Shown: one piece after another, positions 1 to 64,000 of the stretch
Numbering within the stretch: the stretch's first letter is position 1
How the letters are laid out: each line of letters starts with the position of its first letter
IMG/VR virus record: IMGVR_UViG_2693429668_000006
DNA: 64,000 nt
DNA from: a virus
Taxonomy: Duplodnaviria > Heunggongvirae > Uroviricota > Caudoviricetes
Strand: one strand, 5' to 3'
Made by a program: the position numbers and the translations under genes
The notes under the pieces: generated by a model
What the model was told of the DNA's origin: nothing
Database searches by the model: none
Seen by the model: the letters and a program-made list of their open reading frames with translations, nothing else

Positions 1-1594
1 CGATGGTATATGCACTTGCAAGAGCTAGTTTTATCGTTTCGCCACTCATTGAACCCGATAAATCAATCACTTGTTGAACACAGGCGTTAACGGCTTTAGA
101 TTCTTCTTTTTTACGAAACACGCGATCATCATTCATTGTTAATCTGTAGATACTTGAACCATGAATGCGCCCCCGACGCTGGCCAGGTATAAACTGAACT
201 CTGTTTCTGCTTGCTATTGCACGTTCCAGGTCTTTTGCCAGCGTCGACGAAACACCTGACGAAAGGTGCTTTTCAATATATTTGTCGAAGAGCTGGTTGC
301 CTTCAGGAACGATGCGATAACGGCTGATTGGATATCCACCTAAATCAATATCGGAGAATGTTTTAATAAGCCGTTTGATATGGGCTTCTGCCTGATCAAT
401 CGAGCCGATGAAGTCGTATGAGCGATTGTATGGCCTGTATTCGCTTTTCGAGCTTTCTGTTAACTCGCTTTTAATCGTTTCGGATAGCGCATCTTCTGTC
501 ATGCCTCCGACTTCATCTTCCATGCTATCCAACTCCTCTAAAGCCTCTTCCAGACTCATTTTTGACGGAGTTGGAATGTCTGAAGAGCCGTCTTCTGTCG
601 ATTTTCTTTTTTCGTGGTCAGTGGTAAATGATTCTGACGCCGCGTTATCAGAAGCACCAGAATCTGATACCTCTTTATCATTTTCTGTATCATCGAATAT
701 TGTTTCTGATGATTCAGAATTATCTGAATCATCACTGTCGTTATTATCATGTTTGTACTTACTGTGTGATTCTGATTTGATAGATTTGTGATTATCTAAC
801 GCTGAGGGTGTCTCATGATCTTCGTTGTCTTCATTGTTTTCTCCAGAGGCATCCGTCTGGTCAGCGTCTGAAGGATCGGAAGTTTTTCCCGGAGCTGACT
901 CCTTACCTTTGCTTTCACTTTCAGTGTCTTTGAGGATCTTAGCTATGGTCGCAGCCACCTTTACACAATCCTCGGTGCAAGACATGTTACGCACGGCCAC
1001 ATCGATACCATGTTCTTTTAATAATGAAATTGGTTTCTCAATGACAGGCCAATATTCATCCATGAAATCTACGAACGGTGCTTGGCCATCCCAGGCTCTT
1101 ACAACCGGACAGAGAAAGAAGTTTAGAAAAAGCGCGCGCTGATCTTTGCCACAATAAGCAATAGCCTCTGAAGCCTTTGTTTTAAAGACTTTTTCGATTA
1201 TAAGGCGCTGAGTTGCCATCAGATTACGTCTTGTTCCGTTAAAGACCTGACCCATTTTTCGCTCGATGAACACGTCTTCTAAGGCATTCCATAGCGACCA
1301 GGAAGGAACGCGTCCTTTTTCTCTCATTTTGTTGGACACACGAATATCGGTAAACAAAATGTGAGCAACCTCATGATCGAGAAATCCGCGCACAGCATTC
1401 ATCAATGCCGGTGTTGCGTTATCCGGGATTGATGGGATGTTTACGAGAATTGGCTCTCCATCATCGTTATAGCGTACATAAGCGTCGTCCCCTCGTTCTG
1501 CAACAGGGATGTTTTTACCTGAAAGGAGAGCGACTACTCGTTTTACACTGTCACGGAAGTCCTGAACCTCTTTGATGGAACGTTTTTTAGACAT
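1..1594 (-). CDS. CobT-like protein with acidic Ser/Asp/Glu-rich linker and C-terminal vWA-type region; partial, 3' end beyond window start
   Basis: Minus-strand ORF open from ATG at 1594..1592 (N-terminus MSKKRSIKEVQDFRDS..., SD AAAGGA upstream) to position 1; not in ORF track because stop lies outside window; family call from memory. Confidence 0.45.
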   Translation of the reverse strand, partial: MSKKRSIKEVQDFRDSVKRVVALLSGKNIPVAERGDDAYVRYNDDGEPILVNIPSIPDNATPALMNAVRGFLDHEVAHILFTDIRVSNKMREKGRVPSWSLWNALEDVFIERKMGQVFNGTRRNLMATQRLIIEKVFKTKASEAIAYCGKDQRALFLNFFLCPVVRAWDGQAPFVDFMDEYWPVIEKPISLLKEHGIDVAVRNMSCTEDCVKVAATIAKILKDTESESKGKESAPGKTSDPSDADQTDASGENNEDNEDHETPSALDNHKSIKSESHSKYKHDNNDSDDSDNSESSETIFDDTENDKEVSDSGASDNAASESFTTDHEKRKSTEDGSSDIPTPSKMSLEEALEELDSMEDEVGGMTEDALSETIKSELTESSKSEYRPYNRSYDFIGSIDQAEAHIKRLIKTFSDIDLGGYPISRYRIVPEGNQLFDKYIEKHLSSGVSSTLAKDLERAIASRNRVQFIPGQRRGRIHGSSIYRLTMNDDRVFRKKEESKAVNACVQQVIDLSGSMSGETIKLALASAYTI

Positions 1595-1692
1595 GGCTAA
1601 TCCTTTGTTATGAAAACAAATTATTTACTAGTGTGTTTAATGTAGCACTGCGCGAACAGGGAACTAAGCCATTCGCGCAGGGAGAAGAGGGG

Positions 1693-1905
1693 TTAACAGA
1701 TTCTGACGGCTAAAGACCCGGAGCCGGTATTGAGAAGCGTGAAGCGTTTGTTGTTAAGTTCGAATATAAAGCCAGTTGTGTCATTCACACCAACCTGAAT
1801 CTGCTCATTCGGTAGATCGGTGAGGATGTCAGCTACACACTCATCAGCTAATTTCTGTACGTGTCCGATCTCAAGAGCGATTAGGCTGGAAATAGTGGTG
1901 TTCAT
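1693..1905 (-). CDS. hypothetical small protein (70 aa)
   Basis: ORF track only; no recognisable motif. Confidence 0.3.
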   Translation of the reverse strand: MNTTISSLIALEIGHVQKLADECVADILTDLPNEQIQVGVNDTTGFIFELNNKRFTLLNTGSGSLAVRIC

Positions 1906-2156
1906 TCAATCAATCCATTCTAACTTATACTATGGTAAGGAATACTACTAAAATCTATATCAATACTGAATACATTCATATCATATGCAAGTTGATTTTC
2001 TTACCTGTTTTGGGCTAATTTTTCTCCGTGCAATGGCCTTTAACCGGTCTTTTAAGTGCCTATCGAAAAAAATGATAATAGCTTTACAACCCTAACCTTT
2101 GATGTAATATCGGTAAGCACTTACCAGAGAGAATTGAACGCGCAAAGGTTGTAACC

Positions 2157-2543
2157 ATGTCTGATAACAAGATTGAATTTATAGAAAGTCGCTACGCTGC
2201 TTTTATCGCAGGGTTGATTGAATCCTCACCTATGAGCCAGGCCCAGATAGCCAAAACAATTGGGTATAAAAACGCCAACAACCTTTCTTTAATTAAAAGC
2301 GGCAAAATTCCTTTGCCTATCGATAAGGTTCGTCCGCTGGCGCTGGCACTGGGCATTGAGCCAAGTCGTCTTATGATGATGGTGCTGGAAGAACGCCAAC
2401 CCGAACTCGCAGCATTTTTATACAAAGAAGGCACTGCTCCTCTTAACGAGGACGAAAAACAGGTTCTTGCTGCATATAACGAGCGATTCGGTAAAGAGAA
2501 AGGCGCATCACAAAAGGTTGTTGAGGCCATAAAGTCTCTATGA
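2157..2543 (+). CDS. HTH XRE-family transcriptional regulator
   Basis: Helix-turn-helix-like segment SQAQIAKTIGYKNANNLSLIKSG; divergent from integrase. Confidence 0.55.
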   Translation: MSDNKIEFIESRYAAFIAGLIESSPMSQAQIAKTIGYKNANNLSLIKSGKIPLPIDKVRPLALALGIEPSRLMMMVLEERQPELAAFLYKEGTAPLNEDEKQVLAAYNERFGKEKGASQKVVEAIKSL

Positions 2544-3641
2544 AAAATTTACACGAATAAGCTCTGTTGATAGACGATCTCCCTTAAATTTGTGGTCAAT
2601 TTCGTCTAAATCCGGTTGCTCTACGATTGATGCGATGTACGTCGAGAAACTTTCTAAGGCGTCTCGCATCTCGTCCATATAATCGTGCCGGTCGTAGACC
2701 CGATCTATCCCCTCAAGACTGTGGTTCATGATTTTACGTGATACCTCCTGGCTTATGCCTAATGCTGGGAAGTAACTACGCGCAGTACGGCGCAAATCTC
2801 GGGGTGTAAATGGCTCAAGCTCCATCAGTTCTGGTCGTTCCAGAATACGACGTAATGCCTGGGCTATTGCCACTTTAGACATAGGAAGGTCTTTCCCGAT
2901 TTTTTTATTCGAAGGCACGAGCCACTGGCTGTCTTTACCATATTCGAACAACTCTTCAATACAAGTGCGCATTAATGAGCTTAAAGGCAGAGAATGCTCA
3001 CGGGCAGATTTGTTCCTCTTGCCTTGATTCCAAACCCCACGCTTAAGATTGAACTCACTTTTTTTAGCCCGCAGTACTTCGTCAGGTCGTCTTGCGGATA
3101 CAAGACATAGCCTGGCCGCCCATTTTGTACCAGCGCACACATTGAAGTAGTCCCATATATTCCAGAACACCCATACCTCTGCGTCGGTCAGCTTCCGCTC
3201 GCGAGGTGTGGGCTTTGCGCCACCGGCAACTTTGTTAAGTGACATATCGTTTAACGGTGACACGTCTATCATCCCCTGGAAGGCGCACCAGCTAAGGAAC
3301 TGCTTCATCAGAGAGAAAACGCGGCGGCCCATAACAATTTTGCCATCCAGTATTAGTGGGTTGACCAGTTGGTTCACCATGAACCTATTAATGTCACTTA
3401 CTTTTACATCGGCAATGTGCGGCAAAACATGTATCAAAATACAATGAACAGCGATCTCTGGCCGACGTCTGGTTATCAGCAGAGATAAGCGAGTGAATAA
3501 CATGAATGCGTCCGAGAATCTCATGTCATTGCTGACCTGGGAGATCATAACGGCCTGCATTTGAGATGCTCTTTCGAGATACTCTATCGCCTCTTTTGAG
3601 GTGTTCTCCGCAGCGCGTGCTCTGTCAAAGCTATTTTTCAT
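2538..3641 (-). CDS. tyrosine recombinase / phage integrase
   Basis: C-terminal region RDLRRTARSY...HSLEGIDRVYDRHDY resembles tyrosine recombinase catalytic region; true start may be an internal Met. Confidence 0.7.
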   Translation of the reverse strand: MKNSFDRARAAENTSKEAIEYLERASQMQAVMISQVSNDMRFSDAFMLFTRLSLLITRRRPEIAVHCILIHVLPHIADVKVSDINRFMVNQLVNPLILDGKIVMGRRVFSLMKQFLSWCAFQGMIDVSPLNDMSLNKVAGGAKPTPRERKLTDAEVWVFWNIWDYFNVCAGTKWAARLCLVSARRPDEVLRAKKSEFNLKRGVWNQGKRNKSAREHSLPLSSLMRTCIEELFEYGKDSQWLVPSNKKIGKDLPMSKVAIAQALRRILERPELMELEPFTPRDLRRTARSYFPALGISQEVSRKIMNHSLEGIDRVYDRHDYMDEMRDALESFSTYIASIVEQPDLDEIDHKFKGDRLSTELIRVNFS

Positions 3642-3851
3642 ATGACAATCACCGAGTTACGCCGATGCACTGTATAAGTAAACAGTATATTAGGCATAGA
3701 TTCTTATAGGATCAAGAGTAAAAGTAACTCATTTTCAGCAATGATTCCATACATAGTAGGTATGGAATCATTTAGCCGTTGTTTTTTGAATTTTAAGGGA
3801 ACCAAGCGTGAGTTTGGTGGGAACAAAAACGGCTCCTGTGAGCCGTTAAAA

Positions 3852-4097
3852 TTAGAGAGTGGTGACGTATGCAGCCAGTTCTGTGTATCCGCCAATCGGT
3901 TGGCCATCGATCAGTACCTGGGGGATAGTCTCTACCGGTTTGCCAACAATTTCGCTAAGTTTTTCCTTATCGATACCGGCAGTGGTGATGTCGATGTACT
4001 CATAATCACCATAGCCGTGTCCCTTTAGTTGTTTCGCCAGCTCGACCGCACGTTTGCAATATGAGCAGTTATCTCGTCCGTAGATAACGATAGTCAT
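3852..4097 (-). CDS. glutaredoxin
   Basis: 81 aa, CSYC active-site motif near N-terminus, overall similarity to Grx1-type sequence; SD GAGGT before ATG. Confidence 0.7.
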   Translation of the reverse strand: MTIVIYGRDNCSYCKRAVELAKQLKGHGYGDYEYIDITTAGIDKEKLSEIVGKPVETIPQVLIDGQPIGGYTELAAYVTTL

Positions 4098-4236
4098 GTT
4101 TACCTCATAATAATTATGTGTTACTTAACCAGAAAATAAATATTACTATAAAAGATAGGTAAGTAAAAACCTATTTAATGTCTGCAATACATCGTAAACT
4201 TGCCTGTTAATCACAACTTAATTTAGTTAATATTTA

Positions 4237-5565
4237 ATGCAACTAACAATGGTAAGTACGAGAGCATACATGCCTGTTTTTATTTCTGTTGCAATTCTAA
4301 TGTTTTCCATAATAATTTTGTTTTTAGGTTTACTACTTGAGCCATTTCAAGATTGGAAGGTTACAGACCAAATTGCTGTATTGAGTAGTTTTATAACGAC
4401 AGCGGCTTTTTGTGCAACAGCGTGGAACGCCTATGAAGCAAGAAAAAGTGCAAAGGCAGCACTGGAGGCCGTTAGGATAACTACCGATTCATTGATTGAG
4501 ATGAGAAAAAATTCTTTCAAAGAATGGTTTGACACTTTATTAAATCAGCATGATGAGTTGTACAATAATGTCATACCAATCATTGAACAGACAAAAAAAC
4601 AATTTAATAAAAATGAAATGCATTCGTTTTTTTATCCATTGGTAAGAAAGCATGAGGTTATTCAGTACATAAAACATATTACCAATATATTAGTCTATGT
4701 AGATAACCGATTTTACATAGATGGAAATTGTTTTGATGAAAAAATGGAATATATTATTCAATTGAGTGGAAAAATACCACCGCAAATGAAGTTGGTTATT
4801 GCAGTTTTTGGATTGGACATCGATTCTCGTGAACCGCTGGATTCAAAAAAACTGTATGCTTTATTAAATAAATATGATTTTTTCAAAGATGAAATATTCT
4901 TTGATGATGCTTATTCAAGCATGCCTGAAGTAGAGCTATTTATAAAGGATAGATTTGATAAAATATTTAAAACCAAGATGTTAAAATACTTTTGGAACGT
5001 GATTAAGGAATATTATTCTCAAGTTGAAGTCAAAGAAATCTGGGTGGTTCGTCGTCCGCAAGTTGCTTCATCGGTATTAATGAACTACCAAACACCATTA
5101 TCTGGTTTAATTGATGATTATTTTAAAAATTTGCCAAATGAGGTAAAGAGCATTTTTGATGAAGCACTAAAAAAAGCTAATGATAGTGTTACGTCTATTG
5201 ATGACTATATTCATCGTTTGATCGGTTGCAGAGTCGCGTCGATTTCAGAGCATGTCCATTTCGAAAGTGAAATACTGAGTAGTGAAAAGGATGTGAAGGA
5301 TATGATTAAAAATTACATAGAGCAAAGAAAAACTGGAAAAAATGCGGTAAATCTTGGGCAGTTATATTTCTCGAGTGAGTCAGATGTAATTACAGGTGAT
5401 CAGTTGAGTGATGCGATCGATGAATATGAGAAAAAGTTGGCACTTATGGCAATAAACGATAATGATGATAGTGATAACCTATTGTGCCATATCTATATTA
5501 AATCATGTGAGATAGTTGATGAATATAAGCGTGAAACATTAAAATTGGGCGAGTACGCACAATAG
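4237..5565 (+). CDS. hypothetical membrane protein (two N-terminal TM helices, about 380 aa cytoplasmic domain), AT-rich
   Basis: Long ORF in strongly AT-rich DNA; hydrophobic segments PVFISVAILMFSIIILFLGLLL and IAVLSSFITTAAFCATAW. Confidence 0.55.
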   Translation: MQLTMVSTRAYMPVFISVAILMFSIIILFLGLLLEPFQDWKVTDQIAVLSSFITTAAFCATAWNAYEARKSAKAALEAVRITTDSLIEMRKNSFKEWFDTLLNQHDELYNNVIPIIEQTKKQFNKNEMHSFFYPLVRKHEVIQYIKHITNILVYVDNRFYIDGNCFDEKMEYIIQLSGKIPPQMKLVIAVFGLDIDSREPLDSKKLYALLNKYDFFKDEIFFDDAYSSMPEVELFIKDRFDKIFKTKMLKYFWNVIKEYYSQVEVKEIWVVRRPQVASSVLMNYQTPLSGLIDDYFKNLPNEVKSIFDEALKKANDSVTSIDDYIHRLIGCRVASISEHVHFESEILSSEKDVKDMIKNYIEQRKTGKNAVNLGQLYFSSESDVITGDQLSDAIDEYEKKLALMAINDNDDSDNLLCHIYIKSCEIVDEYKRETLKLGEYAQ

Positions 5566-5816
5566 GTTGTGCAGATTCGAAGCCTCTTTAAATTTTGCGC
5601 TGAAAATTGTTATTTTACGGTAAGTAACGCTGTTTTCAGCGCATAAATGTCAGTGAATAATTTGATGCTTGCTGTAACGATGGTACGCTACGTAAAATCC
5701 GATATTTATGAGACTGATTGCAGGTAAGGACTTACATAGCGCACAAAAATTGCTGATACCAGATGCAATATATGTTTAATGTCAAATTTTAGATAGGGGC
5801 GTATACGCCCCTGTCA

Positions 5817-6371
5817 TTATTTTATTTTATCTTCTTCTAAACGAGAAAATTTAAATTGTTTATCGGTGATGGTGAGTAGTGTTACACCTTCCTTTTCGTG
5901 TAAAAGACCGGCACCGTTTGACACCATAATCAATCTATCCTTCCCTCGAAAGATTTCATAATATTTACCAGCTCCACAAGTTTTAGTTTCAATACAGTCC
6001 ATGCCAGATACTGCTTCTCTGTTAAAAACACGATCTTTTGTAGCAACGGGTTTTCCGTACTCCTTTGTCAGCATTTCACTTATCTGGATGAATGTATACT
6101 TACCAACATTACTGGTTAATGACATTTCGACTTTTCCGTCGATCAGGTTGCCATTCGTATGCGGTTCTTTTTCAGTCGGACTATTTTTATCTTGAAGAAT
6201 AAACACTTCAACATTTTGTGTTAGCTTCTTGAATTGGGCTTTATAATTTTGTTCAAGTTCACTTTTATCTTTGCCTATTAACGTTAATTCATCTATTTCA
6301 GATTCGTTACACCCTGTTAGTGTTAACGCAATTATTAGAGATGCGAAAATATTGAGATGGCACTTCTTCAT
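5817..6371 (-). CDS. lipoprotein (signal peptide with lipobox LTGC)
   Basis: N-terminus MKKCHLNIFASLIIALTLTGC; AT-rich; hairpin 5795..5812 just past stop. Confidence 0.55.
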   Translation of the reverse strand: MKKCHLNIFASLIIALTLTGCNESEIDELTLIGKDKSELEQNYKAQFKKLTQNVEVFILQDKNSPTEKEPHTNGNLIDGKVEMSLTSNVGKYTFIQISEMLTKEYGKPVATKDRVFNREAVSGMDCIETKTCGAGKYYEIFRGKDRLIMVSNGAGLLHEKEGVTLLTITDKQFKFSRLEEDKIK

Positions 6372-6490
6372 TAATTTGTCTCCATGTTTAACTGCTGCGA
6401 TCTAATCAGGAACATGAAGGCAGTCTAACGCTGCCTCGGATCAAAGCGATAAAACGATACGTGAATATAACTAAGTGTCAACAAATCAAA

Positions 6491-6515
6491 AAAGGGGCCG
6501 AAGCCCCTTTGAATT
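6491..6515 (-). terminator. rho-independent terminator downstream of tRNA cluster
   Basis: Hairpin GGGGCCGAAGCCCC (6494..6507) followed on minus strand by TTTTTTGATTT. Confidence 0.5.
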
Positions 6516-6584
6516 TTGCGCTGAAAAAAGTGTTGCTAGGATGTTAGCAAGCTATGGTTAAGAACGTCTGCCGTAATTGTCTAT

Positions 6585-6662
6585 CACAGCGTTGAGCGGT
6601 CTGGTTTATGTTAGCGGAGTCTTAATCTGGTTGATTAAAAGGCCAAACCGCTCAACGCTGTG
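6585..6662. repeat. long inverted repeat (16 bp perfect arms, 46 nt loop) flanking tRNA cluster
   Basis: Arms CACAGCGTTGAGCGGT (6585..6600) and ACCGCTCAACGCTGTG (6647..6662). Confidence 0.6.
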
Positions 6663-6664
6663 TC

Positions 6665-6751
6665 TGGCGGAGAGTAATGGAATCGAACCATCATCGTTTG
6701 CACAATGGGACGGTTTTCAAGACCGCTTGAGCACCATGCTCCCTACTCTCC
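6665..6751 (-). tRNA. tRNA-Ser-like (anticodon UGA), type II, 87 nt
   Basis: Acceptor GGAGAGT/ACTCTCC, anticodon loop CTTGAAA, T-loop TTCGATT, 3' GCCA; hand-folded, D-arm not fully resolved. Confidence 0.5.
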
Positions 6752-7045
6752 AATTGTGTTGTGTGCTCCGTTTCGTGGAGCTAACGGCGGGTGATCAGAC
6801 CGCACCAGGTTGGACGTATTTCAGCGTTATGCTGTTGCAAGAGAGCCAAATTGTGATGGCCGGTGCTGATCTCCGGCATTGCCTACGTTAGCGGCCTTCA
6901 GGCAGTTCATCCGCTTGCTTCTACGTCGCACATCAGCCTGTGCATTCACCACAATGTTGAGAACACTGGTTGTCACGCTGCAACGCAACATTATATTCAT
7001 AAATTGGGATATGAACCCGTTACGCCAATGTTCTCAATATTATGT

Positions 7046-7121
7046 TGGTGCCGGTTAACGGACTTGAACCGCTGGCCATTTGCTTACAAAGCGACTGCTC
7101 TACCAACTGAGCTAAACCGGC
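7046..7121 (-). tRNA. tRNA-like, possibly tRNA-Thr (UGU), with imperfect anticodon stem (possible pseudo-tRNA)
   Basis: Good acceptor (GCCGGTT/AACCGGC), D-arm and T-arm, 3' ACCA, but anticodon stem GTCGC/GCAAA pairs at only 3 of 5 positions. Confidence 0.4.
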
Positions 7122-7125
7122 AATT

Positions 7126-7212
7126 TGGTGGGGAGTGATGGAGTCGAACCACCCGAGTCGCAATGACAGTAGATTTACAGTCTACACCGCTACCTCTACG
7201 GACTAACTCCCC
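7126..7212 (-). tRNA. tRNA-Tyr (anticodon GUA), type II, 87 nt
   Basis: Acceptor GGGGAGT/ACTCCCC, anticodon stem-loop GTAGA-CTGTAAA-TCTAC, long variable arm, T-loop TTCGACT, 3' ACCA; differs from host tyrT. Confidence 0.6.
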
Positions 7213-7217
7213 TAAAT

Positions 7218-7292
7218 TGGCGATGGTGGGTGGATTCGAACCACCGATCAGTTGGTTAACAGCCAACTGCTCTACCGCTGAGCTACACCATC
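7218..7292 (-). tRNA. tRNA-Asn (anticodon GUU), 75 nt
   Basis: Canonical cloverleaf: acceptor GATGGTG/CACCATC, D-arm GCTC-AGCGGTA-GAGC, anticodon stem-loop GTTGG-CTGTTAA-CCAAC, T-arm GGTGG-TTCGAAT-CCACC, 3' GCCA; sequence differs from host tRNA-Asn. Confidence 0.75.
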
Positions 7293-7556
7293 AATTCAGC
7301 ACTGCCAGTATTTATTACTCAGCAGTGCCAATCGCGGCGGTGTTAGTTTTTGCCAATAAACGCACCGCTACTTGCACTTTTCGTTAGTGCCAGACGTTTT
7401 CGACTTCGCTCAATAGAAGGCAAAATCTTTAAGTAGATGATGTTTCTGAGGACAGCACCTACTTTGTAATTTACATAATGCGGTGTATGGAATCATTTGT
7501 TGTGAAAACAGGCACCAATGGCAACAGTGGTTAAACCTACACAACAATCCTGTCTT

Positions 7557-7678
7557 CACAACGTTGAGGCCACTACCCCGATTGAATGTTTGCCCAACAT
7601 GTTACATATCAACGTTCGCCAGTATCTCTGTGAATAGAACCTTAGAATTGATAAAAATGTAATGGCCTCAACGTTGTG
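7557..7678. repeat. long inverted repeat (15 bp perfect arms, 92 nt loop) on other side of tRNA cluster
   Basis: Arms CACAACGTTGAGGCC (7557..7571) and GGCCTCAACGTTGTG (7664..7678); arm sequence related to element at 6585..6662. Confidence 0.6.
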
Positions 7679-8081
7679 TGCTGGCTAACCATACCAGCCG
7701 GGCTACGTCGCCGCTTTTTAACCCAGTATAAACGACATAATTGAACAAAATGACGTAACAGGATGGGCGGTCAGTGGCTAAGAATCCGGGAGTGATATGG
7801 AGTTGGAAATATACCGACCGCCCATTCTGTTACTTCATCGGAGAGGGCATGGGTGGTGCCGTATCATGCCCTCTCCTGCGTTCTGCAATCACACTCGCTC
7901 AGTGTGTCCCATTTCGGTAACGAGGCTGGAAACTGACCTCGCTGGTGTTTGGCTTATTAGGCTACTGCCAGATAGACTTCTTCGTTTGCACTTGTATTTA
8001 AGTTCAAACAGTCGCGTCTCAACGAAAACAAAGCCATCTTATACATAAAAGATAAGTAAGTAAATACTTATCGTGATGTTT

Positions 8082-8372
8082 TTATTCGGTTGTGACTTTT
8101 TTGATCATGGCCACTCTACGATCAGGTGTTCTTGTGATGGTTGCAGTGAATCGTTTCGCTTGGATAGTAATGGTTTCGTTCTCCTTAAGTTGCCCGTAGC
8201 GAGTTTCCACCAGGGTGCCAAGACGCCACAGGCAATCATCGATACGTTTATGACTGGCAAATTTAATCAGCAGCAGTTTTACGACTAACTGACCTACGTA
8301 AAAGGCGAATCCGACTCCAGTCGCGATGAAATAGTGTACCAACCACCAGTCCCAAGAAGTTAAATTGCTCAT
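8082..8372 (-). CDS. hypothetical membrane protein
   Basis: ORF track; hydrophobic segment WDWWLVHYFIATGVGFAFYVG; start ATG overlaps stop of upstream small ORF (ATGA). Confidence 0.45.
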   Translation of the reverse strand: MSNLTSWDWWLVHYFIATGVGFAFYVGQLVVKLLLIKFASHKRIDDCLWRLGTLVETRYGQLKENETITIQAKRFTATITRTPDRRVAMIKKVTTE

Positions 8373-8521
8373 TTTCTCACCTTTGTTTCATGAATTACCC
8401 GATACACACGCTTTCCGATGCACAGTGTTTTGGTTTTAAGTTCCTGCTTAATTAAGTCACGACAGATGCCGAAGCCGATAAGGAAACCAGCCATAAAAGC
8501 TAATGAGATGTATGGAATCAT
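8369..8521 (-). CDS. small membrane peptide (50 aa), translationally coupled
   Basis: Hand-translated MIPYISLAFMAGFLIGFGICRDLIKQ...; ATGA overlaps with both neighbours; below ORF-track size cutoff. Confidence 0.35.
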   Translation of the reverse strand: MIPYISLAFMAGFLIGFGICRDLIKQELKTKTLCIGKRVYRVIHETKVRK

Positions 8522-8733
8522 TCTAACGCTCCTGATTCTACTAATTGCTGTAGCAATACTTTCCCTTTATCAGTTAACTGGTAGTTGGCCGAGCACCACG
8601 TTTCAGAAACGTTTGCAACCAACCCTAACCGCTCTAACTTAGCCCGCGTTTTAGGCTTCCAGTACTCAGGGAACTCCGGCCACTTACTGATTTCATGAAG
8701 CGTTTCCTTCTCCCGCTTACTTAATACGATCAT
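8518..8733 (-). CDS. hypothetical small protein (71 aa)
   Basis: ORF track; coupled to neighbouring small ORFs. Confidence 0.4.
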   Translation of the reverse strand: MIVLSKREKETLHEISKWPEFPEYWKPKTRAKLERLGLVANVSETWCSANYQLTDKGKVLLQQLVESGALE

Positions 8734-8896
8734 CCTTAATCTCCTTCACTGTGTGGGTTATTTCTACAATGCGATAAATACGACCGCGTCGTTCTATAAC
8801 ACCGCTTTTAATGTAGTCATTGATGCAACTGGACATCACCACAATACCGATTAAAAAACCAACCGCTAAAAATGCAATCATCCAGCCGAGCATCAT
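8717..8896 (-). CDS. small membrane peptide (59 aa), translationally coupled to ligase gene
   Basis: Hand-translated MMLGWMIAFLAVGFLIGIVVMSSCINDY...; start overlaps ligase stop (ATGA); below ORF-track cutoff. Confidence 0.35.
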   Translation of the reverse strand: MMLGWMIAFLAVGFLIGIVVMSSCINDYIKSGVIERRGRIYRIVEITHTVKEIKDDRIK

Positions 8897-10215
8897 TCTT
8901 TATCTCCGATTCGATCTTCTGTATCGCGTAAGCAACGCGGCCATTTCAGTCGTGGGTGGCGTAAGCTGCCGTCCGGTGTTTTCTCGTGACAATGAACCTC
9001 AACAATACGACCACGGTACTTCTCTTTGTTGTTCCAGATCTCGTCCAGATATTTATGCTTAATGCCGCTCGCACGAACAATCACACCGTTTTCAAGGCGA
9101 ATAACAATTTTTCCAAGCGTGTTGGCAAAACCAGAGTCCGGGTCGCCCGACTCAAAGTCGATAATTTCACCATCTTCTGAATCTTCGTCTTTTAACTTCC
9201 ACCAGCTGCGGGTACGTTTAAACTCGTAAACAGAGTTCGGATCTTTGCCCATCTCCCCTTCTTCGTTATCGTCAAGGCGTTTCATGAAGCGTTCGATGAA
9301 GTCTTCGTGGCTATGGATGATATAGAACGGATGCAGGTGAATGTCTTGTGTGTAGCCTTCACTGCGATCGTTTTTGAACAACGCCACGAGAATAGCCAGG
9401 CGCTCTTTCAGCTTCATACCTGTCTTTGCATACTCTTTGGATTTAGCCTGTGCCCGCCATTCCGGTAGGAAGAAGTCGAAAACATGATAAATAGCGCCAA
9501 TTGCCTGCACGTTCTTTTTGCGCAATGCAGATACGGACTGGTTAAATGAACCGGCTGTTCCTTCACCATCGAAGAAGATGTGTTTGTGGCCTGAAAGTTT
9601 GCCTAATTCGAGCATTGCTGGCTTTAGGTGATCGAGAGACGTGATTGGATTACCAGTACGAGAAAGGAAGTTAACCTCTTCCTCGTCAACAATAACCTCG
9701 CAAATTACTCGCAAACCATCGAGCTTAAGACTGCCAATCATCGGCCATTTTGCTTTAGGGTTTGGCTTGAAGGGGTATTTGTCGCCTTTTTCTTTATACG
9801 GTGACGCCAGCTGCACCTCGAATTTCGGAATGGGATTTTCAAAAACCTTGTTGCATAGGCTAATCCCAACACCCGCTTTCGGGTCTTTTAAGAGGAAACG
9901 ACGGAACACGTCCTGCCCATCGGCGCACATTGACGCCACGATAGACTCAACAGCAGCTATTGCTGCGTTCCCCGTCAGCTCGCGAGAGGCCAGCTTATTC
10001 AGTACATCAATGGCTTTTTCGTCACTTGGGACGGACTCACTAAGCGGCTCTGCCACTTTGTATTTCTTTACCCCAAAACGGATGAAAGGGTTGAGCATCA
10101 ATGAAACCATGCTTTGTTCAAAGTCATCCATGTTGGCCAATGCCTCTTTTTTTGCATTGGTTCCCATAGCTTTCATTTCGTCCAGCTTATGCTTAAGTGC
10201 GATCAACTTTTTCAT
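8893..10215 (-). CDS. ATP-dependent DNA ligase
   Basis: Adenylation motif I KLDG in ...GSLKLDGLRVICE...; 440 aa. Confidence 0.75.
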   Translation of the reverse strand: MKKLIALKHKLDEMKAMGTNAKKEALANMDDFEQSMVSLMLNPFIRFGVKKYKVAEPLSESVPSDEKAIDVLNKLASRELTGNAAIAAVESIVASMCADGQDVFRRFLLKDPKAGVGISLCNKVFENPIPKFEVQLASPYKEKGDKYPFKPNPKAKWPMIGSLKLDGLRVICEVIVDEEEVNFLSRTGNPITSLDHLKPAMLELGKLSGHKHIFFDGEGTAGSFNQSVSALRKKNVQAIGAIYHVFDFFLPEWRAQAKSKEYAKTGMKLKERLAILVALFKNDRSEGYTQDIHLHPFYIIHSHEDFIERFMKRLDDNEEGEMGKDPNSVYEFKRTRSWWKLKDEDSEDGEIIDFESGDPDSGFANTLGKIVIRLENGVIVRASGIKHKYLDEIWNNKEKYRGRIVEVHCHEKTPDGSLRHPRLKWPRCLRDTEDRIGDKE

Positions 10216-10682
10216 TGTTGTTTTGCCTCCATATGTTGATCGATTTGCTCATGTGTTTCTTTTGTTGTTTCTTCAATCAACGCCGCATACACGTCAGTGA
10301 TCGCTGTTTGTGATGTGGCGCTCTTCTTAACCATGCTATTAATCATTACACTGTCACGTTTTCGTTTTATAGTTCTGGCTTGTTTATTCCGTTCTTCAAC
10401 CTCCTTAATGAGTGCGGTCATATCTTCGAAATACAGAGATTCTCCTTTACGAATCTCTTCAACCATCATTTTTAACGCCTTGCATTTGCCTGCTTTAATA
10501 GCGGTTGCGCACGACTGGAAAGACGTTCGAGGAAGACGGTTTTCTTTGAAGGCAAGAATGGTGTGCTGGCAAACGGAGTAGCTGCAATATGCCGACTCAC
10601 CGTTTATCTTTACTTCCTCACAACGAAGTGAATAACCGTTATTTCCTGAAATAGAAGGGACTTTTGACAAATCAGCTTTCAC
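10212..10682 (-). CDS. hypothetical protein, Cys-rich N-terminus
   Basis: ORF track; overlaps ligase start by 4 nt. Confidence 0.4.
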   Translation of the reverse strand: MKADLSKVPSISGNNGYSLRCEEVKINGESAYCSYSVCQHTILAFKENRLPRTSFQSCATAIKAGKCKALKMMVEEIRKGESLYFEDMTALIKEVEERNKQARTIKRKRDSVMINSMVKKSATSQTAITDVYAALIEETTKETHEQIDQHMEAKQQ

Positions 10683-10749
10683 AATTACCGCCAGAAATAA
10701 TCTTGTGCTTACCTATCATTATTTGCGTAAAAAACGACACACAGAGAGC

Positions 10750-11532
10750 TTACCAACTTCCCCAGCTAATCATCTTGCGCTGATCGCTTTCTAAGCGATA
10801 GGGGGCAAGAAGCTCTGTGACATGATTGGTGGCGTATGATTTGGCCTCTTGCTCTATCATCGGTAATTCGTTAGCAATCCTGACCATCTTCCCAGCAAAT
10901 TCCGCCATTACGCCATCACACGCCTTACCCGCATCAACAATGATATGCACAAGATCCAACTGGCTTTTGCACATGTCCCAAAGAGTCGAATATTCGCTCT
11001 CCCTGATTAGGTTTACAGCATCATTAGCCCCTTTATTAATCAAAACCTCCAACAGATTTGTCGGGGTGACGAAATCGGCTTTCAGAGACAATGTTGGTTC
11101 AGCTTTTACCGACAGCAAGTAATCTTCAAAGTTTTGCTTGTCTTCCAGCAAAGCTAAACTACGCATAGCTCGAATTGATTCTCGAATAACGGCTTCAATA
11201 TGTTCGTCACCTGGAGGACAGATAATGGTATCTGTATAGATGACTCTGCCATCAAACCACGCCCCAACCTGCACTTTTAGAGTTCGTAAGTTTTCTTTGC
11301 GTACAAAAACAACTAATGCAGAACGTCGTGCATGTGCAGGTTCGCCCCATACGCACAACTTAACCTTCAGATAAGGTAGCCCCGGTAGAGGGATCTCGAC
11401 CAAACGAGTGGCGATATGATCCATTGCCGTATTGACGGCTTTTTCAATGATGTCTAGCCGATTGCTCTCGCTGATTTCTAAACCAGTTTTATCAATGATG
11501 TTGCAGGCTAATCTCTTAATTTCTTCTTTCAT
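10750..11532 (-). CDS. hypothetical protein
   Basis: ORF track, 260 aa, no recognised motif. Confidence 0.45.
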   Translation of the reverse strand: MKEEIKRLACNIIDKTGLEISESNRLDIIEKAVNTAMDHIATRLVEIPLPGLPYLKVKLCVWGEPAHARRSALVVFVRKENLRTLKVQVGAWFDGRVIYTDTIICPPGDEHIEAVIRESIRAMRSLALLEDKQNFEDYLLSVKAEPTLSLKADFVTPTNLLEVLINKGANDAVNLIRESEYSTLWDMCKSQLDLVHIIVDAGKACDGVMAEFAGKMVRIANELPMIEQEAKSYATNHVTELLAPYRLESDQRKMISWGSW

Positions 11533-11657
11533 ACCAACTCCTAGCTAACGGATGAAAGTATTCTTACAAAAACTTAAGTATGTATCTACTTATCATTTTA
11601 GGTGCAATAGTTCTTTATACTAAGATGCCGGGCATATCCTCAGCCCAGCATTCACCT

Positions 11658-12071
11658 TTAATGAGCTACAGCCTCACTGTTGCACATCTTTCTGTAGACC
11701 TGCTTATAACGCTGTAAATCATGAGGATCATTAGGTGCCAACGACTTCGATAGGATTTTGTATACCACCCCTTTTGAAAACATGCCCTTTGGCTTCATTT
11801 CGAGTTCAACAACATATGAGTGATAGCCCACGTATGCACCAAAGCCATTTTTGGCGTTTAATTCACCACACACAAAGCCTGTCACACTCCCATCATCATG
11901 ATCAGTCCTGACAAACTTATCTTTCCTAAACATCACCGACGTGGGATCTTTCATATCATCCGCAATTGCCTGTTGGCCCAGAGTAATAGCCTTCTCGTCT
12001 GTAGGCTTACACCCAACTAATGCAAACAACGACAATAAAGCACCTGTTAAAATCAACTTCTTTTTGCGCAT
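11658..12071 (-). CDS. lipoprotein
   Basis: N-terminus MRKKKLILTGALLSLFALVGC (lipobox LVGC). Confidence 0.55.
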   Translation of the reverse strand: MRKKKLILTGALLSLFALVGCKPTDEKAITLGQQAIADDMKDPTSVMFRKDKFVRTDHDDGSVTGFVCGELNAKNGFGAYVGYHSYVVELEMKPKGMFSKGVVYKILSKSLAPNDPHDLQRYKQVYRKMCNSEAVAH

Positions 12072-12298
12072 TTTGACTTCCCTTTATTTATATTTATCGT
12101 AGGTATTAGTTAACCAAAACACGAGCCGTGTCACAATAATTCCATAGCTCATTATTTCCATCAGTGATTAATATCACATCAACTTTACAGTTCATAAATT
12201 ATCAAAGCTGACAGATTAACTAAATTTAAGTACCCTTTTCGCACACTTGACGCTTGCCGCGTCTAAACTGTTCATCCTATATCAACAGAACATAAAAT

Positions 12299-13552
12299 AT
12301 GAAACTCATAAAACCTTCATCGTTGCTGGCATTAGCTTTGCTTTTCGGCCCTGGATACGTTAACGCAGATAATAAACAAACGCTGATCGACGCCGCCACC
12401 GCAGGAGATACCACAGCACAAAGTGCGTTAGGGACAAATTATTTGGATGGGGCTAATGGCTTTGATGAGGATTTAGTAGAGGCCAAGAAGTGGATCGATC
12501 TCGCCGCAGAAAAGGGAGATAAAGTAGCATATTATGCGCTTGGGGTTATGTACACAATTGGGAAGGGAGTAGATAAAGATCTAAATAAGGCCGTTGAGTA
12601 CTACAAACTAGCAGGAAATGCTCGCAACGGCAGTGCTTACCATAATCTTGCCGTTATATACGAACGAGGTTGGACTGGAAAGGAGGACCCAGAAGCTGCT
12701 TTAAAATATCACAAACTAGCAGTAGAAGCTGGTGATATACCTTCGCTTGCCTATATGGGATATTTATATCAATACGGTAAGGGAGTTCCGAAAGATTACA
12801 AGAAAGCATTTAAATCTTATAAAAAGGCTGCGGATAGTGGAAATGCCGCAGGAATGTATGGGCTAGGCTCTATGTACGACGATGGTGTTGCTGTTAAGCG
12901 CAACAATAAAGAGGCAATTAAGTGGTACTTGAAAGCAGCTGAATTAGGAAATAATAACGCCATGAGCGCGCTTGGATACAAGTTGATGCATGGAGAAGGT
13001 ATAAAAAAAGACTATTCGAAGGCCAGAAGTCTTTTAGAACAAGCAATCAGCTTAGGAAATGATTATGCCATGAACCACCTTGGTTACATGTATCTTAAGG
13101 GATTGGGCGTCAAACAGGATTATCGGAAAGCATCAGAGCTTTACCAAGCTGCTTGCGATAAAGATGACGAAACGGGCTGCGAAAACGTTGCTGCAATGAA
13201 AGCAAAAGGTACGTTCCGTTCGCCTTCAAAACAGCAAAATGCCAAATCTGACACTCAGCGACTTATTGCTAAATCCATTGATAAAGGCGTTAACGCAACA
13301 TTTACCTGGCAGGGTGATGATGCCGTCTTCACCGCTAATGATGGCAAAGTTGACTGCACCTTCTTGAAGGATTTTTCAGAGAAAGGAGGCAATCTGGCTA
13401 CCTCGTTTGTTTGCACCGATAACGTTCAAATCATCCTGAAGCAATTCAGAGATACCAAGAATGCCTACCTCGCGGTAATGACTGACAACTTCAACACAGA
13501 AGTTAAATCATTTTCGGTCAATGTTTACGTGACTAATACTGGTTCAAACTAA
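12299..13552 (+). CDS. secreted Sel1-repeat (TPR-like) protein
   Basis: Signal peptide MKLIKPSSLLALALLFGPGYVNA; repeated A-x-Y-x-L-G-x-M-Y-x-x-G-x-G-V-x-x-D/K units typical of Sel1 repeats; plus-strand island among minus-strand genes. Confidence 0.6.
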   Translation: MKLIKPSSLLALALLFGPGYVNADNKQTLIDAATAGDTTAQSALGTNYLDGANGFDEDLVEAKKWIDLAAEKGDKVAYYALGVMYTIGKGVDKDLNKAVEYYKLAGNARNGSAYHNLAVIYERGWTGKEDPEAALKYHKLAVEAGDIPSLAYMGYLYQYGKGVPKDYKKAFKSYKKAADSGNAAGMYGLGSMYDDGVAVKRNNKEAIKWYLKAAELGNNNAMSALGYKLMHGEGIKKDYSKARSLLEQAISLGNDYAMNHLGYMYLKGLGVKQDYRKASELYQAACDKDDETGCENVAAMKAKGTFRSPSKQQNAKSDTQRLIAKSIDKGVNATFTWQGDDAVFTANDGKVDCTFLKDFSEKGGNLATSFVCTDNVQIILKQFRDTKNAYLAVMTDNFNTEVKSFSVNVYVTNTGSN

Positions 13553-14797
13553 TGCTGCTATACCTTTTACCTTGCTTAAAAGTTCAAGCTGTCGTGAGTA
13601 AGGTTTTGCGCAATAGTAGGCTTTGATAATCTGCCCCGGTGTCGCATCGCCGGGGTCGAGTCCTTCCTCGCCCAAACACGCAACTTTGACATTAAGACCA
13701 ATACTGGTCAGTCGCCTGGCTGCGGCCATCGTGTTTCGTATAGCTTGCTTTTCACTATCCCACATCATGATCACATTACGTAATCCACGCGCCTTGAGCG
13801 TCAGGAACGCGCCCAACTGATCTTCTGCATCCTGAGTGGTGTTGCCAGATAGATGCATCCCGAACGTTCCTATTGGCTCCACGTAATCACGTAATGTTTC
13901 TTCGTCGAAAATAGCTCGTTTGACCCCCATAACATCGAACGCACCCTCACAGACAACTACAGTCTGTTTGCCGACTGCATTATGGCCGTTGTAGAGAAAT
14001 TTACCTGAAGCTGGAAGCTGCATAGGAAAGAGGTAGCGGCGTTCTGCTGTACCGGTAATGTCTCGTCCCTGAAATGTCTTCATTACCCCATCCAGATCGT
14101 AAACCGGTATCAGTATTCGCATATCGAATATCTGCCCTTTTACCTGATCTGTATACGGATCTACATAAGCGTGCTTGCCTTCGACGCAGTATCGTAGGTC
14201 AAAATACTTTGCCATTTCAGGTGATATGTTTCGTTCAACCAGATAGTCTGGAAGACGGCCATCTATAGGAAGCTCGTAATGACGAGGGAGTGCAACTGGC
14301 CCCTCTAACTCGACTGTGCTTGCAAGCACTAGCTCTTCTTTCTTTGGTGTCCACCCCTGGGAAAGAAGAGCGTTCTGCACATATTCCTCGAACTGTCGTC
14401 GTGATTTACCGCTGTAGTGCTTGAGGAAGACCAGCTTATTGAACTGAATCTCTTCGGGATGATCACCAGCGAAGCATTTGCCGACGCCACTGGTCAGATT
14501 GAAATATACCTTCCAGTTGGAGCTGCCGCATACCGGACACTCTTTGATATTCACTTCACGACCGCGAGCACTCACGCCTCCACGTCGATAAACGATACCT
14601 TCAGTATCCAACCATTGTTCAAAATCTAATTCGGCAATTAGCTCTTTCAGCTCGCTCACGATAATTCCACTTTTAACAGGCAATATTGTGACCAACCTAA
14701 ATGTTGATATAACATAAAGGCTCATGTGTTTTTCTTTTGTGGTTTGGCAAAAGAAAAGTTGTTTCACCAATGAATCAAGCGTGGAGGTGTTCTCCAC
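13544..14797 (-). CDS. DnaG-like DNA primase (zinc ribbon + TOPRIM)
   Basis: CPVCGSS...GKCFAG zinc-binding motif and TOPRIM-like VVVCEGAFDVMG; start position uncertain. Confidence 0.6.
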   Translation of the reverse strand: MENTSTLDSLVKQLFFCQTTKEKHMSLYVISTFRLVTILPVKSGIIVSELKELIAELDFEQWLDTEGIVYRRGGVSARGREVNIKECPVCGSSNWKVYFNLTSGVGKCFAGDHPEEIQFNKLVFLKHYSGKSRRQFEEYVQNALLSQGWTPKKEELVLASTVELEGPVALPRHYELPIDGRLPDYLVERNISPEMAKYFDLRYCVEGKHAYVDPYTDQVKGQIFDMRILIPVYDLDGVMKTFQGRDITGTAERRYLFPMQLPASGKFLYNGHNAVGKQTVVVCEGAFDVMGVKRAIFDEETLRDYVEPIGTFGMHLSGNTTQDAEDQLGAFLTLKARGLRNVIMMWDSEKQAIRNTMAAARRLTSIGLNVKVACLGEEGLDPGDATPGQIIKAYYCAKPYSRQLELLSKVKGIAALV

Positions 14798-14806
14798 GCT
14801 TATTTT

Positions 14807-16147
14807 TTAGGTAACGTCTAAGATTCGCTCAATGAAGCGCATTTGTTCGAGGTTTTGTTTAACGCGAATGCTGATCCCTCCCTGCTGGTTACGTGAACCG
14901 GCAAAGTAGAGACGAGCCTCTCCTTTCGCTTCTTCTTCTTCGGTTTTGTTGATCGTTATTACCAGGTCAGCAATACGTACTTTTTCGATGTTGTCGGCAG
15001 CGTGCATCATTGTGGCAACTTCTGACGCGCCACCTTCACGGTTTGTCTGCGATGCCGTGATCCCAGCAACGTTATGCTTGTCATAAAGAGCACGTAAATC
15101 GGTGTAGATACTACGAATGTTGGCGCGATCATCACGAAGGTCATAACTGGCACGCATCAAATCTGCGTAGTCGACAACAACCATGTCAGGCACCATGCCG
15201 TTGGCTTTCATGCTGTTAAGCATACGGTCCAGATCTGCCGGTGACATACTTCCTGACGGACGCTCAACAACCCACAAACTACCAATCCCCTTAGAGGCTC
15301 CCAACTCTGCCAACTTACGATGAACTTCATCGCGCCGTTCCACCAACTTGGACATTTCCGTCTCCGACAATCTTGCATCAAAACGGTCGGACAAAATGTT
15401 GGTGTGAACCTCCAGCGAGAGATACAGAACATTGTAGCCAGCAAGCGTTGCGTTTATGGAAAACTCGCCCATTGCGGTCGATTTACCGGATTTAGCGAAC
15501 CCCATGAAGAGCACCATTTCGCGCTTTGCCCAGCCTTTTTGGTACAGCAACCTATCGAGAAGAGGGAGTCCAGTTGTAATACTGTTTGGTACATACTCCT
15601 CTGAAGCCTCATATTCACGCGCTTTCAATCGCTCACTTGCGGAGGTGTAGTAGTCATAGATTCCGGTCGCTTCGTTCGATCCAATCTGCTGAACCTTGGC
15701 CATGATTGCCATCGCCCCCTGAAAGTCGCCCTTCTCTTTCAGTTCAGCAGCCTTAATCAGAGCATCATCAAACGCTACGCTTTTTGCGAAGGTTGATACC
15801 TGGTCAACCATGTACGAGGTATCGGACAATTTTTCTGCAAGGATGCGCTTAAACGCAACAACAACATCGGCGAATAGTTCCTCACGGATAGTCTTATCGC
15901 GTTTCGCACGCTTAAGCATATCCAGAATTGCAGATGAAGAGGGCGCGCTCTTGTACATACGGTAATAGCCCGAAACCATATTAACCAATATGGCATTGGC
16001 CGCATTGGCAAATTGGCTAGGCACAACCAGATCTCCCGCACGAGTAAGAAACTCGTGATCACGACAAAAATATGCCGTCAGTCTGTTCTGGAAATCTTCA
16101 TCAAACTCTTCGGACAGCCCGCGTCCTGTATGGCAAAGTTCGGTCAT
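14807..16147 (-). CDS. DnaB-family replicative helicase
   Basis: Walker A GFAKSGKST, Walker B VVVDYADLM, RecA-like C-terminal domain. Confidence 0.7.
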   Translation of the reverse strand: MTELCHTGRGLSEEFDEDFQNRLTAYFCRDHEFLTRAGDLVVPSQFANAANAILVNMVSGYYRMYKSAPSSSAILDMLKRAKRDKTIREELFADVVVAFKRILAEKLSDTSYMVDQVSTFAKSVAFDDALIKAAELKEKGDFQGAMAIMAKVQQIGSNEATGIYDYYTSASERLKAREYEASEEYVPNSITTGLPLLDRLLYQKGWAKREMVLFMGFAKSGKSTAMGEFSINATLAGYNVLYLSLEVHTNILSDRFDARLSETEMSKLVERRDEVHRKLAELGASKGIGSLWVVERPSGSMSPADLDRMLNSMKANGMVPDMVVVDYADLMRASYDLRDDRANIRSIYTDLRALYDKHNVAGITASQTNREGGASEVATMMHAADNIEKVRIADLVITINKTEEEEAKGEARLYFAGSRNQQGGISIRVKQNLEQMRFIERILDVT

Positions 16148-16166
16148 GTGCTTTCCTTTGTTTTTT

Positions 16167-16182
16167 AAACAAATTGTTTTCT
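16167..16182. promoter_or_regulatory. operator-like palindrome AAACAAATTGTTTTCT upstream of helicase gene
   Basis: Member of recurring AACAAnTTGTT motif family. Confidence 0.4.
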
Positions 16183-16190
16183 AGTATTAG

Positions 16191-16940
16191 TTAATTAGAT
16201 AGGGGATCAATAAACCGCCGTGCTTCTTCCAGTTCTTCTGGAAAGTGGGCGGAAATAAGGCGCTCTGGAACGATTTCCATTAGCCAGATAGCGGAGAAAA
16301 TTGCGCGTATGCGCTTACTGCGAGGGATGGTGCGCAAACGCTCCAGAATCCACTCAAAATAGCTTTCCTGAATCGGGTTGAACTGCATGTCTCCCATATG
16401 CTTAAAGCTAACCAGAGAGTCATCCAGACGGGTTGTTGCGCGTCTGGCTAATTTCTCTTCAAATATCTCAATCAGTTCTGGCTGCCACAAATGCTGTGGG
16501 CGAGGCAGCTTGTCCCACAGACGTCGTGCAGCTGCGGAAAGAACAGTGGAGATAAAGTAGTCGTATGAGCAGCAATAGCGATCCGCAAACTGGCGTGCTT
16601 TCCATAGCGACGTTTTATTAGCAGTCGACAACTCCTGATAAGGCAAGCGTTTTAACCCGGTGGTGAACGGAGCTGTTTCAAAGTGTTCACGACCGTGCGT
16701 CAGCATGATATTTGAGTACTGACGTTTGTATGCCTCCGTAAACAGACAGGTGGCCATGAGAGGATGCATATCGCGGTAATCAAACCACTTCGTCTCAAAC
16801 AGTTCAGCCTCGTCTTTGCAGCGCGACAAACCAATGTTTTCAGCAACCCACTTGTCCATAACAGCGGTATTCCACTCTGTCATGAAGTCGTACTGGTCGT
16901 TGTCGATGGTATCGAAAAAGATTTGGCTCATGTGGCTCAC
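16191..16940 (-). CDS. hypothetical protein (replication region)
   Basis: ORF track, 249 aa. Confidence 0.45.
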   Translation of the reverse strand: MSHMSQIFFDTIDNDQYDFMTEWNTAVMDKWVAENIGLSRCKDEAELFETKWFDYRDMHPLMATCLFTEAYKRQYSNIMLTHGREHFETAPFTTGLKRLPYQELSTANKTSLWKARQFADRYCCSYDYFISTVLSAAARRLWDKLPRPQHLWQPELIEIFEEKLARRATTRLDDSLVSFKHMGDMQFNPIQESYFEWILERLRTIPRSKRIRAIFSAIWLMEIVPERLISAHFPEELEEARRFIDPLSN

Positions 16941-17045
16941 CTGGTAGGTAGTTACTTACTTATCACAATGAGCGGATGATAGCGACTGGTGGCAGTTTTT
17001 GGAAGTGGAAACGGAAGGGACTTGTTCTGGTGGGTGTCTTTAAAA

Positions 17046-17104
17046 GACCTGCTTCTGTATATACAAATAATAAGTAACTTATTAAATACATACGGAAGCA
17101 GGTC
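17046..17104. repeat. 59 bp imperfect palindrome with AT-rich core TAATAAGTAACTTATTA
   Basis: Arms GACCTGCTTCTGTAT / ATACGGAAGCAGGTC; related copy at 49164..49218. Confidence 0.55.
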
Positions 17105-17112
17105 ATAATCTA

Positions 17113-18819
17113 TTAATGATTGAGTATTTTATTAACACGCAGCTTATTAAGTGTTGATTTTGAAGCAACTTCCTCCAAAGCTTCTATTGCTTTATCAGTG
17201 ATGCTCTTCTGTTCGTCTGTCGGGTGTTGCATACCCTTGAACTTGAGCATAGTCTCTTCTACTAAATTCAAAGCATCCTGATCACAGGATAATATCCAGT
17301 TTACGTAATCATCTTTAGAAAAACTGTTAAGAATATTCACATCACTATGGTTAAATCTTCCACCAGCTATTTTTTTTATAATTTTATCTAAGTTATAGTC
17401 ATCTGGATTTCTATCTTTCAATTTTTTTTCAATTCTGAAACCTAATTCTTCATTTCCGAAGATCTCTACTCGCAAAGAATTAAATGTAGCATACGCATTG
17501 TCTTTATTAACAAAAGCATCTGCATATGCCTCTATAATATTATTACAATCTCTATCCAATTTGATTAGGACATTTATTAAACCTACGAACTGTCCAATTG
17601 GTATACGCAACAGACTATCGTTAATTACGCGCTCAATTTGAAAAATAAACTCTGATTCATTATCTTTAAAAGAGTTTCTAAAAACATCCCAAATTTTATA
17701 AACCTCACATAAAACCCTATTATCTCTATATTGTTCATTTTTTTCTTTTATTATATTTAGAATATTGCTTTCAGAAGACACATAACCGTTCTTAAGGTAA
17801 AAATCTATATCATCATCGAAAGCACTTTCTGCTCGTTCATAAATAATATCAAGGCTATTAACAAATGAATATACAGAGTTAACTTCTTCCTTTTCATCTT
17901 TATCATCTAACATATAGTCGAATGCATGTATATTTTTGATTGACTCCTTAAATGAAGCATAATCAACGCTAGGAACACCAAAATAGTAAACCACTGAAAA
18001 TAAGACCAATCTATTAATAAAACTTTCTCTAACCTTATCCTCTGCTAACTTTAGCACATCTCTAAATATAACTAGAGATGATTTTATTTTATTTAATATT
18101 CTAATGTTTTTGATGTTTAAATCATTTGCTAGGTTTTTTAACAAAAGAAAATCAGGGTCAGTCTCATAAAAAACTTTTCTTAAGTTTTTCTCAGGCGTGG
18201 GATCGTATTTTATTTCCACATCAATTATTTTTTCTCTATACTCTAAAAACTGTTGTTGTGCAGTTTCTTCATGTAAGTTATCTTCATTTAATATTAGAAC
18301 AACCTTGCAATTTTTTCTTCTTGCCAACTCATCAATTACCCCCATAATCTCTTTAATTTCTAGCGCACTACCTTTTCGTTCAATATCATCAATGCAAACC
18401 AAATAATTATTAACAAATTTATACTCAAGAGATGACAGCAGATTATCAGTTTTGAACCCAAAAAAATCGTTCTTTCCAAAATGTATTAAAAATTTTGACA
18501 AGGAGTTGTATTTCAACCATCCCCAAAACCCATTTCTATAACGAATCATAGTTCGATCCGTTTCAGATAAAATCAGTTCTTTATATTTCTTTTCATTAAT
18601 TGGTGTGGCACAATGATAAAGAGCTTTTTTAATGTCTCCAATAGAATTTATTCCAAACAAAGAAACATATGAATATGCATTAAAATCTAATTTTTTAGAA
18701 TGTTTAGTATAAAAGCTATTCCAATAATGCGTTTTACCTACTCCCCAATTTCCTTTTATGACAGCAACCCGATGATCTGAGTCCAAAAAATTTTTTAAAA
18801 ATACTTCTATCGATTCCAT
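17113..18819 (-). CDS. KAP-family P-loop NTPase (candidate defence or abortive-infection protein)
   Basis: N-terminal Walker A KGNWGVGKTHYW matches KAP signature GxWGxGK[ST]; 568 aa; strongly AT-rich relative to neighbours. Confidence 0.55.
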   Translation of the reverse strand: MESIEVFLKNFLDSDHRVAVIKGNWGVGKTHYWNSFYTKHSKKLDFNAYSYVSLFGINSIGDIKKALYHCATPINEKKYKELILSETDRTMIRYRNGFWGWLKYNSLSKFLIHFGKNDFFGFKTDNLLSSLEYKFVNNYLVCIDDIERKGSALEIKEIMGVIDELARRKNCKVVLILNEDNLHEETAQQQFLEYREKIIDVEIKYDPTPEKNLRKVFYETDPDFLLLKNLANDLNIKNIRILNKIKSSLVIFRDVLKLAEDKVRESFINRLVLFSVVYYFGVPSVDYASFKESIKNIHAFDYMLDDKDEKEEVNSVYSFVNSLDIIYERAESAFDDDIDFYLKNGYVSSESNILNIIKEKNEQYRDNRVLCEVYKIWDVFRNSFKDNESEFIFQIERVINDSLLRIPIGQFVGLINVLIKLDRDCNNIIEAYADAFVNKDNAYATFNSLRVEIFGNEELGFRIEKKLKDRNPDDYNLDKIIKKIAGGRFNHSDVNILNSFSKDDYVNWILSCDQDALNLVEETMLKFKGMQHPTDEQKSITDKAIEALEEVASKSTLNKLRVNKILNH

Positions 18820-18870
18820 TGGTGTCTATCCTTCAACTCATATATTGGGCGTAACAAACGCCCAATATAA

Positions 18871-19230
18871 TCACCCTTTCTTCATCAACTCGCGTTTAAT
18901 TTCATCGGTACGCATCGTGACATCGGCAGCTGTGATCGCCTCGTTAAGTTTCACGATGTCCTCGATTTCCTGCGGTGTCTTCTCCGCAAGATGGAAAATA
19001 GCAGCACGAATCACGTCAGAACGAGTGAACTTCTCGAAGCGAGGGATGAACTTCATCATCTCCAGCAGTTCGAAGTATTCGTCCTCCAGTGACATTGTGC
19101 GGCTTTTAATTTTCTCTTTGCCACGAGTCGGGCGTCCCTGTGGTCTGACTGGTTGGCGCAAAGGAGTTGTGTTCTTAGCCGGTGCATCAGGCTCTTTGCG
19201 CTTTGCTAGGTCACCCATTTTCATGGACAT
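18871..19230 (-). CDS. small partition protein (ParG-like ribbon-helix-helix centromere-binding protein)
   Basis: 119 aa, immediately downstream of ParA with overlapping start/stop; RHH-like C-terminal segment. Confidence 0.45.
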   Translation of the reverse strand: MSMKMGDLAKRKEPDAPAKNTTPLRQPVRPQGRPTRGKEKIKSRTMSLEDEYFELLEMMKFIPRFEKFTRSDVIRAAIFHLAEKTPQEIEDIVKLNEAITAADVTMRTDEIKRELMKKG

Positions 19231-19898
19231 TATTCTTCTTCCTCCAGACTCAACAGATAATCTACAAATTCTTCAAACTCGGCTTCCGCCTTTTTGTCGC
19301 GCTCGCTACCGGTCATTTCAAAGATAGAACGACCAGACTCTTCCGCATCATCATAGACGTTGCGGTTATATAGATTGACTGGCGCAGACTCGATGCCAAA
19401 CGTCTCAACAATCTCTTTAGCCGCCAGAATGCGAGACACTTGTGATGGCAAAGCCGGGCACTGGTTCATGACCGCGCGGACCTTCACTTTATCGTTTACA
19501 TTACGAACATTGTCGATAATAGGATCGATGTCACGCAGAGATTTCAAATCACGACGCTTAGGACGAAGCGGGATAATGATAACGTCGGCCATCAGCATCG
19601 CTTGTCGCTGAATTTCGGAGTCAAAGCCACCAGCATCTACCACTACAAACTCAGCTCTACCCTGAAGCGATTTTAGGTGCTTAATGATGTCATCCTGAAC
19701 GTATGCAAAAGGAATCAGCTCAAGGTCTTCGTTCTGTCGACGGTCTTCACACCAGCTTGTTGTCGTGCGCTGAATATCTATATCAGTGATATAAACCTTC
19801 TTCTTCTTTTTGACTTTCAGGCAAACGGCAATTTGCTGGGCAACGGTGGATTTGCCAGGCCCGCCCTTTGTGCCGCCAACCACAAAGATCTTGGTCAT
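19230..19898 (-). CDS. ParA-family partition ATPase
   Basis: Deviant Walker A VVGGTKGGPGKST at N-terminus; 222 aa. Confidence 0.75.
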   Translation of the reverse strand: MTKIFVVGGTKGGPGKSTVAQQIAVCLKVKKKKKVYITDIDIQRTTTSWCEDRRQNEDLELIPFAYVQDDIIKHLKSLQGRAEFVVVDAGGFDSEIQRQAMLMADVIIIPLRPKRRDLKSLRDIDPIIDNVRNVNDKVKVRAVMNQCPALPSQVSRILAAKEIVETFGIESAPVNLYNRNVYDDAEESGRSIFEMTGSERDKKAEAEFEEFVDYLLSLEEEE

Positions 19899-19933
19899 TG
19901 GAGAGTTCCCTTTGCGTCTATTATTATCGTCTG

Positions 19934-19950
19934 AAACAACTTGTTTTCTT
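19934..19950. promoter_or_regulatory. operator-like palindrome AAACAACTTGTTTTCTT upstream of parA
   Basis: Recurring AACAAnTTGTT motif; adjacent palindromes GTACGGTGATATGCCGTAC and GGCTATAGCC in the 19898..20178 intergenic region. Confidence 0.4.
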
Positions 19951-20216
19951 ATATGTGATATAGCCTAAATGCCTACGGCTACGGTGTAAAGGTTAAATGG
20001 TAGGTTGTGGTTAACAATTGGCAATCATAGCTTGTATTTGTCTGTTGAAAAAAGTAACAATGACCTCTATATTACAAGTACGGTGATATGCCGTACACAA
20101 TTTGATAATGCACACGTAATGGGCTATAGCCTTTTAAAGTAATTTTTGAGTCGAAAACTCAGTTTGAACAGAGGAGATTGATGGCCTTCCTACATCACGG
20201 CCATCAGGAGGAATAC

Positions 20217-20486
20217 ATGTCAGCACTAAAAAAGCAGCGCATCGATTTGAGATTAACCGATGACGATAAAAGCATCATCGAGGAAGCTGCCGCAATGTCT
20301 AACCAGAGCATTACTCAGTTTATGGTTAGCAGTGCATCTGAACGTGCCGTGAAAGTTATAGAGCAACACCGTAGACTAGTTCTGAATGAAGAATCCTGGA
20401 ATCTGGTTATGGACGCTATAAGCAATCCTCCGGCACCGAACGACAAGCTGAAACGAGCTGCTGATCGTCTGAAAAGCATGGAGTAG
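20217..20486 (+). CDS. DUF1778 / TacA-like antitoxin
   Basis: 89 aa, MSALKKQRIDLRLTDDDKSIIEEAAAM...NPPAPNDKL; SD AGGAGG before ATG at 20217; immediately upstream of GNAT gene. Confidence 0.65.
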   Translation: MSALKKQRIDLRLTDDDKSIIEEAAAMSNQSITQFMVSSASERAVKVIEQHRRLVLNEESWNLVMDAISNPPAPNDKLKRAADRLKSME

Positions 20487-20493
20487 TTTACTC

Positions 20494-21015
20494 GTGAGCA
20501 ATACAACGATAGAGATTTTCTCTGGAGAGAAAGATTATGATCTAAACGGTTTTGATTGCGGCGAAGAGTCACTAAACGCCTTTTTAGCCAACCACTTAAA
20601 AAGGCAGCATGAGGGAAAAATTCTTCGTGCTTATGTGCTTTGCACTCAAGAAGAAAGGCCAAAAGTGTTAGGATATTACACTTTGTCAGGTAGTTGTTTT
20701 GAAAAGGAGTCCTTACCTTCAAGAAGCAAACAAAAGAAGGTTCCTTATCGGAATGTTCCAAGTGTTACTTTGGGTAGGCTGGCTTTGGACAAGTCCCTTC
20801 AAGGTCAAGGATTTGGCTCAATGCTTGTAACACATGCAATGCGCGTTGTGTACAATGCATCTCTTGCTGTAGGCATTCATGGACTTTTCGTTGAGGCGTT
20901 AAATGACAAAGCCAAGGCGTTTTATAAAAGTTTAGGCTTTATCCAGCTGGTTGGTAACAACGAGCGTTCTTTGTTCTATCCTACAAAATCTATCGAAAAA
21001 TTGTTCGAAGAATAA
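20494..21015 (+). CDS. GNAT-family acetyltransferase toxin (TacT/AtaT-like)
   Basis: 173 aa GNAT fold with ...LQGQGFGSMLV... acetyl-CoA motif; paired with DUF1778 gene; GTG start. Confidence 0.65.
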   Translation: MSNTTIEIFSGEKDYDLNGFDCGEESLNAFLANHLKRQHEGKILRAYVLCTQEERPKVLGYYTLSGSCFEKESLPSRSKQKKVPYRNVPSVTLGRLALDKSLQGQGFGSMLVTHAMRVVYNASLAVGIHGLFVEALNDKAKAFYKSLGFIQLVGNNERSLFYPTKSIEKLFEE

Positions 21016-21047
21016 TGTGTTCCCCTCATTTGAGGGGAACTTCGACA

Positions 21048-21233
21048 TCACCAACCACAAACCCTCTCTCCCATCGTATTGTGAAAAAGGATTTGGCGTT
21101 CGGTTTCTTCAGTCATTACATCATTATTGCTGATATAGATAGGCTCAGCCCCATCGCAGAACAACACGCTGGCTGTTTGTGGTTTAATGACGCACCCACT
21201 TATCATACAACTCACGATGAACGGCAGAAGCAT
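21048..21233 (-). CDS. possible o-spanin (Rz1-like lipoprotein) overlapping 3' end of i-spanin-like gene
   Basis: Lipobox-like CMISGC; out-of-frame overlap with 21184..21435; weak, not proline-rich. Confidence 0.3.
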   Translation of the reverse strand: MLLPFIVSCMISGCVIKPQTASVLFCDGAEPIYISNNDVMTEETERQILFHNTMGERVCGW

Positions 21234-21435
21234 CTTTCTGACGTATTTTACTGCTCGTCTCATTCACCACTTTCACTGTGTTTTGAAGTCGTTTTCTGTC
21301 TTCCTGTTTTGCCTTCTCTTCCATTGCTCGTCGCGCCGCATTCCCGCCCATCGTGTAAGCGCCGACAAGAACGAAAAGAACGGCAGCCAGCGTAATCAAA
21401 GCAACTTTTAGCTTTGTCATCAGGCTGCCTAGCAT
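21184..21435 (-). CDS. possible i-spanin (Rz-like)
   Basis: N-terminal TM anchor LKVALITLAAVLFVLVGAY followed by charged coiled-coil-like region. Confidence 0.35.
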   Translation of the reverse strand: MLGSLMTKLKVALITLAAVLFVLVGAYTMGGNAARRAMEEKAKQEDRKRLQNTVKVVNETSSKIRQKDASAVHRELYDKWVRH

Positions 21436-21436
21436 A

Positions 21437-22156
21437 TTAGACCATCCCTTTCTGGTGTTTTCTTACCTGCGACCAGGCAATGAATCCTGCCACAACAATA
21501 GTGGCAATACCGAAGATGATGCGTACTGTATCCCCGCTAGAGATATGACCTTGTGCTTTATCCATAGCAGCGGAAACCTGCGGCATAACATCGGCCAGCT
21601 GCGCCAGACCAATACCTGCTGTAACAGTTGCGCCTGCGGTTTCTTTAGTTACAGGAACAGCCTTCACGGTTTTCACCGGCTTAACAACGCCAGCTCGACG
21701 CAGACCTTCCTCAATAACTTCTGCCGCATACCAGGTGTTCAGCGTTTTTAGCGGGCCTCGGCCATTCTCGTGGCGAATGATTGCCTCAACCAAAGGTCGA
21801 AGGATGTCGTAATCATGCAGATCGATGATCATGTCTGCGGTTACACCAACGGCTTTAGACACCTCATTAATGTAGGCGTCAGTATTGTTTTCATTCGGCG
21901 GTGCCCAGCGTTCAATAACTTCACGAATGGTATCGATACTTGTGCCGTCTTTTGCGCGACGTTTATCGTGGTAGGTAATTAGAGTCACCGCCAGCGCACG
22001 AATCCCCCAAACAGGGTCTTTAAACGTGCAAAAGCGCGGTTCGTCTGGATTCGCAACCAGACCTTGCCACGGTGATCCTTTATCAAGATTACCGGGGTTA
22101 TTATTACGAATGCCTCTCGGAGTCTTCATCCTTGATCTCCTGTTATTGCAGTCCAT
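21437..22156 (-). CDS. putative peptidoglycan hydrolase / endolysin with C-terminal TM segment
   Basis: Position in lysis-like cassette; conserved-looking GIRNNNPGNL motif; C-terminal hydrophobic stretch; assignment uncertain. Confidence 0.35.
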   Translation of the reverse strand: MDCNNRRSRMKTPRGIRNNNPGNLDKGSPWQGLVANPDEPRFCTFKDPVWGIRALAVTLITYHDKRRAKDGTSIDTIREVIERWAPPNENNTDAYINEVSKAVGVTADMIIDLHDYDILRPLVEAIIRHENGRGPLKTLNTWYAAEVIEEGLRRAGVVKPVKTVKAVPVTKETAGATVTAGIGLAQLADVMPQVSAAMDKAQGHISSGDTVRIIFGIATIVVAGFIAWSQVRKHQKGMV

Positions 22157-22466
22157 TTTTTACGCCATACGCGGCTAACCCCAAAAGCAGTGCAGTAATA
22201 ATGAACGACGTTATTTTAGAAACAATGCCGCCAAAGAACCCACTGGAGATGGAATCTAACCGGTTAAGGAGCTTGTCCAGGTTGGAGTGTTGAATACTAT
22301 GTTGCGCCGGGGTCATATCACCAAAGTAGGTTTTCAGCTGATCATTGACCTCCTGGCCAATTTCTTCACGTAGCTCTTTGCCTAATTTGCCAACAACCTC
22401 CCGAGCAACGATCGCGGCAATACGCTCAACTTGCTCTGTTGTAACGCCCGCCATCTCGTTCGACAT
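22143..22466 (-). CDS. hypothetical membrane-anchored protein (holin candidate)
   Basis: 107 aa with single C-terminal TM; first gene after side-fibre gene. Confidence 0.3.
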   Translation of the reverse strand: MSNEMAGVTTEQVERIAAIVAREVVGKLGKELREEIGQEVNDQLKTYFGDMTPAQHSIQHSNLDKLLNRLDSISSGFFGGIVSKITSFIITALLLGLAAYGVKNGLQ

Positions 22467-22669
22467 GTTTTCCTCCGTGAAAAGTCAAATCGGGATGGCG
22501 GATTTATATCACACTTCTCCTTTTAATTGTAGGTATATACTTACCTACCTATACATATACCGTTTAACGGTTGTTCATATTCGCATCTAGTAACTCACTA
22601 ATATATCCCTATGATTGCGGCTGTGAAATCGCATTTTTAAACCACACAGCCATATAAATAATGTCTAAA

Positions 22670-25600
22670 TCAGTTACTTGTTGCCCCAACAGTACCTGCA
22701 AATTTCAGCCATTGACCTGACGGACTTCTATTACTACGGTAGTGATAAACGAGGATTGCGTTTGTAATCCCACCATAGTCAGCTTTGTGTGACGTCGTTA
22801 AACGAATTGTATAATCACCGTTAGGTAGATTAAAAACTTCGATTATAGATTCTGCTAATTCTACAGCACCAAATCCCGTTATATTGTTGATACTGCCAGC
22901 ATTGAATCCCATAGCATCGCCAAAGCCAATCCAATAACTTTTGCTAAACGCCCCATTTGATTTTAGGTGGCTAATGAATGCGGACAAGCTCATGCCCATA
23001 TCCCCACCTGAAACAGAGGAAGTTCGCACAGTCATACTTGGAAGAGCACTGCTCTTCACATAGGAACTTAGAAGGTTTGTTACCTCTGTTTTCGTGTAAG
23101 CATTAAGGTTAGCCGCAGTCAAAGTTATATCGGCAGAGCCATCAAACGCCACACCAGCAATTTTCCTTGCTGTCTGCAATTTTGTGGCGGTTGCGGCATT
23201 ACCAGTAGTGTTCTGGTTCCCATCTGCATTCACACCTGGAATGCTGTCTTTTTTAGTATATATCTGAGTCCAGTCCTCTTCGAACCCATAGCCATCACGT
23301 GATGAACGGTAATACAATCCACCATTTTTATAATGCGCTCGGATTTGGAGAGTCCGACAACTACCTACGCCTATATAAAAATTTGCAACGATATAAGAAT
23401 CCCCGGAGCGTGTAACATTATACGCACCTGATTCGGCATTCCACGGGACCGCACCACTAGCATCGGCATAAGTTCCAGTAGCGCGTCGAGCAAAAGCAGA
23501 TACATTTGCAGCTGTTAGTGTTATATCAGCAGAACCATCAAAAGACACGCCGCTTATTTTTCTAGCAGTTTGCAACTTCGTAGCTGTTGAAGCATTACCG
23601 TTCAAACTACCATTTACGCCACCAGTAACATTTAGTCCATTACCAATGGACACAGCACCGCTGGTATTATTAATTGTAATAGGTCGCAAACCGTTCCATG
23701 AACCTAATGTGTCTCCTGATGCTGTTAGCATGAAATATGTGTTCGATCCATCATTACGGATAAAGAACCCAAAGCTACCGTAAGCAATGCGGAAACCATT
23801 TGCATATTTTGAAACGATCTCACCAGAAGACGTTAATCCGCCAGTTAACGCTCCTCCAGATAGTGGTAAAGCTCCGACATCAGCCGCAGTAGGCTTGTTT
23901 TTAGTGTTATACGCTCTGCGCCATCCTGGTGAATAGCTCGTCCCGTTAAATACATAGATAAACTCCGCATTAGTGAGAGCACCAGAGACACTCGCCGTTG
24001 TGGCCGTTGTTATACGGATCGTATAATTGTTTGAGCTACTACCGTTATTAAATACCTCTATAACAGCTCCTGCTAATGGAATAACGCCACAACCAGTTTC
24101 ACTATTTGGTATGGTTGCACTATTGGCATAGGCCCACGCACATCGAGCAATCCATGACTTTGTGTTAAATGCTCCATTATTTTGCAATAACGTCACTAAC
24201 TGTGCTGTTGTTATTGCTCCGCCATTACTTCCTGTAGTTAACCAACCAGTAGGAGATGCCGGGCAACCTATATTTGCTGGCGACAAGGAAATATTTGCCG
24301 AGCCGTCAAACGACACCCCATTGATAGTACGCGCAGTCTGCAACTTCGTAGCAGTAGCCGCGTTGCCCGTTGTATTCTGATTACCAGTCGTATTAACACC
24401 TGGCAAATTAATATTCGCAGTACCATCAAAGCTCACGCCGCCGATAGTTCTTGCCGTCTGAAGTTTTGTAGCAGTTGCAGCATTACCAGTGGTGTTCTGA
24501 TTACCCGTAGTGTTTACACCTGGAAGGTTAATATTTGCAGAACCGTCGAAAACAACTCCACCGATAGATCTTGCCGTCTGCAATTTCGTGGCTGTACTTG
24601 CATTACCATTCAATGAACCAGTTAATCCACCTGTAACAGACAACGGACCTGAAACTGTTCCTCCGGTTGTTGGCAGTGCTCCAATATCTGATGGTGTAGG
24701 TTTCTGATGTGAGCTATACATCGTATAAACAACACCATCGGTAACGCTGGAAGGCTTACTCGCTGAATATGTTGGCGAGGTATAAATAGAAACTGTCGCA
24801 TTTGCAGTACAATCCCAATGGATATTTACACGAGTCGCATAATTGCCAATCTCAACGTAAATATCATATGTATCGCCGGATGTGTTGATCCAGGCGAAAT
24901 TCGTTAATCCGACAGCTGTACGCTTCCACAAAGCACCTGTAATCCCTTTGGGGTTTCCATTGCCTGCTCGTAGAACCAGTTCTGAAATGCCTGCCTGATG
25001 TGGGGAGCCGACGTTGTAACCAGCGCCACCAATCAATGCGATGTAAACGATGGAACTCGCTTGTGGCATGGTAACCGTAGCCAGTTTGAACCACCCTGCC
25101 CCGCCAGAGAAAGACATCGTTACTGAATTTAAAGTACCAATATCTTTCGGCGTTAATGTGATATCCGCAGTCAGTGCTTTACCGTTAACTTTTCGGTTAG
25201 ATGGCACCCTGCTATTCGCATTGTCATTGGCTGCTTTAACTGCTTTTGGCGTTGCGGCCAGCGATTCACTGGTGCTGTCGACAGCACTGCTAAGTTTCAC
25301 AACACCTTTAGTTGTAAGGCTTGCGTCTTCCATCGCAACTGCACCGGCAATCTCTTCAGCACGATCAGCAGCAGCTTCCGCACGGGTCGCAGCGGATTCA
25401 GCAGCAGTTTTGCTCTGAGATGCTGCCGTCGCACTGCCTGCCGCCTCTGTTGCTTTCGTGGATGCCGTCGTGGCACTGCCCTTCGCTGCTGACGCCTGTC
25501 TGGTCGCCTCATCTTTTGAAGCAGACGCAGATGATGCCGATGACGCCGCCGAACTGGCGGACGATGCGGCAGCCGTTTTTGAGGATTCTGCGCTGGTTTC

Positions 25601-26695
25601 CGACGCTTTCGCGTTCGTTTCGGATGTCTTCGCTGCGGAAGCAGACCTCGCTGCTGCGCTAGCCTGTTCAGTGGCTTCGCCAGCCTTCGTTGTGGCTGTT
25701 GAAGCAGACGATGCGGCACTTTCTGCCGATTTTCCGGCGGCGGTGGCACTGGCTGAGGCCTGCCCGGCACTTGTTGACGCGGCACTGGCAGACGACGCAG
25801 CCGCTGTTTTTGAGCCTGCCGCAGCTGAGGCACTCTGTGCTGCTGCCGTCTCAGAAGACTTAGCGTTCGTCTCGGACGTTTTTGCCGCCTTCGCGGAATT
25901 GCCTGCCGCTGTTGCCGAGGAGGCTGCACTACTGGCGCTCAAGGATGCGTTCGTTTCTGATGATTTCGCTGCCTCTTTTGAGGCCGCCGCATCCCGGGCT
26001 GAGGTGGCAGCTTCTGACGCTTTCGTGGTCGCGGTGGATGCAGAAGTGGCTGCTGATTGTTGTGACGCTGCGGCATTCGTTTCAGATTTTTTCGCAGCAG
26101 TTGCACTCGCACTTGCGGCACTTTGTGAGGATGCCGCAGCGGATGCACTTTGAGACGCTTGAGAGGCTTTTTCTCCAGCGGTATTGGCGCTTTCTGCTGC
26201 TGCGGCAGCACTGGCCGCTGCCTCACGAGCTTTGTCGCCAGCAGCATCAATCGCGTCAGTGTTATTTTTATACCACTCAACGTTTTCGTTGTGCTCGTTG
26301 ACGATCTGCATTAGCGGCTTAACGGTTACTTCTGTACCGTCTTCACGCTCGATTGTCACCTCATCCAGAGCAGTCAACCAACTGCGCATAGACTTGGAAT
26401 CAGCCGACATACGCGACATTAGTGCTGTAAAGCGCGCGCTAAACTGTGTTAAGTCGCCTTCATAGGTCGTAATGATTCGGCACGGAACCTCAGACTGAGT
26501 TTCGCCGGTATAAGGTTCTGAGAGAACAATATTCGTATCGCTTATTACGCGCTTGATCTCATACAGCTTATTGTCGGGGCCAATGACGATCATCCCCGGC
26601 AACACACCATTAGCTGTTACGTTCCAGGCTGTCCCTGCCCCAACCAGAGTATTGCTACCCTGTGTAAATGTGATAGTACCTTCCCTGTACCACAT
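22670..26695 (-). CDS. side tail fibre protein (lambda Stf-like) with Ala/Ser-rich region and five tail-fibre repeats
   Basis: Ala/Ser-rich segment ...AKKSETNAAASQQSAATSAST...KTSETNAKSSETAA... closely resembles lambda Stf; five copies of GNA(S/A)TATKLQTAR-x-I-x-GV-x-FDG-x-A-x-I-x-L. Confidence 0.8.
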   Translation of the reverse strand: MWYREGTITFTQGSNTLVGAGTAWNVTANGVLPGMIVIGPDNKLYEIKRVISDTNIVLSEPYTGETQSEVPCRIITTYEGDLTQFSARFTALMSRMSADSKSMRSWLTALDEVTIEREDGTEVTVKPLMQIVNEHNENVEWYKNNTDAIDAAGDKAREAAASAAAAAESANTAGEKASQASQSASAAASSQSAASASATAAKKSETNAAASQQSAATSASTATTKASEAATSARDAAASKEAAKSSETNASLSASSAASSATAAGNSAKAAKTSETNAKSSETAAAQSASAAAGSKTAAASSASAASTSAGQASASATAAGKSAESAASSASTATTKAGEATEQASAAARSASAAKTSETNAKASETSAESSKTAAASSASSAASSASSASASKDEATRQASAAKGSATTASTKATEAAGSATAASQSKTAAESAATRAEAAADRAEEIAGAVAMEDASLTTKGVVKLSSAVDSTSESLAATPKAVKAANDNANSRVPSNRKVNGKALTADITLTPKDIGTLNSVTMSFSGGAGWFKLATVTMPQASSIVYIALIGGAGYNVGSPHQAGISELVLRAGNGNPKGITGALWKRTAVGLTNFAWINTSGDTYDIYVEIGNYATRVNIHWDCTANATVSIYTSPTYSASKPSSVTDGVVYTMYSSHQKPTPSDIGALPTTGGTVSGPLSVTGGLTGSLNGNASTATKLQTARSIGGVVFDGSANINLPGVNTTGNQNTTGNAATATKLQTARTIGGVSFDGTANINLPGVNTTGNQNTTGNAATATKLQTARTINGVSFDGSANISLSPANIGCPASPTGWLTTGSNGGAITTAQLVTLLQNNGAFNTKSWIARCAWAYANSATIPNSETGCGVIPLAGAVIEVFNNGSSSNNYTIRITTATTASVSGALTNAEFIYVFNGTSYSPGWRRAYNTKNKPTAADVGALPLSGGALTGGLTSSGEIVSKYANGFRIAYGSFGFFIRNDGSNTYFMLTASGDTLGSWNGLRPITINNTSGAVSIGNGLNVTGGVNGSLNGNASTATKLQTARKISGVSFDGSADITLTAANVSAFARRATGTYADASGAVPWNAESGAYNVTRSGDSYIVANFYIGVGSCRTLQIRAHYKNGGLYYRSSRDGYGFEEDWTQIYTKKDSIPGVNADGNQNTTGNAATATKLQTARKIAGVAFDGSADITLTAANLNAYTKTEVTNLLSSYVKSSALPSMTVRTSSVSGGDMGMSLSAFISHLKSNGAFSKSYWIGFGDAMGFNAGSINNITGFGAVELAESIIEVFNLPNGDYTIRLTTSHKADYGGITNAILVYHYRSNRSPSGQWLKFAGTVGATSN

Positions 26696-26788
26696 GTTGA
26701 ATATGCTCCTTGATTTGGCGGGTTATCCTTGCCCGCCATTAAGTAAATACTTACCTATTTTTACCGATATAAAATTTTTTTTCCACCA

Positions 26789-29700
26789 TCACAGACGGCC
26801 AATTCTTACTCGTAGGACGTTGTTATCGTCATAAACGTCAATCCGCTGACCATTTATAACCAATCTCCCATTGCCGCCGCTATTACCGTTGATCTCAAGC
26901 GTTCCATTTTTGCCGAACCGCCATCCAGATCTACCGCTAACAAAATTGGTAGATTGCAGATCGCCTACTTTTGCATTGGTGATTGTGCCATCCTTGATAT
27001 ACGCTCCATTCATATAGGCGATACTGTTTTCGATAACAAATGGCGTTGTGATCTTCCCGTTAACAGAGTTGACCAAACCAAACCTGTCCGCCTGAACCAA
27101 AAACTGAGATAGCCCAGTGGTGTCAATACCAAGCGCAATACCGGCAACATACTTCTGCCCTCCGCTCGTTGAAGTCTCCATTTTCAACGTCCACGCGGTT
27201 GATACTTTTTTGTTGGTATCAGCAATAGCTGTTGCCTGCTGTTGAATTGTCGCGGTATTTCCATCCACCTCTGCTTTCAGAGTATCGATTCGCCCACTCA
27301 GAGCATTATCTGCCTGCGTTCTCGCTGTCGTTTCAGTTGTGACCGCCGCAGAAATGTTGGCTGCTGTTTGAGACTCTAAGTTTGTGATTTGAGTCGCCAA
27401 TGCAGCATCTTGCTCTGTACGCGTTTTCGTTTCGGTTGCTACAGCCGCTTTAATATCCTCTTTGTATTGAGAGGTCAGCTTGGTGATCTGAGACGACAAC
27501 GCCGAGTCAGCATCAGTTCGAGCCTGCGTTTCAACTGCAACGGCCGCACTAATATCTTTCGCTGTCTGTGCTTTTAAACTTGAAACCTCTTTTGTTAAAG
27601 CGGTATCACCATCTGCACGAGCCGTTGTTTCTCTGGCAAGAGACGCCTCGAGATCATTAGCTTTTGCTGTAAGAGACGTAATCTGGGTAGACAATGCACT
27701 ATCGGCATCAGTCCTTGCTTTTGTCTCTACAGCAACCGCTGCGGCAATATCAGTTCCGGTTTGTGCTCGCAGGCTGTTAATTTCTCGTGAGAGCGCCTGG
27801 TCAGCACTTGCTCTGGCCTCCTGCTCCTGAGTGATGGCCGCGGATATATCACCGTCAACCTTTGACTGAAGCTGGTTTATTTGTTTGGCTAACGCAGAGT
27901 CCCCGCTTGCTCGGGCCTCCTGCTCACTACGTATTGCAGCAGAAATATCATCATCAACCTTTGCCTGAAGTTGGGTGATCTGGCTTGCCAGAGCCGAATC
28001 TTCCGTTGCTCGGGCTTCTTGCTCTTCCTTAATGGCTGCGACGATATCGTTGCTTACTTTCGACTCAAGCTGAGTGATCTGTGTCGTCAGAGCTTCATCG
28101 GCAGATGTACGAGCCTCCTGCTCTGTACTAATCGCCGCGCTGATATCTCCTTCAAACTTAGATTGCAGCTGAGTGACACGCTTTGCCAACGCTTCATCGC
28201 CATCGGCACGAGCGGTGGACTCTTCCAGAATACTGGCCTTAATGTCTTCGCCAATTTCTACGCGAATTTCCTCAACCTTCGTGGCCATTGCAGACATATC
28301 ATCAGCAAAGGTTTTCTGTGTTGTTGCGATCTTCGCGTTATTGACCATCTGCTTGTGCTGGTCTTCATCTTGACGAAGAGCCAGGTCAATATTTGTTTTG
28401 GCTAACGCCTCAATGTTCGTAGTCAGTTCTGCACTGGCACGATCGACCTCTGCAACCGTCTTTTTCATTTCTTCAACGGCAGCGGAGCTTTCCTCTACCG
28501 TTGACTGCAACACTTCCAGTTGTTTAGCGTTTGCAGCATCGCCTTCAACACGAGCCTCGCTTTCCTTAGCAATAAGAGCCGCCGCTTCATCTCTTGCAGC
28601 CTTTATTGCCTCGACTGTATTAGCGAGAGCTTTATCGTGTTCAGATACGGTGTTTTCGATTTCAACAATTGCAGCATCAGTAGCATCAATTTTTTCAAAC
28701 GCTTCATTGACCTTGTCGATCGTTGCCGAAACCTCACCTTTAAGCTCGGTTTGTGCGTTCTCCAAAGCATCGCTACGCTCGTTGAATTTTATTTCAAAAT
28801 CCGCGAGGTTATCGCTGAACTGCTTATCTAATTCAGCTATATCTTCCTTAACGTCGTTTACCGCCCCCTCCAAAGATTCGACGCTCTGGTTGATATGCTC
28901 ATTTAACTCGTCAACTGCTTCTTGAGAGGCTTTGCTGTTGATGTCCTCAAGCAGAGCCTGACCAAGCTCGGAAGATGTAATTTTGCCAGTCAGGAACGAC
29001 AGTACATCGCGAGTTGTCGCCTCTGTACCCAAGTTTGAGTTCGGAGGACTTAACATACCTCGCTTGTTCGATGCTCGAACCCAGTAATACCACGTTTCGC
29101 TATCCCCAAGACCAGCATGTGTAAAGGTGGTGCTTGCAGACTCTGCGATCAGTTTCGCCGTATCCAGATTGTTGGTCTGGGATGCGTAAACATTAATGTG
29201 ATCAAGGTCTACCGAATCTGGATTAACCCAATTCAGTATCACATTACGATAGTCTCCAACGGCCGTTAATGACGTTGGGGCATCCGGCGGTGTCATTGTG
29301 CCCAACACCTGATAAACGGTACTGATAATCTCTGTTTTTTTACCGTTGAATGAAACCGCATACAGCTGGAAGTCGTAGCGTCCATTCTCCGCGACATTAA
29401 CGATTTCGTATTGCTCTTCGGTTACACGCGCCGATTGCCAGTTCGATACATTGTTTTCATCAGAACGTCGCCAACTGATCCAATACTCTGGAGATTTCCC
29501 TTCCCATGTTGCAGTCAGTTTTACTGACAGGTTGCCCGGGCTTGAGAGATAAGTCCCTTCAGTGATTTGCAGATTAGATGGCTTGGAGTAAGTTGGGTCC
29601 AATACCGTCGTATTCTGCGGGATCAGCGTTGCACCATTGTCGATTGCCTCATATTTAGACGGATTGTTCTCAACAGCGGTGATGTCAAAGCTACCCGGCG

Positions 29701-31522
29701 TTTCCCCCTGCGCGATGTTAACGATGCGAACGCGCATAGGTTCGAGGTCTGGTTCTGTAATAGTCCAGACGCCGTTCAAAACAGGCGTTTCAGCCGAAGA
29801 CAGGGCTTTTGAAAACGTAACTTTTGTTATATTTTCGCCAGTTTCAAGAACATCGCGTTCAACGATTTTGCCTTCCTGATTCAGTATTCGAATAAAGCAG
29901 CCGCCTTTGGCTAACGACACAGGCGCATCGAGTGTGACGCTGTTTTTGGTAAACGCCACAATTCGACCTGAGTTACGTTTGCCTGCGCGATATTTGTTCT
30001 GAATCAGAACGGTTTCACCAGGCATCAGAAATGACGCGTCTAAGCCGGCAGTAAATGTAATTACATCCGACTCCATTCTGGCGGTATATAAAAGCCACAA
30101 ACCAACTCGGTGAGCCTGCCCTCGGCTTGTACAGCCAAATGCTACGACTTCTGTTTTACGCTCACCATAACGGCGCATTGCGTCCTGATCTTCGACGTAC
30201 TCGATGTTTTGCTTATAACCGTCCTCCTTGTTGTTGTAGGTTACGAGCGCAACGGATGGGCGATCTTTACGCGCAGAACCTTTATAGGTAAACAATCCAT
30301 CTTTGACGTTAGAGTTGGTAAACATCATTACCGGATCTGATGGGCTATCCTGCATGATGTTAACCATCCCACCAGCCCAAAACACCATGCCGCGGAATGC
30401 TCCGGCAATATCCTGAATTAGCCGGTATGCGTCCTGTCGACTGGTGATCTGCGTATTGATTGCAAAGCGTTTCTCTTTGCCACCAAAGCCATCATCGACC
30501 TCTTCGTCACAATATCGACCAATCTGGTACAACTGGCCAAGGTCAATCATAGATTCCGACACATACTGACCAAGGCCATATCGAGCATTGGTCAGCAAAT
30601 CAAAGAGAATCCACGCGGGGTTCGAAGAAGACAACAGCTTAAAAGTGCCATCCCATACCCCAGCGTAAGTGTTACTGGACTCGTTATAGTTTGAAGGTAC
30701 TCGAATTTTTAGGCCACGCACCAGATAAGAGCGAGATGGCATGGTGCTGCCGAATTGCTCAGAGTTTACCTTCAATCCAACCAAAACAGAGTTTGGATAG
30801 TTCATCGGTGTATCGACAATTTCCCCGATTGAATCCACCCATGTATCGTTATAGAGATACTGGCTACTGTTATCATCGGTAATACGGACCACACGAACCT
30901 TGTATGCTCGTCCAGGCTTAGGCAGCTTCAGCTCATAGCTACGGTAATAAACGCCGGTCTTCTTTGCTGTTAGCTTAATGCCAACGCTTTTTTCACCTTC
31001 AGCGACCACATCTACAAATGTTGAGTCGCCATTTGCTATCTGGAACTTGTACTCAACAGTCGTACCGTTCGTGTCACCAGTTTTTTTATCTATGCTTCGC
31101 AAAGAAGGAAACTTCATGATGACACGAACCCGATCAGCTTCATCGTTATCGATTGAAACCGTTACATAATGTGTTTTTTTTAACTGGATATTGACGGATT
31201 TAGGCGTTTCAACGAAATCAAAGCCAGACATTGGAGTCTGGTCTTGTGAACCGTCGCGAAAATCCCATGTGATTCCGCTGAAGTTGGAGGAACCGTCTTC
31301 ATTTACAATCGGCAGATCGTCGATAAAAATAGATCTTGCGCCATTTACTAAGCCGCCAATTACCCCTTCCCCAAGAAGATCGAGGATAGCGGCCATTGCA
31401 CGAGAATTTACGGTATCGTCGGCTTCAACCGGTGTACGGCTGGAGCTTTTGCTGCTTTTTTTACCACCCGCACCGGCAATAAACAGCGGTAGCTTTTTCT
31501 TCTTGAACTGTTCCATGTTCAA
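26789..31522 (-). CDS. tail tip / host specificity protein (lambda J-like) with expanded coiled-coil stalk
   Basis: N-terminal and C-terminal regions align by eye with lambda J (e.g. VGLKVNSEQFGS..., GQKYVAGIALGID...); about 370 aa of 28-residue-type repeats inserted. Confidence 0.8.
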   Translation of the reverse strand: MNMEQFKKKKLPLFIAGAGGKKSSKSSSRTPVEADDTVNSRAMAAILDLLGEGVIGGLVNGARSIFIDDLPIVNEDGSSNFSGITWDFRDGSQDQTPMSGFDFVETPKSVNIQLKKTHYVTVSIDNDEADRVRVIMKFPSLRSIDKKTGDTNGTTVEYKFQIANGDSTFVDVVAEGEKSVGIKLTAKKTGVYYRSYELKLPKPGRAYKVRVVRITDDNSSQYLYNDTWVDSIGEIVDTPMNYPNSVLVGLKVNSEQFGSTMPSRSYLVRGLKIRVPSNYNESSNTYAGVWDGTFKLLSSSNPAWILFDLLTNARYGLGQYVSESMIDLGQLYQIGRYCDEEVDDGFGGKEKRFAINTQITSRQDAYRLIQDIAGAFRGMVFWAGGMVNIMQDSPSDPVMMFTNSNVKDGLFTYKGSARKDRPSVALVTYNNKEDGYKQNIEYVEDQDAMRRYGERKTEVVAFGCTSRGQAHRVGLWLLYTARMESDVITFTAGLDASFLMPGETVLIQNKYRAGKRNSGRIVAFTKNSVTLDAPVSLAKGGCFIRILNQEGKIVERDVLETGENITKVTFSKALSSAETPVLNGVWTITEPDLEPMRVRIVNIAQGETPGSFDITAVENNPSKYEAIDNGATLIPQNTTVLDPTYSKPSNLQITEGTYLSSPGNLSVKLTATWEGKSPEYWISWRRSDENNVSNWQSARVTEEQYEIVNVAENGRYDFQLYAVSFNGKKTEIISTVYQVLGTMTPPDAPTSLTAVGDYRNVILNWVNPDSVDLDHINVYASQTNNLDTAKLIAESASTTFTHAGLGDSETWYYWVRASNKRGMLSPPNSNLGTEATTRDVLSFLTGKITSSELGQALLEDINSKASQEAVDELNEHINQSVESLEGAVNDVKEDIAELDKQFSDNLADFEIKFNERSDALENAQTELKGEVSATIDKVNEAFEKIDATDAAIVEIENTVSEHDKALANTVEAIKAARDEAAALIAKESEARVEGDAANAKQLEVLQSTVEESSAAVEEMKKTVAEVDRASAELTTNIEALAKTNIDLALRQDEDQHKQMVNNAKIATTQKTFADDMSAMATKVEEIRVEIGEDIKASILEESTARADGDEALAKRVTQLQSKFEGDISAAISTEQEARTSADEALTTQITQLESKVSNDIVAAIKEEQEARATEDSALASQITQLQAKVDDDISAAIRSEQEARASGDSALAKQINQLQSKVDGDISAAITQEQEARASADQALSREINSLRAQTGTDIAAAVAVETKARTDADSALSTQITSLTAKANDLEASLARETTARADGDTALTKEVSSLKAQTAKDISAAVAVETQARTDADSALSSQITKLTSQYKEDIKAAVATETKTRTEQDAALATQITNLESQTAANISAAVTTETTARTQADNALSGRIDTLKAEVDGNTATIQQQATAIADTNKKVSTAWTLKMETSTSGGQKYVAGIALGIDTTGLSQFLVQADRFGLVNSVNGKITTPFVIENSIAYMNGAYIKDGTITNAKVGDLQSTNFVSGRSGWRFGKNGTLEINGNSGGNGRLVINGQRIDVYDDNNVLRVRIGRL

Positions 31523-31533
31523 AAAATCCTTGT

Positions 31534-32127
31534 TTACATTAGCTGGTCAATCGTGATTGAAGAACTCACAACCTGTGAGCCAACCAGAATTTCCTCGCCA
31601 TAGATAAGTTGTACTGGGTTGCCCTGGTTTTCTGTATTTTGAGGGCCGTCGAAATAATAAGAGTTCGAGTTATCTGCCTGTCTCACACTTTCGTTAGTGG
31701 CTTGCGGCGATATGATTTGTGATATGCCGCCCATCATCAGTGACAAACCGAGAGGTGCTAAAGCAGGCATCACTACCGCCGATACAACCAACAAAGCGGC
31801 CCCTACTACCGTCTGAAACCACCCAAAAGCAGATCCACCGCTTCCTCGCGGAACAGGTGTAATGCGGATTTTGGCAATGTTGTCAGACTGCCCCATCATC
31901 TGATATTCACTTTCGTCAACAGACCACTTGTGGCCCTGTTTATTGGTGATCTGGATGTGGTAACGGTCATAGGTTTTGATATTGCGCTTCATCCATGCTT
32001 TAAACCCAGGCTTGTTGGCCTCAATTAAATCCAGAGCCTGTTTTGTATTGCGCACCTTTAGATGCCAGTGGCGGCCAAAATGTTTGGCCATAGGGCCGCC
32101 AAGCTGCACATGAACTAACTCAGACAC
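31534..32127 (-). CDS. tail assembly protein (lambda I-like)
   Basis: Gene order after K; segments VPRGSGGSAFG and LIYGEEILVGSQVVSSSI parallel lambda gpI. Confidence 0.6.
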   Translation of the reverse strand: MSELVHVQLGGPMAKHFGRHWHLKVRNTKQALDLIEANKPGFKAWMKRNIKTYDRYHIQITNKQGHKWSVDESEYQMMGQSDNIAKIRITPVPRGSGGSAFGWFQTVVGAALLVVSAVVMPALAPLGLSLMMGGISQIISPQATNESVRQADNSNSYYFDGPQNTENQGNPVQLIYGEEILVGSQVVSSSITIDQLM

Positions 32128-32939
32128 GTCTCATCTCCCTTGAGCAAGTCTCTGTGACGCAAGTGATGCGTCGTATGTTTCTGATACATTCCGCCGTAAT
32201 AAGCACGACAACTAAGACGGTCGATCTGGTGATGAAGAATCATTCCATCGCCGATATAAACCGCGCAGTGATCTGGCATTTTCCCGTATTGAATAAAGAA
32301 GACGTCCCCACGTTGAGGCTCTGTTCTAGGTGCAAGCCGTACCAATCCCTCGTTTCGGTAGTTCTGGTCGAGAATGTCGTTATCGCCGGTGTACCACGAT
32401 GGAATATGCAGGTGTGCGTTCGGGTTAAGCTCGACGTTAAACTCACGCTTCAAATAGTCCCGACACAACATCCAGCAATCGAATACGCCAAATACATACG
32501 GTCTACCCAGGTATGGCATTTCGAAACCATCAGGTGTGATCACATTCATCTCGCTAAAATGGAAAGGGGCATCTCCCTCAACATTCTTGCGAATAGCCAG
32601 AATCATCCACGGAACTTCCGTCGCTTCACAGCCTGCACGATCGGCATCAGATGCTTCTGCTGATTCATCAGTATGTGAATGCCAGATTGCGATTACGTCA
32701 CCTGCATCCTCTGCCGCCATAATGTCGTCAACGTGCATTACAAAAGTGTTCTGCGGGTTCTCCGAAACATTTCGCGCTTCCATAAAGCGATATTTGTCGC
32801 CATTAGTTCTCACCAGAAAGCCACACGCTTCATTAGGGTAGCGATTTATGGCGCAGAGATAGATTTGCTGCATAACATCAGAGCCAAGCTCAGGGATTGC
32901 TTTATTACCCATATCGCGTAGCTCCAATAAACCCGCCAA
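32115..32939 (-). CDS. tail assembly protein (lambda K-like; MPN/JAMM + NlpC/P60 domains)
   Basis: JAMM-like IWHSHTDESAEASDAD and Cys/His NlpC-P60-like C-terminus (DCWMLCRDY). Confidence 0.65.
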   Translation of the reverse strand: MAGLLELRDMGNKAIPELGSDVMQQIYLCAINRYPNEACGFLVRTNGDKYRFMEARNVSENPQNTFVMHVDDIMAAEDAGDVIAIWHSHTDESAEASDADRAGCEATEVPWMILAIRKNVEGDAPFHFSEMNVITPDGFEMPYLGRPYVFGVFDCWMLCRDYLKREFNVELNPNAHLHIPSWYTGDNDILDQNYRNEGLVRLAPRTEPQRGDVFFIQYGKMPDHCAVYIGDGMILHHQIDRLSCRAYYGGMYQKHTTHHLRHRDLLKGDETCLS

Positions 32940-33603
32940 AATGGATCACTCCGTTGGCAAAATAATTCCGACGCGCATTACAGGCGTCATAACGTTTTGT
33001 GCAGTAATCAGCACCAGACATAGACGTCTGCTGGTTATTTTTGTCGAAATATGGACCGGTATAGCCGCATTCTGGCCCTCGGTATTTCCACGGGCAGGTG
33101 TTTTTAATGATCTGACGATACGGCAGTTGCACCCCCATCAAATCGAACACACTGGACAATTCAAACTCGACAACCTGATGAGTTTCGAGAGTTTTCTGTT
33201 CGATAAACCACATTTCATCCGGGAAATGTTGGTTTGGATCTGCTGTTGGGTTGCCGTCTTTAAAATTAACGGCATCGAGGAAGCGAGCCAGCGTCATCTT
33301 GCGAATAATGCGGCAGCCAACAAGATCGTCGTTCGCCTGAACTTCCGCAGAGACGGTTCCGGCAAAGTTCGATACCTGAATTTTTGGACGTGGCAACGTT
33401 CCCTGGCCAGTTTTGTCAAAGCCTGATGCTTTGATTGGCCACGGCTCGTATGTCACTCCTTGCCAGACGACCGGTTGCATCAGTTCGTTTGTTCCGGCGT
33501 GGAAGAATAACTTCCCCCCTGAAGTTGTGTTCGACATATCCAGTACGAACAACTCAATGAGTGCAGAGGGAGATAAGCTCTGAATATCAGCTTTAATTCC
33601 CAT
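32905..33603 (-). CDS. minor tail protein (lambda L-like)
   Basis: Shared segments with lambda gpL (e.g. RFLDAVNF, CPWKYRGPECGY, GGF); start set at ATG 33603 with SD AAGGATGA. Confidence 0.7.
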   Translation of the reverse strand: MGIKADIQSLSPSALIELFVLDMSNTTSGGKLFFHAGTNELMQPVVWQGVTYEPWPIKASGFDKTGQGTLPRPKIQVSNFAGTVSAEVQANDDLVGCRIIRKMTLARFLDAVNFKDGNPTADPNQHFPDEMWFIEQKTLETHQVVEFELSSVFDLMGVQLPYRQIIKNTCPWKYRGPECGYTGPYFDKNNQQTSMSGADYCTKRYDACNARRNYFANGVIHFGGFIGATRYG

Positions 33604-33685
33604 TGTTTCATCCTTGAAATAAGTAGGCGCTAACATCCTGTCAGCGCCACAATGATAGTAAATTAGTACTTACTTATCCAGATAC

Positions 33686-34021
33686 TTAAGCCTCAAATAC
33701 TTGTCTGAATGTAGCAGTTAAGACACAGTACCCCTGATATCGCTTGACCGTATGACTGTCACATACAACTACAATCCGTTTTCCTCTTGGATTAACCCAA
33801 TAGAACGACTCAACGCCTGCTCGCTCAGTCAGGAAGTCATCGATTGCATTAATTTCGTTGTATGATCTGGTAAAGGTTAACGACCATTCTTCTTTAATAC
33901 GATTAAGACCTTGAGCCTGTCGCTGCTCGTAGTCATCACCAAAATTAAGTACCGTTACATTCGGTTTTACGCTTTTTTCAGATTCGTAATCTGGATACCA
34001 ATTAAACGTTTGTCTTTCCAT
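33686..34021 (-). CDS. minor tail protein (lambda M-like)
   Basis: 111 aa; pattern FGDDYEQRQAQGLN resembles lambda gpM FGDGYSQRAPAGLN; gene order. Confidence 0.6.
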   Translation of the reverse strand: MERQTFNWYPDYESEKSVKPNVTVLNFGDDYEQRQAQGLNRIKEEWSLTFTRSYNEINAIDDFLTERAGVESFYWVNPRGKRIVVVCDSHTVKRYQGYCVLTATFRQVFEA

Positions 34022-34063
34022 CTCACATCCTTGTGAGACTGCCCCGGTCGGGGCAGTCGATAG

Positions 34064-37000
34064 TTAGTTACGTTGAGTGTTTGGGTTGAGTGATCCGCCA
34101 GGGCGTTTCTCTTGAGCGATAGTCTCAAGCGCGATTGCTTTCATCCGTTGAGCGGCATTGTTCCATATGCTTTCTGTATCGCCGGATTCAGTTGTGCTAC
34201 CGTCACTATGGACGTTGATCTCAATTGATACAGGAGAAAGAACATTTCCTCCTCCACTCATACCATCGGTACTGAGCGTTACAGGGATTGTTCGACCATC
34301 AGGCAATGGAACATACGCCTCATTCATAGAACCTTCCCCAAACAACGCTAATTGAGGTGAGTTAGCAATACCGCCTTTCTGGTATGCCCGGAGCGGGATC
34401 ACGCCGTCTTTTCCGAATATTCCGCCATTTGCAAACTTCGGGATTGCAGGAATGCCTTTAGTTCCGTCAGCCACACTGCTGGTTGCGGTTTTAGCAGAGC
34501 TTGATGTCACGCTGTCGAAACCACCGCCAGCCCATACTGAAACCAAACCAGATGCAACTGTCGCGCCGAAATTCAACCACTTATTACCAGAGCCGGAAGC
34601 ATTAGCTCCAAGCATTGCAAACGCGGCAGACAGAGCGCCGGTAACAGAGCTGAGGTTCTGCATCGAGAAGATGGAGTCCTTCACTGCTTTTGTCTCAGCA
34701 TCTTTGGCTTCGGTGCTATTAAATAGCCCTGATACCCAGCTACCAATCGCATTTGTTGCTGTGCCAATTGCGCTGGTGGTCTGCTGTGTCGTTTGCCCCA
34801 ATCCAGTTACCGAACTGGACGTCTCCTTCGTGGCTTCTCCTACCGACTTGTCGCCATTAACAGTGTTGCTTATGCGCACACCTTGATTGGCAACTGCGGA
34901 AGCAACCCCGGTGAGCAAATTACCACTCTGTGAACTACCAGCTGCGGTGGTTCCCATTCCCAACATGTTCATTAGAGGCAGCGTGATCTGCGACTTCACG
35001 ACCATATTGGTGATATCTTTCAAAATGGACTGAGATAGGCTGGAGAAGCTCATCTTCCCGTTAATAACGAAATCAGTCAGGACATCAGTTAAGCCACTAA
35101 ACAAATCAGTCCAGGTGCTTTCGATCTGCTCTGCCAGATTTTCGTATTCCAGTGCCAACTTCTGCGTCGCAGTCCCCGTCTCTTTAATAAGCGCGGTATT
35201 GCCAGCAGCAATCAGTTGATTGATTTTCTTTGTATAAAGCGCCACAACTTTAGGATCAGACGCCTTATCACGAAGTTCTATCAACGCTTTGAGATTGCGG
35301 TTGTAGGTGTCTTCGAAATCAGCAACTTTCTCTTCGCGAGACGGCGTATAGCCAGCACTAATAATGGAATCCGCCTCCGGTGCCCAAGTGGAGATCATCT
35401 GCTCAACATTGCGGCGATTAAACATCTCACGATATTCAGGTGTCGCATTTTTGAGGTCTTCAAGACGTTTTTTCGCCTTGTCGATCATCTCTTGAGTGAT
35501 GAACTCGTTAGGAACCGCATTAGCCAAATCTGTCAGCGATTTCGTTGTATCGCGAAGAGACTGATCAAACGATACCGTAGCCTTAGAGCTTTCACCCATT
35601 TGCCCCATAAGCTGATCGGCTTTGTCCAGAGCCTTCTGGTATCCGGCTGCCAGTTTCTGTTGCGCTGCCTGTTCCTTCTTGGCCGCACGCTGCGAGGCGT
35701 TAGCTGATCGTTGGGCTGCTTTCTCGGCAGCTGCTGCATCCTGTTCACGAGCTTTAGTAAGTGCGGCAATGGCTGCGGCACGCTCTTCATCGCTCATTTT
35801 CTCCAGAGAGCTGGCACTGGATGCTTTCTGCAAATTAAGCTGCGTCTTGAGTTGTTTAGGCCCAATAATCGGCTTACCTTCGAAGTCCATCATCGGAGTG
35901 CCGTCAGGCAAAGTACGCTGATAAGTCGCAGAATCCATCTGGTTTCGCATATATTGCGCCAACGCCTTCTGAGCAGCTTTATCAGTTGTACCTAACCCAA
36001 GAACAGTCCCCTGGTTTGACATTACGCCCTTACCAGTTTTGGCCGCGTTATCTCTCTCGAACTCTGCCTGAGTAAGTTCCTGAGCAACGGCTTCCAAATG
36101 CTCCTGATAACCACGAATACTGCCTTGCAGTTTCTGGATTTGCTCGGTATTGCCATCCTTTTTGGCTTTTTCAAGCTGATCATTAAGAGTCGCGATTTGC
36201 TTCTCGGTCGCATTCTTACGAGAAGAAAGTGAATCAACCAGTTTTTGCGCAGGCTCCAGATAGCTTTTGTTTACCGTTTCACGTAACGGTGCCAATAGCT
36301 TGTTCTTTTCGTCATCTGAAAGTGAACCGTCATCATTGATTTTCTGGATCTTATCCAGAGCCTCCTGCCGGGCTTTCACGAATGTTGCCGCGAAAATCTG
36401 GTTTTCCGCTCGAATTTTCTCAATCTGAGATTCGGCAGCCTCTTTAGCCAAACGCTTTGCTACAGCGCCGTCACCAAGAGCTATCGTGCCGGTTATCTTT
36501 TGATACTCTTCCTGATTTTTTTTCAGGCGTGCTTCGATGTCAGCCTTCGACTCTTTGTGAGTAATAACACCGGCAGAGTTAGATACGTAATTAACACCCT
36601 CACCAGTTTTTAATGCTCGTTGATCAGCAAGAATCTGCTTTTCGAGCTTTTCTGCGCGGTCGGCCATTTGTGCACGTTTGGCCGCCGTCATCGCCTCTGG
36701 TATTTTCCTAATCTCGTCAACGACCTTTGAAGTTTCGCTGCGGAGCATGGTCATGTACGTGATTAGGCCAGCAACAGCTACAGTGGCAACTGTAAATGCT
36801 GCCCCTATAGGGTTTGCTGCAATGAACGCCGTTAATCCAGCAAAAGCGCCTTTAAGCCCCGTAATCGCCCCACGGATGGCGAAAATAAGAGAGGGGATCG
36901 GAGCCAGCCCCATACGTGCCGCACGATTGAATCGGGTTACTGCTGTAGCGCCGAGGTTAAATGGAGTCTGTATGGCGGTCGCCATCGTGGCAAAGGTGCT

Positions 37001-38638
37001 AACCATCTGGCTGCCTGCGCCAACTACCCCCATGATCCCTGCTCGCATCAGTTTGAACGCAACCATCGCGGCCACGACCTTACCGAGATTAATTACCAGC
37101 TCTTGGTTCTTTGCTAACCATTGAGCAAGCTGACGCAACCCATCGATTGCCGTCGTTAACCCCGAGCCTAAAGAATTGGCAAACGAAATCCCTTCGGCGC
37201 TATTCATGATTGAAGCCAGTTCTTTCATCCCCTTCGATAGAGAATCCAGATATCCGGCCTGACCAACCCGATCAGCAAATAACGTGAATGACGTCTGAAG
37301 TTGCGCCAGCGCACCTGTGTAGGTTTGCATCATGTCTTTCGCTGCGTTCTCATTCTCCGCACGCAGACCAACAAACATCAGAGACAACGCCTGTTTTGCC
37401 TCAACCGTACCGCTGGCAACGGCTTTAGTCAGTTCCCCCATAGTGATGCCTGCGGCGTCTGCCATTGCCTGCATCGCGTTAGGAACGGCTTCACCTAATT
37501 GCTGACGTAGCTCTTCCATTGACACAACGCCCTTACCGGACATCTGCTGAACGGCCACAGCCGCACGTTTCAACAGCTCACTATCACCACCAAAACGAGC
37601 AACGGAGTCCACCAGCGCCTTCAGAGAACCATCGGTTGGATCTAAGCCAGCAGAACGAAACTTCACGAAGGAATCTGTTAACGCCTGCATCGCGAACGGC
37701 GCATTTTGCGCCATGTCTACGATGTACTTCATATCATCAGCGGCAGCCTGGCCCGGGTTGGACTTCTCCTTATTCAACCCTCGAAGCATCACCCGCATAC
37801 GTTCCATTTCGGCCGCAGCTTCAACAATAGGCTTCTGCCACCCAAACATGATGTCAGTAACCGTTCTGGCTGCATCTCCGATCTCGCCAAGCAGGAAAAT
37901 GTTGCCACGAAGGCCAGAGAATATACCTCCTTCGTTACTTTTACCGCTATGGCCAGAAGCGCCGCTACGCCGCCCGCTACCACCATCGCCACTTCCAGAT
38001 GTACGAACGCGTACCGGCTTGCTAATCAGTTGCTGACGTCCGATAACTTCGTCCATCTGCTCACGAACCTTTTTCAGTCCCTCGGCAGCCTGACTCGTTG
38101 TGACACCCCAATTACTGAGTCGCTTCGTCGTGGTATTAAGGCGCGTATTCATGCCACTCACGGACGCAGAGGCTTCTTTGGCCTCCGTACCAAAGCGGCT
38201 TGCGCTTTTGCTTGCATAGGTCGCCCAATCAGAGAAATCATTTAGCTCTGATTGCACTTTACGTAATGACGCGGTGAGTTTATCTACTGAAGAAGTTGTC
38301 GTATCGACGCGCTCAATCAGGGCTTTAAGACCAGAATTGAGGCTGGTGATGTTGCCACGCATTTTACGCGTAGCATCTGAAGCAAGCTCAAAACCGGCAG
38401 CTACATCCTGTAGTTTATCTGCCGTAGAATCGAGCTTGCTTTCCAGAACGCCAATGATACGGGCGACCGAACCCAAAGAGCGTTCAAAGGTTTGGATTTT
38501 TTGAGCAGGCTTTGTTACCTGCTCACCAAATCGAGTAAGCAGTTTCCCCGCACGATCGATTGACGCTGTAAACTGTTTGTCTTCCAGCGACAGGATAAAC
38601 TCTACGTTTTGTGACATTCCCTTGTCATCCTCTGCCAA
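34064..38638 (-). CDS. tail tape measure protein
   Basis: 1524 aa, coiled-coil and Gly/Ala-rich hydrophobic segments, position between G-T chaperones and M. Confidence 0.75.
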   Translation of the reverse strand: MAEDDKGMSQNVEFILSLEDKQFTASIDRAGKLLTRFGEQVTKPAQKIQTFERSLGSVARIIGVLESKLDSTADKLQDVAAGFELASDATRKMRGNITSLNSGLKALIERVDTTTSSVDKLTASLRKVQSELNDFSDWATYASKSASRFGTEAKEASASVSGMNTRLNTTTKRLSNWGVTTSQAAEGLKKVREQMDEVIGRQQLISKPVRVRTSGSGDGGSGRRSGASGHSGKSNEGGIFSGLRGNIFLLGEIGDAARTVTDIMFGWQKPIVEAAAEMERMRVMLRGLNKEKSNPGQAAADDMKYIVDMAQNAPFAMQALTDSFVKFRSAGLDPTDGSLKALVDSVARFGGDSELLKRAAVAVQQMSGKGVVSMEELRQQLGEAVPNAMQAMADAAGITMGELTKAVASGTVEAKQALSLMFVGLRAENENAAKDMMQTYTGALAQLQTSFTLFADRVGQAGYLDSLSKGMKELASIMNSAEGISFANSLGSGLTTAIDGLRQLAQWLAKNQELVINLGKVVAAMVAFKLMRAGIMGVVGAGSQMVSTFATMATAIQTPFNLGATAVTRFNRAARMGLAPIPSLIFAIRGAITGLKGAFAGLTAFIAANPIGAAFTVATVAVAGLITYMTMLRSETSKVVDEIRKIPEAMTAAKRAQMADRAEKLEKQILADQRALKTGEGVNYVSNSAGVITHKESKADIEARLKKNQEEYQKITGTIALGDGAVAKRLAKEAAESQIEKIRAENQIFAATFVKARQEALDKIQKINDDGSLSDDEKNKLLAPLRETVNKSYLEPAQKLVDSLSSRKNATEKQIATLNDQLEKAKKDGNTEQIQKLQGSIRGYQEHLEAVAQELTQAEFERDNAAKTGKGVMSNQGTVLGLGTTDKAAQKALAQYMRNQMDSATYQRTLPDGTPMMDFEGKPIIGPKQLKTQLNLQKASSASSLEKMSDEERAAAIAALTKAREQDAAAAEKAAQRSANASQRAAKKEQAAQQKLAAGYQKALDKADQLMGQMGESSKATVSFDQSLRDTTKSLTDLANAVPNEFITQEMIDKAKKRLEDLKNATPEYREMFNRRNVEQMISTWAPEADSIISAGYTPSREEKVADFEDTYNRNLKALIELRDKASDPKVVALYTKKINQLIAAGNTALIKETGTATQKLALEYENLAEQIESTWTDLFSGLTDVLTDFVINGKMSFSSLSQSILKDITNMVVKSQITLPLMNMLGMGTTAAGSSQSGNLLTGVASAVANQGVRISNTVNGDKSVGEATKETSSSVTGLGQTTQQTTSAIGTATNAIGSWVSGLFNSTEAKDAETKAVKDSIFSMQNLSSVTGALSAAFAMLGANASGSGNKWLNFGATVASGLVSVWAGGGFDSVTSSSAKTATSSVADGTKGIPAIPKFANGGIFGKDGVIPLRAYQKGGIANSPQLALFGEGSMNEAYVPLPDGRTIPVTLSTDGMSGGGNVLSPVSIEINVHSDGSTTESGDTESIWNNAAQRMKAIALETIAQEKRPGGSLNPNTQRN

Positions 38639-39292
38639 ATATTTGCATCAGTTGCTCTTTGGCGTCAGGGTCTGCCTTATCCTGGCTTGGATCGTAGACT
38701 TTATCTGTTACGACTGGTCTTCCAATCCTGAGTTGCAAACCCTCCATGAACGCCTTCACAGCCTCGCCATCCGCCTGGGACGCACGAGCGACTTGTAAGT
38801 TGCGGACATCCTCTTCCGCACGCAGACGGTCTATATTGCGACTGAGCATCCAGAACATCGTGAGAGGAACGTTCAGTAGCTCTAATGGCGACACGGCGTA
38901 GTGAGCAACTACACGACTGAAATAGAATCCGAGATCTATTGAGACGGTCCTTGTCCCGGATTCATCGCGGGAAATTACTTTGCCCCTTCGCCAGCCGCTT
39001 TTTCGTTTTCTTCATCAATCACTTCCATAGCGAAGGTGAAGATCTGCTGGAGTTGCGGAACAGTCAGTTTTTCAAGAACTTCGTCAGGTACTGAAGGGAT
39101 AACCTTACGAACCAGATCTGCATAAGCTGTCACTTGCTCAACAGGAGACATATTCATGAGATCTTTGCCTTCCATCTGCTTGATGGAAACGAACAGACCT
39201 ACCGTCATTTCAACGATGGGATATTCCTGACCGCCAAATTTGATGCTTTTCTTCGGAGGCAGAATGGAATCTAGATCGAGTAATTTGGTCAT
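38625..39292 (-). CDS. tail assembly chaperone G-T fusion produced by programmed -1 frameshift
   Basis: -1 frame stays open across the G stop into ORF 38625..38894; candidate slip site GCA-AAG-TAA at 38975..38983. Confidence 0.5.
38975..39292 (-). CDS. tail assembly chaperone (lambda G-like)
   Basis: 105 aa ending ...EENEKAAGEGAK; upstream of tape measure. Confidence 0.6.
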   Translation of the reverse strand: MTKLLDLDSILPPKKSIKFGGQEYPIVEMTVGLFVSIKQMEGKDLMNMSPVEQVTAYADLVRKVIPSVPDEVLEKLTVPQLQQIFTFAMEVIDEENEKAAGEGAK

Positions 39293-39347
39293 TGGTTAAA
39301 ATCCTTTTAAAAGAGAGGCCCATCCTGAGCCTCTGCTTAATTACTGA

Positions 39348-40094
39348 TTAATCTGCGGGGTTAATCGTTACTGACTTAGTTGCCTTCTTACCACCGCTAT
39401 TGCTGGTGAAGGAGATATTTGTAGAACCCTGCGCCACACCACGTACCAGACCCGTTTGATCTACCGTGGCCTTTTCCTGGTCTTCGGATTCCCAAACACC
39501 GGTTTTGTCTGCGGCATCAGCTGGAGTGATTTCGGCTGTCAGTTGCACAGTTTCTCCAGCTTTTACGGTTGGAGATTCCGGTGAGATCGACACAGTTTTT
39601 ACCGGTTTAGGACCGCTCATTTTGCCCAGAACGCCTTCATCATCCGGGTATGCGCTGAACTGAACAGAGAACACACGAACATCATCAGACTGGTAGGTCA
39701 TAGTGAAGTTGCCCGCGGTTGCCGCTTTCGGGATGGTCAACACATAGTCGGTGGTGTCCTGCGGAGTCAGAACCAGCTCCTTCGCCACATCAATCAGGTT
39801 AACGCCCTGTGCAGATGTGATCGTGACAGAGTTGTCATCTTCGCTCAGAGTAGAACCAGGCATCAGGTCAACCATGTTTTGGAGTACAGACTCAGCCAGA
39901 GGCGCGGTGATGGTAATGTTGCGCCCCTGAACTAATTCGGAAATTACGGTCTGCCCCAACTGATCGACGGTGACTTTCAGCGTTTCAGTGGCTACTTCAA
40001 CCTGAACACCACCTTTGGTGTAACCCAAATCCACACCACCAAACGACACCTTACAGGCACCAAGTTTGATGTTTTTTACATGGGTATTAGACAT
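39348..40094 (-). CDS. major tail protein (lambda V-like) with C-terminal Ig-like (Big_2-type) domain
   Basis: Position before G/T; C-terminal Ig-like segment; start set at ATG 40094 with SD AAGGAG. Confidence 0.6.
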   Translation of the reverse strand: MSNTHVKNIKLGACKVSFGGVDLGYTKGGVQVEVATETLKVTVDQLGQTVISELVQGRNITITAPLAESVLQNMVDLMPGSTLSEDDNSVTITSAQGVNLIDVAKELVLTPQDTTDYVLTIPKAATAGNFTMTYQSDDVRVFSVQFSAYPDDEGVLGKMSGPKPVKTVSISPESPTVKAGETVQLTAEITPADAADKTGVWESEDQEKATVDQTGLVRGVAQGSTNISFTSNSGGKKATKSVTINPAD

Positions 40095-40168
40095 TGATGG
40101 AAAACTCCTTTTTCCGTTAATTCTACGCATTCATTGCGCTAATAGTAAGTATATACTTACCAATTGAG

Positions 40169-40675
40169 TTAATTCAATAAATAGCCAGCAAATTCAACAG
40201 GAATGCCTGCTTCTATTAATGCCCCATCATTTTTGGGATAAATGATTGGCATCGCCATCGGTCGTACAAGTCGAAAATAAACACCACCAGATTCCGTTTC
40301 CTCTACTGGAAACATCTCAATGATTTTATTGGCTTTCTCAACCGTCGTAGTAATTGACGAACCACGCACAATGATTGTGAATGATTCGTGATAAAAGCCC
40401 TGTAGCTCATGATCGATGCTGATACCGGTATTTGGGTTAATAAGCAGGACGCCAGATTTCACATTGGCAGGCAAGTAGTGACAGAAAATATCAGTCCCGA
40501 CCGTGCCAATCTTTGCCTTCTGCATCAAACTTGCAAACGCTTCAATAAACACATTAACCTCTCGTAAAACCGGCTTTTCTGGCAGCCTCCAGAATCGCTT
40601 CTGAGAACTGCTTCTCGCTAATTTCCACCGCTCTTTCCAGAAAGTGTGGCCCAACACGAGGTTTAACACCGGCAA
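40169..40675 (-). CDS. tail terminator-like protein (lambda U position); start uncertain
   Basis: Gene order; ORF track start overlaps upstream gene by about 120 nt, internal ATG at 40525 possible. Confidence 0.4.
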   Translation of the reverse strand: MPVLNLVLGHTFWKERWKLARSSSQKRFWRLPEKPVLREVNVFIEAFASLMQKAKIGTVGTDIFCHYLPANVKSGVLLINPNTGISIDHELQGFYHESFTIIVRGSSITTTVEKANKIIEMFPVEETESGGVYFRLVRPMAMPIIYPKNDGALIEAGIPVEFAGYLLN

Positions 40676-41027
40676 TTGGTGGGTTTGTCACGTTCTTCAT
40701 TCGAGAAAGATAACCGAGTCGGTATTTACCCAGCTCCATGTACTTAGCATAGTCACCTACTTCTACGCCCGGATGCCCCTGACGTGGTTTTGCTCCAGAC
40801 ACAGAAAGCTCAATGCGCAGCCCTGAATAACCTTCTTTAATCACCCTGGCAAAGATAGCTGTCTCCAGAGATCCGGTTTCCAGCGGAGCCATTGCACGGC
40901 TGAGACGCTCAACCAAACGCGCCAGCTTTTCCATGTCCCGGATAAGATATCGCTTAAATGCTTTCTGGCTGTTGTTGAGTCGATTCCCCGCACGTTTGAA
41001 CTGATGCGCATCGTATTTCAGACCCAT
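40554..41027 (-). CDS. tail completion / HK97 gp10-like protein
   Basis: Gene order in head-tail joining block; tentative. Confidence 0.4.
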   Translation of the reverse strand: MGLKYDAHQFKRAGNRLNNSQKAFKRYLIRDMEKLARLVERLSRAMAPLETGSLETAIFARVIKEGYSGLRIELSVSGAKPRQGHPGVEVGDYAKYMELGKYRLGYLSRMKNVTNPPIAGVKPRVGPHFLERAVEISEKQFSEAILEAARKAGFTRG

Positions 41028-41458
41028 ATATTCGCCCCTACTTCAAGATGCCCAGGTCTTCCTCGTAGCCCCCAGCGGCGATGAACACTGGACACCTTTA
41101 ATTTTTGACCTTCAAGGATCAGCACATCATCAAGTTGTACAGCCGCTTCTAAAGGGACAACTAACACAGCATCAAACAGCTCCAGACTCGCCTTACCACG
41201 ACTACCAGAGCTATCAGCACGAACTGACGATTTCTCATTACTCTGTTCGAACTTAACCACGCCGACATTCGTCTTCCTGACGAATTGTAATTGCGCCTCG
41301 CCGTAAACGTTCTTTGCGCCAAAGCGGTAGATCGCAATTTCTGTTTGCCACGAAATATTCATGCTCTCTCTCTGTTGTTGTCGGTCGCTCTCATTACTGG
41401 CCAAAAACCCTTTCGACCAAAAGTAAATAATGCGACTGGCGTTACGCACGGCGAACAA
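41018..41458 (-). CDS. head-tail adaptor-like protein
   Basis: Gene order; start probably at internal Met. Confidence 0.35.
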   Translation of the reverse strand: MFAVRNASRIIYFWSKGFLASNESDRQQQRESMNISWQTEIAIYRFGAKNVYGEAQLQFVRKTNVGVVKFEQSNEKSSVRADSSGSRGKASLELFDAVLVVPLEAAVQLDDVLILEGQKLKVSSVHRRWGLRGRPGHLEVGANIWV

Positions 41459-42275
41459 TCATACGGTTGTTGATGTAACTGACCAGCAAGCGCCAGGTAC
41501 TGCGAGCCACATGAACGTTTGCAGCTTTACCGGTACGGTACATGTTGGTTGTTTCACCGATTGACTCTGACAAAATGCCATCCTCTCGTGCTGCGGCAAC
41601 ATCATTGCCATTTGCGATCTCACACGCTTCGTTGACAACGGCAAGCATCAACGCTTCTTTGAAGTAGTCAGGGAACTCTTCAAACTGCTCCTGCGTCATC
41701 TTTTCCCAATCGACTAAATCATGCCGGTACGCTCCATCTGCTCCCCACGGAATGTCATACACATTCAGCATATTTTGAGGGCGATCGTATCGGTCAAAGT
41801 CGATACGTAGAATTTTGCGGATTGAGAACGGTAAAGTTTTAATTCGTCTGGTAGCCTCAATGAGACGCTTGCGCATTAAGCCTTCACCATCCGACAGCAA
41901 AGTGTCCCCATTCAGCATATCGATCGCCTGCATTTGAGCATCAGCGACAGTTGCAAACGACTGTTCTGGTATCGACAGTTCAAAACTATTCAGCAGAACA
42001 TACATTTGCCGCTCTTCATGCGTCAGACCCGATGCAACAGCCTTCACAATGACGTACCGCAGATCGCGTTCTTTCTCAGAGAGCTGGTTATATTCAGCCG
42101 ACACGACAACCGGAATCGACATTTGACCGCTGGTAATTTCTAGCGGCTCGCCATCAACGAGAATAGCCCCGGTGCTGTCCTTTACTGTGTAGGTAGCAGA
42201 TTCGATATCCAGCACGTTGAAGGCAAATGAAAGGGAAACAGCTTCACCGCTACGATACGAGTCGATCTGCGCCAT
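41442..42275 (-). CDS. hypothetical head-tail region protein
   Basis: ORF track, 277 aa. Confidence 0.4.
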   Translation of the reverse strand: MAQIDSYRSGEAVSLSFAFNVLDIESATYTVKDSTGAILVDGEPLEITSGQMSIPVVVSAEYNQLSEKERDLRYVIVKAVASGLTHEERQMYVLLNSFELSIPEQSFATVADAQMQAIDMLNGDTLLSDGEGLMRKRLIEATRRIKTLPFSIRKILRIDFDRYDRPQNMLNVYDIPWGADGAYRHDLVDWEKMTQEQFEEFPDYFKEALMLAVVNEACEIANGNDVAAAREDGILSESIGETTNMYRTGKAANVHVARSTWRLLVSYINNRMIVRRA

Positions 42276-42709
42276 TACTCACCGCCTTGTGCTTTCAGGA
42301 TGCCTTCAATCATCTCGACAATTCCTTTCGCTTTGACACCAACCTGATTACCAATCACACGTAGACCGGCAATGCCTTCATTGTCTGCAATTGACTCCAA
42401 CTCTTCTCGTGTGAAAGTCTGGATCTGTTTGGCCGGTTCATCTGGTGTCCCACGTTTCATTGGCACAATGTCAGGTGCTGCTGGCTCGGTAATCAGGTCT
42501 GCGGTCAACTCGCCACGATCACTGTATGCGGCAGACGGAGAAACATTTTTGCCCTCGACTGTTGATGCTCGCATTGAGGCACAAATCCTTTGCTGATCGA
42601 TAAAAGGCAACTCCGCTACGGACACCCCGTTCTCGAACTGAACGCCGCACAACATTCCCGAATAACCGGAAAATTGCGGTTCTAATAAAACAATTTTTGC
42701 TGGTTTCAT
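42275..42709 (-). CDS. hypothetical structural-region protein
   Basis: ORF track, 144 aa. Confidence 0.4.
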   Translation of the reverse strand: MKPAKIVLLEPQFSGYSGMLCGVQFENGVSVAELPFIDQQRICASMRASTVEGKNVSPSAAYSDRGELTADLITEPAAPDIVPMKRGTPDEPAKQIQTFTREELESIADNEGIAGLRVIGNQVGVKAKGIVEMIEGILKAQGGE

Positions 42710-42753
42710 AACGCATTCTCTCTACTTGGGCGGCTTTCGCCGCCCAATATTGA

Positions 42754-43674
42754 TTATTCCTGTGCAGCAGTGACTTCTACGGTCGCTGTCGCTTTGTGGC
42801 TACCATCTTGGGTAGTAACCTCGATTGTGGCAGTACCAGCCGCAACGCCAGTTACAACACCGGTTTCGCTATCCACCGTTGCAAACTCGGTATTTTTGGA
42901 TTCCCAAGTAACGGTTTTATTTGTTGCTCCTGCCGGCTCGACATTTGCGGTCAGCTGAACAGTTTTGTTTGCCTCAACGGTTGTGCTATTTGGGTCGATT
43001 TCGACGCCGGTAACAGCCACAACAGGCGCAGTTACTTCCACCGTTGCAGTTCCCTTTTTGCTGCCATCTTGGGAAACGATCTCAATCGTCGCAGTGCCAA
43101 CTTCTACACCAGTAACGTTCCCGCTCTGGTCTACCGTTGCCTTGTCTTCATTTTTGGAAGACCAAGTAACTGCCTTATTCGTCGCATTTGACGGCTGAAC
43201 ATTCGCTTTCAGACTGACTGATTTCCCTTTCTCAACAGAGGTTGAGTCTGGCGTTACCGTTACGGATTGAACGGCTACCGGATTTACGGTGACTTCCACT
43301 GACGCGGAAAGCTGGGTTTCCTGATCAGTTGCGGTAATTTTCACTTTGCCTGGTGCTACGCCAGTTACTAATCCAGTGCCGTTGACGGTTGCAATTTGAT
43401 CATTGGCTGACTTCCAGGTGAATGAACTGGCACTCTTACCCATAGTAATACCTGCACTAAGTTGAACAGTTTTCCCAACCAAAACTGACGGTGAAGCCGG
43501 GGTTATGTTTACGGATTGGGAGAAGGGAACCGCCTGCAAACAAGCAGATAGCTGACTTTGTTGTCGCTCGGTTAAAGGTTCATCGGAGATAGAATTGGTA
43601 AATCCGGCACGGCACATATGCCCCGTAAAATCCGAAAATGCCTCTTCCGTAATCTTCATCTTTTGTTCTGGCAT
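42754..43674 (-). CDS. Ig-like (Big_2-type) triple-repeat protein, probable capsid decoration protein
   Basis: Three repeats of about 90 aa with pattern VT..V.V.P...TV..G.T.QL.A.V.P..AT.K.VTW.S.N...ATVD..G.VTGV..G.ATI; immediately after major capsid gene. Confidence 0.55.
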   Translation of the reverse strand: MPEQKMKITEEAFSDFTGHMCRAGFTNSISDEPLTERQQSQLSACLQAVPFSQSVNITPASPSVLVGKTVQLSAGITMGKSASSFTWKSANDQIATVNGTGLVTGVAPGKVKITATDQETQLSASVEVTVNPVAVQSVTVTPDSTSVEKGKSVSLKANVQPSNATNKAVTWSSKNEDKATVDQSGNVTGVEVGTATIEIVSQDGSKKGTATVEVTAPVVAVTGVEIDPNSTTVEANKTVQLTANVEPAGATNKTVTWESKNTEFATVDSETGVVTGVAAGTATIEVTTQDGSHKATATVEVTAAQE

Positions 43675-43685
43675 TTCTCGCTCCT

Positions 43686-43711
43686 ACAAAAAGGGTGGGC
43701 GTATAGCCCAC
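43686..43711 (-). terminator. rho-independent terminator after major capsid gene
   Basis: Hairpin GGGTGGGC-GTATA-GCCCACCC followed on minus strand by TTTTTGT. Confidence 0.5.
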
Positions 43712-43747
43712 CCTTTAACATAGATAATTACTTATCTACTTCACTGA

Positions 43748-44623
43748 TTAAATTTTTACATTGGTCAGTGCAGCGATAGCCTTATCGTGCTTATTCGCCA
43801 GAGAGCAGTACCACTTCACACGGGTACGTACTGCGTCTTTGTTCTGTACAGTACCAATGTTTTCAACAACGATACCTGCGTTGTCGCCGCCATACAGACC
43901 AGTAACGCCGTTCTCTTCTGACAGATGCAGGCAGTAGATGCTTGCTTTGCCAGAATCGGTCGGGATGAAGTCGTTGATGATGAACGGAACGCCGTTATGA
44001 CACAGCATCGGACGACCGAAGTTCTCCATCATGATTTCAGACGGACCTACGTTTACTGTACGCAGCAGCGCACGGTAAGCACGCAGGTGCTCTGAACGCA
44101 TCATGATGCAGTCAGCACCAAGATCTTTCACCGCATCGACCAGTTCGTCGAACATAGAGAAAGTCATAGATGCACCGGCGATATCGATCTTCTGATCTGC
44201 GTGCATCAGGCGTGGAATGCCGTCAAACGCCTTGTTGTTGGAGCTGGAGTCACCCAAAATCAGGTTGCGACGGAACGCACGAGCCAGACCTTTAACTTTC
44301 TGACGAACCTGAATAGCCAACTGGTTGTTGGTGTCGGCCATAGTGGTCGCCAGGAATTTATCAACGTCTACGTCACCAGCCAGAATACGCAGTTTCGCAA
44401 CGCATTCTTCGAAGGTTGCTGCACCTTCAGGGATGGTGTCGTTAACGTCGATGAAGGTAGCTTCACTCAGCGTTTTTTCACGGTTGTACAGATATGCCTT
44501 TGAATTAATTTTCATAAAAGGCAGGATGGCAAACAGGTCATCGCGATCGATGATAGTTTCGATCACACCCTGTTCAAGTTCGTTGTTAGACAGCTTTTCA
44601 GCTTCTTCACGCAGTAATGGCAT
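43748..44623 (-). CDS. major capsid protein (putative)
   Basis: 291 aa; position after scaffold and portal genes; followed by strong terminator. Confidence 0.55.
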   Translation of the reverse strand: MPLLREEAEKLSNNELEQGVIETIIDRDDLFAILPFMKINSKAYLYNREKTLSEATFIDVNDTIPEGAATFEECVAKLRILAGDVDVDKFLATTMADTNNQLAIQVRQKVKGLARAFRRNLILGDSSSNNKAFDGIPRLMHADQKIDIAGASMTFSMFDELVDAVKDLGADCIMMRSEHLRAYRALLRTVNVGPSEIMMENFGRPMLCHNGVPFIINDFIPTDSGKASIYCLHLSEENGVTGLYGGDNAGIVVENIGTVQNKDAVRTRVKWYCSLANKHDKAIAALTNVKI

Positions 44624-44648
44624 CTATCAATTCCCTTTGATTTAGATG

Positions 44649-45536
44649 TTACTTAAGTCCAATTTTCCCCAGACCGGAGGCCAACTTATCCATAGTCGAC
44701 TTGTTCTTCGGTTGGGATATTGTGTAGGTCGATTTGGAATGTGAGCCTACACCCTGCTTGGCTTCGCTACGCATCAATGCGTCAGCTTCCGGATCTGCCC
44801 GCACAATGCGTTCAATCGCGGATTCAAACGGCAACGGCTTACCTTCACCGTCAACCAGAACAGCTCGTTCTTTGTGACCTGCCGGTTTGTCATAACCCAC
44901 TACGCTACCGTCTTCACCCACTTCAAAATGAGAACCGTAGATCACGCGGGCTTTTGCCGGGGTCATCAGAACTTTGTCACGTAGGAAGAGAGAGTTACTG
45001 AAGGAAGCGCCCACGGTCATCTCGACTAATTGAGATTTCAGTGATGCGTTTTCACTTTCCAGTGCTGCATAACGTTCGTCACGCTGTGCCAGCTCTGCCT
45101 GGTGTGCTTCGATCATCTGTTTTTTAACAGCATCGAACTCACCACGACGCTCCAGTTCAGCTTGCTCCGCCTCACGACGTGCGTTTTCTGCGGCCTGTTC
45201 AGCTTCTAAAAGCTGGCGAGCACGAGCCGGATCGATATCACCGTACTGAGCAAGCTGATCGGCCAATGTGCGCTCTTTCTCTTTGCGCTTCATGTTCTCC
45301 TTCAGCAGTTCAGCACCAGCTTTCTTGGTTTTACGAAGTTCGGCCAGTAACTCTTCCTGAGTCATGCCAGCGTATTCGTCATCGCCCTTCGGCTGCTCTT
45401 TTTGTTCACCCTGTTTGTCAGGATCTTGTGTACTCTGCTCATTATCAGCAGCTACACCGCCAGCGCCTCCACGCTCATGCGCTTCAGCGACATCCATCAG
45501 ACCACGACGGGCCAAAAGCATTTGCCACAGATTCAT
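44649..45536 (-). CDS. head scaffolding protein (putative)
   Basis: Glu/Ala/Arg-rich predicted coiled coil; between portal and capsid genes. Confidence 0.5.
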   Translation of the reverse strand: MNLWQMLLARRGLMDVAEAHERGGAGGVAADNEQSTQDPDKQGEQKEQPKGDDEYAGMTQEELLAELRKTKKAGAELLKENMKRKEKERTLADQLAQYGDIDPARARQLLEAEQAAENARREAEQAELERRGEFDAVKKQMIEAHQAELAQRDERYAALESENASLKSQLVEMTVGASFSNSLFLRDKVLMTPAKARVIYGSHFEVGEDGSVVGYDKPAGHKERAVLVDGEGKPLPFESAIERIVRADPEADALMRSEAKQGVGSHSKSTYTISQPKNKSTMDKLASGLGKIGLK

Positions 45537-45557
45537 AAAAATTCCTTTTGTTACTTA

Positions 45558-47132
45558 TCACTCGTTCTCTTGAGTAGATGAGTCCCCATTCCCTCGGGGT
45601 TGATCTTGCCCGCTTTCTTGGGCTGCACCACGATCATAGGTAAGTACTGACTTATTTTCAAGGGTATTTAGATCATTTTTTGGAGGAAAATTCAAGAGAT
45701 CTTTATCAAATTCCTTTTTCATCGCCTCAGTAATGTTCGGGAAAATCTTCTCAATAAGCATTTCCATCTGGTGACGACGTACAGAGTCCGGTGCCTGAAG
45801 TAATGACAGTTTCTCGGCAACAGAAAATTCATCAGTAAGGCCACGAATATCGAAACTTTCTGGATATGCAATTAAAGAGTGGTCTTCGTCCAGATCTACC
45901 CCCATCCATTTCGCAACCAGTAGCATGATTTGGCGTTCAGCCCTTTCCAGACGCTCTGCTTTTGTGACAAGCAAGCTATTTACACGCTGGAAGTCATACA
46001 TTTTTGCGGCACCAGATGAATTATCGATTCCCTGTGCGTTGTCCTGCTTCGTTCGCTCACCAGCTACACCAACTGAATGGTAGATTTCGTTAATCACCGT
46101 CTTAATCGTAGTGATGATCATCTGAGCTTGTTTCGGGTCTGGTGACAGATAAAACGGCTGGTTTCCACCTTCAGAATCGTAGGTGAAGACTCGCTTTGTG
46201 CCCATTTCAAGCACTTTAGTGTGGTTTTCATCACCAGGTAAAAGCGACTGTACCGGTATAGCCAACTGGCTAAATGTCTGATCCTGAATAATGGCATCAA
46301 GGTTTGACAGATAGTTTGCAACCGCACGATCAAGATAAGCGATATCATCGATCAACGATGGGCTGAAATACGGTGATTCACTTTCTCCAATACAATCAAC
46401 AGGAAACACAGGAACTACGCCGAGATTATGCTCACCGCTATCCTCTAAAATAACTTTTGCCTGACGGCGACCTGCTCCACCAGCGCCCTTCTTCACTTCC
46501 TCACGGAACAGATACCACTCGTTTTGTGTCCACAGACGATAACGTTGGTATTCCTGACCTGTAGAAGTAAAAGGATCTGCGTCATCACGAGCGACTTCCA
46601 CAATTAACGCCCACAACATATTCCCGTCGTCGTCCCATGCCACATCCAGCATTTGCTGAGGTGAAATCCAGTAGGCGTAGGCGCGAGCATCTTTCTTTTT
46701 CTCGTCAGCTACTGACTCAACATCACCACTCATCGTGCTATCGACAACAACCCATATGCGACCGTAAATAGACGACTGCAAATCAATAGCGGCCATAAAT
46801 GAGTCAATAGAGGCATTCTGGCGAGTCGCACGTTTCCAGAAATTGCGGATCTGCTCTGGTGCCTCTTCGATATTTCTATGAATGTCTTCTTTAAAGAGAT
46901 ATTTGTTGATGAGGTTTACCACCTCACGAGTGTGGTTGAAGCGATAAGCACGTTCAACTCGCTCCTTAAACTCCTGATCTCCCTCTTTAAAGTAACGAAA
47001 GATATTGTCTGTAAACCAACCACGCCCGCCAGCGTAAGTGCTGGCGAGGAAGTCCCAATGTTCTTTTTTCTTTTCGTATTCCGGGTGGCGTCGCGCCACC
47101 AGATCCTTAATTTGTTTGTCGTTCAATTCCAT
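45558..47132 (-). CDS. portal protein (putative)
   Basis: 524 aa, immediately downstream of large terminase. Confidence 0.55.
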   Translation of the reverse strand: MELNDKQIKDLVARRHPEYEKKKEHWDFLASTYAGGRGWFTDNIFRYFKEGDQEFKERVERAYRFNHTREVVNLINKYLFKEDIHRNIEEAPEQIRNFWKRATRQNASIDSFMAAIDLQSSIYGRIWVVVDSTMSGDVESVADEKKKDARAYAYWISPQQMLDVAWDDDGNMLWALIVEVARDDADPFTSTGQEYQRYRLWTQNEWYLFREEVKKGAGGAGRRQAKVILEDSGEHNLGVVPVFPVDCIGESESPYFSPSLIDDIAYLDRAVANYLSNLDAIIQDQTFSQLAIPVQSLLPGDENHTKVLEMGTKRVFTYDSEGGNQPFYLSPDPKQAQMIITTIKTVINEIYHSVGVAGERTKQDNAQGIDNSSGAAKMYDFQRVNSLLVTKAERLERAERQIMLLVAKWMGVDLDEDHSLIAYPESFDIRGLTDEFSVAEKLSLLQAPDSVRRHQMEMLIEKIFPNITEAMKKEFDKDLLNFPPKNDLNTLENKSVLTYDRGAAQESGQDQPRGNGDSSTQENE

Positions 47133-47158
47133 TTGAATAACCTTAGATAATTACTTAC

Positions 47159-48415
47159 CTATCGAGAACCACCAAGAATAACACGGTTTTTGACTGGATA
47201 CCTACGATGTACTGGATAGCCCAATGCGTCTGCACTATGCTCAATGCCACCTGTCTTATCCATATCTCGTGTTCCAGGCTTGTAGATGACTTTTTCCAGT
47301 GAATCAATCAAATGCTTGCACTTCGGATCGATATACAGCCGGATATCTCCAGATGCGGTCATCAGCATTCGGTTAACAGCATTAACACGATCCGCAATTG
47401 GCGGGTGCTTTTTCGAATAATCGACACGTAAGAATCCCTTCTCTTTGAATATGTCGACGTCAGACTCCCCGCGAGCATGTTGGCGATAAGCACCTGCCGG
47501 ATCTGGAAATACCGTTATCTGTGATTTCCAGCGCCAGAAGCGTCTCTCAAGCTCATCACAAACCTCTGCCGTGTTAGAGGAAAAGAGCACCAATTCATCA
47601 ATTGCCCATAGCTCACCATTTGGCTGAGGTTGCAAAATTACTGAAGACATCGGGTCAATGTTGAAGTCCTGCCCTACCCATATAGGCAACCGAGGGTTGA
47701 ACTGAAGCGGTTTTACATGCACGTTACGATCGAACGGGTAGTAAACGCGCCCGGACATGTTCTCAAAGCTCGCCAGGTACTCCTGAGCGAACGATTTCGG
47801 GTCCATATCGTTCTTAGCAGCTTCAATTTCCGCCGTAGGTACAAACGGAGAATCGGCAGTTACAAACTGCCAGCTCTTCCACTGTCCCTTTCTTTGCAGC
47901 TCTACGTTCTGGCCTATAGTCCACAGTTTGTGAAATTCCGAGAAGCCTTTTGGCGTACCAATGATCAGTGCACCGCCGCGTGTCGATGAAAGAGTAGGTC
48001 GTAACACCTTGTACCAGGTGTCAGCCTTCATATCCTGAAATTCATCAAGCACTACAAAATGCAACGCTACGCCGCGCAGAGTGTCAGGCTTATCAGCACC
48101 TTTGAGGGCGATCTCCGAACCGTTCTTCAACACGATTGTCATCGTGGTGTCGTTCTTTTTCCTAACCCACTTACGAGGCAGAACTTCCTGTAGATCGTCC
48201 CACAAAATCTGGCGAGCCATCTGGTAAGTAGGAGCGACATACCAGACTCTTTGCTTTTTTTCCTTTGCCGCCGCACGAATAATAGTGGAGATCGACAACC
48301 GGGATTTTCCCCAGCGTCGACCAGCACAAACAACTTTAAATCGATGCGGAGACTGGAAGACTTTCATCTGTCCAGAATGCAGTTGCACAAGACTGAGCGA
48401 GGACGGGATTGCCAT
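47159..48415 (-). CDS. terminase large subunit
   Basis: Walker A VVCAGRRWGKS, Walker B-like HFVVLDEF, C-terminal nuclease-like region. Confidence 0.75.
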   Translation of the reverse strand: MAIPSSLSLVQLHSGQMKVFQSPHRFKVVCAGRRWGKSRLSISTIIRAAAKEKKQRVWYVAPTYQMARQILWDDLQEVLPRKWVRKKNDTTMTIVLKNGSEIALKGADKPDTLRGVALHFVVLDEFQDMKADTWYKVLRPTLSSTRGGALIIGTPKGFSEFHKLWTIGQNVELQRKGQWKSWQFVTADSPFVPTAEIEAAKNDMDPKSFAQEYLASFENMSGRVYYPFDRNVHVKPLQFNPRLPIWVGQDFNIDPMSSVILQPQPNGELWAIDELVLFSSNTAEVCDELERRFWRWKSQITVFPDPAGAYRQHARGESDVDIFKEKGFLRVDYSKKHPPIADRVNAVNRMLMTASGDIRLYIDPKCKHLIDSLEKVIYKPGTRDMDKTGGIEHSADALGYPVHRRYPVKNRVILGGSR

Positions 48416-49047
48416 TATTCGTCCTCCCCTTCACTTCCATCATCTGTCGCATCAAATTCGCTTAGAGCTTCTTCTTCCAACGTCTCAAGCAATTCGTCAT
48501 CGATGATTTCAGGCTCGTCGTCTTCCTGACGTAATTTCGCCACCTGGGAAGGCGTAAGCTCACCAAATACCAGGTTCGGAATTTCTTCCTCGTCATTTTC
48601 CGCATGATCCATGCCCAATGCTTTGGACGAAACTTCAAAGCATTTTGCAAGGGTATTACTGGCTCTCTGTAAGCTCTTGAGAGAATCCTCAATCGCCCCT
48701 AAAGGCTTACCCTCACGTTTGGCCGTAGTGACTTCGACCATCACCATCTGCCCCAACGCATACGCCCAGCCGTCATAACGTGTACGACGTTCTTCTATCT
48801 TTTCCGCACGGGCTTTAGCGCGAAGCTCTGCGTCAGATTTAAGAGACTCACGAACCATCTTCCCAACAGAGTCCGCGCCTTTCTCTAATCCTCGCTTTTT
48901 GAAATGTCTGGAGAGTGTTTCACGACGAATGCCGTACTCTTCCTCCAGCTTTGAGAGTGTATATTCGCCTGACGTCCATTTGGCTTCAGCTTCGGCCCAC
49001 TCCGCTGGTGTCAGGCGAGTTTTTACCTCGTCTTTTTCGACCGTCAT
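48415..49047 (-). CDS. terminase small subunit (putative)
   Basis: 210 aa, N-terminal HTH-like region, acidic C-terminus; start/stop overlap with large terminase. Confidence 0.5.
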   Translation of the reverse strand: MTVEKDEVKTRLTPAEWAEAEAKWTSGEYTLSKLEEEYGIRRETLSRHFKKRGLEKGADSVGKMVRESLKSDAELRAKARAEKIEERRTRYDGWAYALGQMVMVEVTTAKREGKPLGAIEDSLKSLQRASNTLAKCFEVSSKALGMDHAENDEEEIPNLVFGELTPSQVAKLRQEDDEPEIIDDELLETLEEEALSEFDATDDGSEGEDE

Positions 49048-49086
49048 AGATCCCTCTAAAACACACAGAGCGCGTCCATGCGCTCT

Positions 49087-49127
49087 AAAACAACTTGTTT
49101 ACTGCATCTGCTAACCAACTTGTTTTC
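49087..49127. promoter_or_regulatory. two operator-like palindromes (AAAACAACTTGTTT and AACCAACTTGTTTT) upstream of terminase genes
   Basis: Recurring AACAAnTTGTT motif. Confidence 0.4.
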
Positions 49128-49163
49128 TGGGGTGTTTAATTAGGTCTGGCATGTCTTACGAAG

Positions 49164-49218
49164 CCTGCTTCCGTATATATTTAATAAGTTACTTATTATT
49201 TATATATACAGATGCAGG
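49164..49218. repeat. 55 bp imperfect palindrome, related to 17046..17104 element
   Basis: Arms CCTGCTTCCGTATATAT / ATATATACAGATGCAGG around core TAATAAGTTACTTATTA. Confidence 0.5.
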
Positions 49219-49242
49219 TCTTTAAATAAGCTCCCAGACCGA

Positions 49243-49509
49243 TTACATCACCAGTAACTTCGCTTTGGCTCGACCTAAAGTGGTTAACCCAAGAGTCCGG
49301 CGGTGATAGCGATTGTCACTGCGTTGGCGCGTATGCCCTTTCTCCACCAGCCCCTTTTTTATCAGAGCGCGAATTGAGAACTGGATACTTTGCTTGGTTG
49401 TCTTGTACGGCAAAACTTCAAGCAATTCGTCCAGGTCAAGTAGATGACCTCGCTCATAACCGAGATTGAGCGTTTTGATGATGTCCTTTTGTTTGTCGGT
49501 TAACGTCAT
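49243..49509 (-). CDS. small winged-helix-like DNA-binding protein (putative)
   Basis: 88 aa, basic; tentative. Confidence 0.35.
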   Translation of the reverse strand: MTLTDKQKDIIKTLNLGYERGHLLDLDELLEVLPYKTTKQSIQFSIRALIKKGLVEKGHTRQRSDNRYHRRTLGLTTLGRAKAKLLVM

Positions 49510-49518
49510 GGCAAATCC

Positions 49519-50409
49519 TTATGCCGGTAAAGCAATTTCTAACGGTTTATCCAAAGGTTGTTTGTCGAATGCCAGCAGTGGCAGCGTGTCAGGCAGTCGA
49601 CGGCCAAAGTCAGGGTTTCGGTACACACCATACAACGGAGACGTAAAGCTCAGGTTGTGAATGTCCTTGAGCAGCTTCACAATGCTGGCCTCGTCCACCA
49701 GACTGTCGGCAATGTCCTGAATCGTCGTGCCACGATTCCGCCCAGCTTTTGCCAGGGAACTGTTCTTATGGTAGTCCGCCACCAAATCGCGCAGCGCACG
49801 GCGACGACGAGACTCGCTCATAGCGAACAACTCTTTGACGATCGCCTCGTTATCACCCGGGTCGGAGCGGAAATGGCGCTGGAACACACGCAGTGCACTT
49901 TCATAGCTCTTCGGTCGCTCAGGGCGGATGAACTTAAACCCTGCTTTCATGGCGAAGGGATTGTATTTGCTCATCGAGGACTGGATCTCAATGATTGGCC
50001 GGTCATGCATCCTGCTAACCAGGTTAATCATTCTATAAGAGACGCCTACGCCACGATACTGAGTATCCACAACTGAGCGACTGATCACCGCAAAGTTGTT
50101 ATTCACGTACCGACCCCAGTACTGGTTAGCCACGGTGGTATTAGTGGTTGGTTTCAACTTAGGAAACATGCGGTGGCGAGGTGCCAACAGTAGTTTCGGG
50201 TAAGCCATAACCACGACGCCCACCAGACGGTCATCAAGTTCGCAGCGATAGTAAGTTGGCGCGAAAGGTTTGCCGTCTGTTTTGTAGTGAAGCGACTTAA
50301 GAGCGTGCCAGTCCTCTACAGTTCCCTTTGTAACAGTCATTCGCTCCAGAAAGTCCAGATGACGCGGAAACTCTTCAGGGCGGTAGCGTTTAATGATGAT
50401 GTCCGTCAT
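49519..50409 (-). CDS. GNAT-fold acetyltransferase-like protein
   Basis: Motif A-like VVDTQYRGVGVSYRMINL (Q-x-x-G-x-G); 296 aa; start overlaps stop of ABC ATPase gene. Confidence 0.5.
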   Translation of the reverse strand: MTDIIIKRYRPEEFPRHLDFLERMTVTKGTVEDWHALKSLHYKTDGKPFAPTYYRCELDDRLVGVVVMAYPKLLLAPRHRMFPKLKPTTNTTVANQYWGRYVNNNFAVISRSVVDTQYRGVGVSYRMINLVSRMHDRPIIEIQSSMSKYNPFAMKAGFKFIRPERPKSYESALRVFQRHFRSDPGDNEAIVKELFAMSESRRRRALRDLVADYHKNSSLAKAGRNRGTTIQDIADSLVDEASIVKLLKDIHNLSFTSPLYGVYRNPDFGRRLPDTLPLLAFDKQPLDKPLEIALPA

Positions 50410-51071
50410 GAATGGACCTCATCATGACTACCATTGTGATATTCCACCTTCACGCGTTCTTTGTAGTGCTTGGTGATCTGCATATCAGGGCGCAGCGCGT
50501 TCTTCAGGTCTTCGTGAGTCGTCGCCACCATTACCGTCGCACCAACCTTTCGAGCGGCACGCTGGAGGTTAGACGCCACAACCTGAGCGGTTACACGGTC
50601 GAGAACAGCGCCGAACTCGTCAGCAGCCCATACTTTAGCGCCTGACTCAATCAGTTTGGCAATCTTGAGACGATATTTCTGGCCGTCTGACATTTCAGAA
50701 GGCTTGCGAACAAACAGATATGCATCGTTCAGACCAGCCATAGATAACAACCCAAGCGCATCACTGGTCGTTTTGCCCAACTGATCGATGACGTTAACCT
50801 CATTATCGAAGGTAAAATCATCGATGGAGGCTACAGACAGCCCTTCATCCTTCATCTGTCGTTGCAACTCGCGCAGCACAACGGATTTGCCGGAACCGGA
50901 TTGGCCGGTGATGTACACCACATCGCCCTGCTTCACTTCCAGCTCCAGATTGTCGTAAAGCGTCCACTCTTTTTCGTCCAGGCCAAGCCCGAACGACTCA
51001 GCGATTTCCAACGTGCGCGTGGTTTTATTTACGCGTGTCTGAAACGATACGTTGATGATGTATTTGCTCAT
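50406..51071 (-). CDS. ABC-type ATPase (soluble, single nucleotide-binding domain)
   Basis: Walker A GQSGSGKS, signature MSDGQKYRL, Walker B KVWAADEF, H-loop VATTHE. Confidence 0.65.
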   Translation of the reverse strand: MSKYIINVSFQTRVNKTTRTLEIAESFGLGLDEKEWTLYDNLELEVKQGDVVYITGQSGSGKSVVLRELQRQMKDEGLSVASIDDFTFDNEVNVIDQLGKTTSDALGLLSMAGLNDAYLFVRKPSEMSDGQKYRLKIAKLIESGAKVWAADEFGAVLDRVTAQVVASNLQRAARKVGATVMVATTHEDLKNALRPDMQITKHYKERVKVEYHNGSHDEVHS

Positions 51072-51736
51072 GCAGCCATCTCCCCGGAAGAGATCTTCTC
51101 CGCATATGCCACAAATGCGTCTACCCCGCTTTCTCCCGTCATTTCTTCCATATGGGCAAGCAAATCACCAACAACAATGGCAGAGCCAGCAGGGAGCGTT
51201 TTAAAGCCCAATACGTCGACAACACGTACTTCTTCCGCTGCAACTTCACGACTGATCTCGGTGTGTTCATCCTTCTGTCGTTTAGTTTCTTCGCCAAGAT
51301 CGATAACTAGCGAGTCGGTGTCCATTTCTTCTGTCATACTGCCAACGAGAACATTCAACTCACGCTCTTCAAAGCCGAAAACCTCGATATCGTCCAGAAC
51401 AAGCGACTCAAGCTCTTTCTGTAGCTTAATTGCATCGTAATCAATGCTGGCAAGTCGGTTATCTTCAAGGCGCTTCGCACGAACCTCGTCATCACTGAGA
51501 TCATCGCGAACAATAACCGGTACGCGCTCAAGTCCAGCAAAAATTGCAGCCTCACGGCGGCCGTGGCCAGTAATAATTACGTCGTTCTTATCGACCGTAA
51601 TTGGCTGGTCAAATCCGCGCTTTTTAATGGCTGCGGCTAGATCTCGGATCTGCTGTTCATCATGCTTTTTGGCATTCATCTCATAGGGAATAAGATCTGC
51701 CGGGTCGCGATATACGATTTCAAACTTTTTGGTCAT
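51068..51736 (-). CDS. ParB-like nuclease domain protein
   Basis: ParB/Srx motif ITGHGRREAA; acidic C-terminus; start set at ATG 51736 overlapping upstream stop. Confidence 0.55.
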   Translation of the reverse strand: MTKKFEIVYRDPADLIPYEMNAKKHDEQQIRDLAAAIKKRGFDQPITVDKNDVIITGHGRREAAIFAGLERVPVIVRDDLSDDEVRAKRLEDNRLASIDYDAIKLQKELESLVLDDIEVFGFEERELNVLVGSMTEEMDTDSLVIDLGEETKRQKDEHTEISREVAAEEVRVVDVLGFKTLPAGSAIVVGDLLAHMEEMTGESGVDAFVAYAEKISSGEMAA

Positions 51737-52434
51737 TACATACGCTCCTTGTAGTAGTCGACCAGCCACACCAGAGCCTCACCAGCGTTCTCCATTTCAT
51801 TACCGGTGTTAATAGCCTGCTCTTTGATGATGTTTTTTATGGTTTCTGCAACACGATCTGACGCATCGAAAGTTACTTTGAAGCGCATGGTCTGATGTTC
51901 CGCACCCACACGTTCGGTTTTCTCTCGTTTGTCGGTATCGACAGGCTCATCACTACCACGAGACAACGCCTCCAGTGCTTCAAGGTCGATTGCCGCCTCT
52001 TTTGCTAAAACCATCGAGATTTCGTCGTCATACGGAGCGATTTCAGACAGTTGATAGTCAAGTTCTGACTGAATTTCTTCAATGAAGCGTTGCAATGCGA
52101 TTTGGTCGTCTTCACCGTATCGCTCGTTGTCCACCAGTGACATCTGTTTAGCTACGACATCGCTAATTTTGCCCACAGAAAGCACCGGAACCGTTGAAAT
52201 TCCTTGCTCAATAGCAGCACGCCAGCGATGTTCGCCGCCGAGGATTTCAAAAAATCCATCTTCAAGTTCACGAGCCAAAATTGGCTTAAAAAAGCCCAAT
52301 TTTTCGATAGAACCTTTCAGTTTTTCAAAATTCTGCGCACCAACCGAATTGGTGTTCCAGGTATTCGGGCGAAGGTTGGCAACATCAACCTGCAAAATCG
52401 TGATTTTTACATCCATTTTATTGCTACAATCCAC
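51736..52434 (-). CDS. ParB-like nuclease domain protein (second copy)
   Basis: ParB/Srx motif ILGGEHRWRAA. Confidence 0.55.
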   Translation of the reverse strand: MDCSNKMDVKITILQVDVANLRPNTWNTNSVGAQNFEKLKGSIEKLGFFKPILARELEDGFFEILGGEHRWRAAIEQGISTVPVLSVGKISDVVAKQMSLVDNERYGEDDQIALQRFIEEIQSELDYQLSEIAPYDDEISMVLAKEAAIDLEALEALSRGSDEPVDTDKREKTERVGAEHQTMRFKVTFDASDRVAETIKNIIKEQAINTGNEMENAGEALVWLVDYYKERM

Positions 52435-52498
52435 TAAGTAATCACTTACTTATTATAATAGCCAAATAACATACAAAAGGCACTAAGGAAAGAGGTTT

Positions 52499-54058
52499 AT
52501 GACTGTTCGGATTGTATCTAACGCAGTAAATGCGCTTATTTCTGGCGCAGATGACAAGGTAAAGCAACTGGTGCAGCAAATGTTGAGCTACGAAGTCGAG
52601 ACTGGCGACTGGAAGGGCACAAGCACGATGTTCAACTGGAGTAAAAACTCGTTCCCTGCTGGCTTTGCCAAGCCTGTAGCGGCGAACTTGAACAAGGCGG
52701 GCATCAAATGTGTTCATATCCGCAAAGACAAAGCCCCGGCGCTTGGTAAACCAAATCCTGCGGTTAACCCATTCCCATACAATCCTGATTATGCGTATCA
52801 GGATCAGACTGTGGAAACACTGGTTCGAGAGGGAATGATGATTGCGCAGATCGCTACTGGTGGCGGGAAATCTAACGTTGCCTGCAAAGCAGCTGCACGT
52901 ATCGGTCGAATGACATTATTTTTAACAACCCGCTCTGTTCTGATGTTTCAAATGGCCGAAAACTTCCAGAGATCCATCGACTACCGCGCCGAAAATGGCG
53001 AACCGTGGTTAAAAGACCAAAAGGTTGGAGTCATTGGCTCGGGTGAGTTCCAGGTATCACGACATATCAACGTCGCTACAGTTCAAACTCTTGCAAGTTT
53101 CCTCGAAGAACCACCACGCGATGCAACACCAGATAAGAAAAGCTACCACCTCAAACGTCGGGAGTTGGTGAAACGCTTCCTTTCAAGTGTCTCTCTTCTT
53201 ATTCTGGAAGAGGCGCATGAGTCTTCAGGCTCAAATTTCTATGACATCGCCAGATTATGTGTGAACGCAGACTATCGTCTGGCGCTTACAGCCACGCCGT
53301 TCATGAAGGATTCGACGGAAGCCAACATGCGCCTGATGGCGGTGGCCGGGCGAATTGAAATTAAAGTCACAGAAAAGTACCTGATTGATCGAGGCATTCT
53401 GGCAAAGCCGTACTTCCTTTATCATAAAGTTGCCTACAAGCCAGACGAGGCCAGAATCAAGGCCGAACTTGCCAACAAACACCTCAATTTTAGAGTTGGT
53501 ATGAGCACCGCCTACCAAAAGGCTTATCAGTTGGGGATCGTGTATAATTTGGGACGTAACGAGGCCATAGTGCGCGAGGCATTGCTTTATAAGCAACATT
53601 CACTCAACTGCATGACTCTGGTTCGTCTTAAACGCCACGGGCAAATCCTGATGGAGATGATGAAGGAGTCAGGTCTTAAAGTTGATTTCATCTATGGGGA
53701 ATCTAACCAGACGACAAGGCAAGCAAAGCTGAATAGTTTAGCGTCTGGTGAAATAGATGTTTTAATAGGCTCGACTATTCTGGATGTTGGTGTTGATGTG
53801 CCAAGCGTTGGTGCGGTCATTCTTGCTGGTGGTGGGAAAGCAGAAGTTGAAATGAGACAGCGTGTCGGTCGTGGCTTACGAGCCAAAAAAAATCAGGCAA
53901 ACGTGTGTTTTATCACCGATTTCATTGACATTAGCAACAAATACCTGTTGTCTCACTCTTATGAGCGAAAACACATCATCGACACCACACCTGGCTTTGC
54001 AGAAGGTGTATTGCCTATTGATGGAGCATTCGATTTTGGAGTTCTGAAACGAGATTAG
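52499..54058 (+). CDS. SF2 (DEAH-type) DNA/RNA helicase
   Basis: Walker A ATGGGKS, DEAH-like LILEEAHE, motif III TATPF, motif VI QRVGRGLR. Confidence 0.7.
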   Translation: MTVRIVSNAVNALISGADDKVKQLVQQMLSYEVETGDWKGTSTMFNWSKNSFPAGFAKPVAANLNKAGIKCVHIRKDKAPALGKPNPAVNPFPYNPDYAYQDQTVETLVREGMMIAQIATGGGKSNVACKAAARIGRMTLFLTTRSVLMFQMAENFQRSIDYRAENGEPWLKDQKVGVIGSGEFQVSRHINVATVQTLASFLEEPPRDATPDKKSYHLKRRELVKRFLSSVSLLILEEAHESSGSNFYDIARLCVNADYRLALTATPFMKDSTEANMRLMAVAGRIEIKVTEKYLIDRGILAKPYFLYHKVAYKPDEARIKAELANKHLNFRVGMSTAYQKAYQLGIVYNLGRNEAIVREALLYKQHSLNCMTLVRLKRHGQILMEMMKESGLKVDFIYGESNQTTRQAKLNSLASGEIDVLIGSTILDVGVDVPSVGAVILAGGGKAEVEMRQRVGRGLRAKKNQANVCFITDFIDISNKYLLSHSYERKHIIDTTPGFAEGVLPIDGAFDFGVLKRD

Positions 54059-54060
54059 TT

Positions 54061-54339
54061 ATGAGTGAAAAGAAAACAACTTACTGTCAGGTAGCATTGT
54101 CTGATAAGGCCAATGACAAACTTGGAAAGTTTCAAGTGAAACTAAAAGAAAAAAATATCAAAATGTCTAAGGCTGAAGTCATAAATACCATTCTGGAACA
54201 ATTGACAATGGCCGACTTTGACAAGGTTATATCTTCTGTCGGGGCTTCCGCTAAGACTCGTGAGAAAATCATGCGTATCTATGAGAACTCTAATATGACA
54301 AAGGAAGATCTCGAAACGCTATTAAGCAGATTAAAATAA
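54061..54339 (+). CDS. hypothetical small protein
   Basis: ORF track, 92 aa. Confidence 0.4.
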   Translation: MSEKKTTYCQVALSDKANDKLGKFQVKLKEKNIKMSKAEVINTILEQLTMADFDKVISSVGASAKTREKIMRIYENSNMTKEDLETLLSRLK

Positions 54340-54365
54340 TCACGCTATCAATTAGGGAGACAAAG

Positions 54366-54830
54366 ATGAAGTCTCCCATACTGTTCACTTTCTGTTCTAA
54401 AACTATCATGAAATACTCGCTTCTCCCTCTACTAACGTTACCAGTGTTGATGCTTGCCGCGTGCCAATCACACCCAATATCAATCCATGACGCCAAACCA
54501 GCACCGCAGGCCAAAGTGTTAAAGTATCAAAGCGCAGCGCCAGCTACGTTGGTGGTAATGAGAGACACAGGTTTTGTAGGAGCTGGATGTGATGCTTCCA
54601 TTTTCATCAACGGCGAAACTGTCGCAAAACTGGCTACAGGCGAAAAAGCGACTTTCCATTTAAATGCCGGAGAATTAATTGTGGGTGCATCTCTTGAAGG
54701 TGCAGGTTTATGTGCTCTAAACCCCGCTCGTCAAGAGCGAGAAACGACTCTGAAGAATGGAGACACAAAAGCGTTCAGGGTGTTTACCAGCAATTCTGGT
54801 GACATCGACATTCTGCCAACAACTCTGTGA
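54366..54830 (+). CDS. lipoprotein
   Basis: Signal peptide with lipobox LMLAAC. Confidence 0.5.
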   Translation: MKSPILFTFCSKTIMKYSLLPLLTLPVLMLAACQSHPISIHDAKPAPQAKVLKYQSAAPATLVVMRDTGFVGAGCDASIFINGETVAKLATGEKATFHLNAGELIVGASLEGAGLCALNPARQERETTLKNGDTKAFRVFTSNSGDIDILPTTL

Positions 54831-54834
54831 TGAC

Positions 54835-55359
54835 ATGACAACCAAAGATATTACCTACGGTATCCAAGCTGAACTCTGGCCGCGAGATTACACTAACGTT
54901 GAAAAACTACTGATGTTCTGGCGCAGAGAACAAATTCCTGTAAGGGTCACTCTCGAAGATGGCCAGGCGTTTTGCATGTACGTTTATGGCCTCATGCCAT
55001 CTCGTAACAAAGTTGACCTTTGCCCAGCCCCTTTTGACAAAGAAAATCGTATAAGGCTCCCACTTGAACGCATTAGTACAATTGAATCAGGTGTGGTTGA
55101 CAGTATCGCTCACGATTTCAAAGGTCGACTAACAGTTCACCCTGATTATGTCGATAATCGGCCATCACGCCGCGATTTTTTTGCAATTTGCAACCAAGCC
55201 TACAAAGCAAACAAATCTATAAGGGTGTACATGGCGGATGGCCGTGAAATTGAGGGGGTGTCAGCAGGCGCAGATGCTTGTCAGGTTACACTACGTGTCG
55301 AGAACGGTAGAAAAATAGTTGTTTTGTTCGATTGGGTTGAACGAATTTTGCCTTTTTGA
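54835..55359 (+). CDS. hypothetical protein; start uncertain
   Basis: ORF track (54757 start overlaps previous gene); internal ATG at 54835. Confidence 0.4.
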   Translation: MTTKDITYGIQAELWPRDYTNVEKLLMFWRREQIPVRVTLEDGQAFCMYVYGLMPSRNKVDLCPAPFDKENRIRLPLERISTIESGVVDSIAHDFKGRLTVHPDYVDNRPSRRDFFAICNQAYKANKSIRVYMADGREIEGVSAGADACQVTLRVENGRKIVVLFDWVERILPF

Positions 55360-55362
55360 GTT

Positions 55363-55671
55363 ATGAAATCGATATTGTTACCACCATTATTTTTACTTTG
55401 CTCAGTTGCGGCAAATGCAATGGACTATAAGCCTGTCATTCAGTCGCTGATGAATGACGTGTGCTCAACGTCTCAGAATGTATCAGTTTGCATGTATCAA
55501 TTTTCGGCAGCCGTAAAAGCAGGAAAAGCGATAGGCGAGAATGTGGAACTGTGTAAGAAAGTGGCAAATGAAGAACGGGCAATGTTGGATTGCGAATCTA
55601 GCGAGTCATCGGCACAGTTCGTTGATGCGCTATTTGACACCAATCGTAAGGCTGTAGAGTCTGTTCAATAA
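55363..55671 (+). CDS. small secreted protein
   Basis: N-terminal signal peptide MKSILLPPLFLLCSVAANA. Confidence 0.45.
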   Translation: MKSILLPPLFLLCSVAANAMDYKPVIQSLMNDVCSTSQNVSVCMYQFSAAVKAGKAIGENVELCKKVANEERAMLDCESSESSAQFVDALFDTNRKAVESVQ

Positions 55672-55954
55672 ATCTATAAGGTTAATAACCGGCTAAGTCC
55701 GGTTATTATTTTTCACATCACTTCTTTATATCTACAAATCAAATAACCTAAATATATATAAGGTCTAAAGCCGCAATCAATTATTTATTTAGGGAACACC
55801 TTCGACGATCTCGCTTTTATTTCTAGGACTTTCATCCCTGCAAAAAATTTAAAAAAAACACTTGCAATCTTTTTTCGCATATCGATAATTGAACTCGTCG
55901 AAAGCGAAGACGCTAACGACAATAAATTTTAAATTTACATAAGGAAAAATTATC

Positions 55955-56605
55955 ATGGCTAACATTATCATTTCTAAAAAATCCATCATTGAAGCTGCTT
56001 CCATTGTATCCGATGAACTGCGCGAAAAAGCAGATCTGGCAACTCAAACATATAACGAACATTATAAAAATGGTACGCACACTAAAGCAGACAAAGCAAA
56101 TATGCAAGCTGCGACCACTAAACTTGCTTACTTCATCAACAACGTCGTAAACGCAGTAGAAGACGAAAAATTATGCTCTGTTTTCTACTATGCGATTAAA
56201 GCAAGCAAACAAGCGCCAGAAGTATTTTTCCGTGATGCAATGACTAATAGTTATTCTCTGGAAAAACTGGTTTATCTGGTTAAATCAATTAAATCTGGTA
56301 AATGCGTTTATTCCATCGCTGATATGTCTGGATCTCGTGTATTCGCTTTAATCGATATGATTAACGACGAGATCGACACGTTCACTAATGGCGCTGTTTT
56401 CGATTTAATGAATGAAGCTAAAAAAGCGTGTGAAATTAAATTGGACGCTGGTTATACTCAAGCCAACCAGTTGATCAATCTTTGCGAACGTCTTGGACTT
56501 GTTGAAAAAGTCAAAGGAGCTGGGAGCGCGAAAGCTGGTACTCAGCAATATCGCTTCATTAAAAATGATTTCTACAATTATTTAGCTGATGCTTTCAAAG
56601 CGTAA
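55955..56605 (+). CDS. hypothetical protein (AT-rich early-type gene)
   Basis: ORF track, 216 aa; AT-rich upstream region; hairpin 56618..56636 downstream. Confidence 0.5.
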   Translation: MANIIISKKSIIEAASIVSDELREKADLATQTYNEHYKNGTHTKADKANMQAATTKLAYFINNVVNAVEDEKLCSVFYYAIKASKQAPEVFFRDAMTNSYSLEKLVYLVKSIKSGKCVYSIADMSGSRVFALIDMINDEIDTFTNGAVFDLMNEAKKACEIKLDAGYTQANQLINLCERLGLVEKVKGAGSAKAGTQQYRFIKNDFYNYLADAFKA

Positions 56606-56653
56606 TTAATGGAATCAAGCGCCCACTATGGGCGCTTTAAAGGAGCTTTGAAA

Positions 56654-56857
56654 ATGGTCAGCTATGACAAGATCCGCGCGGAATATCGCGCAAAGTATCG
56701 CGCTTATAAACTAGAATTAATCGATGATTTAATCGCGCAACGCGACCAATTAAATTTTACGTTTTCTGATTTGCTTAACAGCAAGCGAGATTGCAAGCGC
56801 AAACGTGAATACTTACGTTTAAGCGCATTAATCGGAAAACTTCAAAATTCTATTTAA
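56654..56857 (+). CDS. hypothetical small protein
   Basis: ATG at 56654 preceded by SD AAAGGAG; the ORF-track start at 56609 would include the hairpin. Confidence 0.4.
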   Translation: MVSYDKIRAEYRAKYRAYKLELIDDLIAQRDQLNFTFSDLLNSKRDCKRKREYLRLSALIGKLQNSI

Positions 56858-56877
56858 TTTTTTTAAGGAGCTTAATC

Positions 56878-57108
56878 ATGTTTGTTCTTATCGCTGGCGT
56901 TAACGTCCATAACGAATATTATGTTAATCGCATCGCTGGGATCGCTGGTTACGCTGGGCGCGCAGTCGAGTTTATCGATGAAACAACGCGTAAAATTGAT
57001 TTATTGAGCGACCAGGAGCGAAAAAAAGCAGACGTGAACGACGCTGATATATTTTTAATGTTAAAAGCGTTTGTAGAAATGGGATTTAAAATCAGTTTAC
57101 ACAAATAA
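56878..57108 (+). CDS. hypothetical small protein
   Basis: ORF track, 76 aa; followed by two terminators. Confidence 0.4.
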   Translation: MFVLIAGVNVHNEYYVNRIAGIAGYAGRAVEFIDETTRKIDLLSDQERKKADVNDADIFLMLKAFVEMGFKISLHK

Positions 57109-57113
57109 AATCG

Positions 57114-57139
57114 AGCGCCCACTATGGGCGCTTTTTTCG
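57114..57139 (+). terminator. rho-independent terminator
   Basis: Hairpin AGCGCCCACTATGGGCGCT followed by TTTTTCG; identical hairpin at 56618..56636. Confidence 0.55.
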
Positions 57140-57159
57140 TTTCCAATACTTCCACAATA

Positions 57160-57186
57160 ACGCGCCATTGATGGCGCGTTTTTTAT
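57160..57186 (+). terminator. rho-independent terminator (second, tandem)
   Basis: Hairpin ACGCGCCATTGATGGCGCGT followed by TTTTTTA. Confidence 0.5.
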
Positions 57187-57600
57187 TGTCTTTAACTCAC
57201 TCCAACAACATAAAAATAAGCGCCAAAATAACGCCATAAACGCGCTTTTATATCCTTACCAGTACATACCCATTACTTAACACATTAACGCGCTTAAAAC
57301 GCGTTATATTGCGCTATAGCGTATGGTTAATCATTGGCTTTTAGTCTTGCTATGTGATCCGCGTTTATTTGTCGGCGCGGATCGGCATTTTGTTTTGTTC
57401 CGTATCCGCTCGCGTATTATGTGCGCGTGATTTTTCACATAATCACACCACTTAATCACGTATGTGATTATGCTACGAAAGAAATCTGGATGTCTCAGGC
57501 GACGAAAGTCATCATAATTTTCCCCGCTCGCCTGTCCGACAACCGCTGGTTGGATTCCACCAGCTTCCCGATGTTTTTTTCTACATAAAGGCGAATGCAG

Positions 57601-57710
57601 CCGTTTCCCGAAAAAATCCTGGCCGTTTCCCGTCGGCTCATGAATACGTTCCTCGCCGTTTCTGAAAATTTCCCTGCGGCAGCTGGTGGCTATAGAGAAA
57701 GGGCCGTTTC
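57601..57710. repeat. iteron cluster 1 (four GCCGTTTC(C/T) repeats)
   Basis: CCGTTTC at 57601, 57623, 57656, 57704. Confidence 0.55.
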
Positions 57711-57722
57711 TGGCCCTCTTCT
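57697..57722 (-). terminator. rho-independent terminator after gene 57726..58208
   Basis: Minus-strand hairpin GGGCCAGAAACGGCCC followed by TTTCTCT. Confidence 0.45.
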
Positions 57723-57725
57723 CAG

Positions 57726-58208
57726 TTACACGCCATCAAGGATGTGGATGCGGTTGCTTGCGTATACATTCAGCATAAAGTTAGCGCAAAACAGTTTCCA
57801 TGTATCAACGCCAGCGGTATACGTAATGTTTTTGCATTTAATCGCATTGTTGGCGATCCGCATCCCCTGCGATACTGCTTCATCGTCGGAAAATTTGAAC
57901 GACGATTGAGTTTTAATCCAGACAGAAATCTGCGTAGCGAACTCAATCAGCTTGGACTGGCAGAATCGCCCGGAGCGCACCGGAAAGACGAACGTTCCGA
58001 ATCCAGAATTTACCACATATGCTTTCTCAAATACCCGCGAGTAACGACGATTGCCAATGATGTCGCGTGCAATAATGCATTTTTCTTGTGCTGACAGTTC
58101 TACCGTCTCATTGTCGCGCCATGCACCAAGTACTCGTTTTTCAATGTCAGAGAACGTTACAGCGATATTGCCATGTGCGGGTGCGTTTACAGTAGCGATA
58201 AAATTCAT
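57726..58208 (-). CDS. hypothetical protein (accessory array)
   Basis: ORF track, 160 aa; own promoter/operator motif at 58227..58260. Confidence 0.5.
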   Translation of the reverse strand: MNFIATVNAPAHGNIAVTFSDIEKRVLGAWRDNETVELSAQEKCIIARDIIGNRRYSRVFEKAYVVNSGFGTFVFPVRSGRFCQSKLIEFATQISVWIKTQSSFKFSDDEAVSQGMRIANNAIKCKNITYTAGVDTWKLFCANFMLNVYASNRIHILDGV

Positions 58209-58226
58209 GATTAATTCCTTATCGTA

Positions 58227-58260
58227 AATAACAAATTGTTTTCTTGTTGGTGTTAATTAT
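58227..58260 (-). promoter_or_regulatory. conserved promoter-operator element (extended -10 TGCGATAAT plus AACAAATTGTT palindrome)
   Basis: Near-identical element repeated at 58714..58750 and 60851..60890. Confidence 0.5.
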
Positions 58261-58412
58261 CGTTGTACGAATAAGGCGTCAAAGTGGAAAGTTGCGGTAG
58301 CCGGACGGGAACAGGTGGGTTTGTCGGTTGCCTGGAGGTAAGAGGTTGGTGTTTTTAGCCTGCGGGAAACAGGATGGTCATTTAAGGCCACCAGCATTGG
58401 TGGCCTTAATCT

Positions 58413-58700
58413 TTAGTGGAGCAGACCGATGTCGATGGTATCCCCTGAATCATCCACACGGATCATCAGCATGGCAAAGGCGTTTAGTGGATAGCTTGCG
58501 TGCCATTCAGGGAAGCGGTCATCTCGCATGAAGTCGGCAATGTCGTAAACGCATCCCTCAAAGTGGAAGAATCGCGTGCTTACCTGCTCGTCATAATCCA
58601 CATGATCCATTTCTTGCTGTTCTGTTTCCGGCAAGTCCAGCCATGATTCAAGAAATACATTTTGTGCTTTAGGGGTAATGGTGAAATCAGTCATGAGCAT
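58413..58700 (-). CDS. hypothetical small acidic protein (accessory array)
   Basis: ATG at 58700 with SD GAGG; ORF track start at 58826 would overlap the promoter element. Confidence 0.4.
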   Translation of the reverse strand: MLMTDFTITPKAQNVFLESWLDLPETEQQEMDHVDYDEQVSTRFFHFEGCVYDIADFMRDDRFPEWHASYPLNAFAMLMIRVDDSGDTIDIGLLH

Positions 58701-58883
58701 ATCCTCACTGCGTAAACATGTTGTTTTCTTGTTGGTGTAATTATCGCAGTGTAGATAAGGCATAAAAGAAGTTAATACAGGCTGAATACACAAGAAAGGT
58801 TCTGGAAGTTGATAGCCAGGTTTCAAACTAACCTTCGGTTATTAAAAGTCATTTAAGACCACCAATGCTGGTGGCCTTAATAA

Positions 58884-59027
58884 TTATCGCCCGATTACGC
58901 TAAGGATCTTTTCCTCAACTGATTTGTTGTTGCGACTAAACTGCCTTGCGTATCTGATGACAGAAGAGGCGTTTTGCTTTCTGACCATCTCGGCTCTTTC
59001 CTTCAGGCGTTTCTTGAAATCGCCCAT
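58884..59027 (-). CDS. possible small basic protein (47 aa)
   Basis: Hand-translated MGDFKKRLKERAEMVRKQNASS...; below ORF-track cutoff; hairpin 58855..58878 downstream. Confidence 0.25.
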   Translation of the reverse strand: MGDFKKRLKERAEMVRKQNASSVIRYARQFSRNNKSVEEKILSVIGR

Positions 59028-59029
59028 AT

Positions 59030-59404
59030 TTACCACCAGGCGCAGAAGGTCAGTCTGTTATTGTGAAAGTCGTGGTTCTTAATCAGATCTTCCACAAGCT
59101 CTTTCAACTCCCCCACATCATGCCAGTAACCTTCATCGTACTCCTGACTGCCGAAGAAAAAACCTTCCCGGGTAGGCAAGTACTCTTCGCAATTACTTTC
59201 GTTTATGTGCATCAAATGAGCCTTCAGAAAACAAATGTCATTCATCGTTAATTCTAAAAGCTCACAATTTTCGACTTCACCTACGTTGCGCTCCATCCAC
59301 CCAACGAGCGCATTGAACTTACGGAAGTAAGCAACCTGCTTTCTGGATGCCTCGTTATTCAGATCGTTTTTAGGCTGTGTCTCGATATAGATATCAAGTC
59401 CCAT
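59030..59404 (-). CDS. hypothetical protein (accessory array)
   Basis: ATG at 59404 with SD AAGGAA. Confidence 0.4.
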   Translation of the reverse strand: MGLDIYIETQPKNDLNNEASRKQVAYFRKFNALVGWMERNVGEVENCELLELTMNDICFLKAHLMHINESNCEEYLPTREGFFFGSQEYDEGYWHDVGELKELVEDLIKNHDFHNNRLTFCAWW

Positions 59405-59490
59405 GATGGTTTCCTTATTAAGTTGCTTCAGTGAAATCATTTTCACAAATCAGATAAGGCAGAAAACAAATTGTTATCGGGCTTAATAAA

Positions 59491-59517
59491 ATGGCGCGGT
59501 TTACGCGCCATTTAAAG
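59491..59517 (-). terminator. rho-independent terminator after gene 59522..59917
   Basis: Hairpin ATGGCGCG-GTTTA-CGCGCCAT followed on minus strand by TTTATT. Confidence 0.5.
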
Positions 59518-59521
59518 AGGA

Positions 59522-59917
59522 TTAAGCGAATACGCTTTCAGGGATTAAGGTGTCGGCAGGAATGCCAGAGGTAATGCGCAGGCCGTACTGACCAATCCAG
59601 GTAGTGTTGGTATTCAGGTTGGAGGCGAATACGGTGTTAACCATATTCATCATGGTTTCAAACACCTCTTCATCAACCTGGCGGAAGTAGCTCTCGATTT
59701 TCAGCAGCAGCGGGTCAGTTGCATCGAGAATGGACTGGTATTGAGTCGCGTACTCGCCGTCGGAGTCATCACCTTTACGCACGATCGTACTGGCCTGTAC
59801 TTCGGCGCCAGTTTCGGTGTTGTACGTAACAACGGTGATTTTTGCCACATTCTTACCTTCGGCGGTTTCAGAGGCATAGTAAACATCAACTGTCAGTTTT
59901 TCGCGTTTAATGGTCAT
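59522..59917 (-). CDS. hypothetical protein (accessory array)
   Basis: ATG at 59917 with SD GGAGAG. Confidence 0.45.
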   Translation of the reverse strand: MTIKREKLTVDVYYASETAEGKNVAKITVVTYNTETGAEVQASTIVRKGDDSDGEYATQYQSILDATDPLLLKIESYFRQVDEEVFETMMNMVNTVFASNLNTNTTWIGQYGLRITSGIPADTLIPESVFA

Positions 59918-60043
59918 TTCACTCTCCGTAGTGTATTGGTTATTTTTATATTCTATGATCGTAAGTATGTACTTACAATACAAAAAAGCCCCGTAAGGAT
60001 GGCGGGGCTGTCGTACTGTCGACTAATTACCACTTGCACATTA

Positions 60044-60355
60044 TCAGGCTATTGCCATCACTGATGCTCTCTGAATCTCTTGCTGGGCCACGCGGTTAAC
60101 TTCCATCAAGGCCAGTTCGAGCTGATGTTCCGGCCACATTCTTTGAAATGCCACCCAGCCTTTTCCACGCTGGCGACGAACATTCATTACATAACGAGTA
60201 AAGGTGTTTTTATCGAAAGACACCGCTGTTTCACGGAACAGACGAATAGAGGTTCCATTGGCAACGATGTCCAGCAAAGTTAATTGAGCAACCAGCGCAG
60301 GCTTCTCTTTTCTCTTCTGGTCTTTGTCCAGACCAAGAACCAATGATTTTTTCAT
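60044..60355 (-). CDS. hypothetical basic protein, possible DNA-binding (accessory array)
   Basis: ATG at 60355 with SD GGAG; 103 aa. Confidence 0.4.
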   Translation of the reverse strand: MKKSLVLGLDKDQKRKEKPALVAQLTLLDIVANGTSIRLFRETAVSFDKNTFTRYVMNVRRQRGKGWVAFQRMWPEHQLELALMEVNRVAQQEIQRASVMAIA

Positions 60356-60508
60356 CACAACTCCGTAAACAACTTGTTTTCTCAATGGCGTAAATAATAC
60401 CAGTAAGAAAACGGCTACAAAGCATAATGATCAGGTGCATGATCGATATGCAGGTTCTTCCCTGCGGCTATAGAGAAATTAAGCCAGCAATGCTGGCTTT
60501 GGTTGGGA

Positions 60509-60838
60509 TTACGCGAATACCTCAAGAAACTCCTGAACGTCCCAATGCTGGACGAGGTGAAGATAGACCTTAGAAATCACGTCATTTTCGCTATCGCATG
60601 TGAAGTAGTACTTCTGGCTGCGGTTGTATGTGTCCACACAAAATTCGCTCATATCCATAAAGTCAGCATCTTCACCCATGTCGCAAATCATCAAAGCAGG
60701 TGCATCATCACGAGTCATCAGCTCAAGCACCCACCGCGAATTGATCAGAGTGGAAGACCAACCTTCCAGCTCATAGAACTGGTCAAACTCTTTTTGAGTC
60801 AATTTCTTGATTTGGTTGATGTCGATATGTGCAAACAT
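60509..60838 (-). CDS. hypothetical acidic protein (accessory array)
   Basis: ATG at 60838 with SD AAGGA; the first ATG in the ORF lies inside the conserved operator motif. Confidence 0.4.
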   Translation of the reverse strand: MFAHIDINQIKKLTQKEFDQFYELEGWSSTLINSRWVLELMTRDDAPALMICDMGEDADFMDMSEFCVDTYNRSQKYYFTCDSENDVISKVYLHLVQHWDVQEFLEVFA

Positions 60839-61202
60839 AAAGCAATCCTTAAACAACATGTTTTCTTGATGGTGTTATTATCGCAATAACGCACAGGCGA
60901 AAAAGGATTTTATTCCGGTGAATGTGGTTTTGGCAGTGAGTTTTCAGGTTCAGTACCGAGAACACTTTTTACATTATTCTGATTTAGTGGCCGAAGGTGG
61001 CTGGTGGGCAGAATAATCATCTCCCCGAAAACCTACTGAAATCGATTGTGACCCGTTGGCTGTCTGGCACAATTACGCTGTAGCTGGGCATTCAGAGGGA
61101 ATCCAGCGGTAAGTAAGTTCGCCTGCACGTGAGCGCCTCTCTTCTTCCCGCACATTACAGGTGGGTAGCCGCAACTCTCCCTCACGCTATACCGGTACGC
61201 CG

Positions 61203-61337
61203 CCGTTCCTGAACCGGCATCGAGCCTTTTCCCGAAACCCACACAGGCAACTCGACCGTTTCCCTGAAAACCTCCAGCCGTTCCCCGAAGGCAACCCAGC
61301 CGTTTCTGTAGCGGGATGCAACCTTTTCCCTGTATGG
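61203..61337. repeat. iteron cluster 2 (six CCGTTTCCC-type repeats phased about 21-22 bp)
   Basis: Repeats start at 61203, 61225, 61257, 61278, 61299, 61322. Confidence 0.6.
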
Positions 61338-62400
61338 ACCGAAGGCTGACCGTAGGGGTGTTACGGGGGATAAAATCAGGAGTTGAATAAATACGAAAAA
61401 GGAGGCGACACCCCTCCTTCCCTCCCCACTTATACATACCTGGCTTCTTCGCTATACATGTTGTGTTTTATCTGTCTCAACCTCTCTATAGGCGTTAATG
61501 CTCACTCCTTCCAGAATGTTCTATACGGCGACTATTTCTGTTGGTGAATTGGGCGTGTTGTTCTCTCTGTCGGTGTAAATGGTTTCGTTCGTTTTGCGGT
61601 GGTTCTTCTATGGGGTGTTCTCGTCGTTTTGGTGATTGTTCTTCTCCGTGTATGGAGTAATGGCAGGTGGGCGATTGCTTTCGTTATTGTGTTTGAGTTG
61701 TTTGTCTGGAGTGTGTGAAAGGCTTTTGTAGTTATTCGTGTATTGGGTAATGGCGTTTCCCGTGATTGTTATGTTTCGTGTCTTTTGGGATTGAGAGAAA
61801 CCTTGCGGTTACAGGCTTCGTTGGGGTTTCAGCGGTTCAGGTGTTTCTTCGCTGTTTGGGTAATGGCGTGTCGTGGGTATCGCGCGTATGAATGTTTTCG
61901 GATTGCCTGTGAAAGTTAGGTTGGTTGTCCGGTAGCCTGGGGAGAAGAGGTGGGTCTTTTCGGTAGCCTGCCATAAAGAGGTTGGTTGTTTTGGGGAATG
62001 GCATGTGTGTTATTTAGTTGTTTTGTTATGCCTGAAAATAAGTTGTTTATATGGTTGTGTAACGCAACGGGAACGATTTTGAGCGTGTGTTTTTGTTGGT
62101 AGTGTGTTGGGTCGTCTGTGGTGAAAATTGGACGCTGTGGCGCTGTCTGCTGCGTAGAATTACGGGTATAAGCAGTGATGTGTGAAAACGTCAATTTTTT
62201 AGACCAAATCGGATGAAAGCGTTGATGTTTCGTTGATCTGTTATTCAGTTGTTTTCTTGATTGTATAAACAACTATAACTTATTGATATTTAAGGATGTG
62301 ATTGCGGGTATGGAAGGGGAGTAGTGGCGATCAACGGATTCTTATAGAAAAGAATCAAATTGTGACCGCCATTATCAACGGTTTGAATCTGTTTGCAGAT

Positions 62401-62700
62401 TTACCAGTTCCAGCACTCAAGCCCTTCAACGACCGGCGCACCACAATCAAAATGTACAGAGTCAAAGCCTACATCAAGTACTTTCTGAATGTTAGCAATC
62501 GCGCCTTCGGATATACCATATCGACGCAAGTCGTCTTTCCAGACATCATCCTGTAACCCGGCGTGGACAATACAACCGCCGTCAATTTGCGAAACCCAAT
62601 CCAGCTCATTGCTTGCGATCATGAATCGGCGAGCATCTTCCTCTGATGTATGAGATGAGCTGATCAATGCCACCTGGTAGGCTTGGGTAATGTTCAACAT
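62401..62700 (-). CDS. hypothetical protein (last gene of element before host junction)
   Basis: ATG at 62700 with SD GGAG; operator-type motifs at 62713..62779 upstream. Confidence 0.4.
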   Translation of the reverse strand: MLNITQAYQVALISSSHTSEEDARRFMIASNELDWVSQIDGGCIVHAGLQDDVWKDDLRRYGISEGAIANIQKVLDVGFDSVHFDCGAPVVEGLECWNW

Positions 62701-62815
62701 TTCAACCACTCCAAAACAAGTTGTTTTCTTATGTGGTTTATTATCTCCATCAACAAAAGGCAGAAAACAAATTGTTTTAGGTACTGTGTAAATCAGAAGG
62801 GATTGTGTCTATATG

Positions 62816-62848
62816 AAAATGCCCGGCGTGTTGCCGGGCATTGCGAAG
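62816..62848 (-). terminator. metG transcription terminator
   Basis: Hairpin GCCCGGCAACACGCCGGGC directly after metG stop on minus strand. Confidence 0.5.
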
Positions 62849-62861
62849 AGAGGTTGTTTAA

Positions 62862-64000
62862 TTACTTAACCTGGTGGCCAGGTTTAGCACCAGCATCCGG
62901 GCTTAACAGGAAGATATCTTTCCCACCGGGGCCAGCAGCCATCACCATACCTTCGGAGATACCGAAGCGCATTTTACGCGGAGCCAGGTTAGCCACCATA
63001 ATGGTGTGACGACCAATCAGTGCCTGTGGGTCTGGATAAGCAGAACGGATGCCTGAGAAGACATTGCGTTTTTCACCACCTAGATCCAGCGTCAGACGCA
63101 GCAGTTTGTCAGAGCCTTCAACAAACTCCGCGTTTTCAATCAGCGCCACGCGCAGGTCAACTTTGGCGAAGTCATCAAAGGTGATGGTTTCCTGAATCGG
63201 ATCGTCTGCCAGCGGGCCAGTAACTGGCGCGGCAGTGGCTTTCACTTCTTCTTTAGAGGCTTCCACCAGTGCTTCAACCTGCTTCATGTCGATGCGGTTA
63301 TACAGTGCTTTGAACGGATTAACTTTGTGCGCCAGCAGCGGTTGCTGGATACCATCCCAGGTCAGTTCTGTATTCAGGAATGCTTCTGCACGTTCAGTCA
63401 GTTTCGGCAGTACCGGCTTCAGGTACGTCATCAGCACGCGGAACAGGTTAATGCCCATAGAGCAAATCGCCTGCAGATCGGCATCGCGTCCTTCCTGCTT
63501 CGCCACCACCCACGGAGCCTGTTCATCGACATAGCGGTTAGCCAGGTCAGCCAATGCCATGATTTCACGGATAGCTTTACCAAATTCGCGGCTTTCCCAT
63601 GCTTCGCCAATCACTTCAGCGGCATCAGTAAAGGTTTTGTACAGTTGCGGGTCAGCCAGTTCGCTTGCCAGCACGCCGTCAAAACGCTTGTTGATAAAGC
63701 CTGCATTACGGGAGGCCAGGTTAACCACTTTGTTCACGATATCGGCATTCACGCGCTGAACGAAATCCTCCAGGTTGAGATCGATATCATCAATGCGCGA
63801 AGAGAGTTTCGCAGTGTAGTAGTAACGCAGGCTGTCAGCGTCAAAATGATTCAGCCAGGTGCTGGCTTTAATAAAGGTGCCGCGAGACTTGGACATCTTT
63901 GCGCCGTTCACCGTCACATAGCCATGAACAAACAGGTTGGTCGGCTTGCGGAAGTTGCTGCCTTCCAGCATGGCAGGCCAGAACAGGCTGTGGAAGTAAA
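62862..64000 (-). CDS. metG: methionyl-tRNA synthetase, C-terminal part (5' end beyond window)
   Basis: Translation ends ...[23 protein letters not shown] and matches the enterobacterial MetG anticodon-binding and C-terminal tRNA-binding domains. Confidence 0.9.

Follow-up and report, generated by a model that had tools for sequence, protein, structure and literature searches.

The interval 62700-62870 of the 64,000-nt stretch of viral DNA analyzed here (the window) is very probably an ancestral boundary between modules within an SSU5/pHCM2-like phage-plasmid, which has captured a metG gene of its own. A first-pass annotation had read it as the junction between an integrated element and the chromosome of its host. 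The boundary it described is real: backbone and host-like DNA meet between 62784 and 62862, within about 40 bp of its placement. The host-like DNA, however, is the element's own metG and not chromosome. Finding a housekeeping gene where phage DNA ends is no proof of a chromosomal junction. Large phage-plasmids carry host-derived copies, and such cases are settled at once when plasmid and phage records are compared.

A phage-plasmid of the SSU5/pHCM2 family

Judged by sequence comparison, the element is a roughly 110-kb E. coli phage-plasmid of the SSU5/pHCM2 type. It shares 99.8-100% nucleotide identity with the circular plasmid p19KM1803_1, and the circular plasmid NZ_CP151018.1 (112,650 bp) matches window positions 1-27901 at 99.99% and 58848-64000 at 99.8%. 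Known E. coli members of the family (pECOH89, pAvM_E1373_29, Cyrano, PhiR41_1 and CMS-2020a) show 95-100% identity and the same gene order; the same genome occurs in phage records, namely Cyrano and PhiR41_1, the host of the latter being given as K-12 MG1655. Identity falls to 81% over 9.2 kb of structural genes in SSU5 and to 79% over some 19 kb in Klebsiella relatives. The portal, terminase, capsid and tail genes annotated in the element are homologous to and syntenic with those of SSU5, which, together with the near-identical circular plasmids, bears out the earlier suggestion of a phage-plasmid. Apart from metG, the element carries four tRNA genes and numerous host-like genes for replication; an Rfam search returned nothing besides the tRNAs.

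Like the element, members of the SSU5/pHCM2 family are circles of about 100-120 kb that combine RepB, ParA and ParB functions with a rich complement of genes for DNA metabolism, and they have been described as extrachromosomal (PMC7969092, PMC8085198, PMC3999498). The records nearest to the window are circular plasmids with RepB, ParA-like and ParB-like genes, and it is from these that the topology of the element is taken. Its usual state would be that of a circular plasmid of about 110 kb, maintained by the RepB, ParA and ParB functions and involving no attachment site. The ParA-type partition gene recognized at first pass was recovered as a ParA/MipZ-type ATPase gene by a profile match (19230-19898, minus strand, with an operator copy at 19933-19947), and two genes annotated with ParB_N domains lie on the same strand at about 51068-52434, Pfam ParB_N being found in the homologous loci. 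The iterons reported alongside did not hold up: Tandem Repeats Finder detected no iteron-like array in the 64-kb window, and the repB initiator gene, seen in the records of relatives, lies outside it.

The integrase gene had been located correctly, some 59 kb from the flagged interval and in a non-terminal position. It encodes a tyrosine recombinase (2538-3641, minus strand; Pfam Phage_integrase), lies internally in the element and is listed as a site-specific integrase in the annotations of circular plasmids. Dimer resolution is its likely role, in keeping with a general statement on the recombinases of phage-plasmids (PMC7969092). P1 likewise has a tyrosine recombinase that need not integrate, which in its case is Cre.

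The distribution of the element points to an extrachromosomal life. Its phage backbone occurs in 260 of 5,426 complete E. coli genomes, in none of these 5,426 on the chromosome. The junction formed by the DUF5983 gene, the spacer and metG (see below) was found in 214 complete E. coli genomes at a query coverage of at least 80%, a threshold above what chromosomal copies reach, since they share the metG coding part only (about 71% of the query); the best 30 of the 214 are all plasmids. About 190 PLSDB plasmids carry the module at an identity of at least 95%. The protein variants of the window itself lie on contigs of at most 200 kb in 1,184 of 1,186 blocks, with plasmid-type neighbors in every place shown. 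Exact look-ups found MetRS protein alleles common to different replicons, so that identity of this protein cannot tell replicons apart. A homologue search with the plasmid ApbC yielded no exact 366-aa representative.

The boundary beside metG

On the minus strand the order would be the metG stop codon (62864-62862), a 76-nt spacer containing the terminator, and the backbone from about 62784. The first backbone gene encodes a 99-aa DUF5983 protein (62401-62700, minus strand; PF19419, E = 6.9e-11), which is an annotated CDS in p19KM1803_1 and pYPE3. It starts with ATG at 62700-62698, next to GGAGTGG at 62706-62712, and heads a leftward array of small operator-controlled genes that spans 57.7-62.7 kb. 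The operator motifs do extend to about 62779, as first noted, in the form of two perfect palindromes: O1 (AAAACAA-G-TTGTTTT, 62713-62727), which precedes the DUF5983 start codon by 12 nt and is conserved in alignments with SSU5, S56 plasmid B and Cyrano, and O2 (AAAACAA-A-TTGTTTT, 62764-62778), which overlaps a -35-like TTGTTT at 62765-62770. A -10-like GATAAT/TAATAA (62738-62745, minus strand) would complete a DUF5983 promoter flanked by O2 over the -35 region and by O1 just before the ribosome-binding site, and the block TTATTATCTC is invariant in the window, S56 plasmid B, SSU5 and Cyrano. This promoter would drive the DUF5983 gene and the small-gene array downstream. Its hexamers are weak and 19 nt apart. 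Consensus scans for promoters and terminators over 61400-63000 made no calls, the promoter escaping on account of its 19-nt spacing to the -35-like hexamer.

Allowing up to two mismatches, AAAACAA-N-TTGTTTT occurs 15 times in the window against 1.17 expected, a number reached in none of 100 shuffles, and 12 of the 15 matches precede a minus-strand start codon by 10-64 nt. The palindrome also precedes replication, partition and packaging operons, which makes a global repressor encoded by the element its most likely binding partner. Candidate regulators of the element are a 174-aa protein of the Flag1_repress family (about 54.8-55.4 kb) and a 128-aa regulator (2157-2543). One could envision this putative repressor holding the replication, partition and packaging operons silent in the plasmid-prophage state. 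In P1, too, a short operator is scattered before many operons of a plasmid prophage. The P1 C1 operator is an asymmetric 17-bp site, unlike the symmetric 15-bp palindrome that is the putative operator here.

Homology to relatives that lack metG (SSU5 and S56 plasmid B) stops in alignments at a mosaic joint at 62784-62786; the blastn match to SSU5 ends at window position 62781 (14747 of record L002). Beyond the joint lies a module-specific spacer of 76 nt (62786-62861, minus strand), which runs from the backbone to the metG stop codon and is conserved throughout the 30 phage-plasmid loci compared, as well as in L137, the representative of a second lineage. No homologue of the spacer was found downstream of metG in 81 chromosomal loci, 80 of them from a collection with one genome per species and the last from K-12. 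The terminator and stop codon had been placed accurately at first pass. The stop codon occupies 62862-62864 (TTA on the plus strand), and the putative intrinsic terminator of the element-borne metG (62812-62842, minus strand) has a 10-bp stem closed by a 5-nt loop and followed by a short U-run. Its hairpin, AAUGCCCGGC/GCCGGGCAUU at 62818-62842, is followed by UUUCAU and has a folding energy of -19.1 kcal/mol (z = -5.9). The U-run measures only 3-4 nt, and the consensus scan missed the hairpin because of this short T-run. The stem is kept in eight variants, with a GC/GU/AU series at a single pair, for which the shuffle control was not significant. The hairpin, read from 62842 to 62818 within the spacer, would stop transcription of metG.

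In the model of the first-pass annotation, the element had been inserted downstream of metG by integrase-mediated, site-specific recombination, which would leave a right attachment site in 62780-62860. A tyrosine recombinase gene is present and the change of ancestry at 62784-62862 is sharp, a situation reminiscent of λ attR, where such a change likewise stands beside a host-type housekeeping gene and its terminator. Unlike λ attR, the interval has no host chromosome, duplicated core, adjacent integrase or empty site to go with it. Circular plasmids and phage genomes contain both sides of the boundary next to each other; the backbone, as said, was on no chromosome of the complete E. coli genomes; and the recombinase gene is not beside the junction. 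No stretch of 12 nt or more from 62775-62870 recurs elsewhere in the window, and what repeats the junction has, namely two lone 12-nt matches at other places in the element and an 8-nt match at the apbC end, are consistent with chance. An alignment to an uninterrupted metG downstream region had been proposed as a check; the alignment with K-12 goes no further than the stop codon, and the K-12 terminator is different. Element genes on both sides of metG-apbC, a plasmid-type metG, the different K-12 terminator and the lack of a repeated core all argue that no attR is present here, and we consider the site-specific model extremely improbable, the plasmid and phage records having refuted it at this locus.

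The same junction, in fact, exists in a lineage whose apbC is deeply diverged. In L137 the layout of spacer and terminator is identical to that of the window and apbC is only 76% identical in nucleotides. Being common to this second lineage, the joint at about 62784-62786 must be old, as expected of an ancestral module boundary.

The metG-apbC cargo

The window ends inside metG, so that apbC and the genes beyond are known from the records of relatives. The element-borne metG is represented by its 3' 1,139 nt (62862-64000, minus strand), which are 99.8% identical to plasmid copies and 92.8-93.9% identical to chromosomal ones. In relatives the gene has 2,034 nt and encodes a protein of 677 aa, of which the window holds residues 300-677 only. 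Together with its divergent partner apbC, metG forms a host-derived cargo module of 3.3 kb. Homology to the chromosome starts exactly at the metG stop codon and stops at the apbC stop codon, as though the two genes and their shared divergent promoter region had been trimmed to the two stops. On the far side of the module, NZ_CP151018.1 and pYPE3-114k carry humD, hot, hsdMSR, nrdAB, thyA, dfrA51 and repB. Beside apbC lies a humD-hot module with 87% identity to its P1 counterpart; the backbones of the two elements are unrelated. Both metG and apbC are also present in the phage records Cyrano, PhiR41_1 and CMS-2020a. The module is missing from SSU5 and from the lineage of about 83% identity represented by S56 plasmid B, which have other genes in its place.

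The module was probably acquired in a single, ancient capture from the chromosome of an enterobacterium. No donor was identified among 80 of at least 590 chromosomal metG loci from species-representative genomes, a sample without E. albertii, E. fergusonii or other named non-coli Escherichia. The closest metG genes among these 80 loci are those of E. coli and Escherichia sp. E1V33 (93-94%), and the apbC of the element is roughly equidistant (80-83%) from those of Escherichia, Citrobacter and Salmonella in the sampled loci.

The full-length MetRS of a near-identical plasmid is 98.7% identical to the K-12 enzyme, retains the HIGH (HLGH) and KMSKS signatures and matches the Pfam families tRNA-synt_1g, Anticodon_3 and tRNA_bind. 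The dN/dS value is 0.023 for metG against K-12 (dS 0.30) and likewise 0.023 for apbC (dS 1.56), indicative of strong purifying selection on both genes. Most SSU5-like phage-plasmids of E. coli retain, under such selection, an Fe-S carrier gene and a second methionyl-tRNA synthetase that is intact. An intact metG with its promoter region and terminator, maintained by purifying selection, is comparable to the morons and translation genes of other phages. Comparison with K-12 MetRS gave no evident sign of inhibitor resistance or altered specificity, the only differences being nine conservative substitutions; the idea that the plasmid enzyme is an inhibitor-resistant variant was rejected for lack of support. 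The retention of metG and apbC by SSU5/pHCM2-like elements is not mentioned in the literature searched.

Exchange with the chromosomal metG

The last 247 nt of the window (63754-64000, minus strand; nt 896-1142 of metG) are a chromosome-type tract identical to a common chromosomal allele, and the switch to the plasmid-type allele falls between 63754 and 63837. For positions 63826-64000 the best matches listed are 100% identical and all chromosomal metG, with 2,225 records at an identity of at least 99%; the tract is identical to metG of strain 602354 up to nt 1142. No complete plasmid in the E. coli genome set (ecoli_genomes) or in PLSDB has this terminal tract. The plasmid-size contig L144 equals the window over 8,001 nt save for positions 63924, 63900 and 63837. 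Chromosome-type sites are clustered in metG alleles from plasmid contexts, with permutation p values of 0.005 or less in most, and the plasmid alleles are recombination mosaics with chromosomal metG. The metG half of the module is overwritten repeatedly, in patches, from the chromosomal gene of the host. Recombination with the host's essential metG offers a natural system for measuring gene conversion between plasmid and chromosome.

It also suggests a route of integration that needs no attachment site. The first-pass annotation had suggested that the element is, or can be, chromosomally integrated; the complete genomes speak against the former, and occasional integration is conceivable. Should it happen, integration would proceed by homologous recombination inside metG or through IS elements and not through an attachment site in 62700-62870. 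It is tempting to speculate, if only tentatively, that the captured metG is a portable homology arm at which SSU5-like phage-plasmids occasionally and reversibly integrate by RecA-dependent crossover. Hfr-like or specialized-transducing states would follow, and at least some of the five hybrid contigs described below would be real. The parallel with Hfr formation by the F plasmid lies in a stretch of homology to the chromosome (here 2 kb at 94-97% identity), in mosaic alleles that bespeak exchange and in hybrid contigs with the structure of a single crossover. The differences are that the shared sequence is a housekeeping gene and not an IS element, that the element is a phage and not a conjugative plasmid, and that integration is putative here.

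That the window itself is such a metG joint seems unlikely. In this alternative, the copy sequenced would be truly integrated through a single RecA-dependent crossover between the two metG genes, with the joint at 63754-63837 and the chromosomal apbC and yeh genes beyond. The combination of a chromosomal allele in the last 247 nt with a remainder like the plasmid-type contig L144 is what such a joint would look like, and the mosaic alleles establish that this gene pair does recombine. Further support comes from five draft contigs of 210-535 kb (L091/L127, L092/L128, L095, L098/L132 and L099/L133) that join chromosome to backbone within metG; the assemblies of interest here are GCA_028652695.1, GCA_029303635.1, GCA_020422195.1, GCA_052558555.1 and GCA_019841645.1. 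They read rcnA-rcnB-yehABCD-yehE-apbC (369 aa), then metG with a chromosomal 5' and a plasmid 3' part, then DUF5983 and the backbone. The 369-aa chromosomal ApbC begins with MNEQSQAKSP and the 366-aa plasmid-type ApbC with MSESKSP; on the chromosome, metG has DUF4132/yehH downstream of it. Four of the five contigs are of chromosomal type at every one of 44-49 consecutive 5' diagnostic sites ahead of the switch; L098 is chromosomal at most of these sites and of plasmid type at a few scattered between them. Three of the contigs exceed in size the chromosomal part plus the full element. Integrated P1-like phage-plasmids have been reported, as rare cases (PMC10879196). Against this stand the absence of a chromosomal backbone from all 260 complete-genome carriers, the small contigs that hold nearly all of the window's protein variants, and the fact that a short conversion tract on a plasmid, of a kind that is common, leaves the same 247-nt signature. 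A rough Bayes estimate from the counts puts any hybrid context at about 4-12%, and we regard true integration of this copy as very unlikely compared with an internal boundary of a plasmid that has undergone patchy conversion.

The same hybrids could, on the other hand, be artifacts, the window and the five contigs being chimeras made by short-read assemblers that crossed between metG alleles at an identical stretch. Stretches of 83-290 nt, at or above common k-mer sizes, are exactly alike in plasmid and chromosomal alleles, and the plasmid allele of L123 has a chromosome-type tract at nt ~745-1059, of which its host would contain a second, exact copy. Hybrids occur in draft assemblies only, and the related contigs L146 and, by geometry, L103 simply stop inside metG. 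However, runs below the typical insert size should be resolved by read pairs, the join recurs in five assemblies from different projects at different switch points, and three of the contigs would require two wrong joins apiece; we consider the chimera explanation very unlikely. Draft assemblies of carrier strains may break or mis-join at metG.

Position of the metG-apbC module in a phage-plasmid

Over its first 27.9 kb, the window is 99.99% identical to NZ_CP151018.1 (p19KM1803_1; positions 17100-45000), a circular plasmid of 112,650 bp in an E. coli from a cat, and its right part matches the same plasmid at 99.0-99.8% identity. p19KM1803_1 carries phage genes (tail, capsid, portal, terminase), plasmid functions (a RepB-type initiator, a ParA-like ATPase, ParB-like proteins) and many genes of DNA metabolism (dnaE, dnaB-like, primase, ligase, nrdAB, thyA, dfrA51). 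In a phage collection search, Escherichia phages CMS-2020a, PhiR41_1 and Cyrano were 95-98% identical to the window, Klebsiella phage-plasmids about 79%, and Salmonella phage SSU5 81% over structural genes. Judged by sequence, these plasmid and phage matches place the window inside an E. coli-lineage SSU5/pHCM2-like phage-plasmid, a family of extrachromosomal plasmid prophages (PMC7969092, PMC8085198). The first-pass annotation was thus right to speak of a phage-plasmid, and Pfam confirmed its integrase (a tyrosine recombinase gene, 2538-3641) and its ParA-type partition gene (19230-19898). The iterons that it listed were not recovered: the window holds no iteron-like array, and repB lies outside it. 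What was meant may be the loosely repeated units of about 30 nt in GT-rich non-coding sequence at 61438-62120 and 58292-58384, where RefSeq relatives annotate no gene; these units include CGGTAGCCTGG..A.AGGT.GGT at 58292-58384 and 61926-61992.

The same annotation placed the right attachment site of an apparently integrated element within 62700-62870, a claim that finds no support at this locus. Next to metG in p19KM1803_1 and pYPE3-114k come a divergent apbC and then humD, hot, type I restriction-modification genes, nrdAB, thyA and repB, and element genes close the circle on both sides of metG-apbC. The pair is also present in the phage records of Cyrano, PhiR41_1 and CMS-2020a. Among 5,426 complete E. 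coli genomes, the segment from the DUF5983 gene (62401..62700, minus strand) through the spacer into metG was found in 214 records at 80% query coverage, a threshold below which chromosome copies fall, their match being limited to metG coding sequence (about 71% of the query); the best 30 of the 214 were all plasmids of 101-121 kb. At the 5,423 chromosomal places, the match (92.8-93.9% identity) does not begin until the metG stop codon. Searched with 7.8 kb of backbone sequence (portal, terminase, parB), the same collection gave 432 plasmid places, in 260 genomes, and no chromosomal one. PLSDB contained about 190 plasmids with the 3.3-kb module at 95% identity or more, from Escherichia and Shigella, nearly all of the non-mobilizable class. 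Alignment with a related metG downstream region, proposed as a way of finding a duplicated core, stops at the stop codon in K-12, where the terminator is different. No repeat of 62775-62870 was found elsewhere in the window or at the apbC end of the module, and two isolated 12-nt matches elsewhere in the element are consistent with chance. The interval is element-internal under every reading of this window; features of this kind are known, and so is the well-sampled element family to which it belongs.

At its apbC end, too, the module bears a hairpin, GGCGGTGCATTGCACCGCC, directly 3' of the apbC stop and before humD-hot (18120-18156 of the relative L002, outside the window). humD and hot are 87% identical to P1 genes, and with this succession the region reads as a patchwork of host-derived and P1-derived modules.

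The metG boundary and its operators

Homology to the metG-less relatives SSU5 and E. coli S56 plasmid B spans the promoter-operator block and stops at about 62784, beyond which these elements have different genes. Chromosome homology has the exact extent of metG plus apbC with the region between them, bounded by the two stop codons (that of metG at 62862-62864). The spacer left between them (62786-62861; 76 nt, terminator included) has no counterpart downstream of metG in 80 sampled species or K-12. It contains a 10-bp hairpin at 62818-62842 (-19.1 kcal/mol, z = -5.9) followed by a short U-run, at which leftward metG transcription would end; a consensus scan made no call. One stem pair varies between G-C, G-U and A-U among relatives, and the 149-nt layout is the same in each of the 30 related loci examined. 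In some relatives an extra gene (HD_4-domain or 80-aa ORF) separates metG from DUF5983 (L119, 7254-7949; L120, 6773-7015; NZ_CP027369.1), which marks the joint as a local insertion hot spot; in L119, the metG 3' end and spacer seem duplicated after the insert.

The operator motifs, metG terminator and stop codon noted in the first pass are all present. The palindrome AAAACAA-N-TTGTTTT occurs in perfect form at 62713-62727 (O1) and 62764-62778 (O2), and 15 times in the window at up to two mismatches, against 1.17 expected; no shuffle reached 15. Twelve of the 15 precede a minus-strand start codon by 10-64 nt, among others those of a cobT-like gene, a dnaB-like helicase gene, parA, a terminase-containing operon and every gene of the small array at 57.7-62.7 kb. 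The DUF5983 gene would be driven by its own promoter, with O2 overlapping a -35-like TTGTTT and O1 placed between the -10 and the ribosome-binding site. The -10-like GATAAT (62745-62740) shows no variation between E. coli and SSU5; the putative hexamers are weak, and a promoter consensus scan made no call. Replication, partition and packaging operons share the two-operator layout, which suggests that a single element-encoded repressor would keep these operons off in the plasmid state. C1 represses at dispersed operators in P1, and the proposed repressor would, by analogy, resemble it.

A 437-bp cassette in the small-gene array (58411-58847), which contains a small ORF and an operator copy of its own (58713-58727), is missing from p19KM1803_1. 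On either side of it stands a copy of the palindromic hairpin TTAAGGCCACCA..TGGTGGCCTTAA (58377-58415 and 58848-58886). The array seems to grow by such cassettes.

metG-apbC as cargo

Wider interest attaches only to the metG-apbC cargo, which is under-described, and to the way it recombines with the host gene; in the literature searched we found no mention of metG on SSU5/pHCM2-like elements. The plasmid MetRS (677 aa) has the class I signature motifs HIGH (HLGH) and KMSKS and is separated from K-12 MetRS by nine substitutions, all conservative. Relative to K-12, metG has 94.0% nucleotide identity, a dS of 0.30 and a dN/dS of 0.023; the figures for apbC are 82.4%, 1.56 and 0.023, its protein being 94.5% identical. 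The apbC gene is roughly equidistant from Escherichia and Citrobacter/Salmonella, which indicates that the two halves of the module differ in depth. The 60 nt upstream of the metG ATG are conserved with K-12 and the remaining intergenic region is not; this region has no palindrome copy, and metG would be read leftward from its own promoter region.

A second phage-plasmid lineage (L136-L139), found through the divergent ApbC P0074, has the same DUF5983-spacer-terminator-metG-apbC layout and a different right flank (BOF, hok/gef, cytochrome c peroxidase). Its apbC is 76% identical to the window type in nucleotides and 81% in amino acids; the metG of this lineage shows 96.9% identity to that of K-12, and individual 226-nt windows reach 99.1-99.6%. 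In a plasmid context, metG alleles are mosaics with clustered chromosome-type sites (permutation p<=0.005 in most alleles) and K-12-identical tracts of up to 290 nt. The simplest reading would be one old capture of an mrp/apbC-metG segment, after which the better-conserved metG would have been repeatedly gene-converted by the host chromosomal copy, apbC being presumably too diverged to recombine. No donor was identified among the sampled chromosomal loci (80 species and K-12).

The window also encodes, at 20217-21015 (plus strand), a DUF1778/TacA-like antitoxin and GNAT acetyltransferase toxin pair of the TacAT/AtaRT type. Such toxins acetylate charged tRNAs; a functional link to the MetRS gene of the same element is speculation.

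Joins between element and chromosomal sequence

The DUF5983 protein is mostly found on plasmid-size contigs, with 22 of 4,415 blocks on contigs above 200 kb. Five draft E. coli contigs of 210-535 kb (L091/L127, L092/L128, L095, L098/L132, L099/L133) run from rcnA-rcnB-yehABCD-yehE-apbC(369 aa)-metG straight into the phage-plasmid. In four of them, the 5' part of the hybrid metG is chromosomal at every one of 44-49 consecutive diagnostic sites; in L098 it is so at most sites, with a few plasmid-type ones interspersed. The 3' end is plasmid-type in all five. Three of the five are longer than the chromosomal part plus the whole element.

The window itself ends in chromosome-type sequence: 63826-64000 is 100% identical to many chromosomal metG copies, and 63754-64000 (247 nt; metG nt 896-1142) to a common chromosomal allele found in strain 602354. 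This tract is in no complete plasmid of either collection searched (E. coli genomes; PLSDB). The rest of the window's metG is plasmid-type, and the window equals the plasmid-size contig L144 over 8,001 nt save at 63924, 63900 and 63837, three differences within 88 nt at the window edge. A hybrid context for the window, real or chimeric, is improbable by our rough estimate. The most likely reading is that a short tract of a plasmid copy was recently converted, because the window's variants of the tail fibre, 109-aa and 134-aa proteins lie on contigs of at most 200 kb in 1,184 of 1,186 blocks and every context shown for them is plasmid-type.

A look-up with the recombinase recovered element DNA in a 5.57-Mb chromosome record (CP043541.1; L106), joined beside ychF via an IS91-like remnant, in a 2.72-Mb contig (L108) and in several contigs of 250-450 kb. 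These joins and those of the five draft contigs could reflect true integration, either by homologous recombination or through IS elements, and rare integrated P1-like phage-plasmids are on record, their cause not known (PMC10879196); the joins could also be assembly chimeras formed via tracts identical in both metG copies. At positions 4447-6590 of L106, and also in L108, phage-plasmid DNA (from the equivalent of window ~8105 toward the integrase) adjoins prs-dauA-ychH-pth-ychF. The joint is formed by the remnant of an IS91-family transposase whose ends are duplicated, a structure suggestive of IS-mediated integration at a locus that has nothing to do with metG.

Four tRNA genes (Ser-TGA, Thr-TGT, Tyr-GTA, Asn-GTT) lie at 6665-7292 on the minus strand of the window. 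The adjoining segment, ~7990-8105, is the site of both ISEcp1-blaCTX-M (L102) and the IS91-like joint (L106) in relatives.
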